Origin: a virus
Reading direction: 5' to 3' (one strand)
DNA length: 33,098 nucleotides
IMG/VR virus record: IMGVR_UViG_3300047159_000020
Coordinates: 1 to 33,098 of that record
Of the stretch, positions 1 through 33,098 are shown piece by piece. Every line of letters starts with the position of its first letter. Position 1 is the first letter of the stretch. Under the pieces are notes generated by a model. The model saw only the letters and a program-made list of their open reading frames with translations, had not been told where the DNA came from and did not search any database. Position numbers and translations under genes: made by a program.

Positions 1-35
1 GCGCATCAGCCTGCGCATTCGCCCCGTTGATCGTT
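1..35. repeat. Terminal overlap, copy 1 (circular closure of the contig)
   Basis: gcgcatcagcctgcgcattcgccccgttgatcgtt is identical to 33064-33098. The leftward operon is continuous across the junction. Confidence 0.9.
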
Positions 36-318
36 ACTTGCTCGCCGTCGTCACTGGAAAGCTTGCGTCGACAACCTGCTCGCCCCCGTCCTCTGGCAGG
101 TATTCTCCGAGGGCGCGGCCGAGGTCGCTGATCATCCGCTTGACGGCAAATAGTTCGTGCCCAGCGATGCCTGCCTGATGTTCAAGCGGGCTTCCGTGGT
201 ATTTCAGAACCGGAGACTCGGCAAGGCGGGCATGGGCAAGCCGCAATACGTGCAGAAAGATTCCAATTTCTACGTCTCGAATCTCGATGCATGCATATCT
301 CGAAATATTGACGTTCAT
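34..318 (-). CDS. Hypothetical protein (94 aa)
   Basis: ATG at 318 is preceded by GGAGGA (331-326) and forms an ATGA overlap with the upstream gene's stop. The track ORF 34-324 begins at a TTG two codons earlier. No recognisable motif. Confidence 0.6.
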   Translation of the reverse strand: MNVNISRYACIEIRDVEIGIFLHVLRLAHARLAESPVLKYHGSPLEHQAGIAGHELFAVKRMISDLGRALGEYLPEDGGEQVVDASFPVTTASK

Positions 319-506
319 TTGCAATTCCTCCGATGCGCCTTGCGCCGCTTCGCCTTGAGTGCCTGGCGCTTGGCCTGATTAACGCCGCCGCGCTGGCCGT
401 TTGTCATGTTTGCAAAATTCGACCGATCGATAGCCATTGGCCTGATTGCCGACGTTGCCGCAGAAAACATCATCCGCAACCAGCTTGAAATAAATGCGCC
501 GTTCAT
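315..506 (-). CDS. Hypothetical small basic protein (63 aa)
   Basis: ATGA overlap with the end of the 380-aa gene. Lys/Arg-rich C-terminus (KRQALKAKRRKAHRR). Confidence 0.5.
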   Translation of the reverse strand: MNGAFISSWLRMMFSAATSAIRPMAIDRSNFANMTNGQRGGVNQAKRQALKAKRRKAHRRNCK

Positions 507-1645
507 GCCGCCTCCTTGGTTTCTGTCTTCGTGATCGCGACGACCGCCGCGTAAATGTCGGCGAGCATTTGCAAGTCTTCGACGTTTTCGACGATTTCAA
601 TGATGCGATCTTGCCCGACGACAATCCGGTCTCTTTCAAGCATCTCTTTGTGGTCAGCTTTGCGCTTCGCTGCTTCGATCTTTTCAAGCTCCACGCGCCC
701 ATCGGCGTATTTCGCCTCCTGCTCGGCGCGCTCCCGGTCTTCGCGCTCCTTGCTGGCAATTTCCCATATCAGCCTTGCGGCAGCCTCGTCCGCCTCGAAC
801 TTGGCGCGCTGCTCTTCCAGCGCTTTGCGCTCGGCAGCCAACTTCTCGGCCTCGATACGGCGCAGTTCGTCGGCTTTGTCCTGTTCGACCTTGCGGGCGG
901 CAGCCTCGACGCGCTCACGCTCGGCACGCTCGGCAGCCTCGGCATCTGCCTTTGCCTTGGCCGCTGCCGCCTCTTCCTTGCGGACCTGTTCGGCGACGCG
1001 GGCGGCCTCTTCTGCAGCAATCTTCGCCAGGATTCGTTCGTTCTGGGCCTTCGCTGCAGCCTCTTCAGACGCCCGCTTTGCTTCTACGGTCGTGCGAATC
1101 TCGGCAACCGCTGCGGCATGAGTCTCTTTCGCCTCCCCGAAAAACTCGGCGAACGAGGAGTCAATCTCGATTTCCTCGACCGCGGAAAGTATCCCGGCCG
1201 CGCCTTCGCTCGATACGCTGAAGTGCGCCGCGTTGGATGCCGCAAGCTTCATTAGCGCTATACGCTGCGTGATTTCCAGCACGCGCAGGCGCTCGGCTTC
1301 TGCCTTTGCGGCTTTCTCGCGCGCCGCTTCAGCGTCCCATTCGTCGCGGAGCGCCTTCAGGCGGGATTCTTCCGGCTGGATTATTGCGACCAGGCGCGCC
1401 TCTTCGGCGATGACCGCCTTTGAGAACCGGGTCGCGTCGTCACGCGCGGCCTTGCCGGCCTGCACGATTCCGGTGCGCGCCTTCGTTGCCGCCATTGCCG
1501 CAGAGTGGCACTCTTCCCTTCCTGCCCGGTTGGTAATCGCCGTGATGCCCTTCGACGACTCGGCGAGGGCCTGAAGTTCGGCCGCCGCCTTGCTGGACTC
1601 CAGCGCAACCGCTGCGCGCTGCTGTACTGTCAATTCTGTTCCCAT
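503..1645 (-). CDS. Ala/Glu/Arg-rich coiled-coil protein in the recombination module (380 aa)
   Basis: Long ORF whose start overlaps the exonuclease stop (TAATG). Low-complexity helical sequence (AEAERLR, EEAAAAKAKADAEAAERAERER). Sits next to exo/recT. Function unknown. Confidence 0.7.
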   Translation of the reverse strand: MGTELTVQQRAAVALESSKAAAELQALAESSKGITAITNRAGREECHSAAMAATKARTGIVQAGKAARDDATRFSKAVIAEEARLVAIIQPEESRLKALRDEWDAEAAREKAAKAEAERLRVLEITQRIALMKLAASNAAHFSVSSEGAAGILSAVEEIEIDSSFAEFFGEAKETHAAAVAEIRTTVEAKRASEEAAAKAQNERILAKIAAEEAARVAEQVRKEEAAAAKAKADAEAAERAERERVEAAARKVEQDKADELRRIEAEKLAAERKALEEQRAKFEADEAAARLIWEIASKEREDRERAEQEAKYADGRVELEKIEAAKRKADHKEMLERDRIVVGQDRIIEIVENVEDLQMLADIYAAVVAITKTETKEAA

Positions 1646-2265
1646 TACGCCACCATCCTTTCAAGTCGTTGTTGTAGTTCGTCCGCCTCGGATTCGGCGG
1701 CCAGGACCGCCGATTCAATCCGAGCAATCATTGCCTCGTCACGCATGACGGGGATAATCAGTAGCTGGTGACTCTTCGGCATGCGAGGGTCGAAGCTGGC
1801 AAAATTCCAGCGCTTGAACCCTGTCACCCACATGCCGCCCTGTATCTGCGGGATGTACTCGGCAGGGACGCCCGAGAGGAAGCGCGCAAGGTGAACCGCC
1901 GAGTCTTTCGGGCACTTCAGTTCGAGCCCTTCGATTTCTCCGATCAAGCCATCCGGCGACGCCCCGGCAAATTGGTATTGAGGATGCTCAAGGAACCCGA
2001 CTTGCTGAACGGCTTTGCCGGTTTCAAGCTCGAACGCTTCGCGGGCGAATTCCTCTACTTCCGACCCCCACTGCAGCGCGAAGCCGGCCGGCCCCTCTGA
2101 TGGCTGCCCGGTCATGCGCTCGACGACCACTTGCCAGATTGCGTCGGCGCGGCACTTCAGCGGCTTGCCGGTGCGCTCCGACACGGCGATCAGGTCGGCG
2201 AACCTGCTGGCCGTCCACTTGCCGCAGCGCTCCCGCAGCCATTCCTGTGACCCCTGCTCACTCAT
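1645..2265 (-). CDS. YqaJ/lambda-Exo-type recombination exonuclease
   Basis: MSEQGSQEWLRERCGKWTASRFADL N-terminus and GASPDGL...LELKCP (D..E.K) core. Internal ATG at 2265 chosen because it overlaps the recT stop by 8 nt. Confidence 0.8.
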   Translation of the reverse strand: MSEQGSQEWLRERCGKWTASRFADLIAVSERTGKPLKCRADAIWQVVVERMTGQPSEGPAGFALQWGSEVEEFAREAFELETGKAVQQVGFLEHPQYQFAGASPDGLIGEIEGLELKCPKDSAVHLARFLSGVPAEYIPQIQGGMWVTGFKRWNFASFDPRMPKSHQLLIIPVMRDEAMIARIESAVLAAESEADELQQRLERMVA

Positions 2266-3238
2266 CGTCGCCACCTTCTTGCGCATCTTCGGCGGACAGC
2301 TTGGCGTCAAGCTCGCGCATCGCCCGCGTCGTCTCGGCGGCGATCGCCCTCAGTCGCTTGTGCTCGTCTGCTCCGACCGTCAGCCGGCCCTCCTTCCCGA
2401 TATCCGCGAAAGCGTCGGCGTATGCGACCTCGCCATCCTCGTTGGCGATCTTTTCGAGCTTGGCGACCAGTTCGGCGCGCGCATCTGCGTCGACCTCGGC
2501 GTCGGCTTGCTGCTTTGCCGCCTCGGCCGCTTGCTTGCCGGTCTGGCGCCTGGCCGGCGCCGGCATCGGGTTGATTTCCTTTTCGCCAACATCATCCGCT
2601 GACATTTCCTCGTCCGTATAGACGCCAAGGATTGCGCCAGGGGCGTACCGGCGCGCGAACTTTCGCACGGCCAGGTAGGTGATTTGCTGCTGCGGATCAG
2701 TCGCCCACTGCGTCGAGAAGCGCGGCCATGCCTGGGCCAGCAGCACTTCAATCTCGCGCGGCTCGGACTCCCCCTTGAGGCGCGCTATGCACTTCACGCC
2801 AAGCCCTGCTTCGGCGCTTCTGTCCCACGTCGACACGTAGTATTTGCCGCCGCTTTTCTCGCTCGTCTTTTCGGCGACCTTCCCGAGAATCTTCGACCAG
2901 TCGCCGAAAAACTCGAATTCTGGCTGGCCGACGATTGCGCCGCAGGACACGATCACAGCGTTGACCAACTGCGCCTCGTACCCGAGCGTGCCGCCTTGCG
3001 TCAGGTGCGTCTTCTGCGCAACGGCAAAAGGGTTCATCTTCCACTGCGCCGCCTGCATGATCACCGCCAGGCAGTCGCCGATAGATCCCTGCAAGTGCTT
3101 TGGAATGGTGACGCGCGCTGAAGCCATGAGCTTCGCGGCCGTCATCATGCTCTCCATTGCGCCATCGTCCATTACCAACGACATGGCGCTGCCGGTGCCG
3201 TCATGAGCGACTGCGGGTAGATTTTCGTGCTGGTCCAT
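2258..3238 (-). CDS. recT: RecT/Red-beta family single-strand annealing protein
   Basis: 326 aa from MDQHEN, with AAGGAAC SD upstream of the ATG at 3238. AQWKMNPFAVAQKTHL..GYEAQLVNAVI core, acidic C-terminus, adjacent to the YqaJ exonuclease. Confidence 0.75.
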   Translation of the reverse strand: MDQHENLPAVAHDGTGSAMSLVMDDGAMESMMTAAKLMASARVTIPKHLQGSIGDCLAVIMQAAQWKMNPFAVAQKTHLTQGGTLGYEAQLVNAVIVSCGAIVGQPEFEFFGDWSKILGKVAEKTSEKSGGKYYVSTWDRSAEAGLGVKCIARLKGESEPREIEVLLAQAWPRFSTQWATDPQQQITYLAVRKFARRYAPGAILGVYTDEEMSADDVGEKEINPMPAPARRQTGKQAAEAAKQQADAEVDADARAELVAKLEKIANEDGEVAYADAFADIGKEGRLTVGADEHKRLRAIAAETTRAMRELDAKLSAEDAQEGGDDE

Positions 3239-3284
3239 CTTCGTTCCTTTCTGCCGAGACTCTGCCGGCAATTGGTTGTGCTGC

Positions 3285-3521
3285 TCAGTCGTGGTAATCG
3301 AGCGCTTGCTGTATTTCGCCGACCAGAAGGCGCAGGTACGTCTTGCATCCGGCCTCGTTTTTCGCGGCCATCGCGTCGTTCGCCTTGGCGATCAGGCGAT
3401 TGACCTCGTGCAGCAGGCCGGCCGTGGTGTATGCGTCGTCGTCCGGGCCGCCGCGATAATCTGCCGGGTCACGGACGAACGGCCCGAACGTTGCTGCGTC
3501 GCCGAACCCTGGGCTATTCAT
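3285..3521 (-). CDS. Hypothetical protein (78 aa)
   Basis: ATGA overlap with the upstream gene. No motif recognised. Confidence 0.55.
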   Translation of the reverse strand: MNSPGFGDAATFGPFVRDPADYRGGPDDDAYTTAGLLHEVNRLIAKANDAMAAKNEAGCKTYLRLLVGEIQQALDYHD

Positions 3522-3781
3522 TGCAGGAACCCGCGCAGAACGTCGCCAACGGCCAACATCAGCACCAACACGACGCCGACGAAAAAGACCTTTTCACTAA
3601 ACGGCGTGTCGTCGCGAGGGGCGGCTAGTTCGCGCAGCTCATCTGGCGTCAGCTCACACGCCTCGATTGTGTCGGCGGCGATTGACGCCCAAGAGGCAGC
3701 GGCGCGCATGTCGCCATCTTCGAGCGCCGAAAGCGCTCGGCTCAGGGCTTCGCAAGCGCCTTCCTCGGTCGTGGCGTTCAT
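3518..3781 (-). CDS. Hypothetical protein with C-terminal TM segment (87 aa)
   Basis: Start MNATTEEG at 3781 gives an ATGA overlap with the upstream stop. The C-terminus VFFVGVVLVLMLAVGDVL is hydrophobic. Confidence 0.55.
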   Translation of the reverse strand: MNATTEEGACEALSRALSALEDGDMRAAASWASIAADTIEACELTPDELRELAAPRDDTPFSEKVFFVGVVLVLMLAVGDVLRGFLQ

Positions 3782-4206
3782 GCCGTCCACCCCCACCCGA
3801 TGCGGTCAGCGCGCGCATGCTCGGCGTTTTCGATCAGGCGAGAGCGAAGCTCTGCAATCTGCCGGTCACGGTCGCGGAGTTGGCTTACAAGCGAATCGTT
3901 CGCGACACACGCTTGCGCCAATCCATCGTCTAGACGCTTGATTGTTGCCTGCGCCTCGCAAAGCAACTCGCGCATAGCATCTTCGCGGGCGATGCCCTCG
4001 GATATTGTGACGAGCAGAGACAATCGGCTATCGCGCTCTTGATCGAGCAGCCGGCGAAGTTCGCCCACCTGGACGCGCGCCGTGTCGCTGATGTCCATCT
4101 GTTCGCGCCACTGCCGGCGCAGCGCGTCGACACGTATATTCAAGCGGTCGATGTGCGCCGCCGATTGTGCTGCTCGCGCCTCAGCGCATGTGCATCTTGT
4201 TTCCAT
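3778..4206 (-). CDS. First gene of the leftward operon; coiled-coil protein (142 aa)
   Basis: Strong SD (taGGAGGgtggatcgATG). Heptad-like Arg/Leu/Glu-rich sequence. Confidence 0.65.
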   Translation of the reverse strand: METRCTCAEARAAQSAAHIDRLNIRVDALRRQWREQMDISDTARVQVGELRRLLDQERDSRLSLLVTISEGIAREDAMRELLCEAQATIKRLDDGLAQACVANDSLVSQLRDRDRQIAELRSRLIENAEHARADRIGWGWTA

Positions 4207-4683
4207 CGATCCACCCTCCTAACGGTTGTATGGTCCCGGATTTCCACCGGTATCTAGCAATCGTGTCGAGGCTAGTCCCGAAGACCGGTTACGCTATCCG
4301 GCGCCAAAAAAAGCCGACTTCTCTATGTGTGATTCGCCCATTTTATGTATCGGCAAAGAGTTCATTAACTTCGCCTATCCGCTTACTAGGCCAGCGGAGG
4401 GCCGATTAAACCGGGTCAATCATTTTTTGCTCCGTTTTTTATCGGTGTCGTCTATGGCAATGCCAATCTCTCTTGGCCGGTCGCGAAGCTTTCGTTACAT
4501 CGTTACGCCAGCCGTAAGCCGCTGGTCGCTTTGCTGTGGGTTGCCCTGGCGGCAAGCGTCCGGTCACAGCTCACGGATCGCCTTTTGTTCAGCACGAGGG
4601 GAGAACTTCTCCGTGCCTAGCGCTTTCGCGCCTCACCGCCAGGGCGGTTGGTCTGTGCCGCGTTGGGTTGCGGCATGGGTTTA

Positions 4684-4712
4684 ACTATACGGATTCCCTA
4701 ACTGCGCGTCAA
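4684..4712 (-). promoter_or_regulatory. Leftward sigma70-type promoter (PL-like)
   Basis: On the minus strand: TTGACG (4712-4707), 17 nt spacer, TATAGT (4689-4684). Predicted TSS is near 4677, about 470 nt upstream of the first ORF. Confidence 0.6.
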
Positions 4713-4755
4713 CAACTTTATTCGGGAAGGAGAACTAAATACAAACAGAAAACGC

Positions 4756-4784
4756 TTGACAAGAAATTGTGCAATCCGTACATT
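4756..4784 (+). promoter_or_regulatory. Rightward sigma70-type promoter (PR-like)
   Basis: TTGACA (4756-4761), 17 nt spacer, TACATT (4779-4784). The ATG of the cro-like gene is at 4792, so the mRNA would be leaderless or nearly so. Confidence 0.6.
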
Positions 4785-4791
4785 ACCCGTC

Positions 4792-5034
4792 ATGAAAAAA
4801 CATCAAGTGATCGAGGCCTTCGGGACTCAAGCAGAAGCGGCCAGGGCGCTGGGGTGCTATCCGTCGACGATCCATGAGTGGGACGATGTGCCGGATGGCC
4901 GTCAATACCAGATCGAGATTGCGACGCGAGGCCGGCTCAAGGCAGACCTGCCAGCAGACCGACGGGATCTGCTAAAAGTCAAAAAATCGGCGCGTTCCGT
5001 TAAGTCGGTCAAGTCGCGCGCCGGCCTTCGCTAG
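4792..5034 (+). CDS. Cro/YdaS-like HTH transcriptional regulator (80 aa)
   Basis: MKKHQVIEAFGTQAEAARALGCYPSTIHEWDDVPDGRQYQIEIATRGRLKAD fits the YdaS/Cro HTH pattern. First gene downstream of the rightward promoter. Confidence 0.7.
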   Translation: MKKHQVIEAFGTQAEAARALGCYPSTIHEWDDVPDGRQYQIEIATRGRLKADLPADRRDLLKVKKSARSVKSVKSRAGLR

Positions 5035-5058
5035 CCCTTCGGGGCTGGCTTTTTTTTT
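5031..5058 (+). terminator. Intrinsic terminator after the cro-like gene
   Basis: CTAGCCC-TTCG-GGGCTGG stem-loop followed by C+T9 (5049-5058), then CG+T6. Confidence 0.75.
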
Positions 5059-5076
5059 CGTTTTTTGGTGTGGGCA

Positions 5077-5283
5077 ATGAGCAACGTCATGCACCAACAT
5101 CCACGCCGGCAAGCGGCATACCGGGCCGACACGGACGGATTAACGATGGTCGGTGTCGTCCATTGCGGCTGGCGTTGTCGCGTATGCGGCGGTCAGCAAA
5201 CAGGGACGTCGGGCCGGAAAAAGATGCCCGGAGAGGGCTGGAAATGCGCAGCGTGCGCGAAATCAGGAAAGGGGAAATCATGA
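5077..5283 (+). CDS. Putative zinc-ribbon protein (68 aa)
   Basis: HCGWRCRVCGG...WKCAACAK gives two CxxC pairs. The alternative frame over the same DNA is Arg-rich nonsense. Its end forms an ATGA overlap with the next gene. Confidence 0.45.
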   Translation: MSNVMHQHPRRQAAYRADTDGLTMVGVVHCGWRCRVCGGQQTGTSGRKKMPGEGWKCAACAKSGKGKS

Positions 5284-5543
5284 TCTGCAGTCTTGAGAGG
5301 TTAGAAGCTCCGAAATCGGCATCGATCAATGCCGGCCGGCCGTACTGCGTTGCGCAGGAGACAAGCGAATCAGGCGCGACAGTTCGAGAATTCAGCAGCA
5401 CGTTGGCGAACGTTCACCTCGCGTCCGAGAACGAGCGCGTACGCGCCGAGAATGCAAAGCTGCGCGCCGAGAATTCGGCCATGCGGTCGGCGCTAGACGT
5501 GATCGGCCGGACGCTGGATACGGTGCGGATGGCGCAGTCATGA
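5280..5543 (+). CDS. Hypothetical coiled-coil protein (87 aa)
   Basis: GGAAAGGGGAA SD, then ATG at 5280. Contains ENERVRAENAKLRAENSAMRSAL. Confidence 0.5.
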   Translation: MICSLERLEAPKSASINAGRPYCVAQETSESGATVREFSSTLANVHLASENERVRAENAKLRAENSAMRSALDVIGRTLDTVRMAQS

Positions 5544-5716
5544 CGCCCCAGCAGATGCGCCTGATTCGGCCGCTGACGCGCCAGCACCCGGCGGCACAAG
5601 CGGTGCTGACAACCGGAGCGCTGGCCATCGGCCCGCTGCTGTTCGTGTGCGCCTGGCTGCGCGAGTACAGCGAGACGTTCGCCGAGGTGATGCGGCCAGC
5701 CGGCAAGCGGGTATAG
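5540..5716 (+). CDS. Small membrane protein (58 aa), below the ORF-track cutoff
   Basis: ATGA overlap with the previous stop. MTPQQMRLIRPLTRQHPAAQAVLTTGALAIGPLLFVCAWLREYSETFAEVMRPAGKRV has one TM segment. It exactly fills the gap before the GTG at 5720. Confidence 0.45.
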   Translation: MTPQQMRLIRPLTRQHPAAQAVLTTGALAIGPLLFVCAWLREYSETFAEVMRPAGKRV

Positions 5717-5719
5717 CCA

Positions 5720-6124
5720 GTGGCCGGCCGCACAAGCAGAACCAAAGGCGCAGCCGGAGAGCGCGAGCTTTTCGGCCTGCTGTCCGACCAGCTCGGGTTC
5801 GTCGTCAAGCGCGAACTGTCCGCGTCACGCGATGGAGGATGCGATGGCCTCGACGTGCCAGGCTGGGCGATCGAAGTCAAGCGCACTGAGCAGATGCTGG
5901 CAGCGCACTGGTATCAGGCGGTCGAGCAGGCAGATAAAGCGGGCAGGAAGCCAGTTCTGTTCTGGCGCCGTAATCGCGCCGAGTGGCGCGCGTTCGTTGC
6001 TCCGCACGACGTGGCGCCTGATCTGTTCCAGGCGGGCGGTGACGCGCTGTCGATGTCGCTTCCGCGTTGGTGTGAGCTTGCAAGAAGCCAGATGGCGCTA
6101 TCGGATATCGAGGGCGCCGCGTGA
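5720..6124 (+). CDS. PD-(D/E)XK nuclease, Hjc-like resolvase type (134 aa)
   Basis: KGAAGERELFGLL...DGGCDGLDV...WAIEVKR (D-x-EVK core)...PVLFWRRNRAEWR. GTG start. Confidence 0.5.
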   Translation: MAGRTSRTKGAAGERELFGLLSDQLGFVVKRELSASRDGGCDGLDVPGWAIEVKRTEQMLAAHWYQAVEQADKAGRKPVLFWRRNRAEWRAFVAPHDVAPDLFQAGGDALSMSLPRWCELARSQMALSDIEGAA

Positions 6125-7023
6125 GTGTTGAGGCGATCAATTGGGCGCTTTCTCAGGACATAGAACGATCGTCCGAGAAGTTCGTTTTGGTCGTCATGGC
6201 AAACCGCTGTAATGACCAATGGTTATGCTGGCCGTCTATTTCGTCCATTGTTGAGGACACCAGCCAGAACCGCAAAACGGTGCAGGAAAACCTCGCAAGG
6301 CTCAAGAATTCTGGCCTTATTTGTGCCAACGGCATGAGAAAAGGGGCAACAGGATCGGTCGTTGTGTATGCCCTAAGCAGGCCCGAAAACGGTCTATCTA
6401 AGCAGGCCCAAAAACGGACAGAAGAGGATGTAGAAGCAGGCCCGAAAACGGTACAGCTTGAAACGGAAGCAGGCCCGAAAACGGACATAAGCAGGCCCGA
6501 AAACGGACATGAAGCAGGCCCGAAAACGGACATAAGCAGGCCCGAAAACGGACATGAAGCAGGCCCGAAAACGGGCTACGGAACCATCAGTGAACCATCA
6601 GGAACCGGTAAACCTAAAAACATTACGCCACGTCGCAAGCCGGAAGGGTTCGATTTCAACGGCCGGCTACTCGCCGAAGGGGTCGCAGAAACCGCCGTCC
6701 TGGATTGGGCGACGATCCGAAAAGTGAAGAAACTCCAGGCAACCCAAACGGCATTTGAAGGGCTGCTGAGAGAAGCGGCAAAAGCGGGCGTCACCCTGCA
6801 AGCCGCAGTGACCGAATGCTGCGAACGCGGGTGGGGTGTATTCAAGGCGGAATGGTTGGCGAACAGCAAGGCGAGGGCGGGGCCTTCTGCGGCACCGGCA
6901 AAGATCAACGGAAGCACGCGGCAATCGAGAATCGACAGCTACTGGAACCAGCGCTATGGCAACGAACAGCATCAAGGCAGTGAAGAGCGAGACATCACCG
7001 GCGAGTCGGAGCGCGTTGCCTGA
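6121..7023 (+). CDS. Replication initiator (lambda O-like role) with N-terminal winged-HTH and internal iterons
   Basis: The N-terminus MSVEAINWAL...KFVLVVMANRCND..CWPSISSIVEDTSQNRKTVQENLARLKNSGLI is the HTH_36-type replication-protein pattern. Iterons lie in the middle of the gene. GTGA overlap with the upstream gene. Confidence 0.7.
   Translation: MSVEAINWALSQDIERSSEKFVLVVMANRCNDQWLCWPSISSIVEDTSQNRKTVQENLARLKNSGLICANGMRKGATGSVVVYALSRPENGLSKQAQKRTEEDVEAGPKTVQLETEAGPKTDISRPENGHEAGPKTDISRPENGHEAGPKTGYGTISEPSGTGKPKNITPRRKPEGFDFNGRLLAEGVAETAVLDWATIRKVKKLQATQTAFEGLLREAAKAGVTLQAAVTECCERGWGVFKAEWLANSKARAGPSAAPAKINGSTRQSRIDSYWNQRYGNEQHQGSEERDITGESERVA
6376..6574 (+). repeat. Iteron array (probable ori): 8 copies of AGCAGGCCCGAAAACGG
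   Basis: Copies start at 6376, 6401 (one G->A change), 6435, 6468, 6490, 6513, 6535 and 6558. The last five have 22/23-bp spacing. They encode the repeated peptide EAGPKTDISRPENGH. Confidence 0.8.
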
Positions 7024-7561
7024 CGCCTGGGTGCGACGGATTTTTGAGCGCATGGAGGATCGCTACGGCGACCAGTGGGCGCAGAAATTCGGGTCTGTGC
7101 CGACGCATCGAATGGCGGCAACGTGGGCGGCAGACCTCGCGGACATGAGCGGGGCGGAAATTGCTCGAGGGCTTGATGCTTGCAAAGACTCGAGATTTCC
7201 GCCTGGGGTCGCTGATTTCCGCGCTTTTTGCCGTCCGCAACTCGATTATTCGTCTGCGTTGCTCGAGGCGATCGAGCAGATGCAGCGCAGGGCAAGCGAC
7301 AGCGACACGTGGAGCCACCCGGCGATCTATTGGGCGGCAGCCAGCATCGGGTCTTACGAGATGCTGAACCGCTCGACGAAAGAGCTTGAGCCGCTGTGGC
7401 GTCGGGCGTTTGTTGCGCAGATGGCCAAGGGCGAGTGGCCGGCGATACCGAAACGAGCGCCCGCGCTGCCTGCTCCTGGACAGCAGCACACCGAGGCACA
7501 CGCAAAGAAGGTGATGGCGGAAATGATGGCGAAGCTACGCGGAATGGAGTCTGAGAAATGA
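6956..7561 (+). CDS. Lambda P-like replication protein (helicase loader); start uncertain
   Basis: GLDACKDSRFPPGVADFRAFC, WSHPAIYWAA and GEWPAIPKRAPALP line up with lambda P (RPFLPSPGQFVAWC, NAHYWL, GEAIPEP..LP). ATG 6956 overlaps the O-like gene by 68 nt. TTG 7016, preceded by GGAG, is an alternative start. Confidence 0.6.
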   Translation: MATNSIKAVKSETSPASRSALPDAWVRRIFERMEDRYGDQWAQKFGSVPTHRMAATWAADLADMSGAEIARGLDACKDSRFPPGVADFRAFCRPQLDYSSALLEAIEQMQRRASDSDTWSHPAIYWAAASIGSYEMLNRSTKELEPLWRRAFVAQMAKGEWPAIPKRAPALPAPGQQHTEAHAKKVMAEMMAKLRGMESEK

Positions 7562-7929
7562 AAAAAACACTCGGAGCGGTGATGTGCGAAGCGCTGGTCG
7601 ACGGATGGGTTTCGGACTGGAAAATGGGCCGAGTGGTGACTCACGCATGGCTGCTGCTGGAAAAAGAACCCGAAGACCTTCGCGACAAATTCGCAAAAGC
7701 GGAATCCTCGCTGAAGGTAAAGCACATCGACGCGGGATCGACAGCAAAGACATGGATTGCCCGCCACATGCCGAGGCTAAACGAGGCGCTTTGGGCTGGC
7801 CGGAAAAAAGAGACGGCAATTGCCGTGGCGAAGAAAGAGGTCGGCATCGGAAGCCGAGTGCGAATGACCGAGGCCTGCGTGAGCGCGCGATCTGGCGACA
7901 AGCGGAGAGATTGGGGAACGGTGAAGTGA
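7558..7929 (+). CDS. Hypothetical protein (123 aa)
   Basis: ATGA overlap with the P-like gene. No motif recognised. Confidence 0.55.
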   Translation: MKKTLGAVMCEALVDGWVSDWKMGRVVTHAWLLLEKEPEDLRDKFAKAESSLKVKHIDAGSTAKTWIARHMPRLNEALWAGRKKETAIAVAKKEVGIGSRVRMTEACVSARSGDKRRDWGTVK

Positions 7930-7931
7930 GC

Positions 7932-8180
7932 ATGCAGATTGCTGAAAATTCCGGCCTTGACCCATTGCTTTGGGCCAAGCGCCCGCAGTCGCAGCAGGCG
8001 TGGGATCTGATCGTGAAGGAATCAAAGGTCGATCCGCGCTTCCGGGAAATCGTTGAGAAGCACATCGCGGATGGCGTCTGCTCTGCGGATTTACAGCTCG
8101 AATACGTGTGGAGCTTCGCGGCGCAGAAGTTCGTTCGGCCGGCTTGGTATGTTCGGGCGAATTCGGAGAGGGCGGCATGA
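7932..8180 (+). CDS. Hypothetical protein (82 aa)
   Basis: ATG lies 2 nt after the previous stop. Its own stop overlaps the next start (ATGA). Confidence 0.5.
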   Translation: MQIAENSGLDPLLWAKRPQSQQAWDLIVKESKVDPRFREIVEKHIADGVCSADLQLEYVWSFAAQKFVRPAWYVRANSERAA

Positions 8181-8416
8181 TGCACAAAACCGACACGAAA
8201 ACACTGGCCAGCGCCATGCGCATTCTGGCTATCGAGATTGAGAGCGAAGACGGAATCGCAAAATCGGCGATTGCCGAGGCGGCAGACCGGCTGGACGAAC
8301 TCGCAGCAATCGCGCTGGAGTTGCTCAAGAGCACGCGATGCGAGCAGTCGCTGCCGGAAGGGTGCCCGCGCTGCGCGTTGAGCGCCAGGCTTGCGGCGCT
8401 TGGGGTGATGTCTTGA
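8177..8416 (+). CDS. Hypothetical protein (79 aa)
   Basis: ATGATG start coupled to the upstream stop. Helical, with a C-terminal CxxC (EGCPRCAL). Confidence 0.5.
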   Translation: MMHKTDTKTLASAMRILAIEIESEDGIAKSAIAEAADRLDELAAIALELLKSTRCEQSLPEGCPRCALSARLAALGVMS

Positions 8417-8462
8417 TTTCAAAAACGGCCACGCGATCGTGGAATTAAACGGAGCATAAAAA

Positions 8463-8690
8463 ATGGAAACTTTCATACAACCAAAAATCACAGGCTATCG
8501 CCAGCTGAACGAAGCGGAGGCTGCGCTTATGAACGAAATCAAAGCGCGTGGCGTTGAGATTGGCGAACTCGTCAACAAGCTGCGCAACACAGCGGGAATT
8601 GACAGCCGGTGGGCAAGCATTGGAGCGACCGACTTGCAGACTGGTCTTATGGCGCTAACGCGCGCAGTCGCCAAGCCGACGACGTTCTAA
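8463..8690 (+). CDS. Acb2/Tad1-like small helical protein (candidate cyclic-oligonucleotide sponge)
   Basis: GGAG SD. ITGYRQLNEAEAALMNEIKARG...DSRWASIGATDLQTGLMALTRAVAKPTTF matches the helix-hairpin family pattern as I remember it. Confidence 0.5.
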   Translation: METFIQPKITGYRQLNEAEAALMNEIKARGVEIGELVNKLRNTAGIDSRWASIGATDLQTGLMALTRAVAKPTTF

Positions 8691-8695
8691 GCGCG

Positions 8696-8908
8696 ATGTG
8701 CGGCGCCGCCCAATGCGACAAACCCGACTGCACGCACAGCGAGGCGCACAGAGCAGCGTGCGAGGCGCGCACAGTGATGCGCTGGCATCGGGCGGCGAGG
8801 AAGGATTACTACGCCAGGGTGGGCCGGGCGAGGGGCGAGAAAGCTGCCAAAGAATTGGCGGCGGCGGTATCAGAGCAATGGAAAATCGGCGCGGCGATCC
8901 CGCGATAA
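8696..8908 (+). CDS. Hypothetical Cys/His-containing protein (70 aa)
   Basis: MCGAAQCDKPDCTHSEAHRAACEAR... The internal ATG at 8696 was chosen because it follows the previous stop. Confidence 0.45.
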   Translation: MCGAAQCDKPDCTHSEAHRAACEARTVMRWHRAARKDYYARVGRARGEKAAKELAAAVSEQWKIGAAIPR

Positions 8909-8929
8909 CAGCAAAAAGGAGCATTGAAA

Positions 8930-9225
8930 ATGGCGACATATCATGAACTGGTAGCACAGAAAGCGGCGCTCGACGCGCAGATCGAAGAAGCGCGCAAGAC
9001 GGAAGTGTCGGCGGCCGTCGCTGAGGTCAAGCGGCTGGTCGGCGAGTATGGATTGACGGCTGTCGATTGCGGATTCGGCGCCCCGGCGAAGAAGGCGAAG
9101 AAAAGGTGCCGGTCAAGTACCGCGGGCCGAACGGTGAAGCCTGGACAGGGCGCGGGAAAACGCCGGCGTGGGTCATCGCGCAAGAAGCGGCCGGACGCAC
9201 GCGAGAATCGCTCCTGGCAAACTGA
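8930..9225 (+). pseudogene. H-NS-like nucleoid protein gene interrupted by a 1-nt frameshift
   Basis: The N-terminal frame reads MATYHELVAQKAALDAQIEEARK..EYGLTAVD..PAKKAKK. The -1 frame from about 9100 reads VPVKYRGPNGEAWTGRGKTPAWVIAQEAAGRTRESLLAN*, which carries the H-NS DNA-binding motif. The break is at aagAAAAgg (9098-9106). Confidence 0.7.
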
Positions 9226-9226
9226 C

Positions 9227-9571
9227 ATGACGACCCGGGCGCATGCGGCGATCGCTGAAAAACTCGACCAGGTGGCGGACGAGATGCGCGCGGCGTCCGA
9301 CGTCATCCGGGCTCGATCGTCTCGCACGCCAGAAAAGCCGCACCTCGTGGCGCTGGCAAGAAGCGCTCGGGTCGCCGCTCTCATGCTGCGCGCTCACATG
9401 CCGGACTCAGATCGGGCGATGCATCTGGCCGGTGAGCTGATTGGCGTCGGATGCGGGCTGCTCGAGTGGGCCGATTACGCGCCATGCGCATCGGTCGACA
9501 GGATGAGGGCAGAGAATTTGCGGGCGGTCGCAGGGTTCGTTGCGGCAAGGGCGCAGGAGCTGAGGTCATGA
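9227..9571 (+). CDS. Hypothetical protein (114 aa)
   Basis: ATG lies 1 nt after the stop of the H-NS C-terminal frame. The track ORF 8924-9571 is a chimera of the hns 5' part, out-of-frame readthrough and this gene. Confidence 0.5.
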   Translation: MTTRAHAAIAEKLDQVADEMRAASDVIRARSSRTPEKPHLVALARSARVAALMLRAHMPDSDRAMHLAGELIGVGCGLLEWADYAPCASVDRMRAENLRAVAGFVAARAQELRS

Positions 9572-9735
9572 CGCAAGATCGCATTGAGCAGTTCGAAGAG
9601 CGCGCCGCAATCATCGAATTCGAGTCCGGCGAGCACATCTCGCGGCAGGCATCAGAGAAATTGGCGGCCGAGTATTTGCAGCTCACGGAAGACGAAATCG
9701 AATTCCTGCAAGGGGCCGGCATTGCGAGATTTTGA
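9568..9735 (+). CDS. Hypothetical acidic protein (55 aa)
   Basis: ATGA overlap. MTQDRIEQFEERAAIIEFESGEHISRQ... Confidence 0.45.
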   Translation: MTQDRIEQFEERAAIIEFESGEHISRQASEKLAAEYLQLTEDEIEFLQGAGIARF

Positions 9736-9789
9736 GCGGCGGGAATACGGCGACCCGGAAGCGGTTGCAATCAGACGAGAGGAGCAGAC

Positions 9790-10260
9790 ATGCAAGTGAT
9801 GCCAGTCAATCGAGACGATAATGGCTTTTGGTGTGGAGCACGAAATCTGCGACGACGGAAAGCCGAAAGCGCGGCGGTGCAGGAAGTGCAAGGCCAAGGT
9901 TTTGACGAAATGAAGCGGGCTCAGGTCGACAAGGTTGTCAGCATCCTGGAGGATTGGGCCAGGTGGCAGCAGGCGTACTCCGTGTTTCTCGGGGCTCCGC
10001 GCCGGTCGCTTGGGTTCGACCTTGGAGGGTCGGCGGTTACTGCTGAGTCTGGCGAGCAGAACAGGGAAGTGGACGACCGGGAGCGGTGCAAGATCGTTGA
10101 TGCGTGCGTCGACAGCCTGGAGGTGCCTGCACAGAGGGCGGCTATCCATCGCCGGTATCTGTCTGCTGTCTATCGCATGCGCGATTACGAGCAGGCGCTG
10201 TGCGCGGCTCACGAGGCGCTGCTGGTGGCGTTTCTGGATAAGCGGCTGCTGGTGGCTTGA
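9790..10260 (+). CDS. Q-like late-gene antiterminator (putative)
   Basis: GAGAGGAG SD. VVSILEDWARWQQAY...GFDLGG...DDRERCKIVDACVDSL...YL resembles the lambdoid Q family pattern (LERWGAW...DDD...). It is the last rightward early gene before the late promoter. Confidence 0.45.
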   Translation: MQVMPVNRDDNGFWCGARNLRRRKAESAAVQEVQGQGFDEMKRAQVDKVVSILEDWARWQQAYSVFLGAPRRSLGFDLGGSAVTAESGEQNREVDDRERCKIVDACVDSLEVPAQRAAIHRRYLSAVYRMRDYEQALCAAHEALLVAFLDKRLLVA

Positions 10261-10284
10261 AAGAAAAAACCGCCCGAAGGCGGC
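10261..10284 (-). terminator. Intrinsic terminator of the leftward five-gene cassette
   Basis: The minus strand reads CCGCC-TTCG-GGCGG followed by TTTTTTCTT. On the plus strand there is no T-run, so it is unidirectional. Confidence 0.7.
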
Positions 10285-10300
10285 TGGAGCTGGGTGGCGG

Positions 10301-10510
10301 TTAAGCCTCGAAAATGATGCGCTCGCCGTCGCGAACGGTTGAAATGTCGGAGGTCTTGGCAAGCGCTACAGTGTCGCACGCGTAGACTCGTGCAGCCGTG
10401 CATGTGCCCGTCCCTTTGGCGTGCTGCGCGAACGAAAGTGCAGCGCACTCAGTGGAGGTGCTGCGGATAATCCGCGAGGGCCGACCGAAGTAGACGATTG
10501 CGTATCTCAT
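10301..10510 (-). CDS. Cassette gene 5, hypothetical (69 aa)
   Basis: AAGGAGA SD and an ATGA overlap with the RHH gene's stop. MRYAIVYFGRPSRIIRSTSTECAALSF... has no recognised family. Confidence 0.55.
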   Translation of the reverse strand: MRYAIVYFGRPSRIIRSTSTECAALSFAQHAKGTGTCTAARVYACDTVALAKTSDISTVRDGERIIFEA

Positions 10511-10686
10511 TGCCGATTCTCCTTGCTGTTTTCCAACCACTCGCGAAGGGCTTGCGATCCTCCGCGCCGGATGTACTCGGCTTTCTGCTCCGAGCTGACG
10601 CGGGCCTCGATGCGCTCGACCTGCCCGCGCGGGGCGATGGTCGGCTGGCGACCTTGGCCGGGCGCGTTGCCTTTGCGCTTTGTCAT
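10507..10686 (-). CDS. Cassette gene 4, ribbon-helix-helix-like DNA-binding protein (59 aa)
   Basis: Basic disordered N-terminus, then VERIEARVSSEQKAEYIRRGGSQALREWL (beta-strand/helix/helix pattern of the CopG/Arc type). ATGA overlaps at both ends. Confidence 0.5.
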   Translation of the reverse strand: MTKRKGNAPGQGRQPTIAPRGQVERIEARVSSEQKAEYIRRGGSQALREWLENSKENRQ

Positions 10687-10976
10687 GCTTCCGCCTTGTT
10701 GTTTGCGCGAACCATTGCCCGATACTCGCGCCGGATTAGTGCGGGCAGTTTGTCGATACTGGAGCAGTGCAGCGTGCTGCCGCGGCTGGAAAGCTTGTCG
10801 CAGACTTGCGCCGTGTTTCCGTTGCCAAGGCGCTCGATCACGTAACCGCCGGCGCGAGGGCATGAGAATGTGCGCTTCGTGCGGACCGTCTCGTAATTGT
10901 CGAAGTCCGGCGACTCGGTGTCGAATTCAACTGAAACGCTTGCGTCGAACTTGTCGGTGGTGAATTTTGCTTTCAT
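10683..10976 (-). CDS. Cassette gene 3, hypothetical (97 aa)
   Basis: AAGGAGA SD 5 nt after a GNRA hairpin. MKAKFTTDKFDASVSVEFDTESPDFDNYE...GGYVIERLGNGNTAQVCDKL... Confidence 0.55.
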   Translation of the reverse strand: MKAKFTTDKFDASVSVEFDTESPDFDNYETVRTKRTFSCPRAGGYVIERLGNGNTAQVCDKLSSRGSTLHCSSIDKLPALIRREYRAMVRANNKAEA

Positions 10977-10990
10977 CTCATTCTCCTTGC

Positions 10991-11004
10991 GGCCCTTGCG
11001 GGCC
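10991..11004 (-). promoter_or_regulatory. Intercistronic GNRA-tetraloop hairpin (copy A)
   Basis: The minus strand reads GGCCC-GCAA-GGGCC, lying between the stop of gene 2 (11011) and the SD of gene 3. Confidence 0.55.
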
Positions 11005-11010
11005 TGTTTG

Positions 11011-11226
11011 TTAAGCGGATACTTGTTTCGGAAGCGCAGTGCTGAACTGACCTCTAAAACAAAACTCAAAAGCGTCAGCGCGAACGCGGCGGGCCGGGCG
11101 AATTTCGCCAGAGTTCATTTTTACGAAAAACGGGAATCCGGCCTGCACTTGGCAAATATTGCCAGTGCAGTTTATTACGCTGAACTTGTTGGCGCGTAGT
11201 GTTGATATTCTAGTTGTTGGCATCAT
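11011..11226 (-). CDS. Cassette gene 2, hypothetical (71 aa), coding status uncertain
   Basis: It has the same stop-hairpin-GGAGA-ATG architecture as gene 3. However, its composition is odd and it contains a 28-bp inverted repeat (11143-11170). Confidence 0.35.
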   Translation of the reverse strand: MMPTTRISTLRANKFSVINCTGNICQVQAGFPFFVKMNSGEIRPARRVRADAFEFCFRGQFSTALPKQVSA

Positions 11227-11239
11227 CTTCTTCTCCTGT

Positions 11240-11257
11240 GCGGCCCTTGCGGGCCGC
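11240..11257 (-). promoter_or_regulatory. Intercistronic GNRA-tetraloop hairpin (copy B)
   Basis: The minus strand reads GCGGCCC-GCAA-GGGCCGC, lying between the stop of gene 1 (11265) and the GGAGA SD of gene 2. Confidence 0.55.
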
Positions 11258-11264
11258 GTTGTGT

Positions 11265-11522
11265 TTATGCGGCAAGAATTTGCTGCTTTGTGAACCCTTC
11301 TGTCGTGTAGATGCTAACCCCTCCCCTTGGGCCGATGCCCACATAAAAAAAGAAACGAACATAAAACCACGCTTTATCGCTGCAATAAGTGTTGCTTCCA
11401 AACAGTAAGACGTGACCATCGCTAGAGGTTTCGGCGCTGAAATGCAAACCTCCATCGCGATCTGCCAGTTTGTTTGTCCAGGATGTGATGCGTTGGATTT
11501 TTGCGGTCTGCGCTTTGTTCAT
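11265..11522 (-). CDS. Cassette gene 1, hypothetical (85 aa)
   Basis: AAGGAGAACGAG-ATG at 11522. MNKAQTAKIQRITSWTNKLADRDGGLHFSAETSSDGHVLLFGSNTYCSDKAWFYVRFFFYVGIGPRGGVSIYTTEGF. The upstream part of track ORF 11265-11984 is antisense to terS and was ignored. Confidence 0.6.
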   Translation of the reverse strand: MNKAQTAKIQRITSWTNKLADRDGGLHFSAETSSDGHVLLFGSNTYCSDKAWFYVRFFFYVGIGPRGGVSIYTTEGFTKQQILAA

Positions 11523-11553
11523 CTCGTTCTCCTTGGTGTTGTGTGTCGGTGTC

Positions 11554-11572
11554 TGTATTGTACGACAATACA
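11554..11572. promoter_or_regulatory. Operator-like palindrome overlapping the cassette promoter
   Basis: TGTATTGT-acg-ACAATACA (8-bp perfect arms) covers the -10 and spacer of the leftward promoter. Confidence 0.5.
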
Positions 11573-11584
11573 AACAGGTGTCAA
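11557..11584 (-). promoter_or_regulatory. Near-consensus sigma70 promoter of the leftward cassette
   Basis: On the minus strand: TTGACA (11584-11579), 16 nt spacer, TACAAT (11562-11557). Confidence 0.65.
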
Positions 11585-11610
11585 GAAGAATTTTGACAAC
11601 CATCAGGCGC

Positions 11611-11639
11611 TTGACAATGGCCCGAGGCTGTCGCAGAAT
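11611..11639 (+). promoter_or_regulatory. Candidate rightward late promoter upstream of terS
   Basis: TTGACA (11611-11616), 17 nt spacer, CAGAAT (11634-11639). A second TTGACA at 11593-11598 has no good -10. A T6 run lies at 11656-11661. Confidence 0.45.
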
Positions 11640-11700
11640 CCGCACGTCGGGGCAGAGATGCTGGCTTTTTTCGTTCACGGAGGTGTTGGAGGGTTGCGGA

Positions 11701-12129
11701 GTGGCGCTCAATCGTCGGCAAGCGCTGTTCGTGGCTGAGTACCTCAAGGATTTGAACGCTAGCGCCGCGGCAAGGCGGGCCGGGTACAGCGAGAAAAGCG
11801 CGTTCCGAAGCGGCGTGCAGAATATGCAGAAATCGGCAATCACCGATGCAATCGCCGCAGCAATGAAAGAGCGATCAGAGCGCGTGCAGATCACCGCCGA
11901 CAAAGTTCTGTCAGACATTGAGGCGATCAAAGCCGACGCAATGCGAGAGGCGGCAGACAAAGATGGCAAACTGGCGATGGTCAATCACGCCGCGGCGCTC
12001 AAGGCCTGCGAGCTGCAAGGACGGCATCTGCAGATGTGGACCGACAAGATCAAGGTCGACGGAGACATGGCAGTGACGATGATCACGCGCAGAATCATTG
12101 GTGGCGATGGCTCGCAACCTGGTAATTAA
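11701..12129 (+). CDS. terS: Terminase small subunit (Terminase_2-like)
   Basis: GGAGGG SD plus GTG start. LNRRQALFVAEYLKDLNASAAARRAGYSEKSAFRSGVQNMQKSAI..ITADKVLSDIEAI is the classic TerS HTH pattern. Confidence 0.75.
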   Translation: MALNRRQALFVAEYLKDLNASAAARRAGYSEKSAFRSGVQNMQKSAITDAIAAAMKERSERVQITADKVLSDIEAIKADAMREAADKDGKLAMVNHAAALKACELQGRHLQMWTDKIKVDGDMAVTMITRRIIGGDGSQPGN

Positions 12130-13320
12130 CACTGCCAAGGTTTTCGAGCCGCTGCTGCAGCCTGCGCGATATAAAGGCGCGTGGGGCGGTCGTGGTAGCG
12201 GAAAGTCGCACAATTTCGCTGAGGCGCTTATCGAGCAGTGTTTGCTTGAGCGCGGCACTCGTGCAGTGTGCATCCGGGAAGTGCAGAAGTCGCTGAAGGA
12301 ATCGAGCAAGCGGCTGATAGAGGACAAGCTGCAGGTTAAGGCTCGGAGAGGCTGACGGATTCAAGGTTTTTAACGAGGTCATCGAAACCCCCGGCGATGG
12401 GATTATCATTCCAAGGAATGCAGGACCATAACGCCGAGTCGATAAAATCGCTTGAAGGATTCAGGATTGCGTGGACAGAAGAGGCTCAAACGCTGGCAGC
12501 AAGGTCGCTGTCACTTCTCCGGCCGACGATTCGCGCGCCAGGCTCGGAATTGTGGTTTTCGTGGAACGCTCGTAGAAAGACCGATCCCGTTGATGCGCTG
12601 CTGCGCGGCGATGATTTGCCGACCGGTGCAGTAGTGGTGACGGCCAACTGGCGAGATAACCCGCTTTTCCCGGCAGAGCTTGAGCAGGAACGACTTGACT
12701 GCCTGCGCCTTGATCCTGACCAGTATCCGCACATTTGGGAGGGCGAGTACGCGACAGTGCTTGTCGGCGCTTACTACGCCAAGGCTCTTGCCGCAGCGAA
12801 GGCAGAAGGGCGCATTTGTCGCGTTGCTGCTGACCCGCTACTGCCGATTCGGTTGATTGCAGACATCGGCGGCACTGGCGCGAGAGCTGACGCTTTTGTT
12901 TTTGGGCCGTGCAGTTCGTTGGCAGAGAGGTCCGGGTGCTCAATTACTACGAGGCGGGACCGGGTTTGCTCTGTCAGCTATGAGTCTGCGCTTTCCGATG
13001 CAGGATATGACGTAGAGGTCGTGCCAAACCAAGGGCGTGGAGCGGCTGCGGCTCGTATTGAGTCTGTGCGCCGTGTTTCTCCTGCGTTTTGGTTCAATGA
13101 ATCGACGACAGAGCCTGGCAGAGAAGCTCTTGGTTGGTATCACGAGAGGCGCGATGGCGCTAGAAACATTGGACTAGGACCGGACCATGATTGGTCCTCG
13201 CACGGCTCGGACGCGTTCGGATTAATGAGTATTGCCGCTGAAGAGTTTTTCCGTGGCGACTCTCGAAAACCAACTGTTGATGATGTTGAATACTACGGTG
13301 GCGGCGGATGGATGGGCTAA
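12098..13320 (+). pseudogene. terL: Terminase large subunit (PBSX/Terminase_3-like) with multiple frame disruptions
   Basis: A Walker A motif (KGAWGGRGSGKS) lies in the 12098 frame, which stops at 12353. Homology continues in a second frame (LGEADGFKVFNEVIETPGDGIII, stop at 12429). It then moves to a third frame (FQGMQDHNAESIKSLEGF...). It drops back for 12900-12980 (FWAVQFVGREVRVLNYYEAGPG) and returns again (SYESALSDAGYDVEVVPNQG...HDWSSHGSDAF). Confidence 0.75.
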
Positions 13321-13652
13321 ACGCACGCGAAGTGCGAGCAGGCGCAGCAAGCGCAATCGTCGCCGAGAGCGTCGCAATTCCTCCGCGCATCCGATCAAAG
13401 GTGCTCGAAGTGCGCAGCGTCTACGTGCCCGAGAACAACCGCAAGGCGGGCCTTGGCAATGCGCTGCTGCGCAAGCTCTGCGCCGACGCGGACATCGCCG
13501 GAAATGCGCTGTTCCTGATGCCGGACGGCGGCGACGACGCAGAGACTGCGCGCCTTGAGCGCTGGTACGCAACGCACGGATTCGAGCGCATCCAGGGCGA
13601 CCCGGTTGTGGTCATGCTCCGCAAGCCGCAACATCCGCTGATCAAACACTGA
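13308..13652 (+). CDS. Mini-GNAT N-acetyltransferase-like protein (114 aa)
   Basis: VLEVRSVYVPENNRKAGLGNALLRKLCADAD...ARLERWYATHGFERI gives the acetyl-CoA-binding R-x-x-G-x-G motif and the C-terminal GF motif. It is shorter than typical GNATs. Confidence 0.55.
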   Translation: MDGLNAREVRAGAASAIVAESVAIPPRIRSKVLEVRSVYVPENNRKAGLGNALLRKLCADADIAGNALFLMPDGGDDAETARLERWYATHGFERIQGDPVVVMLRKPQHPLIKH

Positions 13653-13658
13653 GGCAGC

Positions 13659-15770
13659 ATGAAGCAGAAAAGCAAAGCCGACGACTACATCATCGCCGAG
13701 GCCAACGCTCGGTACGCCCGCTGCTTGGCGTTCGAGGCGGACAATCTGCGCGAAGCGAAAGACGATTTCCAGAAGCTCGCCGGCAATCACTGGCCAGAAG
13801 ACGCGGCGCGGCAGCGAGAAGTCGAGCGGAGACCGTGCATCACGATCAACAAGCTGCCCGCGTTTTTGCACACGGTAACGAACGACCAGCGGCAGAACAA
13901 GCTAGGCATCAAGACTCACCCCGTCGACGATGGCGCGGACATCAAAACATCCGACGTGCTGCAGGGTCTGATTCGGCATATCGAGTACGAGAGCGGCGCA
14001 GACGCCTGCTACGACACGGCTGGATTTCACGCGGCCGCCTGCGGTTTCGGGTATTTCCGTATTCGCACGGAGTACGACCGAGAAGATTCGTTTGACCAGG
14101 TGCCGCGGTTCGAGCGGTTCCGGTCTCCGTTCTCGGTGCATCCAGACCCAGACGCAAAAGAGCCTGACGGAAGCGATCAGGATTTTTGTTTTGTGGACGG
14201 CACGATCGCGCGATCCGAAGTCAAGCGCGACCATCCCGGCGCGTCGGCGGCAGTCTCGAATGAGAGCGACGGCGCGGACGATGTGATGCTGTTGTGCTCG
14301 GAGTATTACCGGATCGAGCAATCGCCGGCTGTGCTCGTGCGCCTGAGCAACGGCGAAACGGGCTGGAAAGATGACCTGATCGAACTGCCGTTCGGCGTCA
14401 CGATTGTCGATGAGCGCAAGAGCAGGCGCCGAAAAGTCATGTGGTACAAGCTCTCGTCTTCTGAGTCTGTCGAGCGCGGCGCGGTCGGCATGCCAGGCAG
14501 CTCAACGACGTTCACGGATGTGCTTGAGCGCGCCGAGATTCCCTGCCGATGGATCCCGGTTTTCCCGGTCTATGGCGAGGAACTGGAGATCGACTCGAAA
14601 GTCGTTCGCTCCGGGCTGATTCGGCACGCCAAAGGGCCGTCCGTGATGTATGACTACTGGATGACCGCGGCGACAGAGGAAGTCACGCTGCGCCCCAAAA
14701 CGCCATTCATCGGCGCCGAGGGACAGTTCGAGGGTCACGAGAAGAAATGGCGCGCGGCGAATGTGCAGACGTTCGCGTATCTGGAATACAAGCCGCGCAC
14801 GATTGGAGGTAGTCTCGCGCCTCCTCCGCAGCGACAGCCGATGGCCGACATCCCGTCTGGCGTGCTGCAGATGGCGATGCACGCCGCGGACGAAATCAAA
14901 TCAACAACCGGCATTTTCGATTCGTCTCTCGGCGCCCGCGGTACGGCTACAAGCGGCATTCAGGAGCGCGAACAGAAGAGGCAAGGCAACGTCGCCAACT
15001 TCCACTTTTCGGACAACCTGACGCGCGCTGTTAGGCACGCAGGGCGATGCCTTGTGGACATGATCCCGCGGATTTACGACACGGAGCGAGTCGTCCGCAT
15101 TCTCGGAGATGACGAGAAGATTTCTCACGCGACGATCAATCAGCCGCTCGAACGTCCGGAGATTGATGAGAAAACCGGCGCCATTCGCACGGTGCTGAAC
15201 GATCTGACGGTCGGCAAATACGACGTGACCGTATCCGCAGGCGCCAGCTACTCGACACGCAGGCAGGAAGCCTCTGATGCGATGGTTTCGTTTGGCCAGT
15301 CCTGGCCGAAGCTCATGGACGTTGCCGGCGACAAGGTTGTAACGGCGATGGACTGGCCAGGTGCCGACGAAATCGCGGAGCGCATCAAGCGCACGATTCC
15401 GCCCGAATTGCTCGGCGACGAAGACGGCGAGGACGGCGAACAGTCGCCGCAGATTCCGCCGCAAGTGCTGCAGATCGTCCAGCAGGCACAGCAGCATATC
15501 CAACAGCTCGAAGCCGAATTGCAGGACGCCAAGACCGGCATCGAGAAGGCGCGCATCAGCGCCGAGTCGTCCGAGCGAGTCGCACAGATCAACGCCAACG
15601 GCCGGCAGGACGTGGAAGAGCTGAAAGGATGGATTTCGATGCTCATGCAGAGCATGCAACCGCCGCCAGCGCTCAACGCAGCGGCGATGCAGACCCAAGA
15701 ACAGCAGCAAGAACCAATCGCGCAGGGGCCGGGCCAGCCTCCTGAATTCGCGCCCGGCCAGCAGTTTTGA
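13659..15770 (+). CDS. Portal protein, P22 gp1-like (703 aa)
   Basis: Size, position after the terminase genes, and a long C-terminal coiled coil (QIPPQVLQIVQQAQQHIQQLEAELQDAKTGIEKARI...) resembling the P22 portal barrel. Confidence 0.8.
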   Translation: MKQKSKADDYIIAEANARYARCLAFEADNLREAKDDFQKLAGNHWPEDAARQREVERRPCITINKLPAFLHTVTNDQRQNKLGIKTHPVDDGADIKTSDVLQGLIRHIEYESGADACYDTAGFHAAACGFGYFRIRTEYDREDSFDQVPRFERFRSPFSVHPDPDAKEPDGSDQDFCFVDGTIARSEVKRDHPGASAAVSNESDGADDVMLLCSEYYRIEQSPAVLVRLSNGETGWKDDLIELPFGVTIVDERKSRRRKVMWYKLSSSESVERGAVGMPGSSTTFTDVLERAEIPCRWIPVFPVYGEELEIDSKVVRSGLIRHAKGPSVMYDYWMTAATEEVTLRPKTPFIGAEGQFEGHEKKWRAANVQTFAYLEYKPRTIGGSLAPPPQRQPMADIPSGVLQMAMHAADEIKSTTGIFDSSLGARGTATSGIQEREQKRQGNVANFHFSDNLTRAVRHAGRCLVDMIPRIYDTERVVRILGDDEKISHATINQPLERPEIDEKTGAIRTVLNDLTVGKYDVTVSAGASYSTRRQEASDAMVSFGQSWPKLMDVAGDKVVTAMDWPGADEIAERIKRTIPPELLGDEDGEDGEQSPQIPPQVLQIVQQAQQHIQQLEAELQDAKTGIEKARISAESSERVAQINANGRQDVEELKGWISMLMQSMQPPPALNAAAMQTQEQQQEPIAQGPGQPPEFAPGQQF

Positions 15771-15784
15771 TCGTGGAGCCATCC

Positions 15785-16618
15785 ATGCAGGAAGCACAAG
15801 AGCAGCAACCATCGTCGCCGGCAGGCGCAAGCAACGAATCGCCGGAAACCGTAACCGAGGAGCTGCAGCAGTCCGAGCAGCAGGAAGCCGCAGAGAAGCC
15901 CGAAGAGGGCGACGAAGGCGACGACCATGGCGGCGAGGAAAAGCCGCAGGAGAAGCCAAGGCGCAGCGCTCGCGAGCGTATCAACGAACTGACGAAGCGG
16001 GCGCACGAGGCAGAGCGTGAAGTGCAGAGACTGCGCGAAGCGTCCGAGCGAAAGCCGGCCGAGTCCGCCGAGAAGCCAAACCCTGACAAGTTCGGTTCGT
16101 ATGACGAGTACGTCGAGGCGTTGGCGGACTGGAAAGCGGATCAGCGAGTCGCCGAGTCGTTCAAGAGGCGCGATGCCGAGCGGTCGCAGGCGGCAGAGGC
16201 GCGGGCAGCAGAAGCCAAGGCGCAAGCCTGGCACGAGCGTCAGATCGCCTTCCGCGAAGACACGCCGGACTATGACGCGGTTATTGGCAAATCGGCCGTG
16301 CAGGTAGCGCCGCACGTCGTCGACACGCTGCTCGACTGCGACTCAGGGCCGGAGCTTGCTTATCACCTCGCCAAACGCCCGGAAACGGTCAAGCGCATCA
16401 ATGCACTGTCTCCGCTCTCGGCAGCGCGAGAACTCGGACGGATCGAGGCAACGCTATCGAATCCGGCCGCGCCACAATTCAAGCCGGCCAGCAAAGCGCC
16501 TGCGCCGATTACGCCAGCTCGCTCTTCCGCGCCTGCGGCAGTCGACTTGGCATCTGCAAACATGGACCAGTACATCGCCGCACGTCGCAAACAAGGCGCG
16601 ACATTCAGGCGGCGGTAA
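15785..16618 (+). CDS. Scaffolding protein (277 aa)
   Basis: Lies between portal and coat. Acidic, helical, Glu/Ala/Arg-rich. ATG at 15785 follows GTGGAG. Confidence 0.6.
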   Translation: MQEAQEQQPSSPAGASNESPETVTEELQQSEQQEAAEKPEEGDEGDDHGGEEKPQEKPRRSARERINELTKRAHEAEREVQRLREASERKPAESAEKPNPDKFGSYDEYVEALADWKADQRVAESFKRRDAERSQAAEARAAEAKAQAWHERQIAFREDTPDYDAVIGKSAVQVAPHVVDTLLDCDSGPELAYHLAKRPETVKRINALSPLSAARELGRIEATLSNPAAPQFKPASKAPAPITPARSSAPAAVDLASANMDQYIAARRKQGATFRRR

Positions 16619-16644
16619 TCCACATCATCACGGAGCAATAAATC

Positions 16645-17859
16645 ATGAGTAATACACTGCTTACCAGCAGCATTCTGGCCAAGGAGACCCTGGCCGTCAT
16701 TGAAAATAACTGTGCGTTCGGCGGCATGGTCAATCGCGACTACGAAACCGTACATAGCGCGTCGATGCGGGACGGCTACGAGCCTGGAGCGACGATCAAC
16801 ATCCGCAAGCCGTCGCGCTATACGTATCGGCCCGGCCGCGTCTCTGTGCCGCAGGCATCCGTCGACAACTCTGTTCCGCTGACGCTGTCGCAGGGGGGTG
16901 CGGATTTGAACTTCAACCTGTTCGAGCGCTCGCTGCAGATCACCGATAAGCGCATCCAGAAGAAAATCAACGCCGCCGCGGCGGCCATCGTCAACGAGAT
17001 CGACCGCGTTGGCCTGCTGCTCGCCAAGACGGCGGTCTACAACTGCCTGAACCCGACCGGCGCGCTGCCGACGACGCAAGAGCTGTCGCTGGCGGCCATC
17101 ACCGGCATCAATCAGCGCCTCGACGAAATGGGCGCGCCTCGCGACAACATGCGCGGCCTGATCATGAACCCGGCCATGAACGCGGCGACGGTTGGTGGTT
17201 TCGCCGGGCTGTTCAACGGCCAGGCAAAGCTCGGGCGGCAGTTCGACTCGGGCCTGATGGTCGATAGCCTGGGTCTGTCCTACGCGATGGACCAGAACGT
17301 TGCGGTGCATACCAACGGCGCCGCAACGGCGACCAACATTAACGGCGCCGGCCAGACGGGCTCTGCGATTACGGTCGTCGGCGTCGCTGGCGGAACGCTG
17401 GCGGCCGGGACGGTCATCACCCTACCGGGCGTCTATGCTGTCAATCCGCAGTCGCGCGTGAGCACTGGCGTTCTGGCCGATTTCGTGGTGACTGCGGACG
17501 TTTCCGCCGCGGCCACGTCGATCCCGATCAGTCCGGCAATCGTCACGAGCGGCGCGTATAAGAACGTCACCGCCTCGCCGACGACCGGCCAGCCGTATGT
17601 GATCAAGGGCGCCGCTTCGACTTCCTACGGCTGCAATGTGGGATTCCACGAGGACGCGTTTACCCTCGCCATGGTTCCGATGGCAACGCCTCCGGACGGC
17701 ACCGGCGCGCGCGTTGAGCAAATCTCGCACAACGGTTACACGATCAAGGTGACGGACTTCTACGACGGCACGAACGACAACGTAGTCACTCGTCTCGATG
17801 TGCTGTTCGGGTGGGCCGCGACGTATCCCGAGCTGGCCTGCAAGTACTACACGGTCTAA
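16645..17859 (+). CDS. Major capsid protein, P22 gp5-like (404 aa)
   Basis: Position after the scaffold gene, size and GGAG SD. Followed by a strong hairpin, as is typical after a capsid gene. Confidence 0.75.
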   Translation: MSNTLLTSSILAKETLAVIENNCAFGGMVNRDYETVHSASMRDGYEPGATINIRKPSRYTYRPGRVSVPQASVDNSVPLTLSQGGADLNFNLFERSLQITDKRIQKKINAAAAAIVNEIDRVGLLLAKTAVYNCLNPTGALPTTQELSLAAITGINQRLDEMGAPRDNMRGLIMNPAMNAATVGGFAGLFNGQAKLGRQFDSGLMVDSLGLSYAMDQNVAVHTNGAATATNINGAGQTGSAITVVGVAGGTLAAGTVITLPGVYAVNPQSRVSTGVLADFVVTADVSAAATSIPISPAIVTSGAYKNVTASPTTGQPYVIKGAASTSYGCNVGFHEDAFTLAMVPMATPPDGTGARVEQISHNGYTIKVTDFYDGTNDNVVTRLDVLFGWAATYPELACKYYTV

Positions 17860-17880
17860 ACGACGGCCTTTAACCATGGA

Positions 17881-17902
17881 GCGCCGGGGTTCTCCCCGGC
17901 GC
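17881..17902 (+). terminator. Strong hairpin after the capsid gene (partial terminator or mRNA stabiliser)
   Basis: GCGCCGGGG-TTCT-CCCCGGCGC (9-bp GC stem) is followed only by ATTT. Confidence 0.5.
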
Positions 17903-17918
17903 ATTTGGAGTATAGAGA

Positions 17919-18926
17919 ATGGCTAATGTTGCTGTTACTTGCATAAAAAACGGGAGATCAGACTCTTTCGGCCGGCCGCTTGTTTCTGGAACGTATTACC
18001 CGTCTGTCGAGATTGAGACGGCAAAAGCTCTGTGGAATTCCGGGTATGTTTCCGTGGCAGATGCGTCCGTGTTCGACCAAGACCCGCTGGCCGGAACGAG
18101 TCCGCTGGACGATTTCAACGTCGCCAGGGCGCTGTCTCTTTCAAGACAGCCCGCACAAACAAGCGCCAACCTCGCAGCGGAGCTTGCTGCGATCAGCGTC
18201 CCTGTAACGCTGTTTCAGAGTGGAGTGGCGTTCGCTGTTTTCGGTGGCGATGGCGGCTCCACTGGGCTGCTATTTACAGGGACGGCTGGCAGCTTTACGT
18301 TGTCATCAGCGGTCTACTCCGGGGTAATCGTCCCTTCGGGATATGGGTACTTGCCAGCAAACGCAGGCGGGCTAGGTAATGCAGCGGGCTGGTATTACTT
18401 CACGATGTCAAGTGACACCACTGGAACATTCTTTAATAACCTCTATCTGCCCACTTCTGAAGCTGCGCCAGCCATCCCACCTTCGCCGCAAGACTTTGCA
18501 AACCCTGTTGGCGGCAGAATAACACAGACAGTCTCTGAGCTAACCTGCGCCCAGGTGACGCTGCCTGTTGGCTCTGTTGGCGTAAATGGGCTTATATCTT
18601 TAAAGACAAAGTTTATCCCCAAAGGTTCAGCCTCGTACAAAACCATGAGATTGCGATATGGGGCATCTGAGCTAGCTTCTATTTATCCAAGTCTCGCCGG
18701 AATAGCTGATACTGAGCTACTTGTGCAAATGGCTGGAAGGCTCGATAGGCAGATAAGCACGAGGAACAACGTTCCTTCTGGCACGTATCAGCCTAGCGTA
18801 TTGGGGGATTTTTCCGCGATAGATTTTTCTGTCGGAGGCGCCCTTTCAGTAACACTGCAGAATGCTAGCTCGGCGGATAGCTCAATCTTGTACGTAAGAA
18901 GTCTTTGCTTGTCGAAGGGAGCGTAA
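17919..18926 (+). CDS. Tail fibre/receptor-binding-like protein (335 aa), A/T-richer insert
   Basis: GGAG SD. Gly/Ser/Thr-rich beta-type sequence. N-terminus LVSGTYYPSVEIETAKALWNSGYVSVAD. Followed by a DUF4376-like gene. Codon usage is visibly different from its neighbours. Confidence 0.4.
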   Translation: MANVAVTCIKNGRSDSFGRPLVSGTYYPSVEIETAKALWNSGYVSVADASVFDQDPLAGTSPLDDFNVARALSLSRQPAQTSANLAAELAAISVPVTLFQSGVAFAVFGGDGGSTGLLFTGTAGSFTLSSAVYSGVIVPSGYGYLPANAGGLGNAAGWYYFTMSSDTTGTFFNNLYLPTSEAAPAIPPSPQDFANPVGGRITQTVSELTCAQVTLPVGSVGVNGLISLKTKFIPKGSASYKTMRLRYGASELASIYPSLAGIADTELLVQMAGRLDRQISTRNNVPSGTYQPSVLGDFSAIDFSVGGALSVTLQNASSADSSILYVRSLCLSKGA

Positions 18927-18928
18927 AA

Positions 18929-19480
18929 ATGGCCATTCTCAAGTTCGCCAATGATGGCGAGGGAAAAGCCCTAGCCTATGCCGTACAAGAGCCGAAGTAT
19001 ATATGGGTGACTCCGGGGGATCCAGGGCTAATTGTCGTATTTACGGAAGATGACGCCTCAATCCCTCCAAAGGAATTGCAGATTCAGCTTTGCAACCAAG
19101 GGATGTCACAACTTGATGCCGCCAAGCTGGTTGTAAAATCATACATCAAAGATGAGCGCGACCGCAGAGAGCAGGCTGGATTTAAGTATCTCGGCAAGGT
19201 GATCGACTCTGACTCCGTGTCTGTACAGCGCATTTGCGTTGCATCAACTACAGCACAGATGGCTCTTTCGGCGGAAGTAGCGTACGAGGTAGAGTGGGCG
19301 TGCAAAGATAATTCGTTGCTGACTCTTAACGCCATGGGTGTGCTTGGAATGATGCAGGCCCTTGGGTCATACGGCCTTAATCTGCATTATCACGCGAGGA
19401 ATTTACGGGCGAGCGTCGACGCACTCTCCGACATTGCCGAAGTACGCGAATTCGACCATACAACCGGCTGGCCCGAGTAA
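18929..19480 (+). CDS. DUF4376-like protein (fibre-associated), 183 aa
   Basis: KDERDRREQAGFKYLGKVIDSDSVSVQRI...VEWACKDNSLLTLNAMGVLGMMQAL..HYHARNLRASVDAL...TTGWPE matches the DUF4376 pattern as I remember it. Confidence 0.5.
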   Translation: MAILKFANDGEGKALAYAVQEPKYIWVTPGDPGLIVVFTEDDASIPPKELQIQLCNQGMSQLDAAKLVVKSYIKDERDRREQAGFKYLGKVIDSDSVSVQRICVASTTAQMALSAEVAYEVEWACKDNSLLTLNAMGVLGMMQALGSYGLNLHYHARNLRASVDALSDIAEVREFDHTTGWPE

Positions 19481-19672
19481 ATGTCCTCCGCATCCGACCT
19501 AGCCGATTATTTCGCAGACATCACAGCGCAAGGATGCGGAGATCGCCTCGTATAGTATATCTCGGGACTCGCGGGCTCGATTCTCTGCGCGTCAATGGCC
19601 AGCTAATGCGGCTAAAGATTCCGCACAAAGTCGCCGAGACGGACGGCACAAGAGTGTTTTTGAGGGCGTCAG

Positions 19673-19819
19673 ATGAGTAAGCGGCGCACAGAAAGTTTAG
19701 GGACGTGGCTAAAAGGCACGAAAAAGCGCCCGCATGGAGACTGCTACACCATGCCACTCACCCGGCAACGCAGCACCCCCGCGCCGACAACCTACCAGGC
19801 AACGGATAACAAAAAATGA
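19673..19819 (+). CDS. Possible small basic protein (48 aa), below the track cutoff
   Basis: GAGGG SD 6 nt before the ATG. The stop overlaps the adaptor ATG (ATGA). MSKRRTESLGTWLKGTKKRPHGDCYTMPLTRQRSTPAPTTYQATDNKK. Confidence 0.35.
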   Translation: MSKRRTESLGTWLKGTKKRPHGDCYTMPLTRQRSTPAPTTYQATDNKK

Positions 19820-20526
19820 CAACAGCGCTGCAGCTTATATCCTCGTCTCTGCGCAAGCTCGGCGCAGTCGCGGCCGGGGAGACCCCAGACGCGAACGAGC
19901 AATCTGACGCGCTGGCCGCTTTGAATCAGCTTATCGAAAGCTGGAACCTGCAAGGGCTGACGCTTTACCGGCTTGAGAATGCCTCCTACACGCTTGTTCC
20001 GAGCCAGCAGACATACACCATTGGCAGCGGCGCCGACTTCGACGGCGCGCGGCCGATTACGCTGAATGGCGCCTTCGTGACGCGGGGCGGAATCGACTAT
20101 CCAGTTGTTCCGCTGACACAGCAGCAGTGGAACGACATTTTGCAGAAGTCGACGGAATCGCAACTTCCGGAAGCCGTCTATTACGAGCCGACGTTTCCTG
20201 ACGGAACGCTGCGGTTCTGGCCGGCTCCGCTGGAATCGCTGACGGTCACGCTGGCCATTAATATGCAACTCGGCGCGATTGCCGACATCAACGACGACAT
20301 GGCATTTCCGCCAGGGTACGAGCGCGCGCTGCTCTATGCGCTCGCCGTCGATCTTGCGCCCGAATACCCGGCCGTGACTCTGAGCCAGCGAGTGATCGAC
20401 ACAGCAGACGAGGCGCTGGCGGACATCAAGCGGGCGAACAACACTCAGAATCAGGCAGCGACTTTTGATATTGCGCTGGCGGGCGGTTGCGGCGGTTCGC
20501 TGGCGGCATTTGTTGCCGGGTACTGA
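19816..20526 (+). CDS. Head-to-tail adaptor, P22 gp4-like (236 aa)
   Basis: MTTALQLISSSLRKLGAVAAGETPDANEQSDALAALNQLIESW parallels the P22 gp4 N-terminus (..[40 protein letters not shown]). Sits upstream of the hub gene. Confidence 0.6.
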   Translation: MTTALQLISSSLRKLGAVAAGETPDANEQSDALAALNQLIESWNLQGLTLYRLENASYTLVPSQQTYTIGSGADFDGARPITLNGAFVTRGGIDYPVVPLTQQQWNDILQKSTESQLPEAVYYEPTFPDGTLRFWPAPLESLTVTLAINMQLGAIADINDDMAFPPGYERALLYALAVDLAPEYPAVTLSQRVIDTADEALADIKRANNTQNQAATFDIALAGGCGGSLAAFVAGY

Positions 20527-20529
20527 TCG

Positions 20530-20907
20530 GTGAGAATCCCGCTCGCCGCCGACATCGAAAGCCGTGACGGATCGCTGGCGGCCGGCGCGCTGATTGTGAA
20601 TGCCGCGGTGCAGGCTGAGGGCGACGGCCAGACATCGGCATTCAAGCGCGCGGGAGTCGTCTCTCGAGGATCGGTCACGGCCGGAGATGCGCAGTGCTTT
20701 ACGGGTGTCCCCGGGAAAGCCGTTGCAGTCGTTGGCGATCACGCCTTCACGCTGACCGTTGGCGAGCCGATCACCGAGGATGCTGACGACGACATGGCGC
20801 CGATCTTCGCCGGCCTGCAAGTGTCGGCACGCGAGGCCGGTCAGGCCAGCAACGATCGCGCGCTGATGCTCAAGACCGGCCGCGAGGCGTGGATACTGAC
20901 GCCGTGA
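20530..20907 (+). CDS. Hub (gp10-like) N-terminal fragment or paralogue (125 aa)
   Basis: GTG start. (M)RIPLAADIES..GALIVNAAVQAEGDGQTSAFKRAGV parallels the start of the next ORF and the N-terminal pattern of P22 gp10. Confidence 0.5.
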   Translation: MRIPLAADIESRDGSLAAGALIVNAAVQAEGDGQTSAFKRAGVVSRGSVTAGDAQCFTGVPGKAVAVVGDHAFTLTVGEPITEDADDDMAPIFAGLQVSAREAGQASNDRALMLKTGREAWILTP

Positions 20908-21920
20908 GACTGCCGCTAGCCACTGGCCTGAAAACCTCGATCAGCGATACGACGAAAGACGCGCGCCTGATCAATGCACACACGGAAACGCGCGGAGGAG
21001 TCACGAGGGTCAAGAAGCGTCCAGGAGCGCTGGCTACCGGGTGGGATTTCACGACGCCCATACAGAGCGGGTTCGGCGGAACGCTGCTTTATCTGATCTA
21101 CGGCGACGAATTCAGCGTGATTGACGTCAGCAGCCCTCCTCCTGCGTCAGTGGCGATAGGCGATCTTGTCGGCGGCTATTACGCGATGATCGACAACCCG
21201 CCAACGTCGCCTGGTGGCGGCGACGCGTATTGGAGCGCATCGCCTCCTGGAAGCTCCAGGTATGTGGCGACGTTCAAGCCCGGCTATGGAATGGGCAACA
21301 TCTATGGCGGCGCGAATATGTACCTGCCGCCAAGCTCTCCTGGCCCGTGGTCTGGCGAACTGCGCGGGGCTGTCGCGGCGAGTACTGCAGCAACCGTCAA
21401 GAGCTTTGACGAAACGATTACCGCGCTTGGTGGAGTTATCTGCTGGGGATCTTCTGGAGGAATACCGCCGAACGGGTCCGGGCCAACGGCGCGATATCTT
21501 CCGACGGGAATGTATGAGTCTGGCGGGGTCATCTTGGCGGCAGACAGTAGAGTGTCGAACGCAACTGTCAACTGGACGGCTGGCTACGTCCCTTCAGCAA
21601 TCCCTGCTGTTGGCTCTCCGCTCGGCTACGATATCTTCTCAGGGCCGGCAGTGATCCTGACAAGGAAAACGAAGACGTCGGCTACGATAACATCTTCGGG
21701 AACGGTCGCAACCATTGGCGTTGGGGTTTTGAGCCCGGCAGCGATCAGCAGGCGAATCGAGGTTTCTGGCGCAAACGAGCCAGAATACAACGGGGTTTTC
21801 GACGTCTACCTGAACGCCAACCCTCTGGCCAGCACAGCCACTGGCGCGCTCTATTACGACATGACTGGAACGCCAGCGGCAAGCCCTGCGACCGGGTCTG
21901 TCACAGTCAAATACTTCTGA
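20904..21920 (+). CDS. Tail protein with a hub-like N-terminus and a C-terminal small-barrel module (338 aa)
   Basis: GTG at 20904 overlaps the previous TGA (GTGA). (M)RLPLATGLKT..ARLINAHTETRGGVTRVKKRPGA. The C-terminus carries the EYNG...ATGSVTV module. The track start at 20889 is an alternative. Confidence 0.55.
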   Translation: MRLPLATGLKTSISDTTKDARLINAHTETRGGVTRVKKRPGALATGWDFTTPIQSGFGGTLLYLIYGDEFSVIDVSSPPPASVAIGDLVGGYYAMIDNPPTSPGGGDAYWSASPPGSSRYVATFKPGYGMGNIYGGANMYLPPSSPGPWSGELRGAVAASTAATVKSFDETITALGGVICWGSSGGIPPNGSGPTARYLPTGMYESGGVILAADSRVSNATVNWTAGYVPSAIPAVGSPLGYDIFSGPAVILTRKTKTSATITSSGTVATIGVGVLSPAAISRRIEVSGANEPEYNGVFDVYLNANPLASTATGALYYDMTGTPAASPATGSVTVKYF

Positions 21921-21930
21921 GCAGACAACG

Positions 21931-23505
21931 ATGCCAGTCCTCGCCGTGACCGTTGCTGGACAGCCGTTCGACATGATGGGGTATGTCGCCGAGCAGTCAG
22001 TTTTCGGCATGTTCTTCAAATCTGCATACGATGCATTCAATTTCGAGAATAACGTGCTGACAAAAATCACCGACGCAGATTATCCCGGATGGAGCACGGT
22101 CACTCCGACAAGCATAACGCGAACTGGGTCGACTGCGACGGTCACGCTGCCTGCGCCAGTCAACTGGCAATCTGGATCGACCGTGACAATCGCTGGCGCT
22201 GCACAAGCTGAATACAACGGCAGCGTTCTGATTACCGTCACTGATGCGACGCACTTCGCTTACGCAGTCACCGGGACTCCGACGACGCCGGCAACGGGCA
22301 CGATAACCGCGAAGGGCGGGCGAACGACGGTGCCAGGCGTTGCCTACCTGGACGGCTACTTCTTCGTCATGGACCAGAACGCCGTTATCTATAACAGCGG
22401 GCTGAATGACCCGACATCATGGGGAGCGCTGGACTTCATAACGGCTGCGATCGAGCCTGGCGGAGGCGTGGCGCTGGCCAAGACGCAGAACTACATCGTC
22501 GCGTTCAAGGAATGGAGCACAGAATTTTTCTACGACGTCGGCAATCCAACGGGGTCCCCGCTGTCGCCTGTGCTGTCCGCATTTACGCTTGTTGGCTGCG
22601 CTTCCGGCGAGTCGGTCGCGGAGCTTGATGAGACGGTCTATTGGATCTCGAAGGCGCGGCAGAAGGGGCGGGCGGTCCACAAAATGGTCGGCCTGCAACA
22701 GCAGCTAGTCAGCACGCCAGATATTGAGCGCATCCTGGCCGCGTCTGACCTGTCGAGTGTCTATGCCTACGGCGTCAAGCTGTCCGGGCACTCATTCTAC
22801 ATCCTGGGCCTGCGCGACATTGACGTGACGCTGGCCTATGACGCGACGGCTGGAACCTGGGCGCAATGGTCGAGCTTGACGGCGCAGACGCCGAAGTCAT
22901 GCACGCTCACGCAGTCGGGCGGCGTGGCGACCGCGGCATGCACTGCGCACGGCTACGCAGACGGGGCGGCGGTCACGATCGCGGGGGCAACGCCAAGCGA
23001 CTACAACGGCCTGAAACAGATTCGCGTCACATCCGCCGACGCCTTCATATTCAGCGTCGCCAGCGGCGCCGCAAGCCCGGCGACGGGCACGATTACGGCG
23101 ACCGGGTACGACGAGGGCTACTTCCGGTACACGCACTATGTGGCCGCGGCCGGCCGCGACCTTGTTCTGCACGAGACGACTGGCGCGCTTGTCGAAATCA
23201 CGCCCGATGCCTACACCGACGACGGGGAGCCGATCGCGCTGAAGCTCCGCACAGGCAAGCTCGACAGCGGCAACGAGAACTACAAGAGCATTGGTCAGAT
23301 TCGCGTCATCGGCGAGAAGCGGGGCGGCGAGGCGATGCTGCGATGGTCGGACGACGACTACACGACGAATTCTGCCTGCCGGCCTGTTGATCTGTCATCG
23401 GCGCAAGCGCGCATTCGGCGGTGCGGGGCGTATCGGCGCCGCAGTTTTGAAGTGCTGCACGTAGCCGATTTGCCGGTGCAGCTTGAAGCGCTCGAATTGG
23501 ACTGA
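21931..23505 (+). CDS. Tail hub protein, P22 gp10-like body (524 aa)
   Basis: The C-terminus ARIRRCGAYRRRSFEVLHVADLPVQLEALELD parallels the P22 gp10 end (VGRIRRLIGFKLRVITKSPVTLSGCQIRLE). It carries two inserted ~65-aa modules and has no obvious SD. Confidence 0.65.
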   Translation: MPVLAVTVAGQPFDMMGYVAEQSVFGMFFKSAYDAFNFENNVLTKITDADYPGWSTVTPTSITRTGSTATVTLPAPVNWQSGSTVTIAGAAQAEYNGSVLITVTDATHFAYAVTGTPTTPATGTITAKGGRTTVPGVAYLDGYFFVMDQNAVIYNSGLNDPTSWGALDFITAAIEPGGGVALAKTQNYIVAFKEWSTEFFYDVGNPTGSPLSPVLSAFTLVGCASGESVAELDETVYWISKARQKGRAVHKMVGLQQQLVSTPDIERILAASDLSSVYAYGVKLSGHSFYILGLRDIDVTLAYDATAGTWAQWSSLTAQTPKSCTLTQSGGVATAACTAHGYADGAAVTIAGATPSDYNGLKQIRVTSADAFIFSVASGAASPATGTITATGYDEGYFRYTHYVAAAGRDLVLHETTGALVEITPDAYTDDGEPIALKLRTGKLDSGNENYKSIGQIRVIGEKRGGEAMLRWSDDDYTTNSACRPVDLSSAQARIRRCGAYRRRSFEVLHVADLPVQLEALELD

Positions 23506-23514
23506 GAGGAAAAC

Positions 23515-24255
23515 ATGCAATCAGCGATGGATTTTCACGGGCTCGGGGCGAAATACCCTGGCAGCGGAGACGGGCTCGACGAAGCGGCGCAGGCGGCCGG
23601 CTATCGCGCGCTCGGCAACGGAAACTACATCAACCAATCGCGATGGTGGGAAGCGCCGATCAGCGGCCAGGAGCTGCAAGGCAAGCTCGACGCTCAAGGC
23701 TTTGCGAAGCAGCAATCGAACCCGTCAAATCTGATCGGCAGCACAGATTACTTGGCGCAGATTCAGCAGTACCTGAACCCGCAGGCATCGTCGGCAGCGG
23801 GTGGCGCAGCAAGCGGCACGCAAACGTCAAACCCGTACGAACAGCGACTGCAGCAGCTAGTCAATGACCCGAACTCGATCAGCGACAGCAATGCGTACAA
23901 GTTCCGCTTCAACCAGGGCCAGCAGGCGCTGGAGCGCGGCGCGGCAGCCAAGGGCATGCTTGGCAGCGGAAACACGCTGGCGGCGCTCGCGCAGTACGGG
24001 CAGGGGCTGGCATCGGACGAGTACGGGAACGAGGTCAGCCGCCTGGGCGCGCTATCCGGGCAGCGAGACCAGTACAACCTTGGGTTGAAGGGGCTTGCAA
24101 ACAGCGAATATGGGCTGCGCGCAGGAACAGACCAAAACCGAGGATCGCTCGCGCTTTCGGCGCTGACGACGGCGAATGACCAGAGACTGAAGGCGAACCA
24201 ATTGGCTTCCAGCACGGCGACGTCAACCGGGCTCGTTCGCCCGAATATCTGGTAA
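23515..24255 (+). CDS. Internal virion/ejection-type protein (246 aa)
   Basis: GAGAGGAAAAC SD. Gln/Gly/Ser/Asn-rich. Its position corresponds to the P22 ejection genes. Confidence 0.4.
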   Translation: MQSAMDFHGLGAKYPGSGDGLDEAAQAAGYRALGNGNYINQSRWWEAPISGQELQGKLDAQGFAKQQSNPSNLIGSTDYLAQIQQYLNPQASSAAGGAASGTQTSNPYEQRLQQLVNDPNSISDSNAYKFRFNQGQQALERGAAAKGMLGSGNTLAALAQYGQGLASDEYGNEVSRLGALSGQRDQYNLGLKGLANSEYGLRAGTDQNRGSLALSALTTANDQRLKANQLASSTATSTGLVRPNIW

Positions 24256-24335
24256 GGGGCGGCCATGTACGACCAAGGTTCCATGGACAGAATCGGGCGG
24301 CTGATGAGCTTGCGCGACCTCGTACGGCCGGCCAG

Positions 24336-25265
24336 ATGGCGCCCGACGCCGCTCCTTTGCCAATGAATACGCTGCGCAACAACACGACTGGCGCAGAGTA
24401 TCAGTTCGAGTCCTCTCCGCAGGGCGGCGCGGGCCGGCAAAGCCCGCAGCTCGACTACTCGCAGCCAATCGAAATTTTTGGGCAGGGAAAAGGCTACGCG
24501 ATCAAAGGGCAGCCGCTATCAGCGATGATCAACGGCCGGCGCGTGGATTACGGTGTCGATAGCGACAAGTCTCAAGCTATGACGCAGGCAGCACAGGATC
24601 GCGCACTCAAGCTTGAGCAGGTGCAGCAGGGGCTTGACGCTGGCGCGCTGGACATCGCAAAAAAGCGCATGGAAAATTCAGCAATGCAATCGACTGGAGG
24701 AGCAAAGCCGCTTACCGAGTCGCAAGGCAAGGCGGCAGGGTTCGGAGTGCGAGCAAACGACGCGGACTCAATCATTCGAGATATTGGCGGCAGCGGCGAT
24801 GTGCAGCCTGGGCTTATCAAACGGACTGCAGAAGCTGTGCCGTTCGTTGGCGACGCTCTCGGAACGCTGACAAACTGGACGCAAAGCGAACCGCAGCAAA
24901 AGGTCGAGCAGGCGCAGAGGAACTTTATCAATGCCGTTCTTCGTCGAGAGTCTGGCGCGGCGATTGGTTCCGAGGAGTTCGACAACGCGAGAACGCAGTA
25001 TTTCCCGCAGCCAGGAGACGAACCAGGGACAATTGCTCAGAAGCAGGCAAACCGGCAGGCGACAATTGCCGCGCTGAAAACAGAAGGAGCGCACGGCTAC
25101 GAACAGGCGCGCGCAGAATTCGAGGCGCGCAAGGCGGCCATTTCCGGCGACAGGAAAGCCACGGCCGGCGCTGGCGGAAACACAGTAGCTCTGCCTGATG
25201 GCCAAGTGCTGACATTCCCGAGCGCAGCGCACGCGGACGGATTTCGGAAGGCAGCCGGTCTATGA
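24336..25265 (+). CDS. Internal virion/ejection-type protein (309 aa); the 5' end is probably frame-shifted from ATG 24265
   Basis: There is no SD before 24336. An SD-preceded ATG at 24265 opens a 33-codon ORF in another frame that ends at 24366. Confidence 0.5.
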   Translation: MAPDAAPLPMNTLRNNTTGAEYQFESSPQGGAGRQSPQLDYSQPIEIFGQGKGYAIKGQPLSAMINGRRVDYGVDSDKSQAMTQAAQDRALKLEQVQQGLDAGALDIAKKRMENSAMQSTGGAKPLTESQGKAAGFGVRANDADSIIRDIGGSGDVQPGLIKRTAEAVPFVGDALGTLTNWTQSEPQQKVEQAQRNFINAVLRRESGAAIGSEEFDNARTQYFPQPGDEPGTIAQKQANRQATIAALKTEGAHGYEQARAEFEARKAAISGDRKATAGAGGNTVALPDGQVLTFPSAAHADGFRKAAGL

Positions 25266-27334
25266 GCGGATACGGAGAAGTGGCCAAGCAGTTCGGAGGG
25301 CAACCGGCCGCGCCTACCGCGGCGCCGTCGCCAGACTACAGCGGACTGGCGGCAAAGTTCGGCGGCAAGGTTGACACGGCAAAGCAAGCGGCTACCGACG
25401 CCTACCAGGGCGCGGCCAATTGGTTCGCCGAGACGTTCGGCCCGAGCGGCAACCTCCGCGGATCGGCGATCGGCGGCGTGATGCAGGGCATGGCTGACCC
25501 GGTTGTTGGAGCGGTGCAGTTCGCTGCAAATCTGCCAGGCATCCGGTCGCTGGCCGGCGATAGCGTGAATTCTGGAATCAAAGCCAAAGAGGCAGAGTAC
25601 GAAGCTGCTCGGGCCAGCGCTGGCCGCGACGGGTTCGACGCTGCGCGCTTCGCCGGATACCTCGCAGCGCCGAGTAATGTTGCGCTCGCTTCGCGCATCC
25701 CGGCCGCTGCGGGATTCCTTGGTCGGGCCGGAACAGGCGCAGCGGTCGGCGCAGTCGGAGCGGCAGCAACGCCCGAAACCGACACGGAAAACTATTGGAG
25801 CAAGACGGCCGGGAAAGCTGCCGTTGGCGGCGCCGCTGGGGCTGTGCTGGCGCCCGTTGCCGGCGCAGTAGGGGATAGGATCGGGCGCATGTTTCAAGGC
25901 TCTGGCGCCCCTCCTGCGGGCGGCCTTCCGCCGATTGCCGGAGCGCCAGGCACGCACGCTGCAGACGAGGCCATCGCGCGCGCTGCCGCGGAGGCCGGCC
26001 AGACGATTGACGACATCCCGCAGTCGGTCTTGTACCAGCTTCGCGCGCAGGCGCAGCATGCACTATCGCAGAATCAAACGCTCGACACGGCCGCCGCGCT
26101 GCGCAAGGCGGATTTCGAGGCGCTCGGTCAGCAACCTCTGCTCGGGCAAATCACCCGGGATCCCATGCAGTTCGCCCGCGAGAAGAATTTGCGCGGTATT
26201 GCCGGCGCAGGCGAGCCGATCGCCGCGCGCCTTGCAGGGCAGACGGAGGGCCTGAGCCGCACGCTTGGCGGTTTCGCGCAAGGGGCGGACGAGGCTTTCG
26301 CCGGAGGGCAGAAGATCGCCCGCGGCCTGGGCTCGATTGATGCGCGCGCTCGCGGCGTGGTCGATGACGCATACAACGCAGCCCGGGGCTCGGCCGGGCG
26401 CTATGTCGACCTGGATAACGTGGGATTCGTGAAGGCTGCGAATGATGCGCTTGACGATGGCATGCTAGGCCATTACCTGCCGGCACAGGTGCGCAACATG
26501 CTCAATGACGTGTCGACGGGAAAAATCCCGCTGAACGTAAATACGGCGGTGCAGATGGATTCAGTTCTATCGGCAGCGCAGCGCGGAGCATTGCCGGCAG
26601 AGCGAAAGGCGCTCGGCGCTGTCCGTGATGCGCTCAACGGAGCGAGCCCTGCAAACAACACCGGCGCCGATGCGCTGGCAGCATTCCAGGGCGCGCGCAA
26701 GCTGGCCGCGGAGCGATTCAAACTGCACGAGGCCATCCCCGCACTGAAAGCCGCCGCAAACGGCGACGTTCCGGCTGATGACTTCGTTCGGAAGTTCATC
26801 ATCAACGGCGACGCGCTCGAACTGCGTGGCATGGCCAAGTTGCTGAAAGGCCATGCACCGGAAGCGTATCAGCAGGCGCGCGCTCAGATCGGCGCAGAGC
26901 TTCGCCGGGCTGGATTCGGCGAGAACATCGCCGGCGACAAGCCGTTTTCTCAGGAGCGGTTCAACGTCAAGCTGCGGCAGATGGGAGCGGCCAGGCTTCA
27001 GGCGTTTTTCACGCCAGAGGAAATCGCCACCTTGCGCACGGTCGGACGGGTTGGGGCGTACATGGAAAGCCCGCCAGCGGGATCGGCGGTGAACTTCAGC
27101 AACTCCGGGTCGGCGGTGGCCAACGTCGCGCAAGCGGCGGCGCCCGGCATCCTCGGGCAGATTGTCGGCGGGGCACGGTGGGCGGCCAGGGCGGCGGGAA
27201 ACAATGCAGCGGTCGGAAAAGCCATGCGCGCTGACGTGCCGAGAGCCGCCAGCGGAACGCCTTCTCGGTCGCGGCGCCTGAACGAACTGTTGCTAATCGG
27301 TAGCGCCGCGACAGGGGCCTCCGCAGGGCGCTAG
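25262..27334 (+). CDS. Large internal virion/ejection-type protein (690 aa)
   Basis: ATGA overlap. Ala/Gly-rich hydrophobic N-terminal third. Size and position match podovirus DNA-ejection proteins. Confidence 0.45.
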   Translation: MSGYGEVAKQFGGQPAAPTAAPSPDYSGLAAKFGGKVDTAKQAATDAYQGAANWFAETFGPSGNLRGSAIGGVMQGMADPVVGAVQFAANLPGIRSLAGDSVNSGIKAKEAEYEAARASAGRDGFDAARFAGYLAAPSNVALASRIPAAAGFLGRAGTGAAVGAVGAAATPETDTENYWSKTAGKAAVGGAAGAVLAPVAGAVGDRIGRMFQGSGAPPAGGLPPIAGAPGTHAADEAIARAAAEAGQTIDDIPQSVLYQLRAQAQHALSQNQTLDTAAALRKADFEALGQQPLLGQITRDPMQFAREKNLRGIAGAGEPIAARLAGQTEGLSRTLGGFAQGADEAFAGGQKIARGLGSIDARARGVVDDAYNAARGSAGRYVDLDNVGFVKAANDALDDGMLGHYLPAQVRNMLNDVSTGKIPLNVNTAVQMDSVLSAAQRGALPAERKALGAVRDALNGASPANNTGADALAAFQGARKLAAERFKLHEAIPALKAAANGDVPADDFVRKFIINGDALELRGMAKLLKGHAPEAYQQARAQIGAELRRAGFGENIAGDKPFSQERFNVKLRQMGAARLQAFFTPEEIATLRTVGRVGAYMESPPAGSAVNFSNSGSAVANVAQAAAPGILGQIVGGARWAARAAGNNAAVGKAMRADVPRAASGTPSRSRRLNELLLIGSAATGASAGR

Positions 27335-27495
27335 ATTCCGGCCTTTTTCCTGCGGCGCTCCTCGCGCTTCTGCTTTTGATACCAGAGCGCGTCGTCGTTG
27401 AGCGAGTTCCCGGTCAAGATGCGATACAGAGCGTGCACCACGACACCAAGAACGAAGACGATCGCCAGACGAATGAAAACATGCTCCCAGTTCAT
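27331..27495 (-). CDS. Antisense small membrane protein (54 aa), missed by the ORF track
   Basis: MNWEHVFIRLAIVFVLGVVVHALYRILTGNSLNDDALWYQKQKREERRRKKAGI has one TM segment and a strongly basic tail. Its stop shares the CTAG palindrome with the stop of the 690-aa gene. Confidence 0.45.
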   Translation of the reverse strand: MNWEHVFIRLAIVFVLGVVVHALYRILTGNSLNDDALWYQKQKREERRRKKAGI

Positions 27496-27518
27496 GTGCT
27501 TGCCTACGAGGTAGAAAA

Positions 27519-28424
27519 GTGACGGTCATTGTATCCCCGCCAGTGCCGAAATCAGATCAGAGGTTTGACGACTGGATGTATTTGTTCTGGAAACGAGTCT
27601 TTGAGGCGATTGCCGGCTCCGGAGGAGGGCCGGTGGACCTAACGGATTATGCGTACCTTCCGGGGCGCGTTGGAGGGCAGCTGCTTCACGGCGGCGCAAA
27701 CAATGACGACGCGCTAATCCTTCAAGGAACGGCGGGAACGAGCGGAGACACGGCAGATGCAATTCTGCTGAAAACTGGCACCGCAGGCGACCAGACTGCC
27801 GTCAAGGTTCGCGGAGATGGGTCCGTAGCAATAAACGGCGACTACGACGGAACGTATGGAATGCCCACGGCGATAAGCGGCGGCGCGCTGTTCCATGGCG
27901 GAAACGGAGAGATTGGCATGCTCAGCGTTACAACAGACACCATAGCCGCCGGGTTTTTTAATCTAGGTGAGTATGTAGTGAATATAGGTCAGAACGCCAC
28001 CCAAACAAGCAACATCGGCGCGGGCGCCTTGCTTTCTATCTATAAAAATCAAGACATGAACGGATACGACAATCTTGCAGGGATGATTGACCTTCATGAT
28101 AGTCCGTCGGGAACAGGAAACAGAACCAACGTCACGGTAAGCATAAAAATCGACAGCATAATAAGGGCGCGCTTGTACCCAAGAATCCCAGACGGGACGA
28201 TAGGCGAGGCGTACCTGTTTGACACGAAAACAGAAATCACGCAGACGGACACAAAGCTATTATCAATAAAGAATTCAGGCGTTACAAAGTTTTCAGTTGA
28301 CTGTAACGGCATGCTGTTTTGTGACAGCATCCCAGAGTACACGGACAACGCAGACGCCGTGTCTGACGGGCTTGTCGTAGGGAACGTCTACCACACAGGC
28401 GGCGACTTGAAGATCGTCATCTGA
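27519..28424 (+). CDS. Tail fibre protein (301 aa)
   Basis: GAGG SD plus GTG start. Gly/Thr/Asn-rich. The C-terminal YTDNADAVSDGLVVGNVYHTGGDLKIVI resembles a fibre C-terminal motif common in environmental podophages. The 3' half is A/T-richer. Confidence 0.55.
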   Translation: MTVIVSPPVPKSDQRFDDWMYLFWKRVFEAIAGSGGGPVDLTDYAYLPGRVGGQLLHGGANNDDALILQGTAGTSGDTADAILLKTGTAGDQTAVKVRGDGSVAINGDYDGTYGMPTAISGGALFHGGNGEIGMLSVTTDTIAAGFFNLGEYVVNIGQNATQTSNIGAGALLSIYKNQDMNGYDNLAGMIDLHDSPSGTGNRTNVTVSIKIDSIIRARLYPRIPDGTIGEAYLFDTKTEITQTDTKLLSIKNSGVTKFSVDCNGMLFCDSIPEYTDNADAVSDGLVVGNVYHTGGDLKIVI

Positions 28425-28906
28425 TGACAAGCGAGCAGGAGGAAATGCACCGCATGTTGACGGTGCGCGTAAATGCTCTTTCTGACGACGTCGATAGGTT
28501 TCGGACAGAACTCGGGAAGGTCGCCGACCGAGCCGAGCAGGCGGACCGCAAGCTCGCCGACGAAATGGCAGAGGCGCTGGTAAAGGTCCACGACAAGCTC
28601 GATCAGACTATCGCCCAGCAGGCGGCCAGGCACGCCGATCAGGCAATCCAGATGTCGCGGCTGCAGTCGTCTATTGACAAGCTCGACATGGACCTGAAGG
28701 AACCTATGGAGGCGTGGAAAACGGCCAAGTACGGGTCGAAGGCGGCTGCGTTTCTGGCGTCAATTGCGAAAGCGATAGGACCAATACTGATTGCCGCGAT
28801 TGTCGGAATCGGTGCGCTGCAGACAAAAATGCTGGTTGACATCAAGACTGAAATCAAGCCCGACGTAAAAACAACAAGCAGCGCAGCAAGGGCGGGCGGA
28901 GAATGA
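28424..28906 (+). CDS. Coiled-coil protein with C-terminal TM anchor (160 aa)
   Basis: The start ATG (28424-28426) overlaps the fibre-gene stop TGA (28422-28424) by 1 nt (TGATGA). Has the TM segment AAAFLASIAKAIGPILIAAIVGIGAL. Confidence 0.55.
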   Translation: MTSEQEEMHRMLTVRVNALSDDVDRFRTELGKVADRAEQADRKLADEMAEALVKVHDKLDQTIAQQAARHADQAIQMSRLQSSIDKLDMDLKEPMEAWKTAKYGSKAAAFLASIAKAIGPILIAAIVGIGALQTKMLVDIKTEIKPDVKTTSSAARAGGE

Positions 28907-29520
28907 AGCCGATCTTCTACGGGATACTGATTGGCCTGTGCATTGCCATGCTTCCGATCATCGCATCGGCAGAAGGCGCCCCGCTAGGCTTGAATGCCGG
29001 CGCCTGGGCCGCTTCTGCGGCCTCGGCCGGAGCGTCGGCCGGGGTGTCAGTGAAAACGGCGCAGACGGCCGCGCAGCAGGTCGCAGTAACATTGAATCAG
29101 CCGGCGCCTGCGGCATCTGGTAGCGGCGGCAAGGAAACGACAGTCAGAACCGTGCCAGACGCCTACGCTCCGACGATGAACGCCACTGCGCCATGTAGGA
29201 TTTCGGTATCGGCCGGCGTGGCGGTCATCGGCATCGGGGTGTCGGGTGGCGGGAGCGTCGAAGACGACCCGTGCAACCTCCGCGAGACTGCGCGCCTACT
29301 CGACGGCATCGGGCAGCGGGAAGCGGCTGCGCGGGTCATGTGCAACGATCGGCGGGCGGCTGAGGCTCTTGGCGAAAGTATCTGTCCGTCGATCGGCGAC
29401 CGGGAGCGCTCGACCTCTCCACTTCAAAGCCAAGCCACAACAGGCCGTGGCCAGCCAATCTGCGATCAGGCGGCCCGGTTCGACGATCCGCTACTTGCGG
29501 ATCGGAACGGCTGCCGGTAG
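28903..29520 (+). CDS. Secreted Cys-rich protein (205 aa)
   Basis: ATGA overlap. Signal peptide MKPIFYGILIGLCIAMLPIIASA|EG. The mature part has 6 Cys. The last 19 codons lie inside the 65-bp repeat. Confidence 0.55.
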   Translation: MKPIFYGILIGLCIAMLPIIASAEGAPLGLNAGAWAASAASAGASAGVSVKTAQTAAQQVAVTLNQPAPAASGSGGKETTVRTVPDAYAPTMNATAPCRISVSAGVAVIGIGVSGGGSVEDDPCNLRETARLLDGIGQREAAARVMCNDRRAAEALGESICPSIGDRERSTSPLQSQATTGRGQPICDQAARFDDPLLADRNGCR

Positions 29521-29992
29521 TCGCTGCCTCATACTGATCGCCGGTTATTTCGTAGTACCTTGGGCTTGGCGACGTTTCCATCGCGCACAATCTGCCTGTT
29601 TCGCCGTGCTGCCAATATCTCATCACGAAATCACTTTCTCTAGCATTTTCTGCGCCTTGCTTGGCTTCGTCCACCAGTGATGGTGAGTCGGTCGCCATCC
29701 TCGTAACCATAGGGCGATCCGCGCAACCTGGCTGTCGGGGGTCTGCGCAAAGGCGCGTCCGTACCGCCCGATCCTGATATGCCACACATTCATTACGGCT
29801 AGCCTTCGCCGCCCGCATTTCGTCATCATCGACGCTCTCCACAACGTGCTGCGCGAAGTCCGCGAGCAAGTCCAGCCGCCGCCGCATGTTGTCGCTCTCG
29901 GCGCTTCCTGGTGGGGCGATCATCAGTAGATCGCCAAGCGTCGACTTGTGCGCCAGCGCGCGGATTGTTTCCAGCCACTCTCTGTTCATCAC
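29336..29992 (-). CDS. Hypothetical protein (218 aa); 3' end uncertain
   Basis: The ATG at 29992 overlaps the upstream gene's stop codon (29989-29991) by 1 nt (TGATG). The last ~60 codons read through repeat copy 1 and overlap the convergent 205-aa gene by 185 nt. Confidence 0.45.
   Translation of the reverse strand: MMNREWLETIRALAHKSTLGDLLMIAPPGSAESDNMRRRLDLLADFAQHVVESVDDDEMRAAKASRNECVAYQDRAVRTRLCADPRQPGCADRPMVTRMATDSPSLVDEAKQGAENARESDFVMRYWQHGETGRLCAMETSPSPRYYEITGDQYEAATTGSRSDPQVADRRTGPPDRRLAGHGLLWLGFEVERSSAPGRRSTDRYFRQEPQPPADRCT
29460..29524. repeat. 65-bp hairpin-forming direct repeat, copy 1
   Basis: ctgcgatcaggcggcccggttcgacgatccgctacttgcggatcggaacggctgccggtagtcgc is identical to 31027-31091. 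The central stem is CGATCCGC-tactt-GCGGATCG. Confidence 0.9.
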
Positions 29993-30210
29993 GTCACCAA
30001 TCTGCCTTGGCGCATCTCGTCTCCGATAATTTCCTCAGCATCTGCCCGAGCCTCTGCGATCCTTTCACATTGACAATTCGGCAGTCCGGTAGCTGCTTGG
30101 ATGTCGTGGTCGTGCGTGCGGTCCATCACTGCCGACAGCGCCCTTGCCATACGAAGGCAGCGCGCTTTCCACAGGTCCTTCTCGTTCGCGAATTGACTCA
30201 TCGTTTCCAT
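29989..30210 (-). CDS. Hypothetical protein (73 aa)
   Basis: METMSQFANEKDLWKARCL... The ATG at 30210 lies 4 nt after the upstream stop. Confidence 0.5.
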   Translation of the reverse strand: METMSQFANEKDLWKARCLRMARALSAVMDRTHDHDIQAATGLPNCQCERIAEARADAEEIIGDEMRQGRLVT

Positions 30211-30214
30211 TTCG

Positions 30215-30487
30215 TCATTCCTCGCATCTGCGCTGCCACTGAGCGCGTGACCGGCGGTTAAATTCGGCAATGATCTGCTCTGCCAGTTCATGCGGAACAA
30301 GGTCTTTTATCACCCTGGCGGCAAGGATCGAGTCGCCGAAACCTCTGGCAGCCTCGAAAATTGTTGCCGCCATCTTTGGCGGGTTCCGGCGCTCGTGGCA
30401 ATGGCCGTGAGCGTGCCCGCCGTCACCGTCCGAGACGAACAGATTCTGATCGTCTATCGGCTTCCCGCAAATGCTGCAATCGTTCAT
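30215..30487 (-). CDS. Putative zinc-binding protein (90 aa)
   Basis: MNDCSICGKPID...GHAHGHCHERR (CxxC plus a His/Cys cluster). Preceded by the conserved RBS cassette. Confidence 0.5.
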   Translation of the reverse strand: MNDCSICGKPIDDQNLFVSDGDGGHAHGHCHERRNPPKMAATIFEAARGFGDSILAARVIKDLVPHELAEQIIAEFNRRSRAQWQRRCEE

Positions 30488-30510
30488 TTCATCACCTTTG
30501 CAATTGACCG

Positions 30511-30720
30511 TTAGGAATTCGGTTTGACAAGATCAACATTGGCCCGCATTCGTGCGCCGCCGCGCTCGTCAGCATAGTCGAGCGCAAAAGTTACTTTTCG
30601 CACCTTCCAGACTTTTTTTCTGATGCTTATCATGTCTCCGGTTTGCGGAACCATTGACGAAAGCGCATGGGCTATCGCCGTATCCCCGTCGTAAAACTCT
30701 ATTGTGTCGTTGTTGGCCAT
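30511..30720 (-). CDS. Hypothetical protein (69 aa)
   Basis: GAGAGG SD. MANNDTIEFYDGDTAIAHAL... Confidence 0.5.
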   Translation of the reverse strand: MANNDTIEFYDGDTAIAHALSSMVPQTGDMISIRKKVWKVRKVTFALDYADERGGARMRANVDLVKPNS

Positions 30721-30725
30721 TCCTA

Positions 30726-30836
30726 TACCTCTCGTCATGTGCTGCTGTTAGTAGTCATCACGCTCTACCAGTAATTCGCGCTGACCAGTATCTCGGCGCT
30801 GCAATTGTGCTTTTCGCACACAGCTTTCGCCCACTC
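30726..30836. repeat. ~110-bp repeated gene junction, copy A
   Basis: 30726-30751 is identical to 31580-31605 (26/26). 30765-30836 matches 31616-31687 at 70/72. The middle 10-13 nt differ. Confidence 0.85.
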
Positions 30837-30985
30837 GTTCCGCTGCCGTTGTGGTGCATTTCGGCGCCTCTATTTATGGCCTCGTTGATGGCCTCATCAA
30901 GCGACTCGGCATCCACGTCCGTATAGGCGCTACCGTTTGTCCGTCGAGCGGCGACCAGCAACCATCCGCCGGCGAGTATACGCAA
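30758..30985 (-). CDS. Hypothetical protein (75 aa); the 3' part is probably frame-shifted relative to its paralogue
   Basis: The DNA of the last ~25 codons is 97% identical to the 3' end of gene 31616-31972 but is read in a different frame. The paralogous frame (NEWAKAVCEKHNCSAEILVSANYW*) is open for only ~33 codons. Confidence 0.35.
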   Translation of the reverse strand: MRILAGGWLLVAARRTNGSAYTDVDAESLDEAINEAINRGAEMHHNGSGTSGRKLCAKSTIAAPRYWSARITGRA

Positions 30986-31319
30986 CGCCAGGAGGCAAGA
31001 TCACATAGCCAGGCCACGCAAGAAGCCTGCGATCAGGCGGCCCGGTTCGACGATCCGCTACTTGCGGATCGGAACGGCTGCCGGTAGTCGCGGAATCTTC
31101 ATTGGCGCAGAATAGCCGATCCATTTCCGCGTGCTGCGAGCTTTTGAAGTTCAGCGGGTTCGAGTCTTCCCATTCGCCAATGTCGCGCACATCTACTGAC
31201 AGCACGGACGGCGAAATGCAGCGGTTCGGATACTTTGCCTCTTCAATCGTGCGCCTCACACCGCACGGACCAAGGTCGTCGAAATCGACAACGGCCAGAA
31301 CAATTTTCATCACGTTCAT
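30930..31319 (-). CDS. Hypothetical protein (129 aa); 3' end uncertain
   Basis: MNVMKIVLAVVDFDDLGP..., preceded by the conserved RBS cassette. The C-terminal ~55 codons read through repeat copy 2. Confidence 0.45.
   Translation of the reverse strand: MNVMKIVLAVVDFDDLGPCGVRRTIEEAKYPNRCISPSVLSVDVRDIGEWEDSNPLNFKSSQHAEMDRLFCANEDSATTGSRSDPQVADRRTGPPDRRLLAWPGYVILPPGVAYTRRRMVAGRRSTDKR
31027..31091. repeat. 65-bp hairpin-forming direct repeat, copy 2
   Basis: Identical to 29460-29524 at 65/65. Degenerate similarity extends ~20 nt upstream (agccaRgccac). Confidence 0.9.
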
Positions 31320-31342
31320 TTTATCGCCTTTGCAATTTGCTG

Positions 31343-31573
31343 TTAGCACGCTACCCATTCGGCCATTCCTACAAGTTCCATTTCTTCCCATTTTGCTCGG
31401 TAGTAGGCTTGCCCTCCTGGTTTTCCGTCTGAGCCAAGTCCCTGAATATATCCTTGAGCCCCAAACACTTTTTGCTCAGTCACAACCATGAAGCAGGCTG
31501 AGAACATCTTGTTCACAACGGTTTCCGGGTTCAATTGAACAAGTTGGCCATTTTTCAACTCTTGCTTTTCCAT
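31343..31573 (-). CDS. Hypothetical protein (76 aa)
   Basis: GAGAGG SD. MEKQELKNGQLVQLNPETVV... Confidence 0.5.
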   Translation of the reverse strand: MEKQELKNGQLVQLNPETVVNKMFSACFMVVTEQKVFGAQGYIQGLGSDGKPGGQAYYRAKWEEMELVGMAEWVAC

Positions 31574-31579
31574 TCTATC

Positions 31580-31687
31580 TACCTCTCGTCATGTGCTGCT
31601 GTTAGGAATCCGCCGCTACCAGTAATTCGCGCTGACAAGTATCTCGGCGCTGCAATTGTGCTTTTCGCACACCGCTTTCGCCCACTC
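31580..31687. repeat. ~110-bp repeated gene junction, copy B
   Basis: See copy A. It spans the 3' end of gene 31616-31972, its stop, and the SD region of gene 31343-31573. Confidence 0.85.
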
Positions 31688-31972
31688 ATCTAGTGCAACC
31701 TTTTGCGCCTCAAGGTCGGCCCACTTGATCGTTTCGCCGTATCCGTAAGTCACCAGAGAGAGGACGTAGATCGTTCCTTCTGGCAGACCAAGCTGATTGC
31801 TTTCGTCATAGTCATCTTCCATAACTCCGTGCTGGTGGTAGTTTTTATCGCCAATCTTGAACGATCCATCGCTATCAATTCCAGCATCTTCCTCAACTGC
31901 CGGCCCGCCTTCCTCGCCCATCTTGCGCGCAGATTCGATGCTCGGCGCCATCTCTTTCTTCGTCATCGCCAT
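31616..31972 (-). CDS. Hypothetical acidic protein (118 aa)
   Basis: GAGG SD. MAMTKKEMAPSIESARKMGEEGG... Confidence 0.55.
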   Translation of the reverse strand: MAMTKKEMAPSIESARKMGEEGGPAVEEDAGIDSDGSFKIGDKNYHQHGVMEDDYDESNQLGLPEGTIYVLSLVTYGYGETIKWADLEAQKVALDEWAKAVCEKHNCSAEILVSANYW

Positions 31973-31990
31973 GTCACTAACCTCAAAAAA

Positions 31991-32512
31991 TCAGACCGAC
32001 CACACAACCGTATGCGTTCTCGTGCTCGTTTTCGCGTTCCAATACTCAATACCGCCAGCGAGCGTTCTGCGGTGAAAAACGCCGAATTTGCCCTCGGTCA
32101 CGTCTTCCTTGGTGGCTTCCAGCTTTATAACGTCCGCCTTGTTGCGCCCGGCGATAAGCTGCGCTCGTCTTGCCGCTTTATCTCGTCTAACGCCAAGGTA
32201 TCCAGCAAAAGTCCGAAGGTGGCCGCCCTCCATGTTAAGCCTCTCAGCAAGCTCATTTGTGTCGCACGTGGAATATTCTTTACGGATAATGTCCTTCTCG
32301 GCTTCAGTAAGAAAGCGCGGAGTCTTTCCCCTTCTCTGAAGCTCGCCGGATTTAACAAGGCGTGATATTTTGTGGTATGTGGTATCAAGCGATACACCAA
32401 TCTCTTGAGCAATTAGCTTGGTGTTTTTCCCTGCATTATATCCCGCAATGACAATGTGTATTTTGTCCGTCCAGTCAATCGCCGGGCGATTTTGTTTTGC
32501 TTTTGGTGTCAC
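31991..32512 (-). CDS. HTH-containing DNA-binding protein (173 aa), A/T-richer
   Basis: GGAG SD plus GTG start. Two HTH-like segments: NTKLIAQEIGVSLDTTYHKISRL and DTNELAERLNMEGGHLRTFAGYLGV. Confidence 0.5.
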   Translation of the reverse strand: MTPKAKQNRPAIDWTDKIHIVIAGYNAGKNTKLIAQEIGVSLDTTYHKISRLVKSGELQRRGKTPRFLTEAEKDIIRKEYSTCDTNELAERLNMEGGHLRTFAGYLGVRRDKAARRAQLIAGRNKADVIKLEATKEDVTEGKFGVFHRRTLAGGIEYWNAKTSTRTHTVVWSV

Positions 32513-32523
32513 TGTCTTCGCTC

Positions 32524-32985
32524 CTAGAACGGGATATCGTCATCCATGTCTTCAAACGATGGTCGCTTCTTTGCCGCAGCCTGGCCGGCGCTGGCCGGTG
32601 CTGGCCGGCTTTCCTGCTGTTGCCTTGGTGCGATCTCGCCGCCGATATCCTGCCGGCCGCCAAGCATCTTCATCTCGTTGCCGGTAATTTCTGTCGTGTA
32701 GCGTTCGATGCCGTCTTTGTCGGCCCATTTGCGCGTCGTCAGCTTCCCCTCGACATATACAGACGATCCCTTCTTCAGATATTTGCCGGCAATCTCCGCA
32801 AGCTGGCGGAAGAAAACGACGCGATGCCACTCCGTTGCTTCCTTCTTCTCTCCGGTCGATTTGTCTTTCCACTGCTCCGACGTAGCAACCTTGATATTGC
32901 AAACCGCGTCGCCGTTCGGCAGGTAGCGCATTTCCGGGTCGGCGCCCATGTTGCCAATGAGTTGGACTTTATTCAAACTTGCCAT
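32524..32985 (-). CDS. ssb: Single-stranded DNA-binding protein
   Basis: [42 protein letters not shown]...[10 protein letters not shown]-fold, ending in the acidic tip DDDIPF. AGGAAG SD before the ATG at 32985. Confidence 0.9.
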
Positions 32986-33063
32986 CTTGTGCTTCCTTTG
33001 TTGTTGGTGTTGGGTGGGGCGACCGGTGCTGATCCCCGGCATGGCCAGCCGCTTGCAACGGCT

Positions 33064-33098
33064 GCGCATCAGCCTGCGCATTCGCCCCGTTGATCGTT
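33064..33098. repeat. Terminal overlap, copy 2
   Basis: Identical to 1-35. Confidence 0.9.

Follow-up and report, generated by a model that had tools for sequence, protein, structure and literature searches.

Five short genes, g1 to g5, are read leftward between a gene resembling antiterminator Q and the late promoter of a P22-like podovirus, and the question is what such a unit does at this boundary. The window, that is the whole stretch of DNA analysed (33,098 nucleotides, IMG/VR record IMGVR_UViG_3300047159_000020), had been given a preliminary description from its letters alone. All five leftward genes, the promoter, palindrome, hairpins, ATGA couplings and terminator listed there were found on the minus strand where they had been placed (Table 1), and gene calls on near-identical contigs likewise show no other minus-strand gene in the region.

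The minus-strand unit and its flanks

Comparison by blastn with EBPR podovirus 1 (EPV1), the closest published relative, showed a clean presence/absence difference of 1307 bp, with the EPV1 junction at position 4073 of L001. Four empty sites were found (EPV1 and three relatives), and the junction was identical in 4/4, TTCTTGAC being joined directly to GGCTTTTCC. The 156-aa protein of the left flank, previously called Q-like, matched by tblastn genes annotated as 'phage antitermination protein Q' (36.5% identity, E = 2e-9) and a gene annotated as 'antitermination-like protein'; searches of Pfam and the PDB gave no match. Judged from these annotated homologues, it is probably a Q-like late regulator. 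On the other flank, the leader hairpin behind the late promoter is whole in EPV1 (-30.5 kcal/mol) and was destroyed in the window phage by a 25-bp deletion.

Table 1. Features of the minus-strand unit and its flanks, in coordinates of the window.
Feature	Position	Strand	Basis
Q-like flanking gene, 156 aa, convergent with the cassette	9790..10260	+	tblastn
Intrinsic terminator GCCGCC-TTCG-GGCGG + T6	10264..10284	-	scan and folding
Segment missing from empty-site relatives	10273..11579	-	blastn junction and shared empty-site junction
g5, 69 aa, predicted beta-alpha-beta-alpha-beta fold	10301..10510	-	confident structure prediction
g4, 59 aa, putative autorepressor	10507..10686	-	sole gene common to all architectures
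g3, 97 aa, most frequent cargo beside g4	10683..10976	-	in 12 loci
Linker hairpin 2, GGCCC-GCAA-GGGCC, then g3 SD	10991..11004	-	folding and motif count
g2, 71 aa, ORFan cargo	11011..11226	-	shared module in relatives
Linker hairpin 1, GCGGCCC-GCAA-GGGCCGC, GNRA loop, then g2 SD	11240..11257	-	folding
g1, 85 aa, ORFan cargo	11265..11522	-	ORF call, also in L047
CA-rich 5' UTR, SD AAGGAGAACGAG at its end	11523..11553	-	alignment of 21 promoter copies
Palindrome TGTATTGT-CGT-ACAATACA, 8+3+8, over spacer and -10	11554..11572	.	putative operator of g4
Cassette promoter: A-rich upstream stretch AAAATTCT, -35 TTGACA 11584-11579, 16-nt spacer, -10 TACAAT 11562-11557	11557..11592	-	consensus scan and alignment
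Late promoter TTGACA-17-CAGAAT, then leader hairpin/terminator remnant; divergent from cassette promoter	11611..11671	+	promoter scan and folding

In the sense that Hendrix and Juhala gave it for HK97/lambda-type phages, a moron is an extra transcription unit that brings its own promoter and terminator, deviates in base composition and separates genes which adjoin in a relative; the classical ones consist of one gene and lack a dedicated repressor. The cassette carries its own promoter and terminator signals and is absent where the relative's flanking genes adjoin. Its base composition is mixed: g1 (47% GC) and g2 (48%) deviate from the window (59.5%), and g3-g5 lie at 57-65%. The promoter and terminator signals, the operator-like palindrome and the clean absence support the earlier view of an autonomous, moron-like transcription unit at the boundary between the Q-like gene and the late promoter. 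Unlike in a classical moron, however, the putative regulator and the signal scaffold stay in place and the cargo is exchanged.

The cassette promoter agrees with the consensus at 11/12 positions and is the top promoter-like site within 9000-12500, where five such sites were found against 0.8 expected. Its TCTTGAC and TACAAT showed no variation among 21 distinct promoter copies of relatives, and the 5' UTR is conserved along with it, the block of promoter and UTR homology stopping at the Shine-Dalgarno (SD) sequence. An SD of the AGGAG type lies upstream of each of g1, g2 and g3. The sequence GGCCC-GCAA-GGGCC occurs twice (11255-11242 and 11004-10991, 0.01 expected) and forms the linker hairpins, with fold energies of -17.3 kcal/mol (z = -4.8; core 11255-11242) for the first and -11.4 kcal/mol for the second. 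The gene g4 overlaps both g3 and g5 by ATGA. Almost every complete cassette keeps the terminator (-11.9 kcal/mol for CCGCC-TTCG-GGCGG + T6 at 10283-10264) at its 3' end, and on the plus strand no T-run follows its stem, in keeping with the single direction ascribed to it.

The putative regulator g4 and its candidate operator

The g4 family comprises 42 clusters, each at least 73% identical, with further relatives at 45-52% identity, and is under purifying selection (pN/pS 0.15-0.6). The N-terminal arm, GNxPGQGRQPTIAPRG, is invariant (pS 0.37, pN 0.057) and is followed by a strand-helix-helix part resembling a ribbon-helix-helix (RHH). In the AlphaFold2 monomer (mean pLDDT 66) there is an extended segment at residues 23-30 and helices at 32-40 and 43-58, and hhalign aligned the RRGGS turn in the correct register with ENGRS of Arc. 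Against the RHH proteins Arc, Mnt, CopG, ParG, omega and Aca14, five of the reference sequences being entered by hand, hhalign gave P = 0.028 and a probability of 1.8%. No Pfam match was obtained even at E <= 10, PDB profile searches returned no real match, and Foldseek with the low-confidence model returned zero matches. With the g4 alignment as profile, BurrH came up in the PDB search (E = 1.5e-12); this match was rejected as an artefact because 21 weak matches to the repeat GGAQALxxVLD had added up. The RHH-like character proposed for g4 agrees with the pattern of its sequence and with its predicted secondary structure, but neither profile nor fold searches gave a significant match that would place it in the RHH superfamily.

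The palindrome, which covers the -10 and part of the spacer as had been noted, occurs once in the window and gave 0 matches in 100 shuffles. It is identical at 19/19 positions in most g4-bearing loci, distant phage backgrounds included, and its outer TGT-N13-ACA is invariant in 21/21 promoter copies, also in loci whose g4 shares only 45-52% identity. The left half is degenerate in three loci, L040, L041 and L048 (the last with a g4 that is 92% identical), so common descent in the recent past, or the -10 element itself, may account for part of the conservation. Covariation of operator and regulator was sought in the distant g4 variants (L038-L041) and gave no signal; the operators of these loci are nearly alike, so that the evidence is one of co-conservation. 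Extra copies of promoter and palindrome drive a downstream mini-operon in L022, L028, L029, L040 and L041.

Two known systems are close to this arrangement. In P22 immI, where Pant is controlled by Arc and Mnt, a tiny RHH repressor of the same unit likewise has an operator that overlaps a strong promoter next to the late genes, whereas g4 has no detected homology to Arc or Mnt, the cassette has no antirepressor gene and its cargo is variable. Aca14 of Pasteurella multocida, an Aca of the RHH type, has its inverted repeat over the -10 and acts on more than one operon (bioRxiv 10.64898/2026.07.27.740549). Like g4, it has about 60-66 aa and an N-terminal extension followed by strand-helix-helix, its repeat lies over the -10 with similar outer bases (TGTAT...ATACA in both), a second neighbouring promoter is controlled (for g4 putatively, through the duplicated promoter/palindrome of L022, L028 and L029), and ring-nuclease-type cargo is found nearby (csx20 for Aca14, DUF1874 for g4). 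In contrast, helix A of g4 is about one turn shorter, its extension is the invariant Gly/Pro/Gln-rich arm instead of a helical one, and the operator spacing is 8+3+8 instead of 8+4+8. Homology between g4 and Aca14 (WP_005725436/HDR1349883) was not detectable by hhalign (probability 0.06%). The best reading of these sequence comparisons is that the g4 regulator would form a new family analogous to Aca14, new with respect to Aca14, the one Aca family compared, and to the curated families searched.

Cargo exchange among related loci

About 35 related loci from metagenomes were compared. The five genes of the window stay together only in near-identical copies of the same phage, and among diverged relatives every gene behaves as a separate module with other cargo, which contradicts the proposal that they form one block or system. 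At least 15 architectures were seen; g4 is present in every one, and g4, the promoter/palindrome and the terminator co-occur across at least six phage backgrounds. The genes g1, g2, g3 and g5 are mixed with about 25 other cargo families of 45-196 aa (mostly 50-134). In another phage group (L044-L046) the same cassette lies between terL and portal, co-oriented with the late genes. A g4 contig in a MAG labelled Peribacteraceae was considered as a clue to the host and dropped, since it carries terS-side genes, a Q-like gene and a dCTP deaminase and is evidently phage, and thus uninformative on the host.

Breakpoints of homology fall on the hairpin and SD linkers, at 11267/10971 for g2, 11223 for g1 and 10989 for g3. 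The g2 module 11267-10971 is shared by L051 and L043 at 93-98% identity amid different neighbours, and g1 recurs in L047 in the order promoter/operator, g1, hairpin, a 50-aa gene and g4. This is reminiscent of the PeSL cassettes of T4-type phages (PMC2839356, PMC4122927), in which stem-loop motifs flank small variable ORFs at breakpoints of insertion, deletion and replacement. The repeated joint here, however, is a hairpin plus SD with no early promoter inside it; the promoter is separate from the linkers, usually single (doubled only in some relatives) and putatively operator-controlled, and the phage type and the host are unrelated.

That the frames code for protein is supported by purifying selection for g2 (pN/pS about 0.2-0.26), g3 (about 0.2) and g5 (0.18) as well as g4, and for g1 the coding evidence is frame preservation, with three non-synonymous and no synonymous changes. 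That these four cargo genes match nothing known was borne out by the sequence searches and, for g5, by Foldseek: g1 had no match in Pfam, PHROGs, PADLOC, NCBIfam or the PDB, the g3 family has only 14 clusters among 5.8 billion proteins, and sequence searches with g1, g2, g3 and g5 gave no resemblance to known anti-defence proteins. The g5 family counts 33 representative clusters, and its predicted model is confident (pLDDT 97.1) but had no significant Foldseek match (best E about 3), no toxin fold in the PDB and, in the fold comparison, no likeness to known anti-defence proteins. Its top matches, the Cas2 domain of Cas2/3 and AcrIF9, were discounted because of their scores (E = 3-5, probability <= 0.13). 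In other operons, g5 homologues are the penultimate gene before a terminal Xre-HTH gene, behind a near-consensus promoter with an inverted repeat.

Cargo other than DUF1874 and HNH gave nothing above threshold in Pfam or PHROGs. DUF1874 (STIV_B116-like, AcrIII-1 family; E = 1e-11, and E = 1e-6 to PDB 2j6b) is the last gene in three g4 architectures, with a Tyr in place of the catalytic, 'absolutely conserved' His-47 of AcrIII-1; the Tyr-bearing copy of L024 lies at 4355-4687. Whether DUF1874 proteins natively act as anti-CRISPRs is disputed. An HNH homing endonuclease is an occasional member of the locus, and DUF7694, a family without assigned function, is found among the cargo.

This is a swap-in/swap-out site, in which, as far as the compared sequences indicate, a constant putative regulator, promoter and terminator are joined to changing tiny genes. 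The unit of the window is best explained as one allele of a hypervariable accessory cassette that would be shared by EPV1-like and other activated-sludge phages.

Possible functions of the cassette

An acr-aca-like arrangement, that is an autorepressed counter-defence or accessory cassette with exchangeable cargo, is the reading that we consider somewhat probable. The acr-aca operons (Aca1 of Pseudomonas phage JBD30, Aca2 of Pectobacterium phage ZF40) likewise have an inverted repeat over a strong constitutive-type promoter, variable tiny ORFans marked by one constant small DNA-binding gene (putative here), and a fixed site between conserved phage genes with presence or absence among close relatives. 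On the other hand, g4 is no HTH regulator, homology to it was not detected in Pfam, NCBIfam or the PDB, the cargo of the window includes no known Acr, more cargo often follows g4, and repression by g4 is putative.

Under the acr-aca-like reading, host polymerase would fire the near-consensus sigma-70 promoter upon phage entry, since such a promoter should need no phage factor. The transcript would be a string of small swappable cargo (here g1, g2, g3 and g5) plus g4. The g4 product, probably a dimeric RHH-like DNA-binding protein, could then bind the palindrome and switch off its own promoter, a step suggested by their co-conservation, and the terminator would keep transcription out of the convergent Q-like gene. 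The hairpin-SD linkers and the shared 5' UTR-SD may act as homology joints of 35-50 nt through which cargo is swapped between co-infecting phages; the breakpoints are observed, and the exchange mechanism is proposed from them. The RecT/YqaJ recombinase of the phage and the occasional HNH homing endonuclease may assist. The cargo would most probably counter host defences or otherwise condition the host early in infection. Among the roles first listed for the unit, the comparative evidence favours anti-defence.

It is less probable, and in our judgement unlikely, that the cassette is a lysogenic-conversion moron, expressed from the prophage for the benefit of the host by superinfection exclusion or anti-phage defence, with g4 holding expression low and constitutive. 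The autonomous promoter and terminator, the presence/absence polymorphism and the atypical GC of g1 and g2 would suit such a unit, as would the integrase of EPV1 and the one adjoining a g5 homologue in L003. However, a PADLOC search gave no match, the products (50-130 aa, soluble-looking) are unlike most defence or exclusion proteins, and sharing a cargo family with anti-CRISPR DUF1874 suggests the opposite. A scan of window-end ORFs (503-4684, plus five lying between 27519 and 33081) revealed no recognisable integrase or repressor.

An equally unlikely possibility is that these are general early genes for host takeover, or 'hyperplastic region' genes, with no bearing on defence, for example modulators that act on transcription, translation or metabolism of the host and are maintained in a cassette that shuffles. 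The shuffling architecture does resemble the PeSL-flanked regions of T4 (PMC2839356), the cargo consists mainly of ORFans, and one cargo gene of L062 has a match, below cutoff, to ribosome modulation factor (RMF). A dedicated putative autorepressor and recurrent DUF1874 are nevertheless hallmarks of acr-aca loci and not of generic early genes. The host-takeover and acr-aca readings overlap and are computationally inseparable.

A type II toxin-antitoxin pair made of g4 (RHH antitoxin, upstream) and g5 (toxin, downstream), with the other genes as passengers, is very improbable. The ATGA coupling of g4 to g5, the putatively autoregulated promoter, and the overlap of an Xre-HTH gene with g5 homologues elsewhere, as in HigBA-type pairs, recall such modules. 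Toxin-antitoxin, one of the roles first suggested, is disfavoured because most architectures, indeed nearly all, have g4 but no g5, because g4 frequently closes the operon (L031, L043, L047), and because the g5 model matches no toxin fold; elsewhere g5 ends four-gene strings and not two-gene modules, and Pfam, NCBIfam and PADLOC searches gave no toxin or antitoxin match.

Least probable of all is that the unit mainly interferes with or insulates transcription, its head-on transcription and hairpins blocking early read-through that runs rightward out of the Q-like gene into the late genes: the cassette is convergent with the Q-like gene, its linker hairpins score as terminator-like on the plus strand with moderately T-rich tracts behind them, and the late-leader hairpin is lost in window-type phages, but those T-rich tails vary among relatives, leaving plus-strand termination as a minor rival, the coding sequences are under purifying selection, and the co-oriented copies between terminase and portal and the empty sites, whose phages are viable and widespread, contradict interference as the core function.

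Within the acr-aca-like reading, a bolder set of proposals can be made, which taken jointly we regard as doubtful: that the g4 family is an unrecognised class of anti-defence regulator, that its operator/promoter signature tags dozens of uncharacterised counter-defence proteins in activated-sludge (Accumulibacter-type) phages, that the hairpin-SD linkers allow an integron-like exchange by short homology (RecT-type), and that the His-to-Tyr DUF1874 is a non-cleaving binder of cyclic oligoadenylate. An Aca-like g4 would add to the acr-aca paradigm a second, unrelated class of non-HTH regulator soon after Aca14, and the cassette would offer a concrete short-linker route for the reshuffling of cargo at such loci. 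The confidently folded but unmatched g5 and the DUF1874 variant lacking the catalytic His lend themselves to structural and biochemical study.

Other counter-defence candidates of this phage lineage are an Acb2/Tad1-like gene and, as reported in PMC3097231, H-NS.

Biological phosphorus removal is the work of Candidatus Accumulibacter and its neighbours, organisms that do not grow in pure culture and about whose arms race with phages, to our knowledge, almost nothing has been established by experiment. If g4 is Aca-like, the gene and its 19-bp operator could serve as a precise bait for counter-defence genes in the phages of these organisms.

Anatomy and genomic setting of the cassette

Over its first 25 kb the window shares 91.5% identity with EBPR podovirus 1 (EPV1, JF412294), at a coverage of 79%. 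This P22-like phage comes from a phosphorus-removal reactor; its authors named Candidatus Accumulibacter as the host and took the phage to be temperate (PMC3097231). Window positions 10273-11579 (1307 bp) are absent from EPV1, with a clean alignment break, and there gp41, homologous to the 156-aa gene flanking the cassette, is followed 114 bp on by terS. The 156-aa protein, with no match in Pfam or PDB, matches at 36.5% identity (E = 2e-9) phage genes that carry an antiterminator Q annotation. A plus-strand promoter, TTGACA-17-CAGAAT, is located downstream of the cassette site; in relatives a strong hairpin with a T-tract comes after it. Given the Q-annotated matches and this promoter, the earlier placement, with a Q-like gene on one side and the late promoter on the other, is reasonable.

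The anatomy in the preliminary description was confirmed, since all the ORFs and regulatory signals were present as described: five packed minus-strand ORFs, a near-consensus promoter (the top-scoring promoter-like site of the region), a palindrome overlapping it with 0 occurrences across 100 shuffles, and the cassette's own terminator. GGCCC-GCAA-GGGCC hairpins (two copies against 0.01 expected by chance; folding energies -17.3 and -11.4 kcal/mol) stand directly 5' of the g2 and g3 Shine-Dalgarno (SD) sequences, and ATGA overlaps join g3/g4 and g4/g5.

Features of the cassette in the window, and DUF1874 genes ending g4 operons in related database loci (L-numbers)
Feature	Position	Strand	Details
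g1	11522-11265	minus	ORF, 85 aa
g2	11226-11011	minus	ORF, 71 aa
g3	10976-10683	minus	ORF, 97 aa
g4	10686-10507	minus	ORF, 59 aa
g5	10510-10301	minus	ORF, 69 aa
Promoter	11584-11557	minus	TTGACA-16-TACAAT, 11/12 consensus positions
Palindrome	11572-11554		TGTATTGT-CGT-ACAATACA, single occurrence in window
Terminator	3' end of cassette		GCCGCC-TTCG-GGCGG-T6
DUF1874, L024	4355-4687		
DUF1874, L044	4604-4945		
DUF1874, L063	~1.4-1.75 kb downstream of palindrome at 1298		

Read on the plus strand, the linker hairpins (10991-11004 and 11238-11259) are each followed by a moderately T-rich tract with a terminator-like score, and in the window's allele they might reduce the early transcription that reads through towards the late genes; these tracts are not conserved among relatives.

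Further observations concern the sequence outside the cassette. At 11645-11671 (plus strand) the window lacks 25 bp that EPV1 and all the other relatives have, and with them the left arm of a hairpin, GCCAGC-AGAGAT-GCTGGC-T6, between the late promoter and terS. This hairpin, which folds at -30.5 kcal/mol in EPV1, is a tR'-like leader terminator. All window-type contigs from independent samples carry the deletion, so it is real, and late transcription in this strain may have ceased to require antitermination. An H-NS homologue at 8930-9225 (plus strand) is frameshifted by a 1-nt indel relative to three near-identical contigs (L012, L014 and L004), leaving the N-terminal 55 aa in another frame than the C-terminal DNA-binding part (KVPVKYRGPNGEAWTGRGKTPAW), either through inactivation or through a sequencing or assembly error. 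The 75-aa product of the gene at 8463-8690 (plus strand) contains PF24729, Acb2_Tad1_hairpin, of an anti-CBASS/anti-Thoeris sponge family; a DUF7696 gene lies nearby in relatives. This gene, which does not belong to the cassette, is a second candidate for counter-defence.

Alternative alleles and module exchange

Exact-sequence look-ups recovered the complete five-gene block from many samples, only in near-identical copies of the same phage. Diverged relatives, gathered via IMG/VR, metagenome and genome scans, protein look-ups and an exact-palindrome scan, are organised in many other ways at this site, so that the view of the five genes as one system was not upheld. Across these loci the universal parts are g4, alone among the genes, the promoter/palindrome and the terminator. 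We therefore regard the cassette as a variable-cargo unit organised around g4 and its promoter, and the five genes as no obligate system, with much higher confidence than the counter-defence reading given below.

Architectures at diverged loci (P/O, promoter and palindrome; hp, linker hairpin; T, terminator; G4, g4 family; cN labels of cargo families are our own names)
P/O-g3-G4-g5-HNH-T
P/O-g3-G4-HNH-T
P/O-g3-G4-P/O-57aa-T
P/O-90aa-hp-68aa-G4-P/O-57aa-T
P/O-73aa-hp-78aa-G4-T
P/O-73aa-hp-g2-hp-x-58aa-G4-T
P/O-g1-hp-50aa-G4-T
P/O-g3-hp-65aa-G4-60aa-T
P/O-125aa-hp-g2-hp-68aa-G4...
P/O-g2-hp-g3...
P/O-107aa-G4-126aa-DUF1874-T
P/O-70aa-hp-105aa-G4-126/134aa-DUF1874-T
P/O-86aa-G4-81aa-196aa-DUF1874-T
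More distant: G4 relatives at 45-52% identity

Antisense orientation is not essential, because one phage group carries the cassette between terL and portal, in the same orientation as the late genes. In four relatives the site is empty, and all four share the junction TTCTTGAC|GGCTTTTCC. It keeps the A-rich/-35 element of the cassette, the final three bases of the terminator stem and the T-tract; we infer that these sites probably arose by secondary deletion.

Homology edges relative to the window fall in the hairpin/SD linkers or the 5' UTR-SD. The g2 module (11267-10971) is 93-98% identical in L051 and L043, whose flanking genes differ; the promoter-g1 module has its edge at 11223, and the g3 block starts at 10989. 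The linkers (35-50 nt) share 84-94% identity with each other, a pattern similar to the PeSL-mediated shuffling of T4-type phages (PMC2839356). Among the products of the phage are RecT and a YqaJ exonuclease, and some alleles include an HNH endonuclease, any of which could promote module exchange. The GC content of g1 and g2 (47-48%, against 59.5% for the window) is consistent with recent acquisition.

Two loci were atypical. L042 (57-2805) has an in-frame g3-g4 fusion by internal deletion, with linker hairpin and terminator. On that strand a full-length groEL lies ~0.8 kb upstream, and the contig is either an assembly chimera or a host-integrated remnant. On the reverse strand of L062 the same promoter/palindrome (palindrome at 434-452) drives 54-aa and 55-aa ORFs, the latter with a sub-threshold similarity to ribosome modulation factor (25.4 bits, cutoff 27.9), and the contig stops short of any g4 gene.

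The g4 family and the cargo proteins

Nei-Gojobori pN/pS values for g2 (0.2-0.26), g3 (~0.2), g4 (0.15-0.6) and g5 (0.18) show purifying selection on four of the five ORFs. For g1 the available differences are three non-synonymous and no synonymous, with frame and length kept in six variants.

Among 5.8 billion proteins the g4 family comprises 42 clusters, every one at least 73% identical. Its N-terminal arm, GNxPGQGRQPTIAPRG, is invariant in protein while synonymous sites vary (pS 0.37, pN 0.057), and is followed by a strand (VERIEARV), a helix, a GGS turn and a helix; the AlphaFold2 model, of modest confidence, places helices at 32-40 and 43-58. This strand-helix-turn-helix pattern agrees with the ribbon-helix-helix (RHH) likeness proposed earlier, but the fold lacked statistical confirmation from Pfam, PDB profiles, Foldseek, or hhalign against RHH proteins (P = 0.028). 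Most loci have the palindrome unchanged at 19/19 positions, among them phages in which the Q-like protein shares just 52% identity. The outer TGT-N13-ACA of the palindrome is constant in 21/21 distinct promoter copies, a few of which have a degenerate left half-site. We infer that g4 is a putative autorepressor acting at the palindrome. In L025 (860-940), an out-of-frame remnant 3' of g5 corresponds to the long C-terminal tail of other g4 variants (..GKLAASDKQTPMAHNASSNKQ), which suggests that g5 inserted into a long-form g4 at its 3' end.

The cargo proteins g1, g2, g3 and g5 had no match in Pfam, PHROGs, PADLOC, NCBIfam or PDB sequences, and nearly all cargo families of relatives were likewise matchless. 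The main exception is a DUF1874/STIV_B116-like last gene in three architectures (E = 1e-11; PDB 2j6b, E = 1e-6). DUF1874 is the AcrIII-1 ring-nuclease family (bioRxiv 10.1101/778746), whose native role is debated (bioRxiv 10.1101/2023.01.10.523387). The cassette copies have Tyr in place of catalytic His-47, with IGY replacing the IGH motif in L024, L044 and L063, and may be non-cleaving cyclic-oligoadenylate binders or have another function.

The g5 family (~33 representative clusters) has a predicted beta-alpha-beta-alpha-beta fold (pLDDT 97), with no significant structural neighbour. In L057 (1-1400) and L003 (1454-1934), in operons otherwise unrelated to the cassette, g5 homologues directly precede an overlapping Xre-HTH gene at the operon end. 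The promoter of the L057 operon, TTGACA-16-TATAGT, is near-consensus and contains an inverted repeat in its spacer. Three other small ORFs precede the g5 homologue there, and one of them resembles the 68-aa cargo of L022 (common motif HRVLVD). This is the canonical layout of anti-CRISPR/anti-CRISPR-associated (acr-aca) operons.

Possible roles of the cassette

On balance, the cassette is somewhat more likely than not an acr-aca-like counter-defence operon. It matches the anatomy of acr-aca operons in its strong promoter, its inverted repeat, its tiny, variable genes and its small, conserved regulator. The closest match is the recently described RHH regulator Aca14, whose repeat also lies over the -10 and which also controls a neighbouring operon (bioRxiv 10.64898/2026.07.27.740549). 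Since no homology was detectable between g4 and Aca14, g4 is classed as Aca-like in its working and not as a member of the Aca14 family.

A moron expressed in the lysogen is a rather unlikely alternative to counter-defence, and a set of generic early host-takeover genes is unlikely to the same degree. The toxin-antitoxin role suggested earlier is very improbable, given that g4 mostly occurs without g5 and that g5 fits no toxin fold, and transcriptional interference, proposed earlier from the head-on orientation, is marginally less credible still as the main role, since both co-oriented and empty alleles exist.

New here are the regulator family, the set of ORFan cargo and the explicit linker-based shuffling pattern. 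With its functions putative, the cassette is of interest mainly as a discovery handle in phages whose host group is uncultured and of industrial importance.
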